Assembly (NCBI GenBank): GCA_047971245.1
Contig: JBKDZN010000249.1
Location: 1 to 59,045 of the forward strand
Direction of reading: 5' to 3'
Source: Acidimicrobiales bacterium
GTDB taxonomy: Bacteria; Actinomycetota; Acidimicrobiia; Acidimicrobiales; SZUA-35
Length of the DNA: 59,045 bases
Shown here piece by piece: positions 1-59,045 of the stretch. Every line of letters begins with the position of its first letter. Position 1 is the stretch's first letter. The notes beneath the pieces are model-generated. The model was not told where the DNA came from and ran no database searches. It saw only the letters and a list, made by a program, of their open reading frames with translations. Position numbers and translations under genes: made by a program.

Positions 1-820
1 CGGCGAAGACCAGCAGGCCGTTGCGGAAGATGCTGATGATCTGCTCGAAGCCGGCGGTGGACCGCTCGATCGACTCCTCGTTGTCGAGCACCTCGGTGTC
101 GTCCGGCACCACCTGCTGGGCAGCCGCGATCATGTCGGCGGCCTCGACGCCGGGAGCCCGGGTCAGGGCGATCGAGTCGACCAGGCCCTCCTTGTGGTAG
201 AGGGTCTGGGCGGTGGGGAAGTCGAACAGCACCATGTAGGTGCCCGCCGAGACGGGAAGATCGGCGATGGTGGCCACGGTGAACTCCCGGTTGCCGTCGG
301 GAGTGGCGATGGTCACCTGGTCGCCGACGCCGACACCGGCGATGCCGGCGCTGGTCGAGTCGAGGGCCACCTGGTCGGGGCCGTTTGGGATCGCCCCGTC
401 CACGATCTCGACCCCGCCGGCCTCCCCTTCGACCCAGGAGAAGGTGAGCACCGGTGGCCCGTTGGGCGCGATCCGGTTGCCGTCGGCGTCGAGCACCGCG
501 AACGGCTCGGTGGCCCCCGGATCCTCGTAACCGACCGACGGGATGGCCAGGCCGACTTCGGGCAGGGCCTCCAACTCGGCGGTGAGGGTGTCGGAAAGGG
601 TGCGGGCGTCGGAACCGAACTCGGGTTCGGCCGCGGTCACCGTGGCGTCGGTGCCCTCCAGGACGTCGGAGAACAGATCGTCGAACACGGCGGTGACACT
701 GTCGGCGAGCACGAAGGATCCGGCCACGAAGGCCACCCCGAGCGTGATCGCCGCGGTGGTCAGGGCGAGCCGGCCGAGACTGGCCCGCACGCCCCGGAGG
801 GCGAGTTTGAGCATCGTCAT
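1..820 (-). CDS. FtsX/MacB-type ABC transporter permease (partial, runs off left edge)
   Basis: Not in the ORF track because it is open-ended. Manual translation from ATG at 820 gives MTMLKLALRGVRASLGRLALTTAAITLGVAFVAGSFVLADSV..., a typical actinobacterial FtsX-like permease N-terminus. Lies directly downstream of the ABC ATPase. Confidence 0.88.
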   Translation of the reverse strand, partial: MTMLKLALRGVRASLGRLALTTAAITLGVAFVAGSFVLADSVTAVFDDLFSDVLEGTDATVTAAEPEFGSDARTLSDTLTAELEALPEVGLAIPSVGYEDPGATEPFAVLDADGNRIAPNGPPVLTFSWVEGEAGGVEIVDGAIPNGPDQVALDSTSAGIAGVGVGDQVTIATPDGNREFTVATIADLPVSAGTYMVLFDFPTAQTLYHKEGLVDSIALTRAPGVEAADMIAAAQQVVPDDTEVLDNEESIERSTAGFEQIISIFRNGLLVFA

Positions 821-823
821 GGG

Positions 824-1621
824 TCAGCCCCCCAGGGACTTGATGTGGTTGAACACCCCGTCGGGGGTGGGGTCGTACATCTCGTCGACGATGCGGCCGT
901 CACTCAGGAAGAGGACCTGATCGGAATGGGAGGCCGAGAACGGGTCGTGGGTGACCATCACGATGGTCTGGCCCAGGTCGTCGACGGCGCGCCGCATGAA
1001 GTCGAGGATCTCGGCCGAGGTCTTCGAGTCGAGGTTGCCGGTGGGTTCGTCGGCGAAGATGATGGCCGGCCGGCTGACCAGGGCCCGGGCCACCGCCACT
1101 CGCTGCTGCTGGCCGCCGGACAGCTCGTTGGGGCGGTGGGTCAGCCGTTCGGCGAGGCCGGTCGCCCCGACCACCTGGTCGAGCCAGGCCTGGTCGACCT
1201 GGTCACCGGCCAGATCCACCGGCAGGGTGATGTTCTCCAAGGCGTTCAGGGTGGGAATCAGGTTGAAGGCCTGGAACACGAACCCGATCTTCTCCCGGCG
1301 GATCAGGGTCAGGTGCTTGTCGCTCAGACCCGACAGGGGCACGTTCTCGATGAACGTCTCACCCGCGGTGAGCCGGTCGAGGCCGGCCATGCACTGCATC
1401 AGGGTCGACTTGCCCGAACCCGAAGGGCCCATGATCGAGGTGAACCGGCCCGGTTCGAAGCTGACGGTCACGTCGCGAAGGGCATGGACCTCGGTATCGC
1501 CCGAGCCGTAGACCTTGGTCGCCCCGATCGAATGGGCGACCGCGGTGCCGGTCGTGGCCGGTGCCGGAGCCGGGGGTGCTGGTGTGGCTCCGGCTTCGGG
1601 ACTGGGCGGGACGGTGGTCAT
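824..1621 (-). CDS. ABC transporter ATP-binding protein (LolD/MacB-like)
   Basis: Walker A GPSGSGKS, signature LSGGQQQRVAVARAL, Walker B IFADEPTGNLD, H-loop MVTHD. Confidence 0.95.
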   Translation of the reverse strand: MTTVPPSPEAGATPAPPAPAPATTGTAVAHSIGATKVYGSGDTEVHALRDVTVSFEPGRFTSIMGPSGSGKSTLMQCMAGLDRLTAGETFIENVPLSGLSDKHLTLIRREKIGFVFQAFNLIPTLNALENITLPVDLAGDQVDQAWLDQVVGATGLAERLTHRPNELSGGQQQRVAVARALVSRPAIIFADEPTGNLDSKTSAEILDFMRRAVDDLGQTIVMVTHDPFSASHSDQVLFLSDGRIVDEMYDPTPDGVFNHIKSLGG

Positions 1622-1832
1622 TTCGGCTCCTCGGGTTGCGGATTCGCCCGGTAGTCGGAATCCAGTGGCCGGACCAGGGTGTGGGCCCGGTGCGCGACGG
1701 TCCGCGGTGACCGGTCAGGGTGCGCAGGGACGGCACATCGGGGACGGTACTCAGCGGTGACGCCGACCGCAGCTGCCTCCCGACCGCTGGCGCGGGGCAG
1801 GTGGGTGGGGCGATCAGCTCTCACGCTAGCCG

Positions 1833-2846
1833 TCAGGCGGTGACAGCTTGCGTCAGGGTGACCCGGGGTGCCCATCCAAGGACGCGCTTCGCCCGATCGT
1901 TGGAGTACCGCAGCGGCCGGAGCATGGCGTCGACCCGGGCGGGGGAACCGAACCAGGGGAGGCGGGCCCGCCCGCCCAGGAGGTACCGATCGGTGGCGTC
2001 GACCGCCAACGCGAACGCCTTCAGCGCCGCGTAGGGGACGGGGACACTGTGGCCCTCCACCAGGCCACCGTCACGCAGGGCCCGTTCGAAACGCTGCTGG
2101 GTGGGGGGATCGTCGCTCACGATGTTGAGGGTCTCCCCGACCGCCTCGGGGACGACGGCGGCGGCCACCATGGCCCGGGCGCAGTCGTCCACATGGATCA
2201 GCTTCATGCGGACCCGGGGCCCGGCCGACACCGGGACGGGACCGAGGGACAGGACCCGTCCACCGTCCCACCACCGGTCGGGCCCGTAGACGGCGCCCGG
2301 CCTGAGCACGGTGAGTTCGGCTCCCTCGGTGGCGGCCGCCCACTCCCGGGCCAGTCGTTCCTGCTCGATCTTGGTCACCGTGTAGTCGTCGTACCGTTGG
2401 GGGTCCGAGGCCACCGGTGAGGACTCGTCGAGGACGGAGCGGGAGGCGATGCTGGCGTAGTCGTACACCGAGAACGTGCTGATGAGGGTGAGGCGGCGGA
2501 CCCCAGCGGCGTCCATGGCGCCGAGCAGCCGTTCGGTGCCGACCACCGTGACCGCGAACTGGTCGGCGAAATCGGCGAAGGAGGCGGCGAGGTGGATCAC
2601 GGCGTCGCAGCCGGCGAGCTCGTCCTGCCACGGGGCCGGGTTGCGGACGTCACCGGCCACCACCCGGAGGCGGCGCCGGTGGCTCGGCGGGGCCGGGGTC
2701 GACCCGTTGGCCGGCGGGTCGGGGGCGAATCGGGCGGCGTCGGTGGCCCGGCGGACCAGTGCCACCACCTCGTGGCCGTCCGCCAGCGCCTCACGGACCA
2801 CGGCCCGGCCGATGAACCCTCCGGCACCGGTCACGAAGAGTCTCAT
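1833..2846 (-). CDS. NAD-dependent epimerase/dehydratase (extended SDR)
   Basis: TGAGGFIG Rossmann motif, VIHLAA, YxxxK (YTVTK), LRPGAVYGP. Confidence 0.9.
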   Translation of the reverse strand: MRLFVTGAGGFIGRAVVREALADGHEVVALVRRATDAARFAPDPPANGSTPAPPSHRRRLRVVAGDVRNPAPWQDELAGCDAVIHLAASFADFADQFAVTVVGTERLLGAMDAAGVRRLTLISTFSVYDYASIASRSVLDESSPVASDPQRYDDYTVTKIEQERLAREWAAATEGAELTVLRPGAVYGPDRWWDGGRVLSLGPVPVSAGPRVRMKLIHVDDCARAMVAAAVVPEAVGETLNIVSDDPPTQQRFERALRDGGLVEGHSVPVPYAALKAFALAVDATDRYLLGGRARLPWFGSPARVDAMLRPLRYSNDRAKRVLGWAPRVTLTQAVTA

Positions 2847-3964
2847 GCGGTCTGCTCCTGGCTCGGGCCGCCGGTCCGACCGGGGTCGTGGTCCGGGCCG
2901 CCGCCGGCGGGGAGGTCGGCGGTGACCGCGGCCACCAGCCGGCCGGTGGTCAGGATCTGGTCGCGGCTGATCGGGCTGGGGGCATCGTCGATCCGGGCCC
3001 GGTAGACGGCGTCGATCATGCGGTCGATCCCGTGGTACGGCGTGTGCTGCATCACATTTTAGCGCAGCAGTTTAGGTCCGGCGGCGACGAGCCGGGCCCC
3101 GTTGACCATGTGGTCGACGATCGGGCCGAGGGGCGAGGTGCCCCGGTTGCTCGACACCCGCAGATACGCCCGGTACAGGTCGGTGTCGGCACTGCCCCGG
3201 GTGCCGCGCACGGTCAGGCTGAGCCCCGGGGGTTCGACCCGGGCGTCGAAGCGGAGCAGGCCGACGGCGTCGCCCAGCTCCACCCCGGCCTCGAGCTGGT
3301 CGAACCCGACCACGGGGTTGCCGCTGCGGTTCCACCAGCGTGACCACGCCGGGCCGGGTTCGCAGAAGCCGACCTGGTCGAGGGCCAGGTAGGCCAGGTG
3401 GGGGAGGAAGTCGCCGATCCCGCCCCCGGGAAGGCCGAGGGTGGCGCTGGGCAGGTTGGGATCGGCGAACTTGCCGCCGCTGGCGATGTCGAGATGGACC
3501 GCCACCTCGACCCCGACCACCGTGCCCAGGGCACCCGAGGCGACCAGGTCGCGGATGGCCATCACCGGGTCGTTCCACCGGAGGTTCTGCGACTCCACCA
3601 GGCGCCGGCCGAGCCGGTCGGCGTGATCGAGCAGGGCGGTGGTCTCCCCCAGGTCGAGGGCCATCGGCTTCTCGCACACCACGTCGGCCCCGTGATCGAG
3701 GGCGTCGCGCACCAGCGCCGGATGGGTGTGGGGCGGTGTCAACACGTGAACCACGTCCGGCCGGGTGGTGTCGAGCATCCGGCGATGGTCGGTGAACGCC
3801 GCCCCGCCGTAGCGTTCGGCGGCGTAGCGGGCGGTGACCGGTGAGGTGTCGCACACCGCAACCAGGGCGGCCCGTTCGTTCGCCCGGAGGCACCGGAGAT
3901 GCTCGTGGGCAATCACGCCGCACCCGATGACGGCGGCGGTAGCGGTGGATGAGCCGACGGTCAC
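2843..3964 (-). pseudogene. Gfo/Idh/MocA oxidoreductase interrupted by an in-frame TAA at 3059-3061 (nonsense mutation or sequence error)
   Basis: VIGCGVIA dinucleotide fold, TPPHTH and CEKP motifs. ORFs 3059..3964 and 2843..3055 are in the same frame, joined as GPKLLR*NVMQHTPYHG. The distal part's stop overlaps the epimerase start (ATGA). Confidence 0.7.
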
Positions 3965-4158
3965 GACGTCCCTTCTCGGTCGGGTCGTCCGACCGGTTCA
4001 GCAGGTCGACGAGGATATCGGTCGCGTTCGCGCCAGCCATGACGATTGATCCGCTCGACCCCGGGCTGCTGGGACATCCACTCAGATCGCAGCCACCAGG
4101 ATGCCCCGTTGGCGCCTGGGTGGGCTCGCGACCCACGGGTAGGGTGACCAGTGGATCT

Positions 4159-5490
4159 ATGGACGACTCCGACACGATTTCGACGCCTTCGGCCTCCCTG
4201 CCCGACACCCCGCCGCTTCCCGAGACGAAGCCGGTGGTCTACCTGCTCACCCACTACCCCCGGGTGGCCGGCACCTTCCTCCAGCGCGAGATCCTGGGCG
4301 TCGAGGGACCCGAGATCCGGGTCGAACCGGTGTCGCTCAATCCGGTCGCGCCCGCTGATGTGGTCACACCGATCGACGAGATCGAGCATGGGCGCACCTG
4401 GTACGTGAAGGCCCAGCCCCGGGCGTGGATGGTGCGGACGTTGGCGGCCACGGTACGACGCCACCCCCGGGCCGTCCTCGGAACCCTGGGCACGGCGATC
4501 CGGCTCGGGGGCACCGACGTGCGGCGTCTGGCCTTCCGCGGCCTCCAGATGGTGGAGGCCATGCTGGTGTACGAGCGGGCCCGGCAGGTCGGGGCCCGCC
4601 ACATCCACGCCCAGTTCGGTCGGGTGCCGGCCACCGTCGCCCTGCTCGCCGCCGAGCTCGGCCGCCGGAGCGGCGACCCCGAATGGGGGTTCAGCTACAC
4701 GGTGCACGGGTTCCACGACTTCGTCGACGACCAGGAACTTCGCCTCGACCGCAAGACCGCCGAGGCGAAGTTCGTGGTCGGCATCAGCGATTTCACCCGC
4801 TCCCAACTGATGCGGACCTCCTCGGTGGAGGACTGGGACCGGATCCATGTGGTCCGATGCGGGATCGACCTCGACGCCTTCACCTACCGCGACCCGCGGC
4901 CCCTGCCGGCCCGGCCGGTGATCATGCTGGTGGGGCGCCTGTCGGCCGAGAAGGGTGTGGAGGTCCTGCTCGACGCCCTGGCCCGCCTGACCGCGGCCGG
5001 CCGCGACCTCGAGCTGCGGATCGTCGGCGACGGGCCCGACCGGCCCGGGCTCGAGAAGCGGGTGTCGGAACTGGGCCTCGGCGACCGGGTCGACTTCCTC
5101 GGTGAGCTGCCCCCGGCCGAGGTGAGCGAACGGTTGGCCGACGCCGACGTGTTCTGCCTCCCTTCCTTCGCCGAGGGTCTGCCGGTGGCGATCATGGAGG
5201 CGATGGCCCGCGGGGTCCCCGTGGTCGCCACCTCCATCGCCGGGATCCCGGAACTGGTCGTCGACGGTGTCACCGGTGCCCTCAGCCCGGCCGGCAGCGT
5301 CGACGGTCTCGTGGTCGCCCTGCAACGGCTGCTCACCGACGACCGGACCCGGCTCGGTCTGGCCCGCCGGGCCCGTGACCGGGTGGGTGCCTACCACGAC
5401 GAGCAGGTCACCCTGCCGGCGATGCGGTGGCTGCTGGTCGAGGCCACCCGTTCCTCGTCGGGGGCGGAACCGGCGGGAGGCACTTCGTGA
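4159..5490 (+). CDS. Glycosyltransferase family 4 (WcaL-like)
   Basis: YLLTHYP..TFLQREI, HIHAQFG, VGRLSAEKG, PSFAEGLPVAIMEAMA (ExxxxxxxE). Start placed at ATG 4159 within ORF 3949..5490. Confidence 0.9.
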   Translation: MDDSDTISTPSASLPDTPPLPETKPVVYLLTHYPRVAGTFLQREILGVEGPEIRVEPVSLNPVAPADVVTPIDEIEHGRTWYVKAQPRAWMVRTLAATVRRHPRAVLGTLGTAIRLGGTDVRRLAFRGLQMVEAMLVYERARQVGARHIHAQFGRVPATVALLAAELGRRSGDPEWGFSYTVHGFHDFVDDQELRLDRKTAEAKFVVGISDFTRSQLMRTSSVEDWDRIHVVRCGIDLDAFTYRDPRPLPARPVIMLVGRLSAEKGVEVLLDALARLTAAGRDLELRIVGDGPDRPGLEKRVSELGLGDRVDFLGELPPAEVSERLADADVFCLPSFAEGLPVAIMEAMARGVPVVATSIAGIPELVVDGVTGALSPAGSVDGLVVALQRLLTDDRTRLGLARRARDRVGAYHDEQVTLPAMRWLLVEATRSSSGAEPAGGTS

Positions 5491-6851
5491 CCGACGCCCT
5501 GGCCCGGCTGCGGGCCGCCGTCGGGGGCCGGATGCGGACCCTGTCGTTGAAGATCGGCGACGGCGACCTGGCCAAGGACACGGTGTGGGGCCTCGTCTTC
5601 GAGGGCTCGATGCTGTTGAGCGTGCTGGTGTCGTTCTACCTGCTGGGGCGGAACCTGGGCACCGACGGCTACGGCCTCTACGCCGGCCTCTACGCCATCA
5701 TCGCCCCCCTCGGTCCCCTGGCCGCCTCGGGGATGAGCCTGACCGTGCTCCAGCACGCCATCCGCGACCACGAGCCGCTGGAGACCGTGGCCGGATCGAC
5801 GATCTCCCTCACCCTGATGCTGGGCAGCCTGCTGACCGTGATCGGCACCGTCATCGGGGTCGTCATCGTGGAGGGCCTGCCGGCCTGGGTGATCTTCGTG
5901 GTGATGGCCTCCGAGTTCGTCGCCTTCCCCATCGTCCAGATCATCGCCAACGTGGTCCAGGCCGGCATCGGTTTCCCCGAAATGGTCAAGGTCAAGCTCC
6001 TGCCCCCCGTTTTCAAGGTGATCAGCCTCCTCGTCCTGTCCATCACCGGCACCCTCACCATCGGTACCTTCGGGCTCAGCTACCTGGCCATCAATGTGCT
6101 GCTCGGCCTGTGGCTGATGCCGGTGATCAGCCGCCGGTTGCACCTGCCGGTCCGGCCCGGCCCGGTCCGCTGGAACCATCTGCGTTCCAGCGCCACCTAC
6201 TCCACCGGGATCACCGCCTCGTCGCTCACCAAGGACGGCGACAAGATCGTCCTGGTCGGCAACGGCTACGACACCGACAACGGTCTCTACTCGGCCGCAT
6301 TCCGGATCATCGGCATGGGGACCATCCCGGTGGCCAGCTTCATCCATGTCACCCACCAGCGGTTCCTGGAGAGTGATGGTGACGCACCGGGGGTGCATCT
6401 GCGGCGGGCGGTCCGCTTCTGCGGGGTGTCCCTCGTCTACTGCGCCGTCTTCGCTGCCGCCATCTGGGTGACGGCGCCGATCTTCCCCATGATCATGGGC
6501 AGCAGTTTCGAGGGTTCGGTGGAGATGCTCCGCCTGTTGAGCGGGGTCATGGCCGTCCAGGTCCTGGTCATGTTCCCCCAGAACGGGATCCTCGGTCTGG
6601 GGTTCACCTTCCTCCGCACCGTGCTGCTGATCATGACCGCTGGCCTGGCCATGCTGTGCTACATCCTGCTCATCCCCTCGATGAGCTGGAGGGGTGCGGT
6701 GTGGGGCAGCTACATCAGTGAGGGGATCATGGCCGTGGTGTCGTGGGGGGTGCTGATCTACCTGCAGCGCCGTCACGATCGGCGGCTCGAACAACGGTGG
6801 GTGGCCGAGGGTTTCGAGCCCGATCCCGCGGTAGGAGCAACCCGTGGCTGA
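5487..6851 (+). CDS. Wzx-like oligosaccharide flippase / polysaccharide biosynthesis protein
   Basis: Many hydrophobic segments, LG..GYGLY near the N-terminus, DKIVL..GLYSAAFRI. GTG start overlaps the GT4 stop (GTGA) and has a GGAGG RBS. Confidence 0.85.
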   Translation: MTDALARLRAAVGGRMRTLSLKIGDGDLAKDTVWGLVFEGSMLLSVLVSFYLLGRNLGTDGYGLYAGLYAIIAPLGPLAASGMSLTVLQHAIRDHEPLETVAGSTISLTLMLGSLLTVIGTVIGVVIVEGLPAWVIFVVMASEFVAFPIVQIIANVVQAGIGFPEMVKVKLLPPVFKVISLLVLSITGTLTIGTFGLSYLAINVLLGLWLMPVISRRLHLPVRPGPVRWNHLRSSATYSTGITASSLTKDGDKIVLVGNGYDTDNGLYSAAFRIIGMGTIPVASFIHVTHQRFLESDGDAPGVHLRRAVRFCGVSLVYCAVFAAAIWVTAPIFPMIMGSSFEGSVEMLRLLSGVMAVQVLVMFPQNGILGLGFTFLRTVLLIMTAGLAMLCYILLIPSMSWRGAVWGSYISEGIMAVVSWGVLIYLQRRHDRRLEQRWVAEGFEPDPAVGATRG

Positions 6852-7776
6852 GTCGACGGTTCCCGAACTCCGACCCGACGTGTCGGTGATCATGCCGGTC
6901 GGTGGGGTGGACGACCTCGTCCGACCGGCCATCGAGTCGGTGCTGGACCAGAAGACCGACCTCCGATTCGAGGTCCTGCTCTCACTCAACACCGCCGACC
7001 CGGCCGCCGGGTCGGCCCTGCGGACCCTGGTCGAGGTCCTCGACGACGACCGCCTCCGGATCGTGCCCAGCCACACCAGCCCCGGGGCGGCCGGAGCCCG
7101 CAACGGTGGGGTCCCCGCCGCCCGGGCCGACGTGTTGGCGTTCTGCGACGCCGACGACCTGGCCGACCCGGGATGGCTGGACGCTCTCGTGGCCGGCCTC
7201 GATGGCTACGACGCCGTCACCGGCCATGTGGACGAGACGACCCTGGCCCCGGCCCACCAGTCGGCGTGGCGCCCACCGGCCACCCCGGGGGCGTTGCCCC
7301 GGTTCCACGGCCACGAATACATCCTGTCCGGCAACCTGGCCGTCCGCCGGGTCGCGTTCGAAGCCGTGTCCGGATTCGACACCGACCTCACCCGGTGCGA
7401 GGACATCGCCTTCGGCTGGTCCCTCGTCCGGGCCGGCTACCGGATCGGGTTCGTTCCCGAGGCGGTGATCCTGTACCGCCACCGCGAGGGCCTGTGGCCG
7501 ATGCTCCGCCAGCACTATCTCTACGGCCGGGGGCACTCCGAGGTGCTGGTCCGCTACGGCCTGCCCGGCGGCGAGGCCGAATCGAGCACCCTGCTCCGAC
7601 CCAACGGTCAGCGGGCCGAGCGGATCACCCTGCAGGGCACCCTGCGTCGGGGTGCCATCGCCCTCGGCCGCGTCCGGGGCCTGGCCGGTGAGGCCGTACG
7701 GTCCCGCATCGGAACCGGCCGAGGTACCGCGGGTTCCGCCGGAACCGGCCGAGGTACCGCGGGTTCCGCCGGGTGA
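6844..7776 (+). CDS. Glycosyltransferase family 2
   Basis: VSVIMPV, GAAGARNGG, FCDADD (DxD), GFD...CED. Confidence 0.92.
   Translation: MAESTVPELRPDVSVIMPVGGVDDLVRPAIESVLDQKTDLRFEVLLSLNTADPAAGSALRTLVEVLDDDRLRIVPSHTSPGAAGARNGGVPAARADVLAFCDADDLADPGWLDALVAGLDGYDAVTGHVDETTLAPAHQSAWRPPATPGALPRFHGHEYILSGNLAVRRVAFEAVSGFDTDLTRCEDIAFGWSLVRAGYRIGFVPEAVILYRHREGLWPMLRQHYLYGRGHSEVLVRYGLPGGEAESSTLLRPNGQRAERITLQGTLRRGAIALGRVRGLAGEAVRSRIGTGRGTAGSAGTGRGTAGSAG
7711..7770 (+). repeat. Perfect 2 x 30-bp tandem repeat (GGAACCGGCCGAGGTACCGCGGGTTCCGCC) at the 3' end of the GT2 gene
   Basis: Read directly from the sequence; encodes GTGRGTAGSA twice. Confidence 0.95.
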
Positions 7777-7824
7777 TCCGGCCCGGGCGGAGGGCCCGGT
7801 CAGATCAGGCGGGGCGGCGGGGGG

Positions 7825-8574
7825 TCAGGTCGCGGATGCGGTCCGGCGCCGGAGACTCCGGATGGTGGTCGAGCGGCGAAGGCCGGCGGCCACGGCCCGG
7901 GTCACCGGGGCCCGATCGAGCCAGGACGGGGTGATGTCGGACCGGGACGGGCGCTGGTCGGCCAGGCAGGGGACTGCGATGAGCCGCCGGGCGTCGCTGT
8001 CGACCCAGGGGAGCACATTGAGGGCCCCGTCGGGAGGCATCGGGCCCCGGAGGGGATGGTGCCGGGTGCCGGTGAGGAGGCGCTCGAAGTGGGCCCGTAC
8101 TCGGGCCGCCCCCGCGGCGGTGTACACGACACATTGGGCGCCCAGGACCTCGCCGTCGAACGGCACGAGGGCGGGACCCGACACCCCGAGCTCGGCCGCA
8201 TGGCCGTGCACGTCGATGTAGCCCAGCTGGGCCAGGTCGTACTCGCCGGCCAGGATCTCGGGACCCAACGCCGCCATGAGCTCGCGGGCTCGGTCCTCGA
8301 ACACCACATCGTCTTCGAGGACGAGCACCCGTTCCCAACCGGCGGCCTCGACACTGCGGAGCACGGCGAGGTGGGACAGGAAACAGGCCCGCATGTTGGG
8401 TGAGCTGAATCCGTCCGCCACGTCGCTGGTTTTGGCGGCAAAGAACTCGACCTTCTCCTCGATCGAGCCAGCGGTCGCGTGCCTGGCCATTTCGGCTAAC
8501 GTTTCGCGTCGGCGGTCAACGCGTGTGGCCAGGTTGATCACATAGACGCGATCAAAATGAGCGAATAGATCCAT
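7825..8574 (-). CDS. Glycosyltransferase family 25 (LPS/LOS biosynthesis-like)
   Basis: VYVINLATRVDRR, CFLSH and VLVLEDD motifs typical of GT25. Confidence 0.85.
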   Translation of the reverse strand: MDLFAHFDRVYVINLATRVDRRRETLAEMARHATAGSIEEKVEFFAAKTSDVADGFSSPNMRACFLSHLAVLRSVEAAGWERVLVLEDDVVFEDRARELMAALGPEILAGEYDLAQLGYIDVHGHAAELGVSGPALVPFDGEVLGAQCVVYTAAGAARVRAHFERLLTGTRHHPLRGPMPPDGALNVLPWVDSDARRLIAVPCLADQRPSRSDITPSWLDRAPVTRAVAAGLRRSTTIRSLRRRTASAT

Positions 8575-9018
8575 GGCGTCGGAACTTATGACACGCCAGG
8601 ATGAGTTTCATGAGAATTTCAACCCAGCGGGCATTCCGGATCGTTTTGTGCTCCTGGCGAGAAATCAGGCCGTTCTTTGTCCGGACTTCCCCCGCCCGAC
8701 CTGGGGTGGGATTGGTGTTCGCCGCCGGTGATCCACCCTGATTCGGGTCGGCTCACGGCGACTGCTGTACGAAATCTGATGTCCGGTACTTGGGCCATCG
8801 AAGGCCAATCTTGCCCTTCTTTGGTGCTCAATCTGGGTAGATCTCCCCGCAGGGCTGCCCCGGCGCCGTCGGGCCCCGTTCCTATACTCGGGCCTTACGT
8901 CGGTGAGGGACCGGGCACAGCGCCGGAACCGGTGCGCGGGGCTCTGCGAGGCACGGTCCCCGAAACGAGCAGGCGTCGCCGGACGGACTCAGGCCTGGCG
9001 GCGTGGCTATGAGGTGGC

Positions 9019-11388
9019 ATGCAGAACTTCAATGATCGGACCAGAGTTCCCGCGATCCTGGCCATCGGCGGTGCCGCGGTAGCCGTTGTCCTGATCGTGT
9101 TCCTGGGCTTCCGGTTCCTCAGCGGCGACGACACCGACGAGGTGGCGCCGCCGACGACGGCGACCCCGTCATCGGCGGCCGGGCCGCCTCCCTCGTACGA
9201 TCTGGACGTGCCGGTCGGCGTCGAGGACGTCTCCGCCGATTACGCCTGGGGGCCGTTGCCCACCGGGGCCGGCGGGTTCGTCACGGGACTGGTCAGCCAT
9301 CCGACGGTGCCCGGCCTGGCCTACGCCCGCACCGATGTGGCCGGCGCCTACCGCTGGGATCCCGCAGCCGAGCAGTGGATCCAGATGATCGACGCCGCAG
9401 GCGTGCCCGACCCCGTGCCGGGTGATTACCGGGTGGAGGGTATCGCCGTGACCGCCGCGGCCCCGGACCGGGTCTACCTGGCCGCGGGCGACCAGCTGTC
9501 GGATCCCGTCGGCCGAGTCCTGCGAAGCGATGATCGCGGCAAGACCTGGGTCGACGGCGGCCAGCGCTGGGTGCTGGACGGCAACGCGGAATGGCGTACC
9601 GGCGGTGGCCGGGTCGCCGCCGATCCGGTCAACGCCGATGTGGTCTACCTCGGGACCCGGAGTGAGGGTCTCTGGCAGAGCACCGACGGGGCCACCACCT
9701 GGACCCGGCTCGACGGGGTGCCGGCAGGACCCACCGATGACGACCAGATGCCCGGGATCCCCTTCGTGCTGGTCGACCCGACCGCTGACGAGGTCGGTGG
9801 CCGGTCCGGGGTCGTCTACGCCGGGGTGGCCCGCGACGGGGTGTACGCCAGCACCGACGGGGGCCAGACCTGGACCCAGCTCTGGTCGACCGAGGCGATC
9901 CCCTACGACGCCGAGGTGGACGACGGGGGCCGGCTGGTGGTGACCGAACGGGAGCCGGGCCGGGTGATGCGGTACGACCCGGCCTCCGGTCAGGCGGCGG
10001 CCGACATCAGTCCGACCGACGGTCGGGAGTTCTCCTCGGTCGGGATCGACCCCCACAACCCGGGGGTGGTCGTGATCGGTGAGGAAGGGGTCACCTCGGG
10101 CGCCCTGTGGCGCTCCGAAGACGGCGGCGATTCCTGGACCGACCTGGAGGTCAGCGCCTCGTGCCCCCAGATCCCCTGGCTGGATGCGTATCACCGCGAC
10201 GCCACCCAGTGGTTGAGTGCCGCCAGCTTCGAGTTCGATCGGACCGAGGCCGGGCTGCTCTGGTTCCCCGAGGGCTTCGGGGTCTGGCAGACGACGAGCA
10301 TCGATCAGCCGGCCGTCGAGCTGGATTGCGCCACCCTGGGCATCGAGAACATGGTCGCCAACGACATCGTGGTGCCGCCCAACGGGATCCCGGTGTCGGC
10401 CCGGTGGGATCGGGGGGTGTTCCAGCACCCCGACGAGACCGTGGCCTCGGCCGTGCACGGTCCGACCAGCCGGTTCAACTCGGCCTGGGATCTCGACTCG
10501 ACCCCGGCCGACCCGAACTTCGTGGTCGCCGTGGTGGCCGACCACCGGTTCTGCTGCGAAGACGACGGGGCCGCCTACTGGAGCTCGTGGTCGGACGACG
10601 GGGGCGCCACCTGGAACCGGTTCGGCTCCTACGAGAACGGGTCCCATCCCGACGATCTGCGCTTCGGCGACATCGCCGTGGCCTCCGACGACGCCGACAA
10701 CATCGTCTGGTTGCCCTCGTTCAACAAGGCCCCGTACGTCACCCGGGACCGTGGCGAGTCGTGGACCGAGATCAACCTGCCGGGCACCGAGGACATGATC
10801 GGCGAGGACGGCACGTTCAACGGCGGGTCGCACTTCCGCCACTATCTCAACCGCAAGGTCCTGGTGGCCGACCCGGTGGCGCCGGGCACGTTCTACCTCT
10901 TCCACGCCGAGCTGGGCATGTTCCGCAGCACTGACGGGGGCGAGAACTGGGAGGCGCTCGGGCCGGGAGGGCTGACCGTGGGCTGGCCCTACGGTTGGTT
11001 CAACGCCCAGATGATCGCGGTGCCCGGTGCGGAGGGCCACCTGCTGCTCAGCCTCGGCGAGCTCGACGAGGCCCGCTTCCCCCTGTTCGAGAGCACCGAC
11101 GGCGGGGTGTCCTGGAACCCGGTGGCCGGTGTGTCCGACGTCCGGGCGCTCGGCACCGGCGCGGGCGAGGCCGACGGTGATCCGGCGGTCATCTACTTCG
11201 CGGGAACCGTCGAGGAGGTCAAGGGCGTCTACCGCACCACCGACAACTTCGGCTCGATAGACCTCGTGGCCCACTACCCCGGTGGAAATTACCTGCCGAT
11301 CCAGGCCCTGACCGGGCATCCGGATGAGTTCGGCGTGGTGTACCTTGGCACGACTGGTACATCGTTCCAGGTGGGGCGATTGCGATGA
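9019..11388 (+). CDS. Membrane-anchored GH74-like (xyloglucanase-type) double beta-propeller with Asp-box repeats
   Basis: N-terminal TM helix, GAGGFVTGLVSHP..YARTDVAGAYRWD (GH74 N-terminal motif), many SxDGGxTW Asp-boxes. Confidence 0.8.
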   Translation: MQNFNDRTRVPAILAIGGAAVAVVLIVFLGFRFLSGDDTDEVAPPTTATPSSAAGPPPSYDLDVPVGVEDVSADYAWGPLPTGAGGFVTGLVSHPTVPGLAYARTDVAGAYRWDPAAEQWIQMIDAAGVPDPVPGDYRVEGIAVTAAAPDRVYLAAGDQLSDPVGRVLRSDDRGKTWVDGGQRWVLDGNAEWRTGGGRVAADPVNADVVYLGTRSEGLWQSTDGATTWTRLDGVPAGPTDDDQMPGIPFVLVDPTADEVGGRSGVVYAGVARDGVYASTDGGQTWTQLWSTEAIPYDAEVDDGGRLVVTEREPGRVMRYDPASGQAAADISPTDGREFSSVGIDPHNPGVVVIGEEGVTSGALWRSEDGGDSWTDLEVSASCPQIPWLDAYHRDATQWLSAASFEFDRTEAGLLWFPEGFGVWQTTSIDQPAVELDCATLGIENMVANDIVVPPNGIPVSARWDRGVFQHPDETVASAVHGPTSRFNSAWDLDSTPADPNFVVAVVADHRFCCEDDGAAYWSSWSDDGGATWNRFGSYENGSHPDDLRFGDIAVASDDADNIVWLPSFNKAPYVTRDRGESWTEINLPGTEDMIGEDGTFNGGSHFRHYLNRKVLVADPVAPGTFYLFHAELGMFRSTDGGENWEALGPGGLTVGWPYGWFNAQMIAVPGAEGHLLLSLGELDEARFPLFESTDGGVSWNPVAGVSDVRALGTGAGEADGDPAVIYFAGTVEEVKGVYRTTDNFGSIDLVAHYPGGNYLPIQALTGHPDEFGVVYLGTTGTSFQVGRLR

Positions 11389-11475
11389 TCGGCCTGCCCG
11401 CTGTGCCGCACGCCGCCCAGTCTCCGCCGCAACCAGAAGCAGCAGCCCCCGGACTGCGAGGGAGGGGACCGGGTC

Positions 11476-12468
11476 ATGTCCACAGTCACCATTGTCACGC
11501 CCACATACCGGCGGCCGGATCTACTGGCCAACGCCATCGAATCGGCCTTGGCCCAGACGTATCGGGATTTCACCCTGTTCATCGGGGACAACTCGCCCGA
11601 CGACGCCTCCGAGCAGGTCGCCGCCCGCTACGACGATCCGCGGATCGTCTACCGGCGCAATGAGGTCAACCTGGGTTCCCAGGGCAACTGGCTGGCCCTG
11701 ATCCGTGACGCCACCACTCCGCTGGTGGCCACCCTGCACGATGACGACGCCTGGCACCCGGACTTCCTCGAGTCCCTGGTTCCGGTCATGGTCGACGACC
11801 CGACCATCGCCATGGCGTTCTCGGACTTCGACGTGGTCGACGGCAACGGCGAGCCCCTGGCCGAGCTGACCGATCAGCTCTCCCACCGGACCCACCGGGA
11901 CCGCTTTCCCGAGGGCCGTCACGAACCCAGTCTCGACGAGGCACTTCGCCTGGCCGCGGTGTGGAACACCCCGCAGCCCGAACTGGCCGCGGTGGTACGG
12001 CGCGATGAGGTGATGGCCACGGACTTCCCCGAGGACACCGCCTGGGCCTGCGACCTGTGGCTCACCTACAACATGCTGATCCGGGGCAGCGCCATCTGGT
12101 ACGTGCGCCGGCGCCTCGTCGACTACCGGTGGCACGGCGGTTCGCTCACCTCATCGTCGTCCTCGCTGGGCGAGGCCGAGGATCTGGTCTTCGCGCGGAT
12201 CATTGCCAACCATCCGACCGCCGGCCCGGTGCTCGACGAGCTGAAGGCGTACTGGGCCGAGTTGCGCTGGGGTCGGGCCGTCGAGGGCCTCGACACCGGC
12301 GCGGCCGGCCCGGAGATCCGCCGGCAGCTCACCGCCGCCTCCCCGGCCCTGCCCCCGATGCGTCGGGTGCTGGCTACGGTGGGGGGCTCGTCGTCGGCCG
12401 GTCTCGCCCTGTTCCGGGCGATTCGGTCGCTGGAATCGGTGGTCAGCCGACGGATGGCCCCGGCCTAG
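11476..12468 (+). CDS. Glycosyltransferase family 2
   Basis: VTIVTPTYRR, AIESALAQTY, DNSPDD, LHDDD; purine-rich RBS GAGGGAGGGG upstream. Confidence 0.92.
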   Translation: MSTVTIVTPTYRRPDLLANAIESALAQTYRDFTLFIGDNSPDDASEQVAARYDDPRIVYRRNEVNLGSQGNWLALIRDATTPLVATLHDDDAWHPDFLESLVPVMVDDPTIAMAFSDFDVVDGNGEPLAELTDQLSHRTHRDRFPEGRHEPSLDEALRLAAVWNTPQPELAAVVRRDEVMATDFPEDTAWACDLWLTYNMLIRGSAIWYVRRRLVDYRWHGGSLTSSSSSLGEAEDLVFARIIANHPTAGPVLDELKAYWAELRWGRAVEGLDTGAAGPEIRRQLTAASPALPPMRRVLATVGGSSSAGLALFRAIRSLESVVSRRMAPA

Positions 12469-12481
12469 AGGTGCGATCCAC

Positions 12482-13129
12482 ATGACCCGACAGACCACCT
12501 GGATCGGGAACCAGAACCCTCCCGGTCGTTCCCTGCTCGAGCTCTGGCGGGAGGACTTCGGGGCCCATGACCGTGAGTTCAGCCCCGGGTTCTGGGCCGT
12601 GGCCGTCCACCGGTTCGGCAACTGGCGGATGTCGATCGGGCCGAAACCGCTCCGGTTGCCCCTGAGCCTGCTGTATCGCTTCCTCAACGCCCGAATCCGG
12701 AACACCTACGGCATCCAGCTCGACTACTCCACCGAGCTCGGTCGTCGGGTGGTGATCGATCATCAGAACGGGATCGTGATCAGCGGGTTCTGCCGCATCG
12801 GTGACGACTGCCGCTTGCGGCAGAACGTCACCATGGGCATCCGCTCGGTCGGCGACGCCGCCACCGGCGGGGCCCCCGTGCTGGGCCGGGGGGTCGACGT
12901 CGGGGCCGGCGCCGTCATCCTCGGCCCGATCACCGTCGGCGACGGGGCCGTGGTGGGGGCCAACGCGGTGGTGCTCCGCGACGTGCCGCCCGGCTCGTTG
13001 GCGGTCGGGGTGCCGGCCCGGATCGTCGGGCGGGACGCCCCCGGGCCGGAGACGCCGGCGGGATCAGTGGTGGCGAACGGTGACGCCGAAGGCGCCGGCC
13101 ATCAGGCCGGCCCCGAGCATCACCCGTGA
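12482..13129 (+). CDS. Serine-acetyltransferase-like hexapeptide O-acetyltransferase (WcaB/CysE-like)
   Basis: IDHQNGIVI, IGDDCRLRQNVTMG, VGAGAVILGPITVGDGAVVGANAVV, VGVPAR hexapeptide repeats; glycan-cluster context. Confidence 0.88.
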   Translation: MTRQTTWIGNQNPPGRSLLELWREDFGAHDREFSPGFWAVAVHRFGNWRMSIGPKPLRLPLSLLYRFLNARIRNTYGIQLDYSTELGRRVVIDHQNGIVISGFCRIGDDCRLRQNVTMGIRSVGDAATGGAPVLGRGVDVGAGAVILGPITVGDGAVVGANAVVLRDVPPGSLAVGVPARIVGRDAPGPETPAGSVVANGDAEGAGHQAGPEHHP

Positions 13130-14041
13130 GGCGCTGAACCGGAGTTGGGGGGCGCCCCGGTCGGCGAGTTGCCGGACGGGGTGGGCCAGGCCGTCCGCGG
13201 TCCGTTTGGCCCCCCGCAACAGGACCCGGCCCCGCCCGGCCTCACCGTTGCGGAGGGTGGTCACCGCCATCGAGTTGCCGAGCCACAACGACTTGCGGAT
13301 CTGGTAGCGCAGGGTCAGCCGGTCCGGGGCGACCGGATCGTCGATCTTGGCCCTCGGGGTGAAGAACGCCTGCATCCCCGCCCGGTGGAGGGCACCGAAG
13401 AACACCATGTCCTCACCACCCAGGGTGCCCAGGGCGGGATCGAACCGGATCCCGGGGTGGTCACGCAGCAGGTCGGTGCGCACCATCGAGTTGTTGGTGG
13501 CACACCGGTCGGTCGGTCGGTCCTCGTCGGAGGAGACCAGCACGTTGTCGACCTCGAAGGGCTCGTCGACCAGCCAGCTCGGTGCCCCGTTGGGGTAGGC
13601 GGGCAGGAGGGGGCCGGTGACGGCATCGGCGTCGTGCCGCATCTGGCAGGCCACCAGCTCGACCAGCCAGTCGGGGTGGACCACGCAGTCGTCGTCGGTC
13701 ATGGCCACCCAGTCGGCGAGGTCCATGGCCGCGTCGAGCCCGAGGTTCCGGGCCGTCGAGATGTTGCGGGCCCCGGAGTACCGGTAGTCGAGGCCGAGGG
13801 GGAACTCCCGGGTGGACTCGTCGACCACGGCCTTGGCCCGTCCGTCGGGATTGTCGTCGATGACGATCACCCCGACCTCGGTGGTCGGGCCCACCCGTTG
13901 GGCCGCCACGGCCAGAGAGTCGAGCAGGGTGTTCAGTTCGCGGTTGCGCCGGTAGGTGCACACGTACACGCCGATGGACGCCGGTACCACCGCCGTCGGG
14001 GTACCGCGTCGTTGCTGTCGGGAGGTCGCTCCGTCGATCAC
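13064..14041 (-). CDS. Glycosyltransferase family 2 (ExoM-like)
   Basis: VCTYRR, VIDDNPD, NISTARN, MTDDD, TNN, GGED. Start placed at GTG 14041 after a GAGGA RBS. Confidence 0.88.
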   Translation of the reverse strand: MIDGATSRQQRRGTPTAVVPASIGVYVCTYRRNRELNTLLDSLAVAAQRVGPTTEVGVIVIDDNPDGRAKAVVDESTREFPLGLDYRYSGARNISTARNLGLDAAMDLADWVAMTDDDCVVHPDWLVELVACQMRHDADAVTGPLLPAYPNGAPSWLVDEPFEVDNVLVSSDEDRPTDRCATNNSMVRTDLLRDHPGIRFDPALGTLGGEDMVFFGALHRAGMQAFFTPRAKIDDPVAPDRLTLRYQIRKSLWLGNSMAVTTLRNGEAGRGRVLLRGAKRTADGLAHPVRQLADRGAPQLRFSASRVMLGAGLMAGAFGVTVRHH

Positions 14042-14504
14042 GCTTGTTCCTCGCTCATGTCGGCCGGCACGTCGCCCTGAAGTGCCGGGAGCGGACCCGC
14101 GCCAACGTACACCACGCCATGGGGTCCGGTTGGGCCACATGGTGGGAACCCGGTTGGGCCACATCGCGACCCGACCGGGCGGTGCCGTTCGGCGACCCCA
14201 CGGGCCACGATGCAAAGGCCCGACCGGGCCGTGCGTGCTGGTGTTGTCGACGTACGGGAACCTGCCCGTCACTCTAGTTCGCAGATCGTGTCGTTCTGTG
14301 GTCGGGCCCCCGGCCGGTTGCGGAGTATACGCTGAGGCTCGCAAACTATATATTGAGGCGATCGTCGGCATCGACGACAACTGTTTGAGAACGGCCCGAC
14401 TGGTGCCGATGGTCACGAATTGGGTGGACCTGCTCCCCGCCAGGGGGGATCGGGACACCCCCTCCCAGCAGCCCACCAGGGCATCCGTCCTAGACTGGGG
14501 TCCG

Positions 14505-17500
14505 ATGATGTGTACCTCTTGTGGGAGAGCGATCCCTCAGGATTCCCGCTTCTGCCCCCACTGTGGTGCTTCGCAGGTGAACTCGACCGAGGAGCGCCGC
14601 GTCGTCACGGTCGTGTTCGCCGACGTGGTCGGATTCACCGGGATGGCCGAACGGCTCGATCCCGAAGAGGTCAAGCACGTCATCGACCGGGCGGTGGAAC
14701 GGTTGGCCCGGGAGATCCTGGCCTTCGGCGGGGTGGTCGACAAGGTGATGGGCGACGGCGTCATCGCCCTGTTCGGGGCCCCGATCGCCCACGAGGACGA
14801 CGCCGAGCGGGCGGTCCGGGCCGCCCTGCGCATGCACGAGGCCGTTGCCTCGCTCCAGGCCCTGCCGTCGCCCCTGCGGTTGCGTATCGGGGTGAACACC
14901 GGGGAGGTGCTGGTCGGATCCACCACCGCCGGCGGCGACTACACGGCCATGGGCGACGTGATGAACCTGGCCCATCGCCTCCAGGAACTGGCCGAACCGA
15001 GTCAGACCCTGGTCGGGAGCGACACCCGTGACGCCACCGGGGACGCCATTGCCTACTCCCGGGTCGGGGTGCTTCCCGCCCGGGGCCGGGAAGCCCCGAT
15101 CGAGGCGTGGCTCGCCCTGGCCGCGGTGCGGCCCCCAGGCCTCCACCGGGGCGGCGACGACGTCTTCGTCGGCCGGCATCACGAGCTCGCCCTGCTCGAA
15201 GCCCAGGCCCGCCTGGCCATCGAGGGGCGCCGGGCCCAGTCGACCCTGGTACTCGGGGAGGCCGGTATCGGCAAGACCCGCCTGGTCGGTCAGGCCGCCG
15301 GGCGCCTGGTCAGCCAGTTCGGTGCCCGGGTGCTGGAGGGCCGCTGCCTCCCCTACGGCGAGGCCAATGTCTGGTGGCCGGTGGCCGAGATCCTGCGCGG
15401 CCTGTTCGGTCTGGCGGTCGACGCCGGCTACGACGACGCCCTGGCCTGCCTGGACGGTCGCCTCGCCACCCTGCTCGGCGAGGACGAGACCGTCGACCGG
15501 GTCCGCACCACTACCGCCCTGCTCCACACCCTGGGCTACGACACCGTGCTGCGGGGTGGTGACCGCACCCGCAACCGGTCCGAGGTGATGCTGGCGGTGG
15601 TCACCGTGCTGGAGGCCGAGGTCGGCCAGCGGCCCGTGGTGCTCATGATCTCCGACATGCACTGGGCCCACGACGCGGTCTGGGTGCTGATCGAACATGT
15701 CCTCAACGAGCTGGTCCGCACCCGCCTGTTCGTGTTGATGACGGCCCGCCCGTCGGACGATCTGACCCCGCCGGCCGGCCGTCACGGGCTCTCGGTGGTG
15801 CAGCTCGGCCCGCTCGACGACGCGTCGGCCATCGAGCTGCTCAAGCACCGGGGGATCGACCTGCCGGAGTCGAGCGAGATCGAACTGGTCGACCGCAGCG
15901 GCGGGAACCCGTTCTTCCTGGAGGAGCTGGCCGACCTGGTCAACGCCGAGGGAACCCCCTATCCGGCCGGCGGATCCGATTTCGACGTGACCCCGCCGGC
16001 GGCCTTGCCGGCCACCCTGCGGGGCATCATCTCGGCCCGCCTCGACGCCCTCGATCTCGGTCAGCGGGCCCTGATCGAGGACGCGTCGGTCCTGGGACGG
16101 ACCGGATCCCTGGCCGGGCTGGCCATCGTGGCCGCCAGCAGCCGCGGGGTCACCGACATCACCGCCGACCTGGCCGGCCTGGCCGACCGGGAGCTCTTGG
16201 AGGTGACCGGTCAGCGGTTCCGGTTCCGCTCCAACCTGGTTCGGGATGTGGCCTACGGCCGTCTCACCAAGACGGTGCGGGCCCAGCGCCACCAGCAGAT
16301 CGCCGCCTACCTCGAGGGCCAGCAGGGCGAGGAGGTGCGCAACTCGACCGTGGTGGCCATCGCCGCCCACTACCGGGCCGCGGCCCAGCTGGCCAGCGAG
16401 CTGTCCGACGTGCCGGGCCTGGACTACCGGGAGGTGGTGGAGCGAGCCCTGTACTGGCTCGGCCAGGCGGGCGAGCGGGCCCTCGACGTCGGCGCCCCCA
16501 CCGAGGCGACCCGGTGGTACGACTTCGGGGTCGAGCTGGCCGACGAGGCCACCATCGCCCCGTTCCTGTTCGGCCGGGCCCGGGCCCGGGCCGAGGTGCA
16601 CGACATCCACGGGGCCCGGGCCGATCTCGACCGTCTCGACGGGCTGCGCGAGCTCGATCCCAAGCTAGCGGCCCGCTCCCTGCTCACCCGGGGCGAGGTG
16701 AACCGCAAGGCCGGGGTGCTCGATCAGGCCGCCGTCGAACTGCGGGAGGCGGCCGACCGGCTGGCCACCCTGGGCGACGCCGAGCAGCAAGCCCTGGCCC
16801 TGCGCCTGCTGGGCATGACGGAGATGGTCCGTTCCGACGCCGCCCTGGCCCGCAAGGCGCTGGAGGCGTCACGGGCCGTGGCCGTGGCCGCCGGGAACCG
16901 TCGGGCCGAGGCATGGGCCCTGCAGAGCCTGGCCTGGCACGCCTACCGGCTCGGCCAGATGTTCGAGGCCAGTACCCAGGTGGCCGAGGCCATCGAGATC
17001 TTCACCGAACTCGATGACCGGGGCGGCCTGCTGTGGGCCCAGAGCGTTCAGGCCTGGGTGGCCTTCCATTCGGGCGACTGGGTCCACGCCCGACTCCTGC
17101 TCGACACGATCCTCCCGGAGACGAAACGCCGGGGTGACCCGTGGGCCGAGGCCCTCACCCTGAACCTGGAGGCCTCGATCCGGCTCTGGTCGGGTCAGGC
17201 CGCCCTGGCCGGCGAGGCGGCCCGCGACGCCCGCCATGTGGCCGATGGGGTCGAGCACGTCAACCTGGCCGTCCAGGCCACCGCCCTGCACGGGCGGGCG
17301 ATGTTGTCGCTGGGGCGGATCGAGGAGGGGTTCGGGCTCCTGGAGGAGGCGTTCTGGCTGGCCGACCAGGCCGACGACCGGGAAGGCCGCCGGATCGCCG
17401 TGGTGGCCAACTGTGCGGCCGCCAGCCGTATGGGTGAGGCCAAACGGGCCCTGCGCTGGGCGGCCCGGTTCGACGGCCTCGACGATGACGGCGACGTCGG

Positions 17501-17990
17501 CCGGTTCGACCTGGTGGTCTCACTGGCCGCCGCCTCACTCCAGCAGGGTGAGGTGGCCACCGCCCTGGCCCAGCTCGACAGCATCGCGGAAGGGATTCCG
17601 CTGCGCTCCGGGGCCTACGCCTCGGCGGTCGGCGCCATCGCCCAGGCCGCCGCGGGCGACCTCGTCTACTCCGAGGCCCTCACCGTGGAGGTGCTCTCCG
17701 GGCGTGGCACCTACCTCGACCGGGTCTTCGCCCTGGCCGCCCGGGCCGCCTGCCGCTATCAGCAGGGAGACGATCACGGCTGCGTCCAGGCCCTGTGGGC
17801 GGCCAAGGCGGTCCTGGAACCCACCGACGACCAGCCCAGCCGCTACCTGATCGACCTGGTGGCGGGCCTGTGCGGCCAGGGCCAGCTGCCCGAGGCGGAG
17901 CGCCGTATGCGGGCCGCCGGCCTGGAATCGGCCGGCTGGTTGACCGCGTTCGACCTGGCCGCCCACCGCCCGGTCGGTCCGGTGGGCTGA
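14505..17990 (+). CDS. Zinc-ribbon + class III adenylate/guanylate cyclase + AAA (STAND) ATPase + TPR protein
   Basis: CTSCG..FCPHCG ribbon; FADVVGFT, DKVMGDG, RIGVNTGEV and GDVMNLAHRLQ cyclase motifs; GEAGIGKT P-loop; GGNPFFLEEL; helical repeat C-terminus. Confidence 0.92.
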   Translation: MMCTSCGRAIPQDSRFCPHCGASQVNSTEERRVVTVVFADVVGFTGMAERLDPEEVKHVIDRAVERLAREILAFGGVVDKVMGDGVIALFGAPIAHEDDAERAVRAALRMHEAVASLQALPSPLRLRIGVNTGEVLVGSTTAGGDYTAMGDVMNLAHRLQELAEPSQTLVGSDTRDATGDAIAYSRVGVLPARGREAPIEAWLALAAVRPPGLHRGGDDVFVGRHHELALLEAQARLAIEGRRAQSTLVLGEAGIGKTRLVGQAAGRLVSQFGARVLEGRCLPYGEANVWWPVAEILRGLFGLAVDAGYDDALACLDGRLATLLGEDETVDRVRTTTALLHTLGYDTVLRGGDRTRNRSEVMLAVVTVLEAEVGQRPVVLMISDMHWAHDAVWVLIEHVLNELVRTRLFVLMTARPSDDLTPPAGRHGLSVVQLGPLDDASAIELLKHRGIDLPESSEIELVDRSGGNPFFLEELADLVNAEGTPYPAGGSDFDVTPPAALPATLRGIISARLDALDLGQRALIEDASVLGRTGSLAGLAIVAASSRGVTDITADLAGLADRELLEVTGQRFRFRSNLVRDVAYGRLTKTVRAQRHQQIAAYLEGQQGEEVRNSTVVAIAAHYRAAAQLASELSDVPGLDYREVVERALYWLGQAGERALDVGAPTEATRWYDFGVELADEATIAPFLFGRARARAEVHDIHGARADLDRLDGLRELDPKLAARSLLTRGEVNRKAGVLDQAAVELREAADRLATLGDAEQQALALRLLGMTEMVRSDAALARKALEASRAVAVAAGNRRAEAWALQSLAWHAYRLGQMFEASTQVAEAIEIFTELDDRGGLLWAQSVQAWVAFHSGDWVHARLLLDTILPETKRRGDPWAEALTLNLEASIRLWSGQAALAGEAARDARHVADGVEHVNLAVQATALHGRAMLSLGRIEEGFGLLEEAFWLADQADDREGRRIAVVANCAAASRMGEAKRALRWAARFDGLDDDGDVGRFDLVVSLAAASLQQGEVATALAQLDSIAEGIPLRSGAYASAVGAIAQAAAGDLVYSEALTVEVLSGRGTYLDRVFALAARAACRYQQGDDHGCVQALWAAKAVLEPTDDQPSRYLIDLVAGLCGQGQLPEAERRMRAAGLESAGWLTAFDLAAHRPVGPVG

Positions 17991-18012
17991 CCGGCCGGCG
18001 GCCCGGCCCGGG

Positions 18013-18648
18013 TCAGCTCCCGGGCTGGGGCGTGACCCGCAGGTAGGGGGTCTTGGTCTCGAAACCAGCCGGGAACAGCTCCTTGGCCTCCTCGTCGGAG
18101 AGGGCGGGTGAGACGATCACGTCGTCACCCTGCTCCCAGTTGACCGGCGTGGCCACCTTGTAGCCGTCGGTGAGCTGGAGCGAGTCGATGACCCGGAGGA
18201 TCTCGTTGAAGTTCCGGCCGGTCGACGCCGGGTAGGTGAGGGTGAGGCGCACCTTGTCGGCCGGATCGATGACGAACACCGAGCGGACGGTCAGGGTGTC
18301 ATCGGCGTTGGGGTGGATCATGTCGTAGAGGTTGGCCACCGTGCGGTCCGGGTCGCCGATGATCGGGAAGTTGACCGCGGTGCCCTGGGTCTCGGCGATG
18401 TCGTCGCTCCAGCGCCGGTGATCGTCGACCGGGTCGACGCTGAGGGCCAGGACCTTGGTGTTGCGGGCCGCGAACTCGTCGGCCAGCTTCGCGGTGTAGC
18501 CGAGCTCGGTGGTGCAGACGGGGGTGAAGTCCTTGGGGTGGGAGAACAACACGGCCCAACGGTCGGCCTTCCAGTCGTGGAAGCTGATCTCGCCCTCGGT
18601 GGTGGGGGCGGTGAAGTCAGGGGCGGTGTCGCCCAGTCGGATCGCCAT
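18013..18648 (-). CDS. 1-Cys peroxiredoxin (Prx6/LsfA-type)
   Basis: LFSHPKDFTPVCTTE, TVRSVF, YPASTGRNF, ATPVNW; AGGAAAGG RBS before ATG 18648. Confidence 0.95.
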   Translation of the reverse strand: MAIRLGDTAPDFTAPTTEGEISFHDWKADRWAVLFSHPKDFTPVCTTELGYTAKLADEFAARNTKVLALSVDPVDDHRRWSDDIAETQGTAVNFPIIGDPDRTVANLYDMIHPNADDTLTVRSVFVIDPADKVRLTLTYPASTGRNFNEILRVIDSLQLTDGYKVATPVNWEQGDDVIVSPALSDEEAKELFPAGFETKTPYLRVTPQPGS

Positions 18649-18716
18649 GATCGGCCAGCCTTTCCTGTGGTGATCGGTGGTGTGGCAGGCCGCAGACGTT
18701 AGCCGCAGAGACCGAC

Positions 18717-18741
18717 AATACCGATCAAACAAGTCAAGAAT
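18717..18741 (-). promoter_or_regulatory. Putative Rrf2-family (IscR/CymR-like) operator upstream of the peroxiredoxin
   Basis: AT-rich 25-bp imperfect palindrome ATTCTTGACT-TGTTT-GATCGGTATT (minus strand) resembling the IscR type-1 consensus ATASYYGACTRWWWYAGTCRRSTAT. Confidence 0.45.
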
Positions 18742-18814
18742 TGCGGTTGTCCGGGTCGCCGGGCCCAGCCCGGGCTCGATCCCCCGGCATCGATACCGCG
18801 GGCCCGACTGCGGC

Positions 18815-19381
18815 TCAGCCGGACTCGTCGGTCACTTCGACGTCGACCGCCTCGACCGAGGGGATCACCAGTTCCTGGCCCGGTTTGAGGGTGTCGACGT
18901 CCGACAGGCCGTTGGCCGAGGCCAGGGCCTCCACCGATATGCCGAACCGGTTCGACAGGCCCCACAGGGTGTCACCGTCGGCCACGGTGTAGCGCGTCCC
19001 GGAGTCGGCCGCCGCGGTGGAGGGCGGGGCGGCCGCGTCGGGCCCGGCCGGGACGGACGTGGCCCCGGCGTCGGTCGGTTCGGACGGGTCCGGGGTGGAA
19101 GCCGGTTCCGAGGCCGCCGCGCCCGGGACGGTGATCACGGCGTCGGGGCTGGTGATCTGGACCCCGGCCACGTTCGGATCCGTGCCCGACGCCGGGAAGG
19201 CGCCGTCGGGGGCTGTACGACCACAGCCGGCCAGTGCGGCCGCGGCGAGCAGGGCGACGCCGACCCGGATCGGGGCGCGACCTGACCGCCGGGCACGGCC
19301 GGCGGGCGCCGCCAGGACGGGAACGGCCGCGGAACGGGGACGAGCGGGAACGGAGCGGGTGGAGCACCGATGGGAGTACAT
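18815..19381 (-). CDS. LysM peptidoglycan-binding lipoprotein
   Basis: Lipobox LAGC, Pro/Ala linker, YTVADGDTLWGLSNRFGISVEALASANGL..LKPGQELVIP LysM domain; start uncertain. Confidence 0.88.
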   Translation of the reverse strand: MYSHRCSTRSVPARPRSAAVPVLAAPAGRARRSGRAPIRVGVALLAAAALAGCGRTAPDGAFPASGTDPNVAGVQITSPDAVITVPGAAASEPASTPDPSEPTDAGATSVPAGPDAAAPPSTAAADSGTRYTVADGDTLWGLSNRFGISVEALASANGLSDVDTLKPGQELVIPSVEAVDVEVTDESG

Positions 19382-19483
19382 GGGATCGTGGCACCTCCCG
19401 CCCGAGTATGACCGACGCGGGCGCCGGTTCGGGGGAGCCTCGCTTGTTCCCGCCCGCCCCGGAGCCGGCCCCGCCCGGCCGGT

Positions 19484-20632
19484 TCAGCGTCGCCGGCGGC
19501 GGTCGCGGGGGTCACGCCGGTTCCGGCGGGCCGACCGGGTCCGCTCGCGTTGCTCCTCGGCGTCGGCCCGTTGCCGGGATTCGGCCCGGCGGGCGAACTC
19601 GGTCAGCTGGGTGTCCTGGAGTTCCAGCTCGGACTCCAGATCCCGCCAGTGATCGAGCCGGCGGGGACGTATCAGCCCGGCCTCGGTGGCCTCCCGGACC
19701 GCGCAGCCGGGTTCGGCGTCATGGGTGCAATCGGCGAACCGGCAGCCTTGGGCCGCCTCGGCGATCTCGGGGAAGGCCCGGTCGAGGCCGTCACGTGCCT
19801 GCCACAGGCCGATCTCCCGGATACCGGGCGTGTCCATCACCAACCCACCGGACGGTAGGGGGATCAGGTCCCGGGTGACCGTGGTGTGCCGGCCCCGACG
19901 ATCGGCCGCCCGCACCTCCCCGGTCCGCTGGACCTGCCCGTCGGAGAGGGCGTTGACCAGGGTCGACTTGCCGATACCGGACAGGCCGAGCATGACCACG
20001 GCGCGGTGGTGCTCGACCAGGTCGTGGATCCGGTCGAGGCCCTCACCGTCGGCCGCCGACACGGTGATCACCTCCACCCCCGGGGCCGCGCCGGCCACCG
20101 CCTCCGACGTGGTCTCCACGTCGGAGGCGACGTCGGTCTTGGTCAGCACCACCACCGGCCGGGCCCCCGAATCCCACGCCACCACGAGCTGACGTTCGAT
20201 CCGCCGGAGATTGAGGTCACGGTCGAGGCCGTGCATGACCAGCACGGCGTCCGCGTTGGCCGCCAGGACCTGGGGTTCGGGATAGCGGCCCGGGGCCCGC
20301 CGGCACAGGGCGGTGCGCCGGGGGGCGAGGGCGGCCAGCACGGGGCCGTCGTCGTCGTCCAACCGGACGAGGACGAAGTCACCGGTGGCCGGTTCGCCGA
20401 GGTCGGTGGCCCGGGTGGACCCGGAGGCGGCGAGCAGGGCGTCTCCCCCGGTGAACACCAGCGAGAAGCCGCGGCTCACCCGGGCCAGGCGCCCGGGGAC
20501 GAGACCGGCGCCGCCGTTCGCCGCCGCCCAGGCGTCCAGCTCGTCGTCCCAGCCCAGGCTGGCCAGATCAGGGGTGAGATGGGCCAGATCGTCGAGGTCG
20601 ACCGGGCCGTCGGATCCCGCCGGCGGGGTCAT
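19484..20632 (-). CDS. rsgA: Ribosome small subunit-dependent GTPase A
   Basis: Circularly permuted GTPase: TKTD, GLSGIGKSTL, GRHTT, DTPG, CRFADCTHDAEPGC zinc finger. ATG 20632 overlaps the peptidase stop. Confidence 0.93.
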   Translation of the reverse strand: MTPPAGSDGPVDLDDLAHLTPDLASLGWDDELDAWAAANGGAGLVPGRLARVSRGFSLVFTGGDALLAASGSTRATDLGEPATGDFVLVRLDDDDGPVLAALAPRRTALCRRAPGRYPEPQVLAANADAVLVMHGLDRDLNLRRIERQLVVAWDSGARPVVVLTKTDVASDVETTSEAVAGAAPGVEVITVSAADGEGLDRIHDLVEHHRAVVMLGLSGIGKSTLVNALSDGQVQRTGEVRAADRRGRHTTVTRDLIPLPSGGLVMDTPGIREIGLWQARDGLDRAFPEIAEAAQGCRFADCTHDAEPGCAVREATEAGLIRPRRLDHWRDLESELELQDTQLTEFARRAESRQRADAEEQRERTRSARRNRRDPRDRRRRR

Positions 20633-22815
20633 GGCGACGCCTCGCCGTCCCGGCGGCCGAGGGCGGTGTCGAGGAAGCGGAGCTGGAAGCGCAGCAGGTT
20701 CTCGGCCACGGCGACCTGGGGGGTCATGTGGGTGACCCCGGACAGGGGGAGGACCTGGTGGGGGTAGCCGGCGGCCAGGAGCACGGTGCTCAACCGGAGG
20801 GTGTGCATGGCCACCACATTGTCGTCGGCCAGGCCGTGGATCAGCAGCAGGGGGCGGTGCCGCTCCGGGACCGGGGCCGCCTCGGCGAACACGTTCGAGC
20901 GTCGATAGGCGGCGGGGGCGTCGGCGGGAACCCCCAGGTACCGCTCGGTGTAGTGGGTGTCGTACCACTCCCACCGGGTGACCGGGGCCCCAGCCACCGC
21001 GGCGTGGAACCGGTCCGGGCGGCGCAACACGGCCACCGCGGCCAGGTACCCGCCGAACGACCAGCCCCGGATCCCCACCCGGTCGAGATCGAGGAACGGG
21101 AGCCGCCCGGCCAGGGCATCGAGGGCGTCGATCTGGTCGTCGAGCACCGGTGTGGCCAGGTCGCTGGCCACGGCGTGCTCCCAGTCCGGACCCCGGCCGG
21201 GGGTGCCCCGGCCGTCGGTGACGGCCACCGCGTACCCCTGCTCGGCGAACCAGCGGGACACCAGGTGGGCCTGGCCGGAGCGGACGGCGCGCTGGGCTGT
21301 GGGTCCCCCGTAGGGGTCGAGGAGTACCGGTAGGGGGGATTCGCCGTCATGGTCCGAGGGCAGGAACACGGCGGTGGGCAGGCGCCGCTCGCCGAGGAAC
21401 AGGAAGGTCGGGTCGGGGGCGAACCCGGGGTCGGCGGCCCGGTTGGTCAGGACCGCCCTCGGCCGGGCGAGCCGGCGGTCGGTCCCGAGCGAGGTGACCG
21501 AGCTCGTCGACCGGGTGGCGGTCGCCGTGGCCGACGAGACGAGCACCGTCGGCGCCGCGCCGCCGCCTCCACCGCCGAGGACGGCATTGACCACACTGTC
21601 CTCGGGGGTGAGCACGCTGTGGGAACCGTCCCCGAGGTCGACGACGGCCAGGACGGTGGCCGTCGGGTCACCGACCGAGGCCAGCACCAGGGCGGTGGCT
21701 TCGTCGGCCACGCCCACCAGGCGCCGCACCTGCAGCCGGTCTCCGGTGAGCGGCCGACCGTCGAGGCACAACCGGCGGGCGGCACCGTGGTCCTCCACGG
21801 TGACCAGGCCGGCCGCCGACCAGCGTGGTGTGCCCGGCACCAGGTCGACCCAGTCCGGGTGCCGGATCGCCTGGCGCTCGGCCACCGCGCCCGTGCTGGT
21901 GTCGACCACGGCCACCGACACCAGCCGCTGGTCGCGGGTCTGGCGGACCACCAGGGGCGGACGGCCCGCCGTCCAGACCACGTCGACCAGGTAGGCGAAC
22001 GCGCCGGCGTCGTCCCAGTCGATCACGGTCACCGTTCCGTCGGCCCCGATGAACTCCAGACCCACCCGGGCGTTGGCCGTACCCGCAGCCGGATAGCGCA
22101 CGGGGTGGGGGGGACGGTCGGGCCGGGCCGGGTCGGCGATCCACCACTCGGCCACCGGGTTCTCGTCGACGCGGGTGGCCAGCAGGCCCGTACCGTCGGG
22201 CGACCACCAGAACCCGTGCATACGGCCCATCTCCTCGGCCGCGATGAACTCGGCCCGCCCGTGGGCGACCAACGGGTCGTCCTCGTAGCGGAGCACCCGG
22301 TCCACGGCCGGCGGCCCGAGATCCACCCGGTGGAGGGCGCCGCGCCCGTCGACGTAGGCCACCGCCGAGCCGTCCGGGGACGGCCGGGGGTCGAACACGG
22401 CCTCGTCCGTGGCGACCGCGTCGAGCCGGTCCGTGGCCAGGTCGTAGCGGAACAGGGCCCCGGCGAGGACGAAGACGACCGCGGTGCCGGCCCGGTCGAT
22501 GGCGTAGCTGACGATCCCGCCCGCGCTCTCCCGGGCCCGCTCCCGGCGGGCCCGTTCGGCCGCCGGGAGCTCGGCCTCGTCGGCGCCCAGATCGGTCGGG
22601 TCGACCAGCAGGCGTTCGGTGCCGTCCGGCTCGACGGTCCAAAGGGCGAGGGTGCCCTGGTCGGGCCCGGACGAGCGGCAGAAGAACACCCGGCCGTTCT
22701 CGCCCACGGTGAACGAGCGGGGCGCGCCGTGACTGAAACGGGCCGTCCGGGCGTAGGCGGCGGGGAAGCCGGCCAGAGCCTCGGTGACGTCCGGAGACGG
22801 CGACGGTGGAACCAT
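20629..22815 (-). CDS. S9 family (dipeptidyl-peptidase IV-like) serine peptidase
   Basis: AAEEM propeller motif, GWSFGG nucleophile, HGLADDNV, GVTH. Confidence 0.93.
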   Translation of the reverse strand: MVPPSPSPDVTEALAGFPAAYARTARFSHGAPRSFTVGENGRVFFCRSSGPDQGTLALWTVEPDGTERLLVDPTDLGADEAELPAAERARRERARESAGGIVSYAIDRAGTAVVFVLAGALFRYDLATDRLDAVATDEAVFDPRPSPDGSAVAYVDGRGALHRVDLGPPAVDRVLRYEDDPLVAHGRAEFIAAEEMGRMHGFWWSPDGTGLLATRVDENPVAEWWIADPARPDRPPHPVRYPAAGTANARVGLEFIGADGTVTVIDWDDAGAFAYLVDVVWTAGRPPLVVRQTRDQRLVSVAVVDTSTGAVAERQAIRHPDWVDLVPGTPRWSAAGLVTVEDHGAARRLCLDGRPLTGDRLQVRRLVGVADEATALVLASVGDPTATVLAVVDLGDGSHSVLTPEDSVVNAVLGGGGGGAAPTVLVSSATATATRSTSSVTSLGTDRRLARPRAVLTNRAADPGFAPDPTFLFLGERRLPTAVFLPSDHDGESPLPVLLDPYGGPTAQRAVRSGQAHLVSRWFAEQGYAVAVTDGRGTPGRGPDWEHAVASDLATPVLDDQIDALDALAGRLPFLDLDRVGIRGWSFGGYLAAVAVLRRPDRFHAAVAGAPVTRWEWYDTHYTERYLGVPADAPAAYRRSNVFAEAAPVPERHRPLLLIHGLADDNVVAMHTLRLSTVLLAAGYPHQVLPLSGVTHMTPQVAVAENLLRFQLRFLDTALGRRDGEASP

Positions 22816-22957
22816 GTCCCGAAGCTACCGGTTGTGGCCGGGCCGGTCCGGCTCAGGGGATTCCGACCTGGCGCCGATAGAGTTCGCGCCGTAGGGTGCC
22901 AGCAACCCATTCGGGACCGGATCCCGAGCGTGGCGAGCGAGGAGCTGAGAGAGAACC

Positions 22958-23227
22958 ATGGTGAAGGTCTGGATCGACCAGGATCTGTGTACGGGTGATG
23001 GCCTGTGCGCGGAGATTGCCCCTGACGTGTTCTTCGGGCAGGACGACGGCCTCTACTACGTCAAGGAAGCGTCGGAGAACTTCGGTTCCGAGAAGCTGTT
23101 CGACGGGTCCACCAATCCGGCTGGTGCCGAGGGTATGGCTCGCATCCCCGACGGCGGCCTCGACCGGGTGATCGAAGCGGCCGAGGAGTGCCCCGGCGAG
23201 TGCATCTTCATCGACGTCGACGAATAG
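22958..23227 (+). CDS. Monocluster ferredoxin (CxxDxxC...CP)
   Basis: VWIDQDLCTGDGLC..APDVF and EAAEECPGECI. Confidence 0.92.
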   Translation: MVKVWIDQDLCTGDGLCAEIAPDVFFGQDDGLYYVKEASENFGSEKLFDGSTNPAGAEGMARIPDGGLDRVIEAAEECPGECIFIDVDE

Positions 23228-23300
23228 CCGGCCCGATCCGGCGCTGACCCGGCGTCGGCACCGGCACTGAGCCGCCGAACCGATCGCGATCCCACCCGTT

Positions 23301-24296
23301 GTGGGTCGCCGCGGAACGCGAGAGCTGGGCCCAACGGCTCAGCTCTTCGTCGTTTTGGTCGACGGGGCGGGGGTGCCACCGTTCGCGGGAGTCCCGCTGT
23401 TCAAACCCGTGGCCGGGGCGGCCCTCCTGGCCACGCTCGTGGGCTTGTGGACCATCCGCGGGCCCGTCGTGGCCGCCTACCAGGAGACTGAACCGTCGGT
23501 GGCGCCCATCCGGCTCGACGGGATCGACCTCGCCATCGAGGCCACGCTGATCGAACCGTCCCCGTTCGCGGTGGCACCCCCACCCCCCGCCCTCACCGGG
23601 ACCGAGACGTTCGCCGTCGCCCCCGCGCCCCCGCCCGATGTGGAGGTGACCGGTGGGGACGCCACGATACGGGGCACGGTGGCGGGCGAGACCGGACCGG
23701 TGGGCGGGGCCACGGTCCGGCTGGAGCGGCACACCGACCGGGGGGTGGGTGAGCTGACGGTCACCGCCGATCCGGCGGGACGCTGGCAGCTGAGCAGCGC
23801 CCTGGGCGGCCGCTACCGGATCAGGGCGTGGCGGCCGGGAAGCCACGCCACCACCGGCTCCACGGTGGTGTTCGTCGACGACGGGTCGGAGACCGAGGTG
23901 GCCACACCGGTGGCCGCGGTCGACCCCACACCCTTCCTGAGCATCGTCGACTCGGGCACCATGTACGTCGGCCTGCCGGCCACCGTGGCGGTCACGGTGG
24001 CCGCCCGAGGCGTCGACGACGGCGGGGCGGCCACCATCGCCGGTGTGGCGGGGGTGACCGTGACCCTGAGCTCCACGTCCGGGCTGGCCGTTACCGCCCC
24101 CATGGTGGCCACCGACGCCGACGGGGTGGCCCGGTTCTCGGTCCGGTGCCGGCAGGCGGGCCCCGGGACGGTCACCGCCACCGCCACCACCGCGACGGCC
24201 ACCGCGGCCCTGCCGGCGTGCCTGGCCGTGCCCGAGGCCTCCTCGCCGCGGCCCGATCCGCCCGCCGGTACCGACCCCGGCGGTCTGGGCCCGTGA
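23301..24296 (+). CDS. Membrane-anchored carboxypeptidase-regulatory-like / Ig-like domain protein
   Basis: TM segment, GTV..GPVGGATVRL, TADPAGRW..GRYRIRAW beta-sandwich pattern, second Ig-like unit (TDADGVARF); start uncertain. Confidence 0.65.
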   Translation: MGRRGTRELGPTAQLFVVLVDGAGVPPFAGVPLFKPVAGAALLATLVGLWTIRGPVVAAYQETEPSVAPIRLDGIDLAIEATLIEPSPFAVAPPPPALTGTETFAVAPAPPPDVEVTGGDATIRGTVAGETGPVGGATVRLERHTDRGVGELTVTADPAGRWQLSSALGGRYRIRAWRPGSHATTGSTVVFVDDGSETEVATPVAAVDPTPFLSIVDSGTMYVGLPATVAVTVAARGVDDGGAATIAGVAGVTVTLSSTSGLAVTAPMVATDADGVARFSVRCRQAGPGTVTATATTATATAALPACLAVPEASSPRPDPPAGTDPGGLGP

Positions 24297-26581
24297 ACCC
24301 GGACGAGACCGGTTGGCCGGCGAGGATCCGGGGCCTGTTCCGCCTGCTCGGCGGGTTCGGGGTGGCCGCGGTGCTGGTGCCGCCCCTGATGCTCGGCGTC
24401 GCCGCCGCCACCCTCCTCGAAGCCCCCCTGCCGGCCGGGAACCTCCCCGACGAGAAGCCCCAGCCCTCCGCCGTGCCCTCCGTCGTCCTCGACGTCAACG
24501 GGGCCCAGATCGCCACCTTCCGCAGCTACGACCGGACCCTGGGCATCACCCCCGCCGACATCCCAGCCACCCTGAGCGAGGCGGTCGTGGCCATCGAGGA
24601 CCAGCGGTTCTACGAGCACAACGGGGTCGACGTGGAGGGCGTCGCCCGGGCCGCCCGGGTCAACGTCGGCGCCGGGGGAATCGCCCAGGGCGGATCCACG
24701 ATCACCCAGCAGTACGTCAAGAACGTCTACCTCAGCCAGGAACAGACCCTGGAACGCAAGGTCGAGGAGGCCCTGCTGGCCATCGAGGTCGAGAAGCGCA
24801 TGACCAAGGCGGAGATCCTCTACGGCTACCTGACCAGTTCGTACTTCGGTGAGGGTGCCTACGGGGCCGGAGCGGCCGCCGAGGTCTACTTCACCAAGCC
24901 GGTGTCGGAACTCGACCTGTCCGAGGCGGCGACCCTGGCCGGCCTGCTCCAGGCCCCGTCCCGGCTCTCACCCCGCAACGACGTCGACGCCGCGGAACGC
25001 CGCCGCCGCCTGGTCCTCGAGGCCATGCGGGACCAGCACAAGATCACCGAGGACGAGTTCCAGGAACAGCTGGTCCGGCGGCTGTGGCTGCCGGAGATGG
25101 GACCGGCCCCGGAGGGTCCGGTCACCCTGGTCGCCCCCCGCCCGGCGAACGGGGCCACCGCCCACCCCTACTTCGTCGACTGGGTCGAGGCCGACCTGGT
25201 GGAGCGGTTCGGTCCCGACCTGGTCTACAAGGGGGGCCTCACCATCCAGACCACCATCGATCCCCACCTCCAGCAGGTGGCCGAACAGGCGGCGTGGGCC
25301 CGGCTCTCCGGCACCGACTGGCCGGTGGAGATGTCGTTGGTGTCGCTCGATCCGACCACGGGCCATGTGGTGGCCATGGTCGGCGGCCGAGACTATGTGG
25401 CCAGCCAGGTCAACCTGGCCACCGGGGGATCCACCGGTTTCCAGCCCGGCTCGTCGTTCAAGCCGTTCGTCCTGGCCGCCGGGTTCGAGCGCGGTATCGG
25501 ACCGGAGACCGTGTACCCGGCCCCGGGCCGGCTCCGGGTGCCGGGATGCAGCGGAACCTGCACCATCAGCAACTACGACGGTTCGGGGTACGGCTCGGTC
25601 ACCCTGCGCCGGGGCATGGAACTGTCGATCAACACCGTCTCGGTCGGGGAGATCATGGACGTCGGGGTGGCCAACACCGTCGAGCTCGCCCGCCGTCTCG
25701 GGCTGGAACGGATCGACCCCGAGGGGGACTACGGGGTCTCCCTCGCCCTCGGCGCGGCCGAGACGTCACCCCTGGAGATGGCGTCGGCCTACGGGGTGTT
25801 CGCCAACCGTGGGGTCAGGGTCGAGCCCACCGGGTTGCTCCGGGTTAGCGACGCCGCCGGCAATGTGCTGGTCGACAACACCGCCCCCGCCGGTGTCCCG
25901 GTGCTCGACCAGGCCGCGGCCGACACCGTCACCGACGTGCTGGTCGGGGTGATCGAACGGGGCACCGGCACCGCGGCCAAACTCGACCGGCCGGCGGCGG
26001 GCAAGACCGGCACGGCCCAGAACTACAGCGCGGCCTGGTTCGTCGGGTACACCCCGCGCCTGTCGACCGCGGTGTGGATGGGCCACGCCGACGGTGTCCG
26101 GCCGCTGATCGGCATCAACGGCGTCGGCCGGGTCACCGGCGGTTCCCACCCGGCGACGGCCTGGCGGCAGTACATGACCGAGGCCCTCGCCGGGACCGAG
26201 CCCATACCGTTCCCGGTGCCCGGCCCCCTGGTCGTGCCCGGATCCGCGGCGGCGGAAGTGGGATCCGGCCGGGAGACCCCAACCGAGGTCGAATACCGTC
26301 CCACCACGGTGCGGGGGCAGCGGGCCACCGGCGCCCTGGCCGCCGACTGCGGCGGCCGGGCCTGCTCCCCGACGGCGGGAACCCTGCCCCGCCCCGTCCT
26401 GCCCCCCTCGGAGCGTCCGACCACCACGGCGCCGCCGACGACTCGTCCCCCCACCATCCGGCCGACCACACCGCCGTCCACGGCCCCGCCGACGAGCGGG
26501 ACGAGTCCGACCACCCCGCCGACCTCGCCTCCCACCACCGCCCCCCCGTCCTCCGCCACCACATCCACCTCGAGGGGATAG
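24293..26581 (+). CDS. Class A penicillin-binding protein (transglycosylase/transpeptidase)
   Basis: EDQRFYEHNG, GGSTITQQYVKN and RKVEE GT51 motifs; SxxK (SSFK), SxN (SIN), KTGT; Pro/Thr tail. GTG start overlaps the upstream stop. Confidence 0.93.
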   Translation: MNPDETGWPARIRGLFRLLGGFGVAAVLVPPLMLGVAAATLLEAPLPAGNLPDEKPQPSAVPSVVLDVNGAQIATFRSYDRTLGITPADIPATLSEAVVAIEDQRFYEHNGVDVEGVARAARVNVGAGGIAQGGSTITQQYVKNVYLSQEQTLERKVEEALLAIEVEKRMTKAEILYGYLTSSYFGEGAYGAGAAAEVYFTKPVSELDLSEAATLAGLLQAPSRLSPRNDVDAAERRRRLVLEAMRDQHKITEDEFQEQLVRRLWLPEMGPAPEGPVTLVAPRPANGATAHPYFVDWVEADLVERFGPDLVYKGGLTIQTTIDPHLQQVAEQAAWARLSGTDWPVEMSLVSLDPTTGHVVAMVGGRDYVASQVNLATGGSTGFQPGSSFKPFVLAAGFERGIGPETVYPAPGRLRVPGCSGTCTISNYDGSGYGSVTLRRGMELSINTVSVGEIMDVGVANTVELARRLGLERIDPEGDYGVSLALGAAETSPLEMASAYGVFANRGVRVEPTGLLRVSDAAGNVLVDNTAPAGVPVLDQAAADTVTDVLVGVIERGTGTAAKLDRPAAGKTGTAQNYSAAWFVGYTPRLSTAVWMGHADGVRPLIGINGVGRVTGGSHPATAWRQYMTEALAGTEPIPFPVPGPLVVPGSAAAEVGSGRETPTEVEYRPTTVRGQRATGALAADCGGRACSPTAGTLPRPVLPPSERPTTTAPPTTRPPTIRPTTPPSTAPPTSGTSPTTPPTSPPTTAPPSSATTSTSRG

Positions 26582-26584
26582 CTG

Positions 26585-27925
26585 ATGCCCGACCCCACTG
26601 CCGCGGCCCCGCCGGCCGGCGAGCCGGTCACGGAACGTCGGATCACCGGGCGGGTTCGCCGCTCCGGCCCCGGCCTCCTGGTCGACCACCGTTCGCGGGT
26701 CGACGAGGAACCCGGGGCCCGGTCCCGCCCCGATGTGCCGAGCCGACGCCCGCAGGAGCCGGGAGCACCCGCCGATCCCGGCTGGCGACGTCTGACCCGG
26801 CCCGAACTGTCGGCCCCGACCCCGGAGCCGGCCCGAGCCCGCTGGTCGCCGAGCCGGATCACGGGGTGGAGGGACGAGCCGGGGGTGGCCCCGTTCGTGG
26901 CCCCCGGTGACCGGCCGGGACGGTTGCGGTGGCGCCACCGGATGTCGCGGCGGGGCTTCGTGGCCCTCAGCCCGGCCCGGGTGAAGCTGCGCCACCGGAT
27001 CCTGCCCCGCACCGTGATCGGCATCGCCTTCTCCCTGGCCTGCCTGGGGATCGGGGCGGCGTTCGCCGGGGCCGCCTTCTACGCCTACTACGACGCCCGC
27101 CTGGCCGAGAACGAACAGACCGTCTCCCGGTTCGTGGACGGTTTCGAGACCCAGTTCGACGACGCCACCGCCGCCATCGACGCCCAGCGGGTGGCCGCGG
27201 TCGAGGACGTCCGCAACGAGCTCTCCCCCCTGGGCGACGTCGTGACCGACGCCAACGGGGTGATCGGCCTGCCCGACCGGGCCGGTGCGTCGGTGTGGCG
27301 GGTCGAGACCCGGGGCCAGGACGGCGAGGCTCGGGTCGGTGCCGCGTTCGCGGTGGCGAAGATGGAGTCGGGCACCGCCCTGCTCACCAGCTTCGAACTG
27401 GTCTCGTCGTCGTCGACGGCGCCGGCCCCGCCCATCGAGGTGGTCAAGAACGGGCAGCGGTACCCGGCCCAATTGTGGACCTGGGACGTCGACCGTGATC
27501 TGGCTGTGGTCCGGGTCGACGTCGACGTGCCGGTACTGGAGATCGCCACCCACGCCGACCTCGATCGCCTCACCGGGGTGCGCCTGTTCGCCATGTCGGG
27601 GGTCGGGGGCCGCGGGGCGAGCGCCGCCCCGGGGGTCATCGTCGATCTGTCCGACCAGGGGGTCCAGCACACCGCCCCCATCGGCACCTTCTACCAGGGG
27701 GGACCCCTCCTGAGCGCGGACGGGCGCGTCATCGGCCTGGCCACCACCCATTTCCGGCCCTACGGGGTCGACGCCGGCGCCGTCGGCCTCGCCCCGGGGA
27801 TCGACCAGCTCTGCGCCTCGATCCTGGCCTGCGGCACCGGTGCTCCCACCGTCGGGGACCAGACGCCGATCCCGGAGGCCACCCCCGAGCCCGGGACCGG
27901 AGTGGAGGCCGACGTCGAGGGTTGA
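26585..27925 (+). CDS. Membrane-anchored trypsin-like (HtrA/S1C fold) protein, catalytic His and Ser substituted
   Basis: TM helix; GAAFAV..LLTSFELV (cf. LTNAHVV), RDLAVVRV, HTAPIGTFYQGGPLL..GRVIGL (cf. TDAAINPGNSGGPL). Confidence 0.75.
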   Translation: MPDPTAAAPPAGEPVTERRITGRVRRSGPGLLVDHRSRVDEEPGARSRPDVPSRRPQEPGAPADPGWRRLTRPELSAPTPEPARARWSPSRITGWRDEPGVAPFVAPGDRPGRLRWRHRMSRRGFVALSPARVKLRHRILPRTVIGIAFSLACLGIGAAFAGAAFYAYYDARLAENEQTVSRFVDGFETQFDDATAAIDAQRVAAVEDVRNELSPLGDVVTDANGVIGLPDRAGASVWRVETRGQDGEARVGAAFAVAKMESGTALLTSFELVSSSSTAPAPPIEVVKNGQRYPAQLWTWDVDRDLAVVRVDVDVPVLEIATHADLDRLTGVRLFAMSGVGGRGASAAPGVIVDLSDQGVQHTAPIGTFYQGGPLLSADGRVIGLATTHFRPYGVDAGAVGLAPGIDQLCASILACGTGAPTVGDQTPIPEATPEPGTGVEADVEG

Positions 27926-27941
27926 TCGGCGTGGTTCGGGC

Positions 27942-28919
27942 TCAGTCCCTGCGCCCGAACCACACCAGGAGGGCGGTGGCGGCCAGGGCGGCACCGAACC
28001 CGATCGGCTCGACCGGGGCGGGCGCCGGGGTCACGGCTCGGGTGGAGTGGGCGGGCTCCCGCCCGCCGGCCCGGGCCCACCGCTCCTCCAGCTCCGCGTT
28101 GAGCTCGGCGCCGATGATGACAGCCAGGGAGCTGAGTTGGAGGAAGATCATCAACACCGCCACGGTGCCGAGCAGCCCGTAGGACGCCGGCATGGTGCCC
28201 ACCTGGGTGGTGTAGATACTGAAGCCGATGGCCATCACGATCCAGGTGATCGTGGCGGTGATCGAACCGAGATTGAACCACCGGGTCCGGGGTTCACGGT
28301 CCGGGCCGTACCGGTACAGCACGCTCATGGCGCCGGCGAACAGGACGGCGAACACGGGGAACCGGAGGATGTTGATCGCGGTCCGGGCCGCTGAGCCGAG
28401 GCTGATGTTGGACAGCACGGCCGGGATCACCCCGATCAGGATCACGATGAGCACCACCCCCACCACCGCGGCCAGGGTGAACCCGAACGCCATGATCCGC
28501 AGCACCACGCCGGAACGGTGCTCCTCGGCCTCATAGGCCGTGGCCACCGCTCGCATCGTCTTGCGTACTGCTCCCGAGACGGAGTACAGGGCCACGCCCA
28601 AGCCCAGCACCAGGGCAACGATGTTGCCGTCGCTGGTGGTGACCTGGGTGAGCTGGTCGACCACGAAGTCCTTGGTCGCCCCGTCGAGTGAGCCGGCGGC
28701 GTCCTCGATCTGGCTGGTGATTGCCGCCTCGTTGCCCCGGTTGACCAGGCCGTAGGCCGACACGATGGCCACCAGCGACGGCACCAGGGCCAGCAGGCCG
28801 TAGAAGGCGATACCGGCGGCCATGACGACCATCGAATGCCGGTTGATCCGGTTCTTGACCGCCAGGGCCACCGGGACGACCCGGGTGGTGAGGCCGTCAT
28901 CCGCAGTGAGTCCGATCAC
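27942..28919 (-). CDS. YihY/virulence factor BrkB family membrane protein
   Basis: AAGIAFYGLLALVP, LYRYGP, FSIY...SYGLLGTVAVLM, IIGAELNA. Confidence 0.9.
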   Translation of the reverse strand: MIGLTADDGLTTRVVPVALAVKNRINRHSMVVMAAGIAFYGLLALVPSLVAIVSAYGLVNRGNEAAITSQIEDAAGSLDGATKDFVVDQLTQVTTSDGNIVALVLGLGVALYSVSGAVRKTMRAVATAYEAEEHRSGVVLRIMAFGFTLAAVVGVVLIVILIGVIPAVLSNISLGSAARTAINILRFPVFAVLFAGAMSVLYRYGPDREPRTRWFNLGSITATITWIVMAIGFSIYTTQVGTMPASYGLLGTVAVLMIFLQLSSLAVIIGAELNAELEERWARAGGREPAHSTRAVTPAPAPVEPIGFGAALAATALLVWFGRRD

Positions 28920-29110
28920 GGCCCGGCGTGCTCCTCGACGATGTGGGCCCCGGTCCGGTCCCGCTCGTCACCGTCACCGACCTCGATCTGGCGGGGCCGG
29001 AACTGCCGCTGGGGGAAGTTGAGCCGGTCGACCAGCACGATCAGCAGGCCGAGGACGATCGCCAGGGCGAGGACGATCATGGCCAGCAACCCGGTGACCA
29101 GCGGTCCCAT
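28916..29110 (-). CDS. Small single-pass membrane protein (64 aa), hypothetical
   Basis: Strong TM helix LVTGLLAMIVLALAIVLGLLIVLV; stop overlaps the YihY GTG start (GTGA). Confidence 0.6.
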   Translation of the reverse strand: MGPLVTGLLAMIVLALAIVLGLLIVLVDRLNFPQRQFRPRQIEVGDGDERDRTGAHIVEEHAGP

Positions 29111-29133
29111 GGCGAACACGGCGCTGAGTCCGC

Positions 29134-30009
29134 TCACAGCAGGGCGTCGGCCAGGCGGCCCCACTCGTCACGGGGGATGGCCCGGTCGGGGCGGAGAACC
29201 TGGACGCAGACATGGTCGGCGCCGGCGTCGTGGTGGGCGGCGACCCGCTCGACGACGGCATCGACATCACCCCAGGCCACGATGGCGTCGACCAGCCGAT
29301 CGGTCGACTCCTGGATGTCGATGTCGGTGAAACCGAACCGTTTCAGGTTGTTGGCGTAGTTGGGGAGCTGGAGGTATACGGCCATATGGCCCCGCGCCGT
29401 CTCCCGGGCGGTTTCCGGGTTGGTGTCGAGGACTACCATCTGTTCCACCGCCAGGAGTTTGTCGGGGCCGATGGCCTTCCGGGCCACCGGCGTGTGCTCG
29501 ACCGGGACGAAGTAGGGGTGGGCGCCGTCGGCCTTCTCGGCCGAGAGCTCCAGCATCTTCGGGCCGAGGGCGGCCAGGACGGTGGACGGCGGTTCGGCCG
29601 GCATCACCCCTTTGAACATCGACCGTTCCATCCGCTCCAGGTACTCCCGCATGGTGGACAGCGGCTTGGAATAGTCGTGCTTGCGGACCCACTCGGTGAG
29701 GGTGTGATGGCTGACGCCGAGGCCGAGCAGGAAGCGCCCGTCGTAGGCCTCGTTGAGGGTGAGGGAGGCGTTGGCCGTGGTCATGGCGTCCCGGGCCCAG
29801 ATCGAGGCGATGCCGGTGGCCACCTTGAGCTGGTCGGTCGCCTCCAGGATCATGGCTGCGGCGACGACCGGGTCACGCGAGACCGTTTCCGGCACCCAGA
29901 GCGTGGGCCAGCCCCGCTCGTCGAGTTCGGCGACCGCCTCCCGCACCTCGCCCGCAGGGTGGGCGTCGAAGACCCCCTGCCAGATTCCTACACGTCCGAT
30001 CTCGATCAT
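29134..30009 (-). CDS. LLM-class F420-dependent oxidoreductase (TIGR03620-like)
   Basis: ATGIASIWARD, GRFLLGLGVSH, LAALGPKML, GAHPYFVPVEHT, GADHVCVQV. Confidence 0.9.
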   Translation of the reverse strand: MIEIGRVGIWQGVFDAHPAGEVREAVAELDERGWPTLWVPETVSRDPVVAAAMILEATDQLKVATGIASIWARDAMTTANASLTLNEAYDGRFLLGLGVSHHTLTEWVRKHDYSKPLSTMREYLERMERSMFKGVMPAEPPSTVLAALGPKMLELSAEKADGAHPYFVPVEHTPVARKAIGPDKLLAVEQMVVLDTNPETARETARGHMAVYLQLPNYANNLKRFGFTDIDIQESTDRLVDAIVAWGDVDAVVERVAAHHDAGADHVCVQVLRPDRAIPRDEWGRLADALL

Positions 30010-30035
30010 GGGCCCCAACGCTAGTGGATGGCGGG

Positions 30036-31052
30036 TCACCCCCGTCCCGACCGCCGTTCGATCACCAGCCGGTAGGAGCGCGGGGCCCGATCCGACCACG
30101 GGTCCTTGTAGGCGATGTCCATGCCGAGGTCGTAGTCGTCGATCGTCGGGTCGGCCGCCGCCCACCGGATCTGGTGCAACTGGAGCAGGTGCCCGACCGA
30201 CCATTCCCGGGCCGATTCGGCGTAGCCGAGCTGCAATCCCCGGTAGATGCGGCTGCGCACCCCACCGACGATGTAGCCGACGTCGTCATCCGCCAGCCGG
30301 GCGATCGCCACCCGCAGCCGGCCCTCCACCGCCAGCCGGATCACCATGGCCCGGTAGGTGGACGCCATCCCGGGTCCGGTCAGGCCCTGATCGTCGGCCC
30401 CCTTCCACGATCGGCGTTCGATATCGAGGACCCGTTCGAACACCCGTTGCGCCCCGGCGGGCCCGTCGGCGTCGGCGCTGATGTCGTCGATCGCCAGACC
30501 GGTCTCGGCGGCCCGGCGCTCGATCCGGCGCAGGTTCCGGGCGAAGCGCGCCGATCGTCGTGCGGCCCAGCGGTCGAACCCGCCGCTCACGTCGGCCACC
30601 CGCCTGGTCATGCCCTCGGCCACGCCGACCTGCCCCAGGGAGGCCACGGCCCCCACCACGTGCGGCAGGTAGGAGTCGCGTCGCACCGGTTCCGGGAGCC
30701 CGGTCAGGACGGCCACGTCCCACGGGGAGTCGGCGACGGCCAGGGGCAGCGACGTCGCCACCGTGGCCACGTCCGACCCCACCAGGGGGGCGGCGAAGCC
30801 CCACATCGGCTCGAGGCCGGCCACGACCCGCCGACCGTCGTCGAGCTCGAACCGGCGGAACATCCCGAATCCGGGTCCGTCCCCGGTCTCGACGTGCCAC
30901 ACCAGCGGCTCGCTGTGCGGATCGAACCCGGACCGCACCGGCAGCACCCAATCGGGTCCCGAGCACCATCGGTCGATTTCCGGGGTCCCGTCGACGGCCG
31001 CTTCGACGATCCCCGAGACGAGGTCGAGTTCGGCCAGTGTGAGACGGTCCAC
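30036..31052 (-). CDS. GNAT-family (CelD/BcsL-like) acetyltransferase
   Basis: FARNLRRIERR, IERRSWKG, LGYAESAREWSVGHLL, YDLGMDIAYK; start at GTG 31052 estimated. Confidence 0.75.
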   Translation of the reverse strand: MDRLTLAELDLVSGIVEAAVDGTPEIDRWCSGPDWVLPVRSGFDPHSEPLVWHVETGDGPGFGMFRRFELDDGRRVVAGLEPMWGFAAPLVGSDVATVATSLPLAVADSPWDVAVLTGLPEPVRRDSYLPHVVGAVASLGQVGVAEGMTRRVADVSGGFDRWAARRSARFARNLRRIERRAAETGLAIDDISADADGPAGAQRVFERVLDIERRSWKGADDQGLTGPGMASTYRAMVIRLAVEGRLRVAIARLADDDVGYIVGGVRSRIYRGLQLGYAESAREWSVGHLLQLHQIRWAAADPTIDDYDLGMDIAYKDPWSDRAPRSYRLVIERRSGRG

Positions 31053-31250
31053 CGTCAGCCGATTCTGGCAGGCCCGGGCGAGGGCGCCTACCTGACGCCC
31101 CGGATCCCGTGGTCGGATTCCTGCCGGATACGGGCGGATTTCTTCCACCGGGTGGTGCGTCACGCACCCGTTGAGCGGGGGAGTGTTGCAAATCCATGAG
31201 TCCGGTTGCTGACCGAACATCCGTGGCCGGGCACCGCTAGAACGGACGCC

Positions 31251-32048
31251 ATGGTCGCCGATGACGCCGTGGTCGCCTTTGCGCAGGACGGGGTGGTGGT
31301 CGTGCGCGGTCTGATGACGGCCAATGAGCTCGAGATGATCTCGGCCGGAATCAACAAGGTCTTGGCCAATCCCAGCTCGGCGGCCCGGGTGGTCAGTGCC
31401 GACGACGACCCGGGGCTCTTCTTCGAGGATTTTTCCCGGTGGGGCGAGATCGACGAGTTGGGCAAGGTGGCGCTGAGATCGGCCGTTCCGCGGACGGCGG
31501 CCGAGCTGATGGACTCGCCGACGGCCCGGTTCTACCACGACCACATCCTGGTCAAGGAGCCGGAGACCATCCAGCCGACCCCGTGGCATCAGGATGCCCC
31601 GTATTACAACGTCGAGGGGCGGGGGATCAGTGCCTGGATCCCGGTGGATCCGATCCCGAAGGAGGGATCACCCGAGTTCTGGGCCGGTTCTCATCTCGGC
31701 CCGTGGCGGCTGCCCCGCAGCTTCCTCGACCAGCAGGCCAAGTGGTTTCCGGAGGGCACCCTGGCCGAGGTGCCCGATATCGACGCCGACCGGTCCAGCT
31801 ACGACATCCGACGGTGGGCGCTCGACCCCGGCGACGTCGTGTTCTTCGATTTCGCCACGGTCCATTCGGCTCCGGGATTCCCGTTCTCCTACCGGCGTCG
31901 GGTCCTGTCGCTCCGCTTCCTCAGCGCGGACGCCCGCCACGCCCCCCGGCCGTGGCCGACCTCGCCGGAGTTCCCCGGGCTCAGCCGGGACCTGCCCGAC
32001 GGGGCCGAGTTCGATCACCCGTACTTCCCGCTGGCCTGGCCCCGCTGA
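31251..32048 (+). CDS. Phytanoyl-CoA dioxygenase family (Fe/2OG) protein
   Basis: FAQDGVVVVRG, TPWHQD (HxD), GSH, PGDVVFF..TVH. Confidence 0.9.
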   Translation: MVADDAVVAFAQDGVVVVRGLMTANELEMISAGINKVLANPSSAARVVSADDDPGLFFEDFSRWGEIDELGKVALRSAVPRTAAELMDSPTARFYHDHILVKEPETIQPTPWHQDAPYYNVEGRGISAWIPVDPIPKEGSPEFWAGSHLGPWRLPRSFLDQQAKWFPEGTLAEVPDIDADRSSYDIRRWALDPGDVVFFDFATVHSAPGFPFSYRRRVLSLRFLSADARHAPRPWPTSPEFPGLSRDLPDGAEFDHPYFPLAWPR

Positions 32049-32063
32049 GCCGTGGGGGCTGCC

Positions 32064-32828
32064 TCAGCGGCCCTTCCACTGGGGAGCCCGCTTCTCGGCG
32101 AACGCCTTGGGCCCCTCCACGAAGTCCTCGCTGGTGGTCATGGCCAGTACGGAGTCGTACTTGGTGCGCATCGACTCCTCCAGGCCCAGGTCGAGGCTCC
32201 GGTAGACCACGTCCTTGCTGGCCCGCACCGACAGCGGGGCGCAGGCGCAGATCTGCTCCGCCCACCGGGTGGCGGCGGCCAGCAGCTCGTCGTGGGGGAC
32301 GACCTCGTTGACGAACCCGAGGTGCTCGCCCTCGGCCGCCGGTACATGGCGGCCGGTGAGGATCATGCCCAGCGCCCGTTTGGGCCCGATCACCCGCGGC
32401 AGGCGGTTGAGCCCCCCGGCCAGGGCGGCCAGACCGACCTTGGGTTCGGGGAGGGCGAAGGTGGCCTGATCGGAGGCGATGATCAGGTCGCAGGCGAGGG
32501 CGATCTCGAAACCGCCGCCCATGGCCACCCCGTTGACCGCGGCGATCACCGGCTTGGTCAGATCGAACCGTGAGGTGAGGCCGGCGAAACCCTGGGGCAC
32601 CCGGAACATCTCACCGCCCTCGGCCTGGTAGCGGAGGTCGTTGCCGGCGCAGAAGCCCCGACCCGAACCGGTGATGACGGCCACCCAGGCGTCATCGTCG
32701 GCGGCGAACTCGTCGAACACCTCGGCGAGCTCCTTGTTGGCCGGGGGATGGAGGGCATTGAGCCGATCCGGGCGGTTGAGGGTGACGGTGGTGATGTGGT
32801 TCGCCTTCTCGACGGTGCAGTACTCCAT
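32064..32828 (-). CDS. Enoyl-CoA hydratase/isomerase (CaiD-like)
   Basis: LNRPDRLNAL, FCAGNDL, KPVIAAVNGVAMGGGFEIALACD, FALPEPKVG. Confidence 0.95.
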   Translation of the reverse strand: MEYCTVEKANHITTVTLNRPDRLNALHPPANKELAEVFDEFAADDDAWVAVITGSGRGFCAGNDLRYQAEGGEMFRVPQGFAGLTSRFDLTKPVIAAVNGVAMGGGFEIALACDLIIASDQATFALPEPKVGLAALAGGLNRLPRVIGPKRALGMILTGRHVPAAEGEHLGFVNEVVPHDELLAAATRWAEQICACAPLSVRASKDVVYRSLDLGLEESMRTKYDSVLAMTTSEDFVEGPKAFAEKRAPQWKGR

Positions 32829-32969
32829 GGCCTTTCGCTAGCAGACGCGCCGGGCCCCGACCAAGCTCGCCGGGCAACAGGGAGCGGAAATCGACCGGTC
32901 GCAGATCCGGAGGACTAGGGTGCCCGGGAAGAGCCGCTCCGTGACGTTCCTTCGAAAGGCCGGAATCCG

Positions 32970-33260
32970 ATGTCCCACAGCGATCATCCCGTCAACGATT
33001 TTGCCGCCGTCGTGGGCGCCGACGGGCAACTGATCGACGTCCGCCAGCCCGACGAGGTGGCCGAGGGCACCCTGCCCGGCGCGGTCAACATCCCACTCGG
33101 TGAGCTGCCCGACCGGGTCGGTGAGCTCGATCCCGGCCGTCGGGTGGTGCTGCTGTGCCGCAGCGGTGGACGGAGCACCCAGGCGGCCAACTTCCTCACC
33201 TCGGCCGGTTTCGGGGACGTGGTCAACCTCGAAGGTGGCATGCTGGCCTACGAAGGCTGA
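32970..33260 (+). CDS. Single-domain rhodanese
   Basis: IDVRQPDE, GAVNIPL, CRSGGRS active loop, NLEGGM. Confidence 0.92.
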   Translation: MSHSDHPVNDFAAVVGADGQLIDVRQPDEVAEGTLPGAVNIPLGELPDRVGELDPGRRVVLLCRSGGRSTQAANFLTSAGFGDVVNLEGGMLAYEG

Positions 33261-33409
33261 CCCTTCCACCCCGGTCACGGGCCGCACGAGCCACCCGGGA
33301 CCTCCTCCCCGGTCGGTGACCCGGCCGCACCCCACCGACGCCGACCCCTCAACCCGGGGCGGCAGATGCCGATGGATCCGCGATCGAATCGTGTGGTGCG
33401 GGAGGTCTT

Positions 33410-35260
33410 GTGATCCGCCAACGTTCAGCTTGTATCGCGGCCCCGGTGGTGATCGCCGTTGTCCTGGCGGCCGCCGGACTGGCCCTGGTGGCCGGATTCG
33501 GCGCACCCGGCGCCGTCGGTGATGTCGCGGTCCAGGCCGCCGCCGGCGCCATCGTGGCCGCCGGGGGCCTGGTCTCCCTCGGGATGTGGTCCCGCTCCCG
33601 CAGTGGGGGCGAGCCTGCCCCCGCCGAGCCCGCCGCGGGGGAGGGTGGGGCCCGGACGGCAACCGAGCGGTTGCGGGCGGCGGGACCGATCGAGGACTGG
33701 TCCGACGACGCCGAACCAGGCCGCGGCCACGGCCCCGATCCCGACCCAGGCCGGGTCCACGGCCCCGATCCCGGTTCCGACCCGGTCCGCGGGCCTGAGG
33801 CGGGGGCGGAGGAACCGGTGCGGTCCGAGGACGAGGCCGGAAGGCCTGCGGACCGGGCCGAGAGCGTGGGGCCCTCATCGGCCCCATCCGCCGGGGCCGA
33901 TGAGGGACCCGTCGACGAGCTGACCATCGGCATCGTCCGCCACAGCCTGGGGCTGATCGACCGGCAGCTCCTCCTGATCGACCGGCTCGAGGCCGGGGAG
34001 CAGGACCCGGCCCGGTTGGAGCAGATCTTCGGGCTCGATCATCTCACCACCCGCATCCGGCGCCACGCCGAGAACCTGCTCATCGTGGCCGGTGTCGACG
34101 ACGGAACCGCAGCCGACGACGAGGACGCCGAGCCGGTCAGCATGATCGACACCCTGAGGGCCGCCGTCGGCCAGGTGGAGGACTACCGCGCCGTGGTCGC
34201 CCATCGGGTGGCCGACACCACGGTGGACGCCTCGACGTCGCGGGGCCTGGCCCGGCTGATCGCCGAGCTGATCGACAACGCCTGCGCCGCCTCCCCGGAC
34301 GGGGCGGCGGTGGACGTGAAGGGCATCCCCCACCCCGACGGCTGCTACCTGCTCGCCGTGGTCGACCACGGGCGTGGCCTGAGCTCGGCCCGGATCGAAC
34401 AGGCCAACCGCGATCTGGCCGACCCCGCTCCCCTCGACGGGGCCGGTGACCGGTCGATCGGGCTGGCCGTGGTCGGCCTGCTGGCCCGACGCCACGGCAT
34501 CAGTGTCGAGCTGGCCTCACCGACCGGGTCCGGGATCACCGCCCTGGTCCTCGTCCCCGCCGACCGGCTGTTCGGCCCCACCGACGTCGCCGCCTCGACC
34601 CCCGGTGAGCTGACCCCGCCCCAGCCCCGAGCGGCCGGCGCCGGGCCGTCGGCCGGGGCTGGGCCCTTGGATGGGGCTGAGCCGCTGGATGGGGCTGAGC
34701 CCCTGCACACGACGGTGCCGTCGGCCGGAGCTGGGCCCCTGGATGGAGCTGAGCCCCTGCACACGGCGGAGCCGGTGCCCCGGCCGGAGCCGGCGCCCCC
34801 GCCGGAACCGGTTCTGGACCCGGTCGCTCGCCTGCGGGGTGACGGGCCCGGCACCGCACTGCCCGCACGATCCCGCCCCGGCGAGGCCGGAGCACCGGTC
34901 GGGACCCCACCGGCCCGCCTGGCCGACGCCCTCCCCACCGGCGACCGGTTCGACGCCGGTGTGGCCGCACTGCTGGCCCCGGACGACGGTGCCTCGCCAC
35001 CGCCGGTCACCGACCGCCCGGCCGAGGACGGTTCGACACCGTCCCGGGCCCGTACGGCCAGCGGCCTGGCCCGGCGGACGCGCTCCTCGGACCCGGGCCC
35101 GACGACCGCACCGGGGGAGCATCGGACGGTCACGGCGAGTCGTCGCAGCCCGGAGGAGAAGCGAGCGATGTACGGCCGCTACCGGCAGGGCCGACGTGGG
35201 ACCGCGCCCCATTCACCCACCCCGCCGTCCTCCCGAGTCGATCCAGGAGCAGCATCATGA
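33410..35260 (+). CDS. Conservon CvnA-like membrane ATP-binding (HATPase) sensor
   Basis: Two TM helices; LIDRQLLLIDRLE..EQDP..L..IFGLDHLTTRIRRHAENLLIVAG hallmark; AELIDNA, DHGRG, GLAVVGLLARRHG; long low-complexity tail. Confidence 0.88.
   Translation: MIRQRSACIAAPVVIAVVLAAAGLALVAGFGAPGAVGDVAVQAAAGAIVAAGGLVSLGMWSRSRSGGEPAPAEPAAGEGGARTATERLRAAGPIEDWSDDAEPGRGHGPDPDPGRVHGPDPGSDPVRGPEAGAEEPVRSEDEAGRPADRAESVGPSSAPSAGADEGPVDELTIGIVRHSLGLIDRQLLLIDRLEAGEQDPARLEQIFGLDHLTTRIRRHAENLLIVAGVDDGTAADDEDAEPVSMIDTLRAAVGQVEDYRAVVAHRVADTTVDASTSRGLARLIAELIDNACAASPDGAAVDVKGIPHPDGCYLLAVVDHGRGLSSARIEQANRDLADPAPLDGAGDRSIGLAVVGLLARRHGISVELASPTGSGITALVLVPADRLFGPTDVAASTPGELTPPQPRAAGAGPSAGAGPLDGAEPLDGAEPLHTTVPSAGAGPLDGAEPLHTAEPVPRPEPAPPPEPVLDPVARLRGDGPGTALPARSRPGEAGAPVGTPPARLADALPTGDRFDAGVAALLAPDDGASPPPVTDRPAEDGSTPSRARTASGLARRTRSSDPGPTTAPGEHRTVTASRRSPEEKRAMYGRYRQGRRGTAPHSPTPPSSRVDPGAAS
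34645..34765 (+). repeat. Intragenic compound tandem repeat (18-bp subunits, 72-bp period) in the cvnA-like gene
   Basis: Encodes PSAGAGPLDGAEPLDGAEPLHT / PSAGAGPLDGAEPLHT. Confidence 0.85.
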
Positions 35261-35679
35261 CCACGCTCAGCAGTCAGGCCGCCGACGTCAACCAGCTGGT
35301 GACGTCGTTCGCCCAGCGGGTGCCGGGGGTCACCGACGCGGTGGCGGTCTCGTCGGACGGGCTCCCGTTCGCGGCCTCACCCGGTCTCGACCGTGACGGG
35401 GTCGACCGGTTCGCCGCCGTCTCCTCCGGTCTCATCGGCCTGGCCTTCGGCGCCGCCGACCGGTTCGGTGGGGGCGCGGTCACCGAGGTGGTGGTGGAGA
35501 TGGAGAACGCCTTCCTTTTCGTCACCGGCATCAGTGACGGCTCGTTGCTGGCGGTGATGGCCGAGGCCGGATGCGACGTCGGTGCCGTGGCCTACGAGAT
35601 GGCGGTGCTGGTGGACGAGGCCGGTCCCCAGCTCACCCCCGAGCTCCGGGCCGAGCTCCAGTCGGTGCTGCCCCGATGA
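35257..35679 (+). CDS. Roadblock/LC7 domain protein (CvnB-like)
   Basis: VPGVTDAVAVSSDGL, AAVSSGLIGLA, VVVEM, DVGAVAYEMAVLV; ATGA overlap with cvnA. Confidence 0.93.
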   Translation: MTTLSSQAADVNQLVTSFAQRVPGVTDAVAVSSDGLPFAASPGLDRDGVDRFAAVSSGLIGLAFGAADRFGGGAVTEVVVEMENAFLFVTGISDGSLLAVMAEAGCDVGAVAYEMAVLVDEAGPQLTPELRAELQSVLPR

Positions 35680-36032
35680 CGGCCGACCCGCAACTCCGCC
35701 CCGCCCCCGTCCGCCCCTACGTGCTGACCGGCGGGCGGACCCGCTCAACGATCGAGGTGGCCATGGAGGCCCAGGTCCAGGCGACCGGATCGTCGGCCCG
35801 GCCGGCCATCCGGGCGCTGGGCGACGACTCGTCGGCCATCGTCGAGATGTGCTGGGCCGAACCCGTGCCCGTGGCCGAGGTGGCCGCCCGGCTCGGCGTC
35901 CCCCTCCAGGTGGCCCGGGTCCTGATCGGTGACCTGGTCGAGGTGGGCGCCCTGACGGTCGGGGCCACCCCGGACGAGCGGCCCGACCTGGATCTCCTGG
36001 AACGGATGCTCGAGGGGCTCCAGGTCATCTGA
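35676..36032 (+). CDS. DUF742 domain protein (CvnC-like)
   Basis: VRPYVLTGGRT, VAEVAARLGVPLQVARVLIGDL, LLERMLEGL; ATGA overlap with cvnB. Confidence 0.9.
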   Translation: MTADPQLRPAPVRPYVLTGGRTRSTIEVAMEAQVQATGSSARPAIRALGDDSSAIVEMCWAEPVPVAEVAARLGVPLQVARVLIGDLVEVGALTVGATPDERPDLDLLERMLEGLQVI

Positions 36033-36069
36033 GCGGGCGCCGTCCGAGCGGTCTCCGGCCCCGGACGTC

Positions 36070-37755
36070 TCAGCCCGAGCGGCGCACCGAGCGGCGACGT
36101 TGCTCGGCCGCGATCCAGTCGCCGGCCGTCCTGGCCCGCTTCTCGAGCTGGGCGACGGTGGCCTCGGCCACCCGGCTCACCCCGGAGCGGCGGTTCAGCT
36201 CGGCGTTGATCTTGGCGTGGTCGAGGCCGGTGATTCCGGCCAGATCCCGCACCAGGGTGGTGTTGAGGCGCCGCTGCTGTTCGCGGTCGGCCCGGGTTCC
36301 CCGGCCGGGGCCGACGTTCATCCCGGCCACCGGGGGCAGGGCGGTGAGGTCGATCTCGAGGTCGGTCGGATCGTCGGGGCCGGGGGTGCCGAGCGGGAGC
36401 TCGGGTTCGTCGAACCGGGCGAAGATGTCGGCGTTGGTGTCGGTGGCGGTGGCGGTCGCCGAGTGCACCGCGAACAGGGAGAGCTGGTCGCCGTCGCGTT
36501 CGGGCCGCTCGTCGGGGGTTCGGTCGGTGTCGGCGTCGTCATCGGTGGAGTCGCGGTGGAGGTGATGGCGCCGGCTCTCGGCGATCCGGTCGGCGTGGAG
36601 GCGGAGGCGGGGGTCGTCGGGCACGAACAGGTAGGCCCGGTCCCGGTCACCGGTGTGGCGTACGATGCGGCCCACCGCCTGCCGGAAGAACAGCTCGGTC
36701 GTCGTGGTGGTGGCGTGCACCCCGATCCGCAGGCGGGGGATGTCGACCCCTTCGGACACCATGCGAACCGCCACGATCCAGGGGTCGTGGCCGGCGGCGA
36801 ACCGGGCGATCTTGGCCGAGGCGTCGGGATCCTCGCTGACCGCCACCGTCGGTCGGCGGACCCCGAACCGGTCGCGGAGCATCCGGGCGATCCCGCGGGC
36901 GTGATCCTGGTCACTCGAGATCACCAGCCCACCCGCGTCGGGCCGGCGGGCCCGGATCTCCTTCAGCTGCCGGTTGGCCTGGCCCAGCACGGCGGGCAGC
37001 CATTCACCGTCGAGGCTGAGGGCGGCCCGGAGCCGCTGGTTGGCCAGCGGCCGGTTGAGGGTGTCGTCGAAACTGGCCGACAGCTCCGACCCGTCGGCGG
37101 CCGTCCATTCCATATGGCCGCCGAACCGGGGGAAGTACACCGGTCGGACGACCCCCCCTTCGCCCAGGGCGTCGCCGTAGCCGTACTCGACGTCGGGACG
37201 GACCTGACCGCCCACGTAGCGGAGGAACGGGATGGCCGCGGTGTCACTGCGGAACGGGGTGCCGGACAGGGCGAGGCGACGGGTGGCCGAACCCAGGCCG
37301 ATGCTGACCCCGTCTCCCCAGGCCAGGTCATCGCCGGCGTGGTGGACCTCGTCGAGCACGGCCAGCCCGCCCCGGGCCAGGGCCTGGACGTCGGTGGCCG
37401 AGGCCGCCACCTGCTGGTAGGTGGTGACCACCCCGGCCACGTCGCCCGGTAGGCGCTGACCGGCCGCCCACTCGGTGTCGAGGTGGAGGCCGAACCGCTC
37501 CGCCGCGTCGGCCCACTGCTGCTTCAGGTGGCGGGTGGGAGCCACCACCACGAGTCGGCCGCCCAGACGGGGCAGCAGCATCCGGGCCGCGGTGAGGGCG
37601 AAGGTGGTCTTCCCCGCTCCCGGGGTGGCCACGGCCAGGAAGTCGGCCTCGTCGCTGGCCAGGAGGGCGTCGAGGGCTCGACGCTGCCATGGGCGGAGCC
37701 GGACGGTTCGGTTCGTGGCGGGGGCCGACGGGGCTGGAGCCGGAGGGCGGGACAT
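36070..37755 (-). CDS. Superfamily 2 (DEAD/DEAH-box-like) helicase
   Basis: LRPWQ, ATPGAGKT, DEVHH, LSGTPFR, MVSEGVDIP, QAVGR. Confidence 0.92.
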   Translation of the reverse strand: MSRPPAPAPSAPATNRTVRLRPWQRRALDALLASDEADFLAVATPGAGKTTFALTAARMLLPRLGGRLVVVAPTRHLKQQWADAAERFGLHLDTEWAAGQRLPGDVAGVVTTYQQVAASATDVQALARGGLAVLDEVHHAGDDLAWGDGVSIGLGSATRRLALSGTPFRSDTAAIPFLRYVGGQVRPDVEYGYGDALGEGGVVRPVYFPRFGGHMEWTAADGSELSASFDDTLNRPLANQRLRAALSLDGEWLPAVLGQANRQLKEIRARRPDAGGLVISSDQDHARGIARMLRDRFGVRRPTVAVSEDPDASAKIARFAAGHDPWIVAVRMVSEGVDIPRLRIGVHATTTTTELFFRQAVGRIVRHTGDRDRAYLFVPDDPRLRLHADRIAESRRHHLHRDSTDDDADTDRTPDERPERDGDQLSLFAVHSATATATDTNADIFARFDEPELPLGTPGPDDPTDLEIDLTALPPVAGMNVGPGRGTRADREQQRRLNTTLVRDLAGITGLDHAKINAELNRRSGVSRVAEATVAQLEKRARTAGDWIAAEQRRRSVRRSG

Positions 37756-37868
37756 GACCGACCGATTCTGCCCGGCGCCGGGGGTCGATGCCACCCGGAT
37801 CCTGGCCGCGCCCAAGCGTCATGCGCCCGTCACCGCCAGGAAATGCGTGTTCCCTACACTGGTCCGCC

Positions 37869-38606
37869 ATGCCGAGCCTGACCACGGTGGAGTGGGGCCG
37901 ATACCAAGCGGTCCTGTTCGACCTCGACGGGGTCATCACCCCGACCGCGGATATCCACGAACGGGCCTGGGGTGAGTTGTTCGCCGACTACGGCTACACC
38001 TCCCAGGACTACCTGACCCACATCGACGGCAAGCCCCGCTACGAGGGGGTGCGGGCCTTCCTGGTCTCCCGCGACCTGCATCTGCCGTGGGGCGGAACCG
38101 ACGACGCACCCGGTGACACCACGGTCTGCGCCCTCGGGAACCGCAAGGACGAACTGTTCAACGCCATCCTGACCCGCGACCGGATCGCCCCCTATCCCGG
38201 CACCATCGCGGTGATGGAGACCCTTGACCGGCTGGGGATACCCCAGGCCGTCGTGTCCTCGTCGCGCAACGCCCGCCCGGTCCTGGCCGCGGCCGGCCTG
38301 GCCGGGCGGTTCGAGGTGGTGGTCGACGGGGTGACCGCGGCCCAGGAGGAGTTGGCGGGCAAGCCGTCACCCGAGATGTTCGAGTTCGCCGCCCGCCTCC
38401 TCGACGTCCCCACCCCGGGCTCGGTGGTGGTCGAGGACGCCGTGGCCGGGGTGAGCGCCGGAGCGGCCGGTGACTTCGGTCTGGTGGTCGGGGTCGACCG
38501 GGGCGACAACCACGACGCCCTCGTCGAGGCCGGGGCCGATCTGGTCATCGGCGATCTGGCCGACACGCTCGGTCCGGCCGCCTCGACGACGACCCGGGAG
38601 GGCTGA
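37869..38606 (+). CDS. HAD-family beta-phosphoglucomutase-like hydrolase
   Basis: FDLDGVIT, DGKPRYEG, SSSRN, GKP, VEDA; coupled to GH65. Confidence 0.9.
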   Translation: MPSLTTVEWGRYQAVLFDLDGVITPTADIHERAWGELFADYGYTSQDYLTHIDGKPRYEGVRAFLVSRDLHLPWGGTDDAPGDTTVCALGNRKDELFNAILTRDRIAPYPGTIAVMETLDRLGIPQAVVSSSRNARPVLAAAGLAGRFEVVVDGVTAAQEELAGKPSPEMFEFAARLLDVPTPGSVVVEDAVAGVSAGAAGDFGLVVGVDRGDNHDALVEAGADLVIGDLADTLGPAASTTTREG

Positions 38607-40990
38607 TGTCGTCGTTCATCGACCCGGCGGGCCTGCCCCCGCACCGGTTCCCCACCGACCCGTGGGCGCTGGTGGAGAGCGAGGTCGGCCTGGAGGATCT
38701 GGGCCTGACCGAAACCCTGTTCGCCGTCGGCAACGGCTACCTCGGGATGCGGGCCAACCCGGCCGAGGGGCGGGACGCCCACATGCACGGCACCTACCTG
38801 AACGGGTTCCACGAGACCTGGCCGATCCACCACGCCGAGAGCGCCTTCGCCTTCGCCAAGACCGGCCAGACCATCGTCAACGTGCCCGACGCCAAGCTCA
38901 TGAAGCTCTACGTCGACGACGAGCCGCTCCTGGTGGGCGACGCCGACCTCGAGGGGTACGAGCGCTCGGTCGACTTCCGCCGGGGTGGGTACCGGCGGGA
39001 ACTGGTGTGGCGGACCCCGTCCGGGAAACGGATCCGGGTGGTGACCACCCGGATGGTCAGCCTCGTCCATCGGCATGTGGCCGTGCTCACTCTGGAGCTC
39101 GAACTGCTCGACGGCGACGCCCCCGTACTGGTCTCGTCCCAGCTGCAGAACCGCCAGGACGGGGAGGATGAGTACCATGTGCGCGCCGCCGCCCTCGGTG
39201 AGGGCGGTGACCCCCGCCAAGCCCGCCGGTTCGACCGCCGGGTCCTGTTGCCCCGGCTCCACCGGGTCGCCGACGAGGGTGACTGTGGCGGCCAGGTCGT
39301 GCTCGGCTACCGGACCTCCGGGAGCGGGATGACCCTCGCCTGTGGCTACCAGCACGAGCTGGACACCAGCTGCGCCACCTCGATCGAGACCCATGTCGAC
39401 GCCGATCACGCCAAGACGGTGTTCACCATCGACGGGATCGCCCGGTCCCCGATCCGGATCACCAAGTACGTGAGCTACCACTCGTCGCGCGGGGTACCCC
39501 CCGAGGAGCTGGCCGACCGGTGCGGCCGGACCCTGCGCCGGGCCCGGAAGGACGGTCTGGACCGGTTGCGGGCGGCCCAGGCCGATTGGCTGGACGGGTT
39601 CTGGCGGACCGCGGATGTGGAGATCGATGGCGACCCGGCGGCCCAGCAGGCGGTGCGGTGGAACCTGTTCCAGCTCGCCCAGGCCTCGGCCTGCGCCAAC
39701 GAGCAGGGGATCGCGGCCAAGGCGGTCACGGGAGGCGGCTACGACGGCCACTACTTCTGGGACACCGAGGCCTATGTGGTGCCGTTCCTGGCGTACACCA
39801 ATCCCGACGCGGCCCGGAAGCTGTTGCGGTTCCGCTACCACATGCTCGATGCGGCCCGGACCCGGGCGGCGGAGCTGTCGCAGCGGGGCGCTCTCTACCC
39901 GTGGCGGACGATCAACGGTGAGGAGGCGTCCGCCTACTACGCGGCCGGGACGGCCCAGTATCACATCAACGCCGCGGTGGCCCTGGCCATCCACCGGTAC
40001 GTGGCCGGATCCGGTGACTACGAGTTCCTCCGGGGCGAGGGGGCCGAGATGCTGGTGGAGACGGCCCGGCTCTGGGAGGACCTGGGGTTCTACGCCGTCA
40101 ACGGCGACCGGGTGTTCCGCATCCATGGGGTCACCGGCCCCGACGAGTACACCACCGTCGTCAACGACAACCTGTACACGAACGTGATGGCCCGGTTCAA
40201 TCTGCGGTACGCGGCCGACGCCGTCAGCCTCCTGGCCGACGTCGACCCCGACGGCTACGACGCCTTGCAGCGGGTCACCGGCCTGACCCCCGCCGAGGCC
40301 GAGCGGTGGCGGTCGGCGGCGGACGCCATGTTCCTGCCCTTCGACGAGGAGCTCGGCATCCACCCCCAGGACGACGCCTTCCTCGACCTCGAACCGTGGG
40401 ATTTCGCCGGGACCCCTCCGGAGCAGTACCCCCTGCTGCTCCACTACCACCCGCTGGTCATCTACCGGCACCAGGTGTTGAAACAGGCCGACGTGGTGCT
40501 GGCCATGTTCCTCCAGGGCGACCACTTCAGCCTGGAGCAGAAGCGCCGCAACTTCGAGTACTACGACCCGATGACCACCGGCGACTCGTCACTGTCGGCG
40601 TGCGTCCAGGCCATCGTGGCCGCGGAGGTCGGCCTCCACGACCTCGCCCTGCGCTACTTCCACCAGTCGCTGTATCTCGACCTGCTCGACACCCACGGCA
40701 ACACCGCGGATGGGGTGCACGTGGCCAACGCCGGCGGGGTCTGGTCGGCGGTGGTGTACGGCTTCGCCGGGATGAACGACTGGGGTGAGGGTCTCCGGTT
40801 CATGTCCCGGTTGCCCGAATCGTGGGACGGCATCCGGTTCCGGCTCCTGCGCCAGGGTTCCCTGCTCGAGGTCACGGTGGGCCACGAGGCCGTGTCGGTT
40901 GCGGTGCTCGACGGTCCACCGGTGGTCGTCGACGTCGGGGGCGGCCCCGTCGAGGTGGCCCCGGTCGACGAACTACCCCTCCTGAGCTGA
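38606..40990 (+). CDS. Glycoside hydrolase family 65 (maltose/trehalose/kojibiose phosphorylase-like)
   Basis: GNGYLGMR, GYDGHYFWDTE, GPDEY, KQAD, DSSLS. Confidence 0.95.
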   Translation: MSSFIDPAGLPPHRFPTDPWALVESEVGLEDLGLTETLFAVGNGYLGMRANPAEGRDAHMHGTYLNGFHETWPIHHAESAFAFAKTGQTIVNVPDAKLMKLYVDDEPLLVGDADLEGYERSVDFRRGGYRRELVWRTPSGKRIRVVTTRMVSLVHRHVAVLTLELELLDGDAPVLVSSQLQNRQDGEDEYHVRAAALGEGGDPRQARRFDRRVLLPRLHRVADEGDCGGQVVLGYRTSGSGMTLACGYQHELDTSCATSIETHVDADHAKTVFTIDGIARSPIRITKYVSYHSSRGVPPEELADRCGRTLRRARKDGLDRLRAAQADWLDGFWRTADVEIDGDPAAQQAVRWNLFQLAQASACANEQGIAAKAVTGGGYDGHYFWDTEAYVVPFLAYTNPDAARKLLRFRYHMLDAARTRAAELSQRGALYPWRTINGEEASAYYAAGTAQYHINAAVALAIHRYVAGSGDYEFLRGEGAEMLVETARLWEDLGFYAVNGDRVFRIHGVTGPDEYTTVVNDNLYTNVMARFNLRYAADAVSLLADVDPDGYDALQRVTGLTPAEAERWRSAADAMFLPFDEELGIHPQDDAFLDLEPWDFAGTPPEQYPLLLHYHPLVIYRHQVLKQADVVLAMFLQGDHFSLEQKRRNFEYYDPMTTGDSSLSACVQAIVAAEVGLHDLALRYFHQSLYLDLLDTHGNTADGVHVANAGGVWSAVVYGFAGMNDWGEGLRFMSRLPESWDGIRFRLLRQGSLLEVTVGHEAVSVAVLDGPPVVVDVGGGPVEVAPVDELPLLS

Positions 40991-41002
40991 GCGCGGCCCC
41001 CC

Positions 41003-42307
41003 TCAGGATCGCCGGATGGCGGAGAACGGCTGATCCTTGTCGACTCGGGCCTCGGCCGGGAGACCGAGGACCCGCTCGCCGACGACGTTCCGCTGGATCT
41101 CGTCGGTCCCGCCCGCGATCGACATGCCGGAGATCGACAGGGCGATCTGGGTGACGAGCCCGTCCTCGGGGGCGTCGTCACCGGCCAACATCCCCGCCGG
41201 GCCCAGCGCGGCGAGGGCCAGTTCCCGCCAGCGGCGCATCAGGTCGACGGCGGCCAACTTGGTCAGTGAGATCTCCGGGCCCGGTTGGTAGCCGGCCCGG
41301 GCCGCGGCGGCCACCCGTAGGGCGGTGTAGCGGGTGATCTCATAGCGCGACCAGATCTCCATGGCCTGTTGGCGTCGGACCGGGTCGTCCAGGAGGCCGC
41401 CCCGGCGGAGGAGGTCGACGAGCAGCGCCCAGGCCTCCGCCGCCTTGGGCATGTAGCCCCGGGTGCCGTCGTTGAGCTCCCCCGAGGCGTAGCGACCGAC
41501 CGGCGCGTCGAGGTCGAGGGCGTGCTGGATACCGGCCTCGGCGTCGGGGTCGAGCGATCCCCGTTCGTGGGAGAGGAGGCGGAGGGTGACGCCCCAGCCG
41601 TGGTTGACCTCGCCGATGACGTTGCCGGCCGGGACGGTGGCGTCGGTGAGGAACACCTCGTTGAACTCGGCGTCACCGGTCATCTGGACCAGGGGCCGGG
41701 GTTCCACGCCGGGCTGATCCATCTCGATGATGAAGAAGGTGAGACCCCGGTGCTTGGGGACGTCAGGGTTGGTGCGGGCGACGAGGATGGCCCGCTGGGC
41801 GTAGTGACCACCCGAGGTCCACACCTTCTGCCCGTTGACCACCCACTGGTCGCCGTCGAGCACGGCCCGGGTGCTCAACCCGGCCAGGTCGGAGCCGGCT
41901 CCCGGCTCGGAGAACAACTGGCACCACACGTCGGTCCCGGTGACGATGCCGGGCAACCAGGCCTGCTTCTGTTCCTCGGTGCCCATCTCCACCAGGAGCG
42001 GGGCGACCATCATGGTGGCGATCCCCCGGGGCGGGCCGAAGGCACCGGCCCGGCGCACGGCTGCCGCCACCTCGGCCTCGGCCTCGGGTCCGAGGCCCCG
42101 TCCGAACCAGTCGGTCGGGAAGTGGGGGAATCCCCAGCCGGATTCAGCCAGCCGACGCCACCACACACCGAGGGGGAGCTCGGGATCCCAGTTGGCGGCC
42201 AACCACGCATCGGCCTCGGCGCCGATCCCGGTCCGGCCGGCCGGGGCGGGCGGGTCGGTGCTGTCGGCGCCGTCGGGTGCATGGGGCGGGTCGTTGGGGT
42301 CATCCAC
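41003..42307 (-). CDS. Acyl-CoA dehydrogenase
   Basis: WCQLFSEPGAGSDLA, NGQKVWTS, FNEVFL, IAGGTDEIQRN. Confidence 0.95.
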   Translation of the reverse strand: MDDPNDPPHAPDGADSTDPPAPAGRTGIGAEADAWLAANWDPELPLGVWWRRLAESGWGFPHFPTDWFGRGLGPEAEAEVAAAVRRAGAFGPPRGIATMMVAPLLVEMGTEEQKQAWLPGIVTGTDVWCQLFSEPGAGSDLAGLSTRAVLDGDQWVVNGQKVWTSGGHYAQRAILVARTNPDVPKHRGLTFFIIEMDQPGVEPRPLVQMTGDAEFNEVFLTDATVPAGNVIGEVNHGWGVTLRLLSHERGSLDPDAEAGIQHALDLDAPVGRYASGELNDGTRGYMPKAAEAWALLVDLLRRGGLLDDPVRRQQAMEIWSRYEITRYTALRVAAAARAGYQPGPEISLTKLAAVDLMRRWRELALAALGPAGMLAGDDAPEDGLVTQIALSISGMSIAGGTDEIQRNVVGERVLGLPAEARVDKDQPFSAIRRS

Positions 42308-42344
42308 AGTCTCGGGTCTCCATCCTCGGAGCTAGGGTCCACCT

Positions 42345-42923
42345 ATGGGCTACACCAAGGCGGAGCTCGAGCGCTACCGGGACGCCACGGTCCCCGACCT
42401 GGTCGGCCCTGGACTGCGGCTCCTGTTCGTCGGGATCAACCCGGGCCTGTGGACCGCGGCGACCCAGACCCATTTCGCCCACCCCTCGAATCGCTTCTAC
42501 CCGGCCTTGTACGCCGCCGGCCTGATCGACCATCCGATCGACCCGGCCGCCGGCATGGACGACGCGGACCGGGCCGACCTGATCGGGCGGGGCATCGGCA
42601 TCACCAATCTGGTCGCCCGGGCCACCGCCCGGGCCGGTGAGCTGACCACCAGCGAGCTCCGGGCCGGCGGCGAACGGCTGGTGGCCCACGTGGCCGCCTG
42701 GCGGCCCGTGGTGGTGGCCGTGGCCGGGGTGACCGCCTACCGGAGCGCGTTCGGTGAACGGCAGGCCAAGCCGGGCCGCCAACCACACGACCTGGCCGGG
42801 GCCGAACTGTGGGTGGTACCCAATCCGAGTGGGCTCAACGCCCACGAGACCGTCGGGTCCCTGGCCGCCCGCTACGCCGAGGTCGGTCGGGCCGCCGGTA
42901 TCGCGGGCCGGGACGATGCCTGA
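42345..42923 (+). CDS. mug: G/U mismatch-specific DNA glycosylase
   Basis: GINPG, HFAHPSNRF, GITNLV, PNPSGLN. Confidence 0.9.
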   Translation: MGYTKAELERYRDATVPDLVGPGLRLLFVGINPGLWTAATQTHFAHPSNRFYPALYAAGLIDHPIDPAAGMDDADRADLIGRGIGITNLVARATARAGELTTSELRAGGERLVAHVAAWRPVVVAVAGVTAYRSAFGERQAKPGRQPHDLAGAELWVVPNPSGLNAHETVGSLAARYAEVGRAAGIAGRDDA

Positions 42924-42971
42924 GTGGGGGAGGCCCCGGGTTCCGGTGGTCGGGGTGGGATCGGTGGACGG

Positions 42972-43238
42972 TCAGGCGTTGTTGCGGACCGCAGCCCGGT
43001 AGACCAGCAGGGCGATGGCGGCGCCGATCACCGAACCGACGAAGCCCGAAGCCCGAATGGTCCCGTCGGACAGCTCGTAGCCGAAGGCGATGAGGCCGAC
43101 GAACCCACCCAGGAACGACCCCATGAGCCCGAGGACCAGGGTGCCGAGCAGCGACATCGGATCGGGACCGGGGACGAGGGCCCGGGCGATGTAGCCGGCG
43201 ATCAGGCCCACGATGAGGAACATGATGAGTGCGGCCAC
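42972..43238 (-). CDS. GlsB/YeaQ/YmgE (transglycosylase-associated) membrane protein
   Basis: GLIAGYIARALVPG, LGLMGSFLGG, GSVIGA; GGAGG RBS before GTG 43238. Confidence 0.88.
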   Translation of the reverse strand: MAALIMFLIVGLIAGYIARALVPGPDPMSLLGTLVLGLMGSFLGGFVGLIAFGYELSDGTIRASGFVGSVIGAAIALLVYRAAVRNNA

Positions 43239-43346
43239 GGATGCCTCCCCCGGGTGGCGACGGTTCGGTCGGCCCGGCCGGGTCGGGCCGGGGCCGGGTC
43301 GATGGTGGCACGCCCGGGCCGGTTCTGCCACCCGGACGCGGGCCGG

Positions 43347-44471
43347 CTACGACGACGCCGCGGCGGCCGGTTCGGCGTCGATGGCCAGGGCCCCGGCCTT
43401 GAGGCGGGGGATGAGCTCTTCCCCGAAGGTCGTGGCGTCGTTGAGCGGATCGAAACCCCGGATCAGGATGTGGCTGAGATCCCCCAGCCGGTAGTAGGCC
43501 AGGAGCGAGTCGGCCACCTGCTCGGCCGTACCCACCAGGCACGATGTGTTCCCCGGCGCCCCGGTCGCGGCCGCGATCCGCATCCAGAGCCGTTCGTCGT
43601 GGACATCGGCGGCGGCCGCGTGGGCGAGCATCCGCTCGCCACTGTGGTCGAAGGCCCGCCGGGGCCGTCGGGCCCCTGCCGCCGCGGGGCGCGGGCGCTT
43701 CTGGCCGGAACCGCCCTCGATCCCGGCCAGGATGGCGTTGGCTCGGTCCCAGGCCTCACCCTCGGTGGCACCCAGGATCGGCCGGACGCTGAGGGAGAAC
43801 GACGCCGACCGGCCGTGGCGGGCGGCCCGGGCCCGGTAGTCGTCGAATCGGGCCGAGATCTCCGCCCGGGGCTCGGCGAACAGGGCGTACACGTCGCACC
43901 GGGTCGCGCCCATCTCCACCGCCTCGGGGGACGACCCGCCGAAGAACACCGGCGGCGCGGGCTGCTGGTAGGGCCGGACGTCGGAGCGGACATCCGACAT
44001 CTCGTAGTAGGTGCCGTGGTGGTCGAACGGTTCGGTTGCCGTCCACGTCCGGCGCATCACGTCGATGTACTCGGCCGCCCGGGCGTACCGGCCCGCCTTG
44101 TCGAGATAGTCCCCGTCCCGCCGCTGGTCGTGGTCGCCGGCGCCGGCGATGATGTGGAGGGCGAACCGGCCCTGGCTGAGCCGGTCGAACGTGGCCGCCT
44201 TGCGGGCGGCGAGGGTGGGGGAGACGAACCCGGGACGGTGGGCGATCAGGTAGCCGAGCCGTTCGGTGTGGGCCGCGGCGTGGGTCGCCACCGTCCAACC
44301 ATCGGCTGAGGTGGAGGTGTAGCCCACGAGCACCAGGTCGAACCCGGCCCGTTCGTGGGTCCGGGCGTACTCCACCAGATGCTCGGGAGAGACGCCCCCG
44401 TCGATCACATGGACGGTGGCCCCGCCGGCGGGGCGGGTCACGCCGATCATCCCGATCACGTTCACTGGCAT
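43347..44471 (-). CDS. LLM-class flavin-dependent monooxygenase (SsuD-like)
   Basis: HERAGFDLVL, IAHRPGF, ATFDRLSQGR, FFGGSS, LVGTAEQVA. Confidence 0.9.
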   Translation of the reverse strand: MPVNVIGMIGVTRPAGGATVHVIDGGVSPEHLVEYARTHERAGFDLVLVGYTSTSADGWTVATHAAAHTERLGYLIAHRPGFVSPTLAARKAATFDRLSQGRFALHIIAGAGDHDQRRDGDYLDKAGRYARAAEYIDVMRRTWTATEPFDHHGTYYEMSDVRSDVRPYQQPAPPVFFGGSSPEAVEMGATRCDVYALFAEPRAEISARFDDYRARAARHGRSASFSLSVRPILGATEGEAWDRANAILAGIEGGSGQKRPRPAAAGARRPRRAFDHSGERMLAHAAAADVHDERLWMRIAAATGAPGNTSCLVGTAEQVADSLLAYYRLGDLSHILIRGFDPLNDATTFGEELIPRLKAGALAIDAEPAAAASS

Positions 44472-44566
44472 GGCGCCGACCCTACGGCACCGGGCCGATC
44501 GGCTCCCAGTCGACCGCTCGGCGCCGGGGACGGGCCGGGCCCCGATCGTTGACCTACGATGCGGCC

Positions 44567-45028
44567 ATGGCGAACGAACAACCGGCCGTCCACGACTACC
44601 CGGCCGCCGGCATCGTGGTGCACTGGCAGCCCGACCTGTGCCGGCACGCCGCCGAATGCACCCGGACGTTGCCCCAGGTGTTCGATCCCGGTAACCGGCC
44701 CTGGGTCGACGTGGGCGCCGCGAGTGGTGACGCGATCGCCGCCGCGATCGACCGTTGCCCGAGTGGGGCGTTGTCGTACACCCGGATCTCCCCTGAGGGT
44801 TCCGGTGCCGCCGCGGCCGCCCCGGCCGGGACCGCCGATGCCCCCGTGGTGGTGACCGTCATGGCCGACGGGCCGAACGTGCTGCGGGGCCCGGTGGAGA
44901 TCCGCAACGACGCCGGTGACCTGATCAGGGCGGCGGACCGGGTGTCACTGTGTCGCTGCGGGGCGAGCGACAACAAGCCGTTCTGCGACGGCAGTCATAC
45001 CCGCGTCGGGTTCCGAGACCCGGCCTGA
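44567..45028 (+). CDS. Divergent 4Fe-4S mono-cluster (Fer4_19) + CDGSH iron-sulfur domain protein
   Basis: CRHAAEC..VFDP..RPW..CPSGAL and LCRCGASDNKPFCDGSH. Confidence 0.9.
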   Translation: MANEQPAVHDYPAAGIVVHWQPDLCRHAAECTRTLPQVFDPGNRPWVDVGAASGDAIAAAIDRCPSGALSYTRISPEGSGAAAAAPAGTADAPVVVTVMADGPNVLRGPVEIRNDAGDLIRAADRVSLCRCGASDNKPFCDGSHTRVGFRDPA

Positions 45029-45094
45029 CGTCGGATCATCGCCGGTGGATCGGCGCCGACGGCTCGGCCCCGGGGGCTCGGGCACGGACGGCGC

Positions 45095-46144
45095 TCAGGC
45101 CGTCCCGAGTCGGTCGAGCCATCGGTCGCCGTCGGCCCCGATCGTTCCCACCACCACCATCGTCCCCGGCCCGTTGTCCGGGCCGACGGCGGGATCGAAC
45201 GGGGTGATCGTCCAGCGGGCACCCACCGCCCGGACCACTACCCAGTGGCCCGGGTCATCCGGGCCGGAACCGAGCCGGACGGCCCCCTTCACCCGGTGGA
45301 GGTCGGTGGGTAGATCGTCCATCGCCGCCTCCACCCGGCCCCGTTCGAGGGGTCGGTCCCACTGCCGGGTCCACGAGCGGAAGCCGTGGTCGGTGGGATG
45401 GGTCGCACCACCCGGAGCCCGGCCGGCGCCGGTTCCGCCGGCTTCGTCGACCCCGGCCTCCCCGTCCCCGGCGTCTCCGGAGGTGTCGGCGGTGTCGGGG
45501 AGGCCCGGAATCGACGACGGGCCGACCAGCATCGACAGGGGCACCCGGGAGGCCACCCCGGCCACCTGGTGGATCCCCGGGGCCTGGGCGGCCAGCCAGA
45601 CCTGCACCTCGGCCACCCGGTCGGCCGGCACCAGATCGATCTTGTTGACCAGGAGAAGATCGGCGGAGCGGAGCTGACGCCGGACCATGTCGCCCACGTA
45701 CCGGTCTCCGGCCCGGCGGCGGACGGTCTCGACGTCGACCAGTACCAGGACCCCGTCGAGGACGAACCCCGGGACCGTTGCGTACGCGGCCACGGTGCCG
45801 GGGTCCGACACCCCACTGGTCTCCACCAGCAGCCGGTCGGGTCGTGGCTCGGCCCGCCTGACCTGGTCGAGGGCGGCGGCGAGGCCGTCCACCAGGCTGC
45901 AACAGATGCACCCGTTGGCCAGGGTCATCGTCTCACCGTCACGGGCCACGACGAGGCTCTCGTCGACGGCAATGTCCCCGAACTCGTTGACGAGCACGGC
46001 GATCCGTCCCTCGGCGTTGGCCAGCACCCGGTTGATCAGGGTCGTCTTGCCGGCGCCGAGGTAGCCGCCCACCACCGTCATCGCGATCGGTCCCGGCCCC
46101 GGATCCGCTCCGGGCGGCGCGCCGGTCCGGTCGCCGGTGGTCAC
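45095..46144 (-). CDS. COG0523 / CobW-family metallochaperone GTPase
   Basis: GYLGAGKTT, VNEFG, NGCICC, ETSG, NKID, RVKG. Confidence 0.92.
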   Translation of the reverse strand: MTTGDRTGAPPGADPGPGPIAMTVVGGYLGAGKTTLINRVLANAEGRIAVLVNEFGDIAVDESLVVARDGETMTLANGCICCSLVDGLAAALDQVRRAEPRPDRLLVETSGVSDPGTVAAYATVPGFVLDGVLVLVDVETVRRRAGDRYVGDMVRRQLRSADLLLVNKIDLVPADRVAEVQVWLAAQAPGIHQVAGVASRVPLSMLVGPSSIPGLPDTADTSGDAGDGEAGVDEAGGTGAGRAPGGATHPTDHGFRSWTRQWDRPLERGRVEAAMDDLPTDLHRVKGAVRLGSGPDDPGHWVVVRAVGARWTITPFDPAVGPDNGPGTMVVVGTIGADGDRWLDRLGTA

Positions 46145-47847
46145 GGGACGGCCACCGTCCCGGCCCCCGGTTGGGGGATGCCGCCGAGCACGGTGCCCCA
46201 CACCCCGATCCCGGCCAGACCGGCGGGCTCAACGGTGAGGGGGTCGTCGTCGAGCACGGCGAAGTCGGCCAGTTTCCCGGCCTCGATGCTGCCGATCTCG
46301 TGGTCGAGGCCGAGCTGGTGGGCGGCGCCGAGGGTGATGGCCTCCAGGGCCGCCCCCACCGGGATCCGTTCCTCCGGGCCGAGCACCCGACCCGACGCGG
46401 TGAGCCGGTTGACCGCGCACCAGGCCGTGTGGAGCTGGCCCATGGGGGTGACCGGGGTGTCGGCGTGAATGGCGAACCGGACCCCTTCACGACGGGCGGT
46501 GGCGCAGGCGTCCATGGCGGCCGCCCGGTCGGGTCCGAGGGTGACGTCACGGTGCTGGTCACCCCAGTAGAAGATGTGGTTGGAGAAGATGTTGGCCTCC
46601 ATCCCCAGCGCCGCCATCCGCCGGTACTGGGCCGGGGTGGTGAGCTGGCAGTGCTGCACGGTGTGGCGGTGATCGGCGCGGGGATGACGTTCGAGGGCGG
46701 TGGCCACCGCGTCGATGAACACTTCGGAGGCCTCGTCGCCGTTGCAGTGGCAGTGGACGATCAGGCCGGCCCGGTGGAGCTCGGTGACCAGGTCGGCCAT
46801 CCGTTCCGGGGGTACCAGCCACAGGCCGTTGCCGGGGTGGCCCTCCGGTGGGCGGTAGTAGTGGGGCCAGCTGATCCGGGCGGTGAACCCCTGGATCGAC
46901 CCGTCCAGGATGATCTTGGCGATCCCGAACCGGAGCTTGCGGTTGCCGATCGCCTCCATCTCAGCGGACAGGTCGGCCACCAGGGCCCCCAGCTCGGCCG
47001 GATCGATCTGGGCCAGGCCGGGCGCCGCGGCCACCATCACCCGGACCGGGAAGTCGGGCTGGGCGGTGACCGCCTTCCACGCGTCGAGCTGGCGGGGTCG
47101 GTCGATGGCCGTCGTCCCCAGATCGGTGACGGCGGTCTGACCGGTGTTGCGGGCCTCGTCGGCGTAGGCTCGGATGGCGTCGGGCCCGTGCATCGACCGG
47201 AACATGGCGGGATAGGCGGCCGAGGCGAGCATCATCGCCGCCGGCTCCTGCAGTTCGCCGTTGGGCCGACCGTCGGGACCCTTGGCCACGCCGGGGGTGG
47301 GAGTCGAGGCGTCGATGTGTTCCCGCTGGAGCATGGCGGTGTTGACGGTGGCCAGGTGCCCACTGGCGTGATACACGAAGATGGGGCGCCGGTCCGACAC
47401 CTGGTCGAGATGGCGGGCCACCAGCCGTTCCCCGGTGAAGTAGATCGGGTCGAGCCCCCAGGCGATCAGTGGGGCGTCCGGGTCGTCCAGCTCCTTCTCG
47501 TACCGGCGCAGCAGCTCGATCACGGTGGCGATGTCATGCGCCCCGGGCCAGTGGCGGCCGTCGGGCCCCGTCCGGTCGAACCAGCCGATGTAGGGGTAGT
47601 CCCACATCCCACCGCTCATGACGTGGGTGTGGGCCTCCACGAAACCGGGGAGCAGCACCCGATCGGCGAAGCGGCGGTCGACCGTATGGTCGCCCCAGGA
47701 GGCCAGCTCCTCGACGGTGCCCACACCGAGGATGCGTTCACCCCGGACCGCCACCGCGTCGGCCGTGGGGACCGCCGGATTCATGGTGATCACCCGTCGG
47801 GCCGAATAGCTGGTCGTGGTCGCCGTCGGATCAGTGATGGCGGTCAC
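46141..47847 (-). CDS. Metal-dependent amidohydrolase (Amidohydro_3/YtcJ-like)
   Basis: PGFVEAHTH, KIILDGSIQG, HCNGD, HTVQH, HADTPV, GSIEAGKLADF; start placed at GTG 47847, 7 nt after a TATGGT -10 box. Confidence 0.9.
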   Translation of the reverse strand: MTAITDPTATTTSYSARRVITMNPAVPTADAVAVRGERILGVGTVEELASWGDHTVDRRFADRVLLPGFVEAHTHVMSGGMWDYPYIGWFDRTGPDGRHWPGAHDIATVIELLRRYEKELDDPDAPLIAWGLDPIYFTGERLVARHLDQVSDRRPIFVYHASGHLATVNTAMLQREHIDASTPTPGVAKGPDGRPNGELQEPAAMMLASAAYPAMFRSMHGPDAIRAYADEARNTGQTAVTDLGTTAIDRPRQLDAWKAVTAQPDFPVRVMVAAAPGLAQIDPAELGALVADLSAEMEAIGNRKLRFGIAKIILDGSIQGFTARISWPHYYRPPEGHPGNGLWLVPPERMADLVTELHRAGLIVHCHCNGDEASEVFIDAVATALERHPRADHRHTVQHCQLTTPAQYRRMAALGMEANIFSNHIFYWGDQHRDVTLGPDRAAAMDACATARREGVRFAIHADTPVTPMGQLHTAWCAVNRLTASGRVLGPEERIPVGAALEAITLGAAHQLGLDHEIGSIEAGKLADFAVLDDDPLTVEPAGLAGIGVWGTVLGGIPQPGAGTVAVP

Positions 47848-47992
47848 CGCGGCAACCATAACCACTGGCTCCGACCGCGGGCCCGGCAGTGCCGGCCGGT
47901 AGCGTTCCAGGTCCGGATTCCACCGATTCCCGGACCCGCGGGTCCGCTCGGGAGCACCCCGTTCGGAGCCGCCCGGCAGACAGGGAGCAGCC

Positions 47993-48490
47993 ATGCGTGA
48001 CACCGGTCGAGTTCGATACCGACCCGGAACCCGGTTCATCGGGGCGGCCGTGTTGGCGGTCCTGGTCGGCGCCGGGGTCCTGGCCGGGTGCGGCTCCGAC
48101 GAGGGGACCGACGCCGGGGCGACGACCACCGATGTCCTGTTGGCCGGGGAGACGGGAACGGCCGCGGCCGAACCAGGCCTGATCACCCCGGAGCAGGGGG
48201 CCGCGCTGGCCGCCGACGATTCGGTCGTCGTCATCGACGTCCGGACGCCCCAGGAGTTCGAGGCGGGCCACCTCGCCGGGGCGATCGACATCGACATCGA
48301 GGGCCCGGACTTCGCCGGCCAGATCGCCGAACTCGACCCGGCCCAGCCGTATCTCGTCTACTGCCGGTCCGGGAACCGGTCGGCCGCGGCCACCGAGCAG
48401 ATGCGGGCCGCCGGGTTCGACCAGGTCTACGAGATCGACGGTGGGGTGATCAGCTGGGAGGCCGCCGGCCTGCCCCTGACCACCGACTGA
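47993..48490 (+). CDS. Rhodanese-domain lipoprotein
   Basis: Signal peptide with lipobox LAGC; IDVRTPQEF..GHL, YCRSGNRS, GGVISW. Confidence 0.9.
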   Translation: MRDTGRVRYRPGTRFIGAAVLAVLVGAGVLAGCGSDEGTDAGATTTDVLLAGETGTAAAEPGLITPEQGAALAADDSVVVIDVRTPQEFEAGHLAGAIDIDIEGPDFAGQIAELDPAQPYLVYCRSGNRSAAATEQMRAAGFDQVYEIDGGVISWEAAGLPLTTD

Positions 48491-48495
48491 GCGTC

Positions 48496-48532
48496 CGACC
48501 CGGGCCGGATCCGACGGGTCCGGCCCGGGTCG
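48496..48532. terminator. Long GC-rich hairpin between convergent genes (likely bidirectional terminator)
   Basis: CGACCCGGGCCGGATCC-GAC-GGGTCCGGCCCGGGTCG, 17-bp stem including one G:U pair. Confidence 0.7.
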
Positions 48533-48562
48533 ACAGTCAGGATCGGCCGGAACGGCCCGGCG

Positions 48563-49471
48563 TCACTTGTTCAATGACCTGACCACCCGTCGCACGAGGG
48601 AGTCGGTGCGGGCGGCATCGTAGTTGCCGTTGATGGGGGTGATGGTGATGTGGTTGGCGGCCAACGCCTCGGTGTCGGAATCGGCGACGGTCTCGGGCTT
48701 CAGACCGAGGACGATCTCGAAATCGGTCGACTCACCGACGCCCGGGATCGCCCCCTCGTAGCTGCCGTCCAGGAAACCGGTTCCGGTGTTGACCAGGACC
48801 GCATCACCGACCGTCTCCTCCTCGTCGAGCAGGGGGTAGTTGACGTTCAGGCCCAGCCCCTCGGGCAGGAGCGCCCCACCGCGTGACCGGTCGTCCAGCT
48901 CCTCCACCAGCTCGACGGTGAACTCGGCCGTGGCCTCGAAGGCGGGTTCACCGGTGGCGCCACCCAGTGGCACCTCGGTGCTCACCGCGATGGCCGGTAC
49001 CCCCTCGTTGATCGCGGTGGCCGCCGCGGCAACGGTGCCCGAGTGGATCTCGGCCGCAGCGATGTTCTGGCCGATGTTGGTCCCTGAGACGACCAGGTCG
49101 GGTGGGTCCTCGGCGTACAGGGTGGACAGGCCGAACTCGGTGGCGTCGGCCGGGGTGCCCTCCACCGCGAACTTGCCCTCCTCCGGTTGGGACACGACCA
49201 GCGGACCGGTGAGGGTGACCCGGCCGCCCATACCGCTCTGGTTGCCGGCCGGAGCCACCATGGTGACGTCGTAGCCCGCAGCCACCAGGGCGTCGTACAC
49301 CGCGTTGATACCTTCGGCCTGCCAGCCGTCGTCGTTGGTGATCATGATGCGCAGCGGCTCGTCGGGGCTGTCGTTCCCGGCCGATGCGACACCGCCGCTC
49401 AGGGCGACACCGGCGGTGAGCAGGCCGACACCGGCCAGCATCCGGACCGAACGGTTGGGTCGTGAGTTCAT
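48563..49471 (-). CDS. surE: Secreted SurE-family 5'/3'-nucleotidase
   Basis: Signal peptide; ITNDDG, APAGNQSG, GTPAD, VVSGTNIGQN, SGTV. Confidence 0.88.
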   Translation of the reverse strand: MNSRPNRSVRMLAGVGLLTAGVALSGGVASAGNDSPDEPLRIMITNDDGWQAEGINAVYDALVAAGYDVTMVAPAGNQSGMGGRVTLTGPLVVSQPEEGKFAVEGTPADATEFGLSTLYAEDPPDLVVSGTNIGQNIAAAEIHSGTVAAAATAINEGVPAIAVSTEVPLGGATGEPAFEATAEFTVELVEELDDRSRGGALLPEGLGLNVNYPLLDEEETVGDAVLVNTGTGFLDGSYEGAIPGVGESTDFEIVLGLKPETVADSDTEALAANHITITPINGNYDAARTDSLVRRVVRSLNK

Positions 49472-49612
49472 GGAATCCCCTCTTTTCTTTCTCCGGAACG
49501 CGACCCCCGGCCCATGGCGGTCATCGGCCCGTCACATTCCTGGGGGTCATCGAAGTCCACGAGGCAATCGGTGTCCAGAACGGTGGTGGAGGATGGGGCC
49601 GCTCGGGCCGCC

Positions 49613-50482
49613 TCATCCGGCCCGGACTTGCCTCAGGTACTCCGACGGTGTGACGCCGAGGCAGTGACGGAAATCGCGGCTGAGGTGGGCCTGATCGGCG
49701 TAGCCGAGGCGGGCGGCCACCGTCGACCAGCCGGGCCACTCGTCACCGACGGAGGACCGGACCGCCTCGGCGGCCTCGATGATCCGCCACCGCCGGATGA
49801 CGAACGACGGGCCGGCCCCGACGTGCCGGTCGAAGTGGCGTTGCAACGACCGGACGCTGACCCCGGCCCGGTCGGCCAGATGCTCCACCCGGCAGATGGT
49901 CCGGTCGGTCTCGGCGAGGCGGGCCACGGCCACCACCCATCGGGCCTCGTCGATCAGGGCGGATGAGCGGCGGGCGACCGCGGCCTCCAAGCCCTGGCGG
50001 AGCCGCTCGACCCCGGCCGGGACAGCGGTGGTGCCGACCGCCCGGCTCGTCGAGTCGACCAGGTCGGGTTCGACCCCGGGCAGCGCCTCGCCGAGGGTGA
50101 GCTGGCGACCGGCCGCCTCACGGGCCGGCCGGTCGAGCAGGGCGCCCAGGCCGCCGACGGTCGACCGGGCGGCCACCGTCCAGCCGGATCCGGTCAAGCG
50201 GCGGTGGCTGAGCCGGTTGAGGACGCCGTACACCCGTCCCTCCGGGGGATCGAGGGGGATCCCCGAGTCGTCGACGGTTCCCACACTGATGTTGCCGGCC
50301 GGATGGTTCAGCACCTGCTGGTGGTGGACCTGGCCAGCCGGGAGGGCCCAGGAGACCGACCAGAACCACTCCACGAGACCGGTCAGGGCCGGACCCGCCG
50401 GGTACCGCCGGAACGCCACCACCTCAAACATCGCGGCCGGATCGACGATACCGCGGGTGTCATCGGGAACGGGATGGCCCAC
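49613..50482 (-). CDS. AraC-family transcriptional regulator (DUF6597-type N-terminus)
   Basis: VEWFWSVSW N-terminal domain; SVRSLQRHF..VG and LGYADQAHLSRDF HTH motifs. Confidence 0.9.
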   Translation of the reverse strand: MGHPVPDDTRGIVDPAAMFEVVAFRRYPAGPALTGLVEWFWSVSWALPAGQVHHQQVLNHPAGNISVGTVDDSGIPLDPPEGRVYGVLNRLSHRRLTGSGWTVAARSTVGGLGALLDRPAREAAGRQLTLGEALPGVEPDLVDSTSRAVGTTAVPAGVERLRQGLEAAVARRSSALIDEARWVVAVARLAETDRTICRVEHLADRAGVSVRSLQRHFDRHVGAGPSFVIRRWRIIEAAEAVRSSVGDEWPGWSTVAARLGYADQAHLSRDFRHCLGVTPSEYLRQVRAG

Positions 50483-50555
50483 CCGGGCAGGCTAGCCTCC
50501 CCGGATACCGGCCGATCCGGGCCGACACACCGTCACCGATCCGGGAAGGGATGCC

Positions 50556-51158
50556 GTGAGCCGAAACCAAGCAGGACCGCCCCGCATCCGTCCGGACCGG
50601 CGGACGGTGATCGGGCTCGGGCTCGTGGTGGCCACCGCCTTCGGGTCGGTCGCCTGCGGGTCCGGGGCCGGCGAGGGCGCAGCCGGGACCGCCGCCGGCT
50701 CGGCGTCGTCGGTGTCGGCGACCATGGCCGACGACACACCCCCGGCCGAGCGGGCGTCGAGCCCGCTGCCGACCATCGACGTCACCGATGTGACCACCGG
50801 TGAGCCGGTCGACCTGGCCGGCCTCCTCCCCGCCGACCAGCCGGTGCTGGTGTGGATGTGGGCACCGCATTGAACGATCTGCCGGGCCGAGGCGCCCGGT
50901 CTCGAGCAGTTCGCTCGGGAGCACGACGATCGGGTCAGCGTGGTCGGGTTGGGAACCCAGGACGACCTGGACGCGGCACGCGAGTTCGTGGCCGCCGGGG
51001 GGATCACGTTCACCATGCTGTGGGACGGGACGTTCGCCTCCTGGGACGCCTTGGGGATCACCGGGCAGCCAGCCGCCATCCTCTACGACGGCGACGGCAC
51101 CGTGCTCGGCCAGTGGTCGGGCCCGCTCGACGAGAGCGCCGTCCTCGATCTGCTGTAG
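50556..51158 (+). CDS. TlpA/redoxin-family lipoprotein with selenocysteine (UxxC; TGA at 50871-50873)
   Basis: ORFs 50556..50873 and 50940..51158 share a frame. Read-through gives PVLVWMWAPH-U-TICRAEAPGLEQF...VVGLGTQD...GITGQPAAILYDGDG, a full thioredoxin-like fold with cis-Pro (QP). RRTVI twin-Arg-like motif and SVAC lipobox. Confidence 0.85.
50874..50920 (+). promoter_or_regulatory. Candidate bacterial SECIS element
   Basis: Hairpin TCTCGAGC-AGTTC-GCTCGGGA (50900-50920) with a GU in the loop, loop ~34 nt after UGA. Alternative hairpin CCGGGC-CGAGGC-GCCCGG (50882-50899). Confidence 0.5.
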
Positions 51159-51167
51159 CGGCCCGGC

Positions 51168-52211
51168 TCAGGGGCGGATCAGGATCTTGACCTCGTCGGG
51201 CTGGCCGGCGAGGTCGTCGAAGGCCGCTTCGGCCTCCTCGAGGGGGCGCTCACCGGTGATCAGCCGGCCGAACCGTTCCGGTTCCTGGCTGAGGAGCCGG
51301 AGGGCGGTGGCGAAGTCGTGGTGGCGGTAGGCGAAGCTGGCGGCCAGCTTCACCTCGGTCACGGTGAGTTGGAGGGGCTCCACCTGGATGGTGTGGGGGC
51401 AGGCCCCGGCCAACACCACCTGGCTGTGGGGCGGGGCCTCGGCCACGATGGCCTGGACCACCGGGGCCCGGCCGACACATTCGAACACGGTCGACGGGTT
51501 CGGGTCTTTGTCGAGGAGGAGGGGCGAGATGGTGCTCGGGGTGTACCCGTGGGCCATCATCAGTTCGATCAGGGGCGTTCCCGGTTCGTGGACCGAGGTG
51601 GCCCCGACGGCCAGCGCCTTGTCACGTCGGCTGGGGGAGGGGTCGACGGCGATGATCGGTCCCCGCCCGGCCGATGCGTTCACCGCGATGATGCCCAACC
51701 CGATCGGGCCCGCCCCGACCACCACGATCGGGCCGTCCGGTGCGGCCATGGCGGCCGCGTGGGCGGCTACGGCCACCGGTTCGGCCAGGGCGGCCAGGCG
51801 GAGGTCGAGCCCCTCGGGCAGGACCATGGTGCGGACGGCGTCGACCGCCATCAGCTCGGCCAGGCCACCACCGTGGGTGGGGGAGAGCCCGATGGTCTCG
51901 GGACCCTCGGCCCCCATGGTGAACGGGATCGCGGTGACCAGGTCACCGGGCTTCACCGGCGCCGCCGACCCGGCCGGAACGTCCGGGCCGAGGGCGATCA
52001 CCTCGCCGGCGATCTCGTGGCCGGGGATGACCGGGGGCTGGGGTTCGTCCGGGGTGGCTGCGGCGGCGGCCAGGGACTCCTCCCGGAAGTGGAGGTCGCT
52101 CCCGCAGATACCGGTGGCGTAGGGGGCGACCAGGATCTGACCCGGTCCGGGCGTCGGTTCGGGGACGTCCTCGATGGCCATGGCCCCGGCTCGCATCACC
52201 ACTGCACGCAT
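51168..52211 (-). CDS. Zinc-binding (MDR) alcohol dehydrogenase
   Basis: GICGSDLH, GHE, VGAGPIG, FECVG; lacks the 4-Cys structural-zinc lobe. Confidence 0.9.
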   Translation of the reverse strand: MRAVVMRAGAMAIEDVPEPTPGPGQILVAPYATGICGSDLHFREESLAAAAATPDEPQPPVIPGHEIAGEVIALGPDVPAGSAAPVKPGDLVTAIPFTMGAEGPETIGLSPTHGGGLAELMAVDAVRTMVLPEGLDLRLAALAEPVAVAAHAAAMAAPDGPIVVVGAGPIGLGIIAVNASAGRGPIIAVDPSPSRRDKALAVGATSVHEPGTPLIELMMAHGYTPSTISPLLLDKDPNPSTVFECVGRAPVVQAIVAEAPPHSQVVLAGACPHTIQVEPLQLTVTEVKLAASFAYRHHDFATALRLLSQEPERFGRLITGERPLEEAEAAFDDLAGQPDEVKILIRP

Positions 52212-52333
52212 TCGGCTTCCCCTGCCTGGCCGTACCGGCCGTCGTCGTGAGGGGCCAGTATCCCGACCCGATCAACACGCCGACAAGTCACCCGGTCGGG
52301 CCGGGTCGATGCGCCGGGTACCGGGAGATCGGG

Positions 52334-52756
52334 TTACACCCCGGTCACGCCGAGCTGGGTGGTGTGCACCCGGGCCACATTGTGGGCCATGGCCCGGGCC
52401 CGCTCGGTGGCCGGGCCCGACCATCCGTCGTTGAGGGTGGCGTCGAACAGCTTCAGCCACCGTTCGAAGTGGGCCGGCCGCAAAGGCGAGACGGTGTGCA
52501 CGGCGGCGTGACGACCGAACGGGTTGCCGTGGTAGCCGTCCAGATCGAGCAGGACCCGGGCCCAGAAGGCGGTGAGCTTGGGGATGTGGACGTCCCAGTC
52601 CACCTGGGCGACGTCGTTGAAGATGGGCCCGAGGAGCTCGTCGGTGTTGACGTCGCGATAGAAGCGGCGGACCATTTCGGCGATCTGATCGACCGAGTCG
52701 AGGTCGGGTCGGTTCAGGGTGGCCGGGGGCGCGGCGAGGTCGAGAGGCGCGGCCAT
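52334..52756 (-). CDS. Group III truncated hemoglobin (trHbP)
   Basis: MVRRFY..V..DELLGPIF, DWDVHIPKLTAFW, GNPFGRH, HFERWLKLF; AGGAAAGGA RBS before ATG 52756. Confidence 0.9.
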   Translation of the reverse strand: MAAPLDLAAPPATLNRPDLDSVDQIAEMVRRFYRDVNTDELLGPIFNDVAQVDWDVHIPKLTAFWARVLLDLDGYHGNPFGRHAAVHTVSPLRPAHFERWLKLFDATLNDGWSGPATERARAMAHNVARVHTTQLGVTGV

Positions 52757-52774
52757 GATGATGTCCTTTCCTGT

Positions 52775-52974
52775 GTGTCGTTCCGCCAGACGGTGTCGTT
52801 CCGCCAGACGGTGTCGTTCCGCCAGACGGTGTCGTTCCGCCAGACGGTGTCGTTCCGCCAGATGGTGTCGTTCCGCCAGATGGTGTCGTTCCGCCAGATG
52901 GTGTCGTTCCGCCAGATGGTGTCGTTCCGCCAGATGGTGTGTCGTCCGACCGGAGGGTGTCATCCCACCGGAGG
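52775..52974. repeat. 18-bp VNTR: 4 x GTGTCGTTCCGCCAGACG + 5 x GTGTCGTTCCGCCAGATG + 2 degenerate units
   Basis: Counted directly: 9 near-perfect units at 52775-52936, degenerate units at 52939-52974; no spacers. Confidence 0.97.
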
Positions 52975-53174
52975 TTCGACCCGTGTGGTGCGGCGGCGCC
53001 GGATATGGGGGAGGGCCGTCGACTCGGTGCGACACGCAACGTTCAGGCGATGTTGCTGACGCCTGCGCGTCATTCGTTGTCCACCTCCAAGAGTAGCCAC
53101 CCCTACCGGAGCCTGCCCATCCACGCCTAGTCTTGCAGTGTGCAACTGGATGTCCGGTCGTCGGGGGAAGGGCC

Positions 53175-54044
53175 ATGACCTCGGTCGAAGACGGTCTCCC
53201 CACCGGTTCCACCCCCCGGCCCGGTTCCGGTGGCCGGTCCCCAGCCGGAACGACGCCCCGCCCGATGTCACGGCTGCGGCAGGTGGCCGTGCCCACCGAG
53301 CACGGCGGGTGGAGCCTCACCGCCGAACCGGTGATCCTCGCCCTGCTGGTGGTGCCGTCCTGGTCGGGGTTGGCGCTGGGCCTGGCGGCGGTGATGGCCT
53401 TCCTGGCCCGGACCCCGATGAAGGTGGTGCTGGTCGACCGGTGGCGGCGGCGATGGCTGGACCGGACCCGGTTGGCCGCGGTGGTGGCCGCCGTCGAGGT
53501 GGCCGTGATCGTGATCCTGGCCGTCCTCGCCGCCAGCACAGCCGTCGACGGTCGGTTCTGGCTGCCGCTGGCGGCGGCGGTCCCGTTGGTGGCGGTGGAG
53601 GCGTGGTTCGACATGCGGTCCCGGAGCCGGCGACTCGTGCCCGAGTTGGCGGGCGCGGTCGGGATCTCGTCGGTGGCGGCGGCGATCGTCGTCGCCGGGG
53701 GCGGGTCGATGACCGTCGCGGCCGGTCTGTGGGCGGTGATGGCGGCCCGCGCCACGGCGGCCATCCCCTTCGCCCGGGTCCAGGTGGCGCGGGTGCACCA
53801 CCGCCCGGTCGAGCTGTGGACCAGCGACGTGGCCCAGCTCATGGCCGTGGCCGTGGCGGTGGCGGCCTGGACGGCAGGGGCAGTGCCGTTCGCGCCCGTG
53901 GTGGTGGTCGCGGCGATCGCCGTGGTCAACACCGTCTCGGTGCGGGGCCCGGTCCGGCCCGCGGTGGTGGTCGGCGTCCAGCAGACCGTCTACGGGCTGG
54001 TCACCGTGCTGGTCACCGCGGGGGCGATGGCGCTGGGGGCTTGA
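53175..54044 (+). CDS. YwiC-like integral membrane protein
   Basis: VPTEHGGW N-terminal motif (PxxHGxW), multiple TM helices, VVVGVQQ near the C-terminus. Confidence 0.8.
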   Translation: MTSVEDGLPTGSTPRPGSGGRSPAGTTPRPMSRLRQVAVPTEHGGWSLTAEPVILALLVVPSWSGLALGLAAVMAFLARTPMKVVLVDRWRRRWLDRTRLAAVVAAVEVAVIVILAVLAASTAVDGRFWLPLAAAVPLVAVEAWFDMRSRSRRLVPELAGAVGISSVAAAIVVAGGGSMTVAAGLWAVMAARATAAIPFARVQVARVHHRPVELWTSDVAQLMAVAVAVAAWTAGAVPFAPVVVVAAIAVVNTVSVRGPVRPAVVVGVQQTVYGLVTVLVTAGAMALGA

Positions 54045-54082
54045 CGACCTGCTCCCGCCGTGCGTACCGTCGGGCCCACACG

Positions 54083-54175
54083 TCACCGGGGAGTTCGCGG
54101 CAAGCGAGCTGAGAGGACGACCATGACCGTCGTCGACCCGCCGACCTGATCTGGGTAATGCCAGCGAAGGGAGCG
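54083..54175 (+). ncRNA. TPP (thi-box) riboswitch
   Basis: GGGGAG...GCTGAGAG...GACCC..GACCTGATCTGGGTAATGCCAGCGAAGGGAG conserved core, directly upstream of thiamine-related genes. Confidence 0.95.
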
Positions 54176-54178
54176 CAC

Positions 54179-54466
54179 ATGATCGCCGAGATCCACGTTT
54201 CACCGTCACCGTCGGGCACCGAAACCAATCGGTATCAACACGTCGAAGCCGCGATCGCGGTGGTGCAGGAACGCGGTTTGGCCTACGAGGTCACCGCCCT
54301 GGGGACCACGTTCGAGGGCGACGCCGACACGGTGTGGGCCACCCTCCGGGCCGCCCACGAGGCGGTTCTGGCCTCGGGCGCCGACGGGGTCATCACCAGC
54401 ATCCGGCTGGGCGATCGGGCATCGGAACCCACCACCATGCAGGCGCTCACCGCGAAGTTCCGGTGA
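54179..54466 (+). CDS. Thiamine-binding protein (MTH1187/YkoF-like)
   Basis: AEIHVSP, GLAYEVTALGTTFEG pattern; first gene under the TPP riboswitch. Confidence 0.85.
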   Translation: MIAEIHVSPSPSGTETNRYQHVEAAIAVVQERGLAYEVTALGTTFEGDADTVWATLRAAHEAVLASGADGVITSIRLGDRASEPTTMQALTAKFR

Positions 54467-55314
54467 ACCGGCGCGTCGCGCCCGTGGCGCGGCGGTTGCT
54501 CGAACTGCTCCCGGCCATCGCCGCGCTCGTCGCCGGCGTGGTGTTGTGGGAGGTGTGGGTCCGGTGGCGCGACACCCCCAGCTACCTGCTGCCCCCACCC
54601 TCGACGATCTGGGCCGCGTTCGTCGCCGACCGTGATCTGCTGGGTGAGCACGTCCTCGCCACCCTCGGTGAGGCGATGCTCGGCCTCGCGGTGGGAGCCG
54701 TGCTCGGCGTGGCCCTGGCCGTCGTCATCGCTGGTTCGGCCCTCGCTCGTCGGGTCCTGTACCCCATCGTGGTGGCTAGCCAGACGGTTCCCATGATCAT
54801 CATGGCCCCCCTGCTGGTGTTGTGGTTCGGGTTCGGGCTCACCCCGAAGGTGATGGTGGTGGCCATGGTGACCTTCTTCCCGGTGGCCATCGCCACCGTG
54901 GGCGGCCTGACCAGCGCCGACCCGGATCTGGTCGATCTGCTTCGTTCGATGGGGGCGACGCGGGGTCAGATCCTGACCAATGTGTTGATCCCGAATGCCC
55001 TGCCCGCCCTGTTCGACGGACTCCGCATCGCCGCCGCCTACACGATCGCCGGGGCCGTCATCGCCGAATGGACCGGGGCCAGCCGCGGTCTGGGTATCTA
55101 CATCAACCGGTCGCAGGCGTCGTTCCGGGTCGACCAGGTCTTCGTCGCCGTCACCATCGTGGCCCTGCTGTCGACGGCGTTGTTCCTGATCATCGGGGGC
55201 CTCGCCCGGGCCGCTTCACCCTGGCGGTATGTGTCACCGGCCTCCGGCCGCACCTTCTCCGACCACAGCACTGTCTCCAACCAAAGATCGACCAAAGAGA
55301 AGGACTCCCAGTGA
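54463..55314 (+). CDS. ABC permease (ThiX/SsuC-like)
   Basis: YLLPPPS, QTVPMIIMAPLL, EAA-like LLRSMGATRGQI, GAVIAEW; GTGA coupling. Confidence 0.92.
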   Translation: MNRRVAPVARRLLELLPAIAALVAGVVLWEVWVRWRDTPSYLLPPPSTIWAAFVADRDLLGEHVLATLGEAMLGLAVGAVLGVALAVVIAGSALARRVLYPIVVASQTVPMIIMAPLLVLWFGFGLTPKVMVVAMVTFFPVAIATVGGLTSADPDLVDLLRSMGATRGQILTNVLIPNALPALFDGLRIAAAYTIAGAVIAEWTGASRGLGIYINRSQASFRVDQVFVAVTIVALLSTALFLIIGGLARAASPWRYVSPASGRTFSDHSTVSNQRSTKEKDSQ

Positions 55315-56381
55315 TCAACCATCGCGGCGCGGTCCGTCGCGTCACCATTGCCATCACCCTCTTCGCCCTGCTCGGTCTGGCCGCCTGCGGAGGCGATTCG
55401 ACCGACGCCTCGGCCTCCGCCTCCGGCGCCGGCGACGGCACGACGACCGGGGCGGACGACCCGGGCTCGGATGAGGGGTTGCGGCCCGTCACCCTGGTGC
55501 TCGACTGGACCCCCAACACCAACCATGGCGGCATCTACCTGGCCGACCAGGCCGGCTACTACGCGGCGGCGGGGATCGATCTGGAGATCATCCAGCCCGG
55601 CGACACCGGGTCGATCCAGGCCGTGGCCACCGGACACGCCGATTTCGGCGTGTCGGTTCAGGAGTCCCTCATCCCGGCCCAGGTGCAGGGGGTGCCGGTG
55701 GTGTCGGTGGCGGCCATCGTGCAGCACAACACCTCCAGTCTGATGGCGCTGGCCTCCTCGGGCATCACCGATCCGTCCAGCCTTCCGGGGCAGACCTACG
55801 GTGGGTTCGGCGGCCAGTTGGAGCAGGCGTTGATCGACCGGTTGGTCGAGTGTTCCGGCGGCGACCCGTCCGAGGTCGTGTACGTGGAGGTGGGCAACAC
55901 CGACTACCGGGTGGGCCTGGAGACCGATGCGTTCGACTTCGTCTGGGTGTTCGACGGGTGGGACAAGATCCGGATGGAGCAGGCCGGCGTGCCCGTGGTC
56001 ACCATCCCGTTCATCGACCATCTGGACTGCATCCCCGACTGGTACACCCCCCTGCTGATGACGAGCACCGAACTGGCCGCTGACGACCCCGAACTGGTGG
56101 CCGACTTCCTGGCGGCCACCGCCCAGGGGTACGACGAGGCCATCGCGGATCCGGCCGCGGCCGCCGACGCCCTGCTGGCCGGAGCCCCCGAGCTCGACCC
56201 GGAGCTGGTGCGGGCCAGCGCCGAGTATCTGGCCGGACAGTACGCCCTCGACGCCCCCCAGTGGGGCTATCAGGACCGGGAGGTGTGGGTCGGGTTCAGC
56301 GATTTCCTGGTGGAAGCGGGGATGATCGACGAACCCGTCGACGTGACCACGGCGTTCACCAACAAGTTCCTGCCCGGGTGA
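55311..56381 (+). CDS. ABC substrate-binding lipoprotein (ThiY/NMT1-THI5-like; HMP/thiamine precursor)
   Basis: Lipobox LAAC; LDWTPNTNHGGIYLA..GYY, PDWYTP, FTNKFL. Confidence 0.92.
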   Translation: MINHRGAVRRVTIAITLFALLGLAACGGDSTDASASASGAGDGTTTGADDPGSDEGLRPVTLVLDWTPNTNHGGIYLADQAGYYAAAGIDLEIIQPGDTGSIQAVATGHADFGVSVQESLIPAQVQGVPVVSVAAIVQHNTSSLMALASSGITDPSSLPGQTYGGFGGQLEQALIDRLVECSGGDPSEVVYVEVGNTDYRVGLETDAFDFVWVFDGWDKIRMEQAGVPVVTIPFIDHLDCIPDWYTPLLMTSTELAADDPELVADFLAATAQGYDEAIADPAAAADALLAGAPELDPELVRASAEYLAGQYALDAPQWGYQDREVWVGFSDFLVEAGMIDEPVDVTTAFTNKFLPG

Positions 56382-57184
56382 ACGCGGTCGAGGTCGCCGG
56401 GCTGAGCTACGCCTACGGCTCCACCCAGGCGGTCAGCAATGTCTCCCTGACCATCCCGACCGGGGCGTTCGTGAGCATCGTCGGCCCGTCGGGGTGCGGC
56501 AAGAGCACCCTGTTGAAGACCATGGCCGGGCTGCTGGTGCCCCAGGCGGGTTCGGTGGCGGTGGCCGGGCGGAACGTCTCGGGTCCCGGTGCCCGCCGGG
56601 GCCGGGGGCCGGCTCCGGTCGGGTACATGGCCCAGCGCGATCTCCTGTTGCCCTGGAAGCGGGCGCTCGACAATGCGTGTCTCGGGGCCCGGATCGGCGG
56701 GGCCGACCGGGCCACCGGGCGTGACCGGGCGCAGAGCCTGTTCGGCCGGTTCGGCCTGACCGGTTTCGAGCGGGCGTGGCCGTCCCAGCTCAGCGGGGGC
56801 ATGCGGCAGCGTCTGGCCCTGCTCCGGACCTATCTGACCGATGCGCCGGTGATGGCCCTCGACGAGCCCTTCGGGGCCCTCGACTCCATCACCCGACGTG
56901 ATCTGCAGGACTGGATGCAGCAGCTGTGGGTCACCGATCGGGGAGCCCGAACCGCCCTGCTCATCACCCATGACGTGGAGGAGGCGCTCTACCTGTCCGA
57001 CACGGTGTACGTGATGTCGTCCCGGCCGGGTCGCCTCGTCGGATCGGTTGCCAATACCGCGCCCCGGCCCCGTGACCCGTCGATGATCACCGAGGCCGAC
57101 TTCGTCGCCCGCAAGGCCGAACTGTTGGCCTTGCTCGACGCCGGTCGGCGCTCACCCGCGCCGGCCCAACGTCTGTGGGGGTGA
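56378..57184 (+). CDS. ABC ATP-binding protein (ThiZ/SsuB-like)
   Basis: GPSGCGKST, LSGGMRQR, LDEPFGALD, ITHDVEEA. Confidence 0.95.
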   Translation: MNAVEVAGLSYAYGSTQAVSNVSLTIPTGAFVSIVGPSGCGKSTLLKTMAGLLVPQAGSVAVAGRNVSGPGARRGRGPAPVGYMAQRDLLLPWKRALDNACLGARIGGADRATGRDRAQSLFGRFGLTGFERAWPSQLSGGMRQRLALLRTYLTDAPVMALDEPFGALDSITRRDLQDWMQQLWVTDRGARTALLITHDVEEALYLSDTVYVMSSRPGRLVGSVANTAPRPRDPSMITEADFVARKAELLALLDAGRRSPAPAQRLWG

Positions 57185-57239
57185 CGCCGCCCGGCTCGCG
57201 TGGGTGGCCGTGGCCCCGGTCGTACTAGGCTCCAGTCGT

Positions 57240-58220
57240 ATGTGGCAACGGGCGGGCCGACGTTGGTCGGGTTCGCCCCGTCAGTGGCTGGTGGCGGGCA
57301 CGACGGTCGTGGCGATCGCCGCCGCGCTCGCGGTGGTGGCCATGGTCGTCCGCCGGGTCGGGGATGATCCTGTGGCGGGGCCGGCGTCATCGGCCGTCCC
57401 CAGCGAACAGGATCTTCTGACCGGCCCGGTCGGACGGTTCGCGTTCGTCCCCGAGGCCGGGCCGGAGCCGGGCACGGCGATCGAGGTGAGCTACTACGCG
57501 CCCGACGGGTCGCTCGCCGATCGGCCGATCCTGATCGTCATGCCGGGCCGGGGCCGCAACGCGGCCGACTACCGCGACGAGTGGAGCGGCGAGGCCCGGC
57601 GGCACGGGGCGGTCCTGCTGGTGCCGGAACTGCCCGCCGACGCCTACCCGCTGGCCGCCTACAACCTCGGCAATCTGGTCGACGACGGGGGCGAACCCAA
57701 CCCGGCTTCGGCGTCGACGTTCGCCGTGGTCGAGGAGTTGTTCGATCATGCGGTCGACGAGCTCTCCTCGGACGCGACGGGCTACTACCTGTACGGGCAC
57801 TCGGCCGGCGCCCAGTTCGTGCACCGGTTCATGCTCTACCAGGGCGACAACCGGGTGGTCCGGGCGGTGTCGGCCAACGCCGGCTGGTACACCGCACCCG
57901 ATCCGACGGTCGACTTCCCCTACGGGACCGACGATGGGCCCGCCGTCGATCTCGACCGGGCCCTCAGCGCTCCGCTCACCGTGCTCGTCGGCTCGGACGA
58001 CACCGATCCCGACGACGACGGTCTCCGCACCACCGGAGGGGCGGAACGGCAGGGAGCCACCCGGCGGGAGCGGGCCGACTACTTCTACGCCCGGGCGGCC
58101 GCCGAGGCCGAGGCTCGGGGGGTCGAGCTGGGGTGGGGGTTCGGCGTGGTCGACGGGGCGGAACACTCCAACCAGCAGATGGTCGCCGCCGCGGCCGAGG
58201 CCTTGTTCAACCCACCGTGA
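57240..58220 (+). CDS. Membrane-anchored alpha/beta hydrolase (LpqC/PahZ1-like polymer hydrolase)
   Basis: TM helix; RNAADYRD, YLYGHSAGAQFVHR nucleophile elbow, ANAGWYT, VGSDD, GAEH. Confidence 0.8.
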   Translation: MWQRAGRRWSGSPRQWLVAGTTVVAIAAALAVVAMVVRRVGDDPVAGPASSAVPSEQDLLTGPVGRFAFVPEAGPEPGTAIEVSYYAPDGSLADRPILIVMPGRGRNAADYRDEWSGEARRHGAVLLVPELPADAYPLAAYNLGNLVDDGGEPNPASASTFAVVEELFDHAVDELSSDATGYYLYGHSAGAQFVHRFMLYQGDNRVVRAVSANAGWYTAPDPTVDFPYGTDDGPAVDLDRALSAPLTVLVGSDDTDPDDDGLRTTGGAERQGATRRERADYFYARAAAEAEARGVELGWGFGVVDGAEHSNQQMVAAAAEALFNPP

Positions 58221-58274
58221 CCCCGGCCCGGGCGTGGCCGGCGGTGGCAGCCCTCGACCACCCGAACCCTCCCC

Positions 58275-58930
58275 TCAGGGTGAGGCGGTGGGCGCGGCGA
58301 CGTCCATGGTGGCCGCACCCGTGGTCGGGTCGTACGTCAGGGCCGGGTTGATCGACCGGTAGTAGGCGGGGGCGTCGTCGGGGCCACAGGCCCGGGGTTG
58401 GAAGGCGACGACGTCGTTGTCGACCTCGAGGCAGCGGACGTCGAAGCTCATGGTCCGCCCCGGTTCGATCGACACCGTGAGGATGTGGCTTCGTCCCGGC
58501 GCCGTGGGGCTGTACCGGCCCGGTGTCCCGAAGACGAAGTTGCCCACCGAGTAGGCGACCGGCACCCCGTCGACCAGTTCGATCGGTTGGCCGAGATGGG
58601 AGCCCGCCCCGATGATCAGGTCGAACCCGGCGTCGACCATGGCCTGCGCCCGCTCCCGCTGGCGGGGCTCGACCGGCGCGTAGTTGCTGCCCCAATGGAC
58701 GTAGGCCACCGTGGTCACCGCCCCGGCCTCGTCGGCCACCGCAACGGCATTGTCGATGTTGTCGTCGGTGAGCCGGAAGGTGCCGGGACGGTCGCGGCGG
58801 GCGGTGTAGGAAGAGTCGGCGTCCTCGAACCCGAATACGGCCAGGCGGCCGTGCGGGGTGTCCACCAGGAGCGGCTCCTGGGCTTGGACCAGGTCGGTTC
58901 CAGCGCCGATGGTGACCAGGCCCGCGCCAC
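58275..58930 (-). pseudogene. CapA/PGA_cap family metallophosphoesterase-like gene, 5'-truncated
   Basis: GAG.DLVQA..P, YVHWGSNY, DAGFDLIIGAGSH and YSVGNFVF C-terminal CapA motifs; upstream of ~58930 the frame loses CapA character. Confidence 0.75.
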
Positions 58931-59045
58931 GCCGTGATCGCTGAACGCGGCGCCGTGATCGCAGAGCGGGAGAAGCTGCTCGGGGAGTCCCGCCGTTCAG
59001 GCAAGCGGCAGGCAGCACCGTTCTCCAAGGGCGACCCCGAACCGG
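58928..59045 (+). mobile_element. IS66-family transposase N-terminal fragment (degenerate, runs off right edge)
   Basis: Frame from 58931 reads AVIAERGAVIAEREKLLGESRRSGKRQAAPFSKGDPEP; coiled coil plus RRxGKRQAAPFSKG is recalled as characteristic of single-ORF IS66-type transposases. Confidence 0.65.

Follow-up and report, generated by a model that had tools for sequence, protein, structure and literature searches.

Selenoproteins with a thioredoxin or redoxin fold, in which selenocysteine (Sec, U) occupies the first position of a UxxC motif, have already been catalogued (PMC13188914, PMC1794560, PMC1088965). Predictions of UxxC selenoproteins with this fold go back to 2004–2005, and the kind of protein considered here is thus already known, but gene calling routinely breaks its genes apart. 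The gene analysed in this study lies in a 59,045-nt stretch of DNA from a member of the Acidimicrobiales (contig JBKDZN010000249.1 of assembly GCA_047971245.1, hereafter the window). It shares with the catalogued examples a thioredoxin-fold redoxin domain, Sec as the first residue of UxxC, homologues that carry Cys instead, and a prediction that combines an in-frame TGA with a downstream hairpin. In contrast, the passages and tables on UxxC proteins in these three sources mention neither lipoprotein anchoring nor a distribution in Acidimicrobiia, and the terms "lipoprotein", "signal peptide" and "Acidimicrob" have no occurrence in the available portion of the text of PMC13188914, a catalogue with which the present clade was compared by description. 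Within this class, a 2026 preprint reported Sec machinery and approximately five predicted selenoproteins per genome in Actinomarina, another lineage of the Acidimicrobiia; its text contains neither "TlpA" nor "redoxin".

Among curated families, NCBIfam NF041054 ("ResA-like WAxxUGC motif-containing protein") is the only selenoprotein-specific model matched by the protein obtained when the TGA is read through, and the match remains below the cut-off (28.1 bits vs. 300). Both have a ResA-like fold, a W-A-x-x-U context and the character of a selenoprotein, but the model comprises 354 positions compared with 200 residues, and the motif of the present protein is U-T-I-C and not U-G-C. No curated model covers the WAPH-U-x-x-C clade. 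By sequence and by fold, the closest solved proteins are DsbE (MPT53, 1LU4) and DsbF (3IOS) of Mycobacterium tuberculosis, with TM-scores to the target of 0.79 and 0.82, respectively. These are extracytoplasmic TlpA-like proteins of an actinobacterium with a W-x-P-W-C-x-x-C-x-x-E-A-P active-site region; they have Cys preceded by Trp at the attacking position, whereas the protein studied here has Sec preceded by His (WAPH-U), at 30% identity. Bacillus subtilis ResA and the Gram-negative CcmG/DsbE proteins also resemble it in their fold, in the membrane-tethered extracytoplasmic CxxC and in a conserved Glu that follows the second Cys at a distance of three residues. Unlike ResA and CcmG, the present gene has no ccdA-resB-resC neighbourhood, either in the window or in the relatives examined.

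Gene structure and annotation

When TGA is translated as U, positions 50556–51158 (+) of the window form one frame of 200 residues that runs on to a TAG stop at 51156–51158, as had been proposed in the initial annotation. The list of open reading frames generated with translation table 11 breaks this frame into an ORF of 105 aa with a GTG start at 50556..50873 and one of 72 aa at 50940..51158, in agreement with the earlier remark that the ORF track splits the gene. The codon responsible is number 106, a TGA at 50871–50873 that was read in the context VLVWMWAPH-U-TIC-RAEAPG. The N-terminus of the read-through protein (...PDRRTVIGLGLVVATAFGSVAC) contains both the RRTVI and the SVAC lipobox that had been pointed out at the outset, the codon of the lipobox residue Cys34 being located at 50655–50657. 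The read-through protein passes the cut-offs of two Pfam models, Redoxin (PF08534, 45.1 bits, cut-off 26.6), whose match to residues 67–184 spans the TGA, and AhpC-TSA (PF00578, 45.0 bits, cut-off 26). Since these cut-offs are passed by a match that extends across the TGA, the split frame is not a mere product of chance. The features of the locus are listed in Table 1.

Table 1. Sequence features of the predicted selenoprotein gene, with positions in the window
Feature	Position	Strand	Basis
Putative Shine-Dalgarno-like purine-rich run GGGAAGGGA, 4 nt upstream of the GTG	50543..50551	+	Suggested by reading of the sequence
Complete predicted selenoprotein gene from GTG start to TAG stop, 200 codons with one Sec-UGA among them	50556..51158	+	Pfam matches; conserved over its length in relatives
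Predicted lipoprotein signal peptide, residues 1–34, lipobox S-V-A-C	50556..50657	+	Lipobox pattern; relatives
Low-complexity Gly/Ala/Ser/Pro-rich tether, residues 35–69	50658..50762	+	Low pLDDT; variable alignment
Predicted TlpA/ResA/DsbE-like thioredoxin-fold domain, residues 70–200	50763..51155	+	AlphaFold2, Foldseek, phmmer
Predicted Sec codon UGA (U106), which opens the UxxC redox motif	50871..50873	+	Column conservation; aligned to Cys in Cys forms
Putative resolving Cys109 (TGC) of UxxC	50880..50882	+	Invariant column in the alignment
Hairpin 1 with G+C-rich stem, +11 to +30 counted from the U of UGA	50881..50900	+	Register varies among relatives; role uncertain
Hairpin 2, +31 to +49, CUCGAGC-AGUUC-GCUCGGG, candidate SECIS (SelB-binding)	50901..50919	+	Pairing, covariation, TGA-form specificity

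Conservation of the TGA column and Cys-containing homologues

A six-frame search gave a match in all 60 relatives. Every one of the 45 matches in other genomes with E ≤ 6.3e-21 (33–69% identity) contains exactly one TGA, and the next match (genome G044) contains none. In the 30 loci that were cut out, namely the window's own and 29 others, the TGA falls without exception into the same column of the motif W-[FWS]-[AS]-P-[HFL]-U-x-x-C. The same column is hit in all 22 further TGA-bearing loci, which comprise 10/10 on named public contigs and 12/12 from other families of the class; the named contigs are mostly titled Acidimicrobiales MAGs, and an eleventh locus, a Planctomycetota match with 25% identity, was left out of this count. 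These titles agree with the actinobacterial host assumed in the initial annotation. Together with all three loci from two families of the phylum outside the class of the window, a TGA in one column is found in 55 of 55 TGA-bearing loci examined, which represent many genera. Among 300 sampled other genomes of the class, 26 have at least one TGA-bearing match at E ≤ 1e-15 (a hand count, with the column verified in 12).

Homologues without an in-frame stop carry mainly Cys at this position. Six full-length database proteins (P0003–P0008) with 45–60% identity read WAPHCPxC at the Sec column, two of which (P0003 and P0004) are named TlpA family protein disulfide reductase by one source, and eight stop-free genomic homologues have Cys at the same column. 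One database protein (P0002) has Arg there and a divergent C-terminus. A Sec/Cys homologue pair thus exists, with the TGA column of one group aligned with the Cys of the WAPHCxxC forms of the other. The comparison of homologues suggested in the initial annotation gave TGA (55/55 TGA-bearing loci) or, apart from the one Arg form, Cys at the predicted Sec column, with conserved sequence downstream, and the original placement of the TGA at the nucleophilic Cys position (WAPH-TGA-TIC in the window) holds for all TGA-bearing relatives examined, where it is the first position of UxxC.

In a quick maximum-likelihood tree of 68 rows, for which the trait column was masked, one starred clade of 56 rows takes in 50 of the 52 Sec forms. 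The Arg form and five Cys forms belong to this clade as well, and Cys forms make up the outermost rows of the tree. The topology would fit one early change from Cys to Sec followed by several reversions, with a root that rests on long-branched outgroups and starred branches that force only three changes.

Selenocysteine machinery and decoding of the UGA

The window corresponds to contig C249 of a 4.28-Mb draft genome with 309 contigs and a completeness of 90.4%. The expectation that Sec machinery is encoded elsewhere in this genome proved correct, as tRNA-Sec, selA, selB and selD are all present. The tRNA scores 69.1 bits against an Rfam cut-off of 47 and is called as tRNA-SeC with the anticodon TCA by ARAGORN. 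A profile search of the contigs identified selA with 325.7 bits, over its curated cut-off, directly followed on the same contig by selB with 270.6 bits (cut-off 242.25). The selD gene (356.3 bits, also over the curated cut-off) has an in-frame TGA of its own at SHGAG-U-SCK and, judged by this motif, is itself a predicted selenoprotein gene. Furthermore, an fdhA-like molybdopterin oxidoreductase on contig C229 reads CNRT-U-HAPS, which we take to be the formate dehydrogenase Sec context. A second molybdopterin ORF, on contig C70, contains one TGA and one TAA.

TGA is the commonest stop codon of the genome and ends 1082 of 1334 long high-GC3 ORFs (81%). Because TGA is thus a normal stop, the reading of codon 106 as an amino acid points to a site-specific recoding and not to a changed genetic code. 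The codon might instead be read as Trp, Cys or Gly by a near-cognate tRNA, a suppressor or a lineage-wide code change, and the unusually large distance between the UGA and the candidate SECIS described below would be in keeping with such non-Sec read-through. Against this speak the tRNA-Sec in the genome, the use of TGA as terminator in most long ORFs and in many of the homologues themselves, and the alignment of the column with Cys, the expected partner of Sec, in the Cys forms. In addition, the TGA form tracks the presence of SelA. SelA was found in 34 of 36 genomes of the same family, and none of the 34 genomes with a strong TGA form lacks it (hand tally), while the two same-family genomes without SelA (G017 and G030) gave stop-free matches only. 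An exception is a weak match of 37.6 bits with a TGA in G043 (92% complete), in which SelA was not found. Taking both sides into account, we regard non-Sec read-through as very improbable and insertion of Sec at codon 106 as the preferred reading. The initial annotation had named a genome lacking the machinery, with relatives that all have Cys at this column, as the finding that would speak against Sec; since TGA-bearing relatives and the machinery are both present, the situation observed is the opposite one.

Coding constraint and predicted fold downstream of the TGA

The half of the gene after the TGA is under purifying selection: for six close pairs, the dN/dS ratios of the downstream 94–99 codons are 0.24, 0.13, 0.15, 0.13, 0.14, and 0.19. 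Across 35 Sec and Cys forms, the residues C109, E112, F144, D157, W163, P172, G181, and G189 are invariant. P172 lies in a GQP sequence, presumably the conserved cis-Pro loop of the fold.

AlphaFold2, run on the family alignment, predicted a single beta-alpha thioredoxin-like domain with a pLDDT of 96–98 for residues 70–200, i.e. on both sides of the TGA, in which U106 is located immediately before helix alpha1 (residues 107–122). The preceding tether (residues 35–69) has mean pLDDT values of 52–76 per 10-residue block and varies in length and sequence in the alignment. The top matches of this model in Foldseek are 1LU4, 3IOS, and then ResA (E 4e-13 to 1e-11), and a phmmer search against the PDB agrees with this ranking, with 1LU4 as the best match (4.3e-16). 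Accordingly named after its nearest structural families, the domain is, in the predicted model, a TlpA/ResA/DsbE-like thioredoxin fold (Pfam Redoxin / AhpC-TSA; cd02966). The thioredoxin-like fold that had been postulated to continue beyond the TGA is therefore recovered both by the Pfam match across this codon and by a single confident structure prediction.

These data bear directly on an alternative interpretation of the locus, in which the TGA is a true stop that arose by nonsense mutation, decay or assembly error, leaving a pseudogene or two unrelated short ORFs. Table 11 does split the frame, TGA is the stop most often used in this genome, and the assembly is a draft in 309 fragments. Yet the TGA occupies an identical column in all 55 TGA-bearing loci from many genera, the downstream half is kept by purifying selection, the predicted fold needs both halves, the Sec machinery is complete, and a Sec-specific hairpin follows the codon (see below), making a true stop extremely improbable, even more so than read-through by another amino acid. 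The earlier proposal of a wrongly split gene whose TlpA-like CxxC motif has Sec in place of the attacking Cys is in contrast upheld by the column conservation, the Cys forms and the machinery.

RNA hairpins and the candidate SECIS

Two adjacent hairpins are located downstream of the UGA, hairpin 1 at +11 to +30 and hairpin 2 at +31 to +49. Hairpin 2 keeps a single register in every TGA form, and 91.5% of the cells are paired across the 49 distinct TGA forms, compared to 28–41% with slid partners; none of 500 shuffles reaches the observed value, a significance that is overstated because the related sequences are not independent. In the eight Cys forms, only 42.9% of the cells in the same columns are paired, which is no better than their own slid controls. 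Correspondingly, a stable hairpin 2 is present in 49/49 distinct TGA forms vs. 1/8 Cys forms, and the sole Cys form with a stable helix (L067) may be a recent convert.

Compensatory changes are found at pairs 31:49, 33:47, 35:45, and 36:44. At pair 33:47, 35 sequences have C-G and 13 have U-A; at pair 31:49, 24 have G-C and four have C-G. In one locus (L046), two further pairs are changed on both sides. RNAalifold recovers the hairpin 2 helix alone. In its loop (RGUUY), G39, U40, and U41 are invariant. Maintaining the helix comes at a cost in codon usage, since the 3' arm has GCU as its Ala codon in 47 of 49 TGA forms, compared with 3.9% of Ala codons genome-wide, and uses UUU in 22 of 49, compared with 2.3%. 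The presence in 49/49 TGA forms vs. 1/8 Cys forms, the compensatory changes and the rare codons together make hairpin 2 the likely SECIS, to which SelB would bind.

Hairpin 1 is also enriched in TGA forms, being stable in 48 of 49 vs. four of eight Cys forms. Its register shifts between sequences, with 78.6% of cells paired in one fixed register, and it is partly a by-product of the codons for C-R-x-E-A-P in G+C-rich DNA. As a SECIS candidate in its own right, hairpin 1 was downgraded but not rejected on account of the shifting register and its folding in half of the Cys forms (4/8). It might possibly act as a spacer or helper beside a SelB site on hairpin 2.

Bacterial SECIS of the fdhF/fdhA type are stem-loops that lie inside the gene a short distance beyond the UGA and carry G-U in their apical loop, which also describes the element found here, but the latter has its G-U loop at +39/+40, a second G+C-rich hairpin before it, and no Rfam match. 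The fdhA-like gene of the same genome has a SECIS of the form GUGGUC-GGUCU-GGCCAC with loop G23-U24. The hairpin 2 loop resembles this GGUCU loop, and its G39-U40 is approximately 16 nt further from the UGA. The selD hairpin, in turn, starts at +11, which is the position of hairpin 1. As the loop of hairpin 2 is located these 16 nt further out and hairpin 1 sits at the usual place, the SelB site could be on either hairpin. An Rfam scan of positions 50500–51200 of the window at E ≤ 10 gave four unrelated sub-threshold matches and no SECIS family. In a genome-wide search, the hairpin 2 core has four matches, and only that of the selenoprotein gene itself has an in-frame TGA context upstream, indicating that this genome does not use the core as a general SECIS sequence.

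If the tandem arrangement is indeed the functional SECIS, it would imply that the geometry of SelB delivery differs or that hairpin 1 has a spacer role. The gene is intact, conserved and selected as a Sec gene, and the machinery, the fold and the Sec-specific RNA hairpin are all present.

Signal peptide and membrane anchoring

Residues 1–34 comprise a charged n-region with RR, the hydrophobic segment IGLGLVVATAF and the lipobox S-V-A-C ending in Cys34. With a PROSITE-like pattern, a lipobox after a hydrophobic segment was detected in 27 of 30 loci; two of the three exceptions are cut by a contig end, and the third (L035) lacks a lipobox but is hydrophobic in an N-terminal segment. A lipobox is likewise present in the Cys-form homologues (...LAAC/LSAC) and in the three out-of-class forms. 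The predicted mature form, beginning at Cys34, would comprise 167 residues (approximately 17 kDa). The initial description as an exported lipoprotein with an SVAC lipobox is thus confirmed as far as the signal is concerned, from which we infer lipidation and export.

The same cannot be said for the suggestion that the protein is possibly exported by the Tat pathway. The N-terminus in the window has D-R-R-T-V-I, and a loose RRx## motif is present in the signal regions of nine of 27 relatives, but the strict consensus S/T-R-R-x-F/L-L/I/V is found in none of these 27, and neither Pfam nor NCBIfam reported a Tat-signal family for the read-through protein. Tat export is therefore not supported.

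A possible clade of predicted surface selenoproteins

Correcting the annotation gives one redox enzyme of 200 residues in place of two fragments of 105 and 72 residues, and the same mis-split probably recurs in many genomes of Acidimicrobiia and other actinobacteria, often in several gene copies each. A wider interpretation, which we advance tentatively and consider possible but not yet probable, is that the WAPH-U-x-x-C lipoproteins represent an old clade of selenoproteins without a separate description so far. Such a clade would reach across several families of the class and into at least two beyond it, often with two to three Sec paralogues per genome and with nested Cys forms. Its SECIS would be a tandem-hairpin variant in which the G-U loop is displaced downstream by about 16 nt relative to the fdhA-like gene of the same genome. 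It would also be systematically mis-annotated as fragments, because no curated model recognises the clade.

Although the gene reveals no new principle, it adds a predicted lipid-anchored surface selenoprotein to the small known selenoproteomes of the phylum, in which FdhA and SelD otherwise predominate. This suggests that, in abundant environmental actinobacteria, thiol-redox chemistry outside the cytoplasm is influenced by the supply of selenium. Moreover, the 49 distinct Sec forms with their nested Cys forms constitute a natural data set on the constraints that a SECIS imposes on coding sequence and on the exchange between Sec and Cys.

Proposed mechanism, redox direction and gene neighbourhood

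The best explanation for the locus as a whole, which we consider highly probable, is a lipid-anchored, exported UxxC selenoprotein that is decoded with the help of SelB and probably acts as a reductase. The single protein of 200 residues would be made with a lipoprotein signal, exported and held by its Cys34 anchor on the outer side of the cytoplasmic membrane, where a flexible tether of approximately 35 residues would carry the TlpA/ResA/DsbE-like thioredoxin-fold domain. During translation, SelB and Sec-tRNA(Sec) would convert the UGA at codon 106 into selenocysteine, directed by hairpin 2 with its RGUUY loop and probably assisted by the G+C-rich hairpin 1. In the folded protein, Sec106, placed just before helix alpha1, may attack a substrate disulfide or another oxidised sulfur centre. 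The selenenylsulfide formed by Sec106 would then be resolved by Cys109, and the oxidised Se-S form would be re-reduced, most likely by a membrane electron carrier of the CcdA/DsbD type.

The reductase direction is slightly favoured by the combination of Sec at the attacking position and the invariant ResA-type Glu. This residue, E112, three residues after the second Cys, presumably corresponds to Glu80 of ResA, a residue that tunes a reductase. Sec-containing UxxC thioredoxins and glutaredoxins are likewise reductants. M. tuberculosis DsbE and DsbF, in contrast, have been described as oxidases. The same genuine exported selenoprotein could serve to form or rearrange disulfides in secreted proteins, acting as an oxidant or isomerase and not as a reductant fed by CcdA. 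This reading gains from the fact that MPT53/DsbE (1LU4, E 4.3e-16) and DsbF (3IOS, E 4e-13) are the closest solved relatives, from the position of the gene outside any ccdA-resB-resC operon, and from the only DsbD_TM/CcdA match of the genome being weak and on another contig. The attacking Sec, as in the catalogued UxxC thioredoxins and glutaredoxins, and the invariant E112 argue in the other direction, bearing in mind that a redox potential is not fixed by sequence alone. We consider an oxidase or isomerase unlikely, but it retains an appreciable share of the probability because the closest solved relatives of the protein are the mycobacterial DsbE and DsbF with their reported oxidase role; a reductase is the function we prefer.

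The surroundings of the gene point to no partner or substrate, since the arrangement in the window is kept only in the closest relative and the single DsbD_TM/CcdA candidate (32.3 bits vs. a cut-off of 27.1) is weak and unlinked. The neighbours are a divergent AraC-type regulator (HTH_18, DUF6597), a convergent Zn-dependent dehydrogenase (Zn-ADH) and, further upstream, SurE; among the relatives compared, this order recurs in L021 only. In the WFWAPHU subgroup, the neighbours are a molybdopterin oxidoreductase (Oxidored_molyb), an SDR and a ferredoxin-reductase-like flavoprotein (Pyr_redox_2), in a clustering made noisy by the many shadow ORFs of high-GC DNA. Neither ccdA nor resB nor resC adjoins the gene in the window or in the relatives examined, and the idea of a conserved resA-ccdA-resB operon was rejected, as the window's neighbours are shared with L021 only and those of the other subgroup differ.

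Models of cytochrome c maturation proteins also remained below their cut-offs with the read-through protein, at 46.2 vs. 123.15 for TIGR00385 (DsbE) and 32.2 vs. 170 for PRK03147 (ResA). The genome encodes several further Redoxin genes, all stop-free, which could serve cytochrome c maturation; the selenoprotein gene is its only Redoxin match with a TGA.

Residues at the Sec column and paralogue number in relatives

Besides the relatives that carry TGA at the Sec column of the TlpA-like redoxin gene, homologues with other residues were found. The Cys form L067 (see table) retains an almost intact hairpin 2, the candidate SECIS, despite its Cys (GUGGAGC-AGGUC-GCUCGAC, -8.9 kcal/mol), and may be a recent Sec-to-Cys convert. 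In a full-length relative of ENA source (P0002, 54% identical), the column is occupied by Arg (WAPH-R-AVC) and the C-terminal tail is divergent. This protein is placed beside the Sec form L055 in the maximum-likelihood tree (68 rows); its Arg could reflect a TGA-to-CGA change, or the protein could be a decaying copy.

Many relatives (G058, G025, G021, G011, G012, G009, G008, G006, G022, and G024) encode two to three TGA-bearing redoxin paralogues per genome, with the position of the TGA at the Sec column established for one copy in each, and G058 has three (80–93 bits). The many genomes with such multiple copies suggest a lineage-specific expansion of Sec-TlpA-like proteins.

Genomic context and further selenoprotein genes

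In the WFWAPHU subgroup, the flanks compared (L024–L047) contain a divergent upstream gene whose product, ~450 aa long, carries an Oxidored_molyb domain at its C-terminus. Downstream, the same strand encodes either an SDR or a flavoprotein (Pyr_redox_2/Reductase_C). Synteny inherited from a common ancestor, and not a functional connection, may explain this neighbourhood.

In the genome that holds the window (G000), selD itself encodes a selenoprotein, with a hairpin beginning at +11. The SECIS of the fdhA-like gene has the loop GGUCU, at G23-U24. A second molybdopterin ORF on contig C70 contains one TGA and one TAA.

Features in the window and in other contigs
Feature	Location	Strand	Details
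L067, Cys form	G068:C2:253261-254409		WFWAPWCTPC
Second Redoxin-family gene	window 18223-18633	-	54.7 bits; 0 internal stops
selD (L010)	G000 C244:4644-5561	-	SHGAG-U-SCK
fdhA-like gene	G000 C229:11493-12767	+	CNRT-U-HAPS
Tandem repeat, 18 bp	window 52773-52960		~10 copies; 94–99% matches
Globin-like ORF	window 52334..53932	-	
ORF, YwiC-like membrane protein domain	window 53133-54044	+	72.6 bits

Within the long globin-like ORF, the tandem repeat would read as serial ERH(H/R)LA hexapeptides; it may be coding or may lie ahead of the true start. Towards its C-terminus, this ORF gives a weak match to Bac_globin (21.9 bits vs. a cut-off of 21), and the YwiC-like ORF adjoins it.
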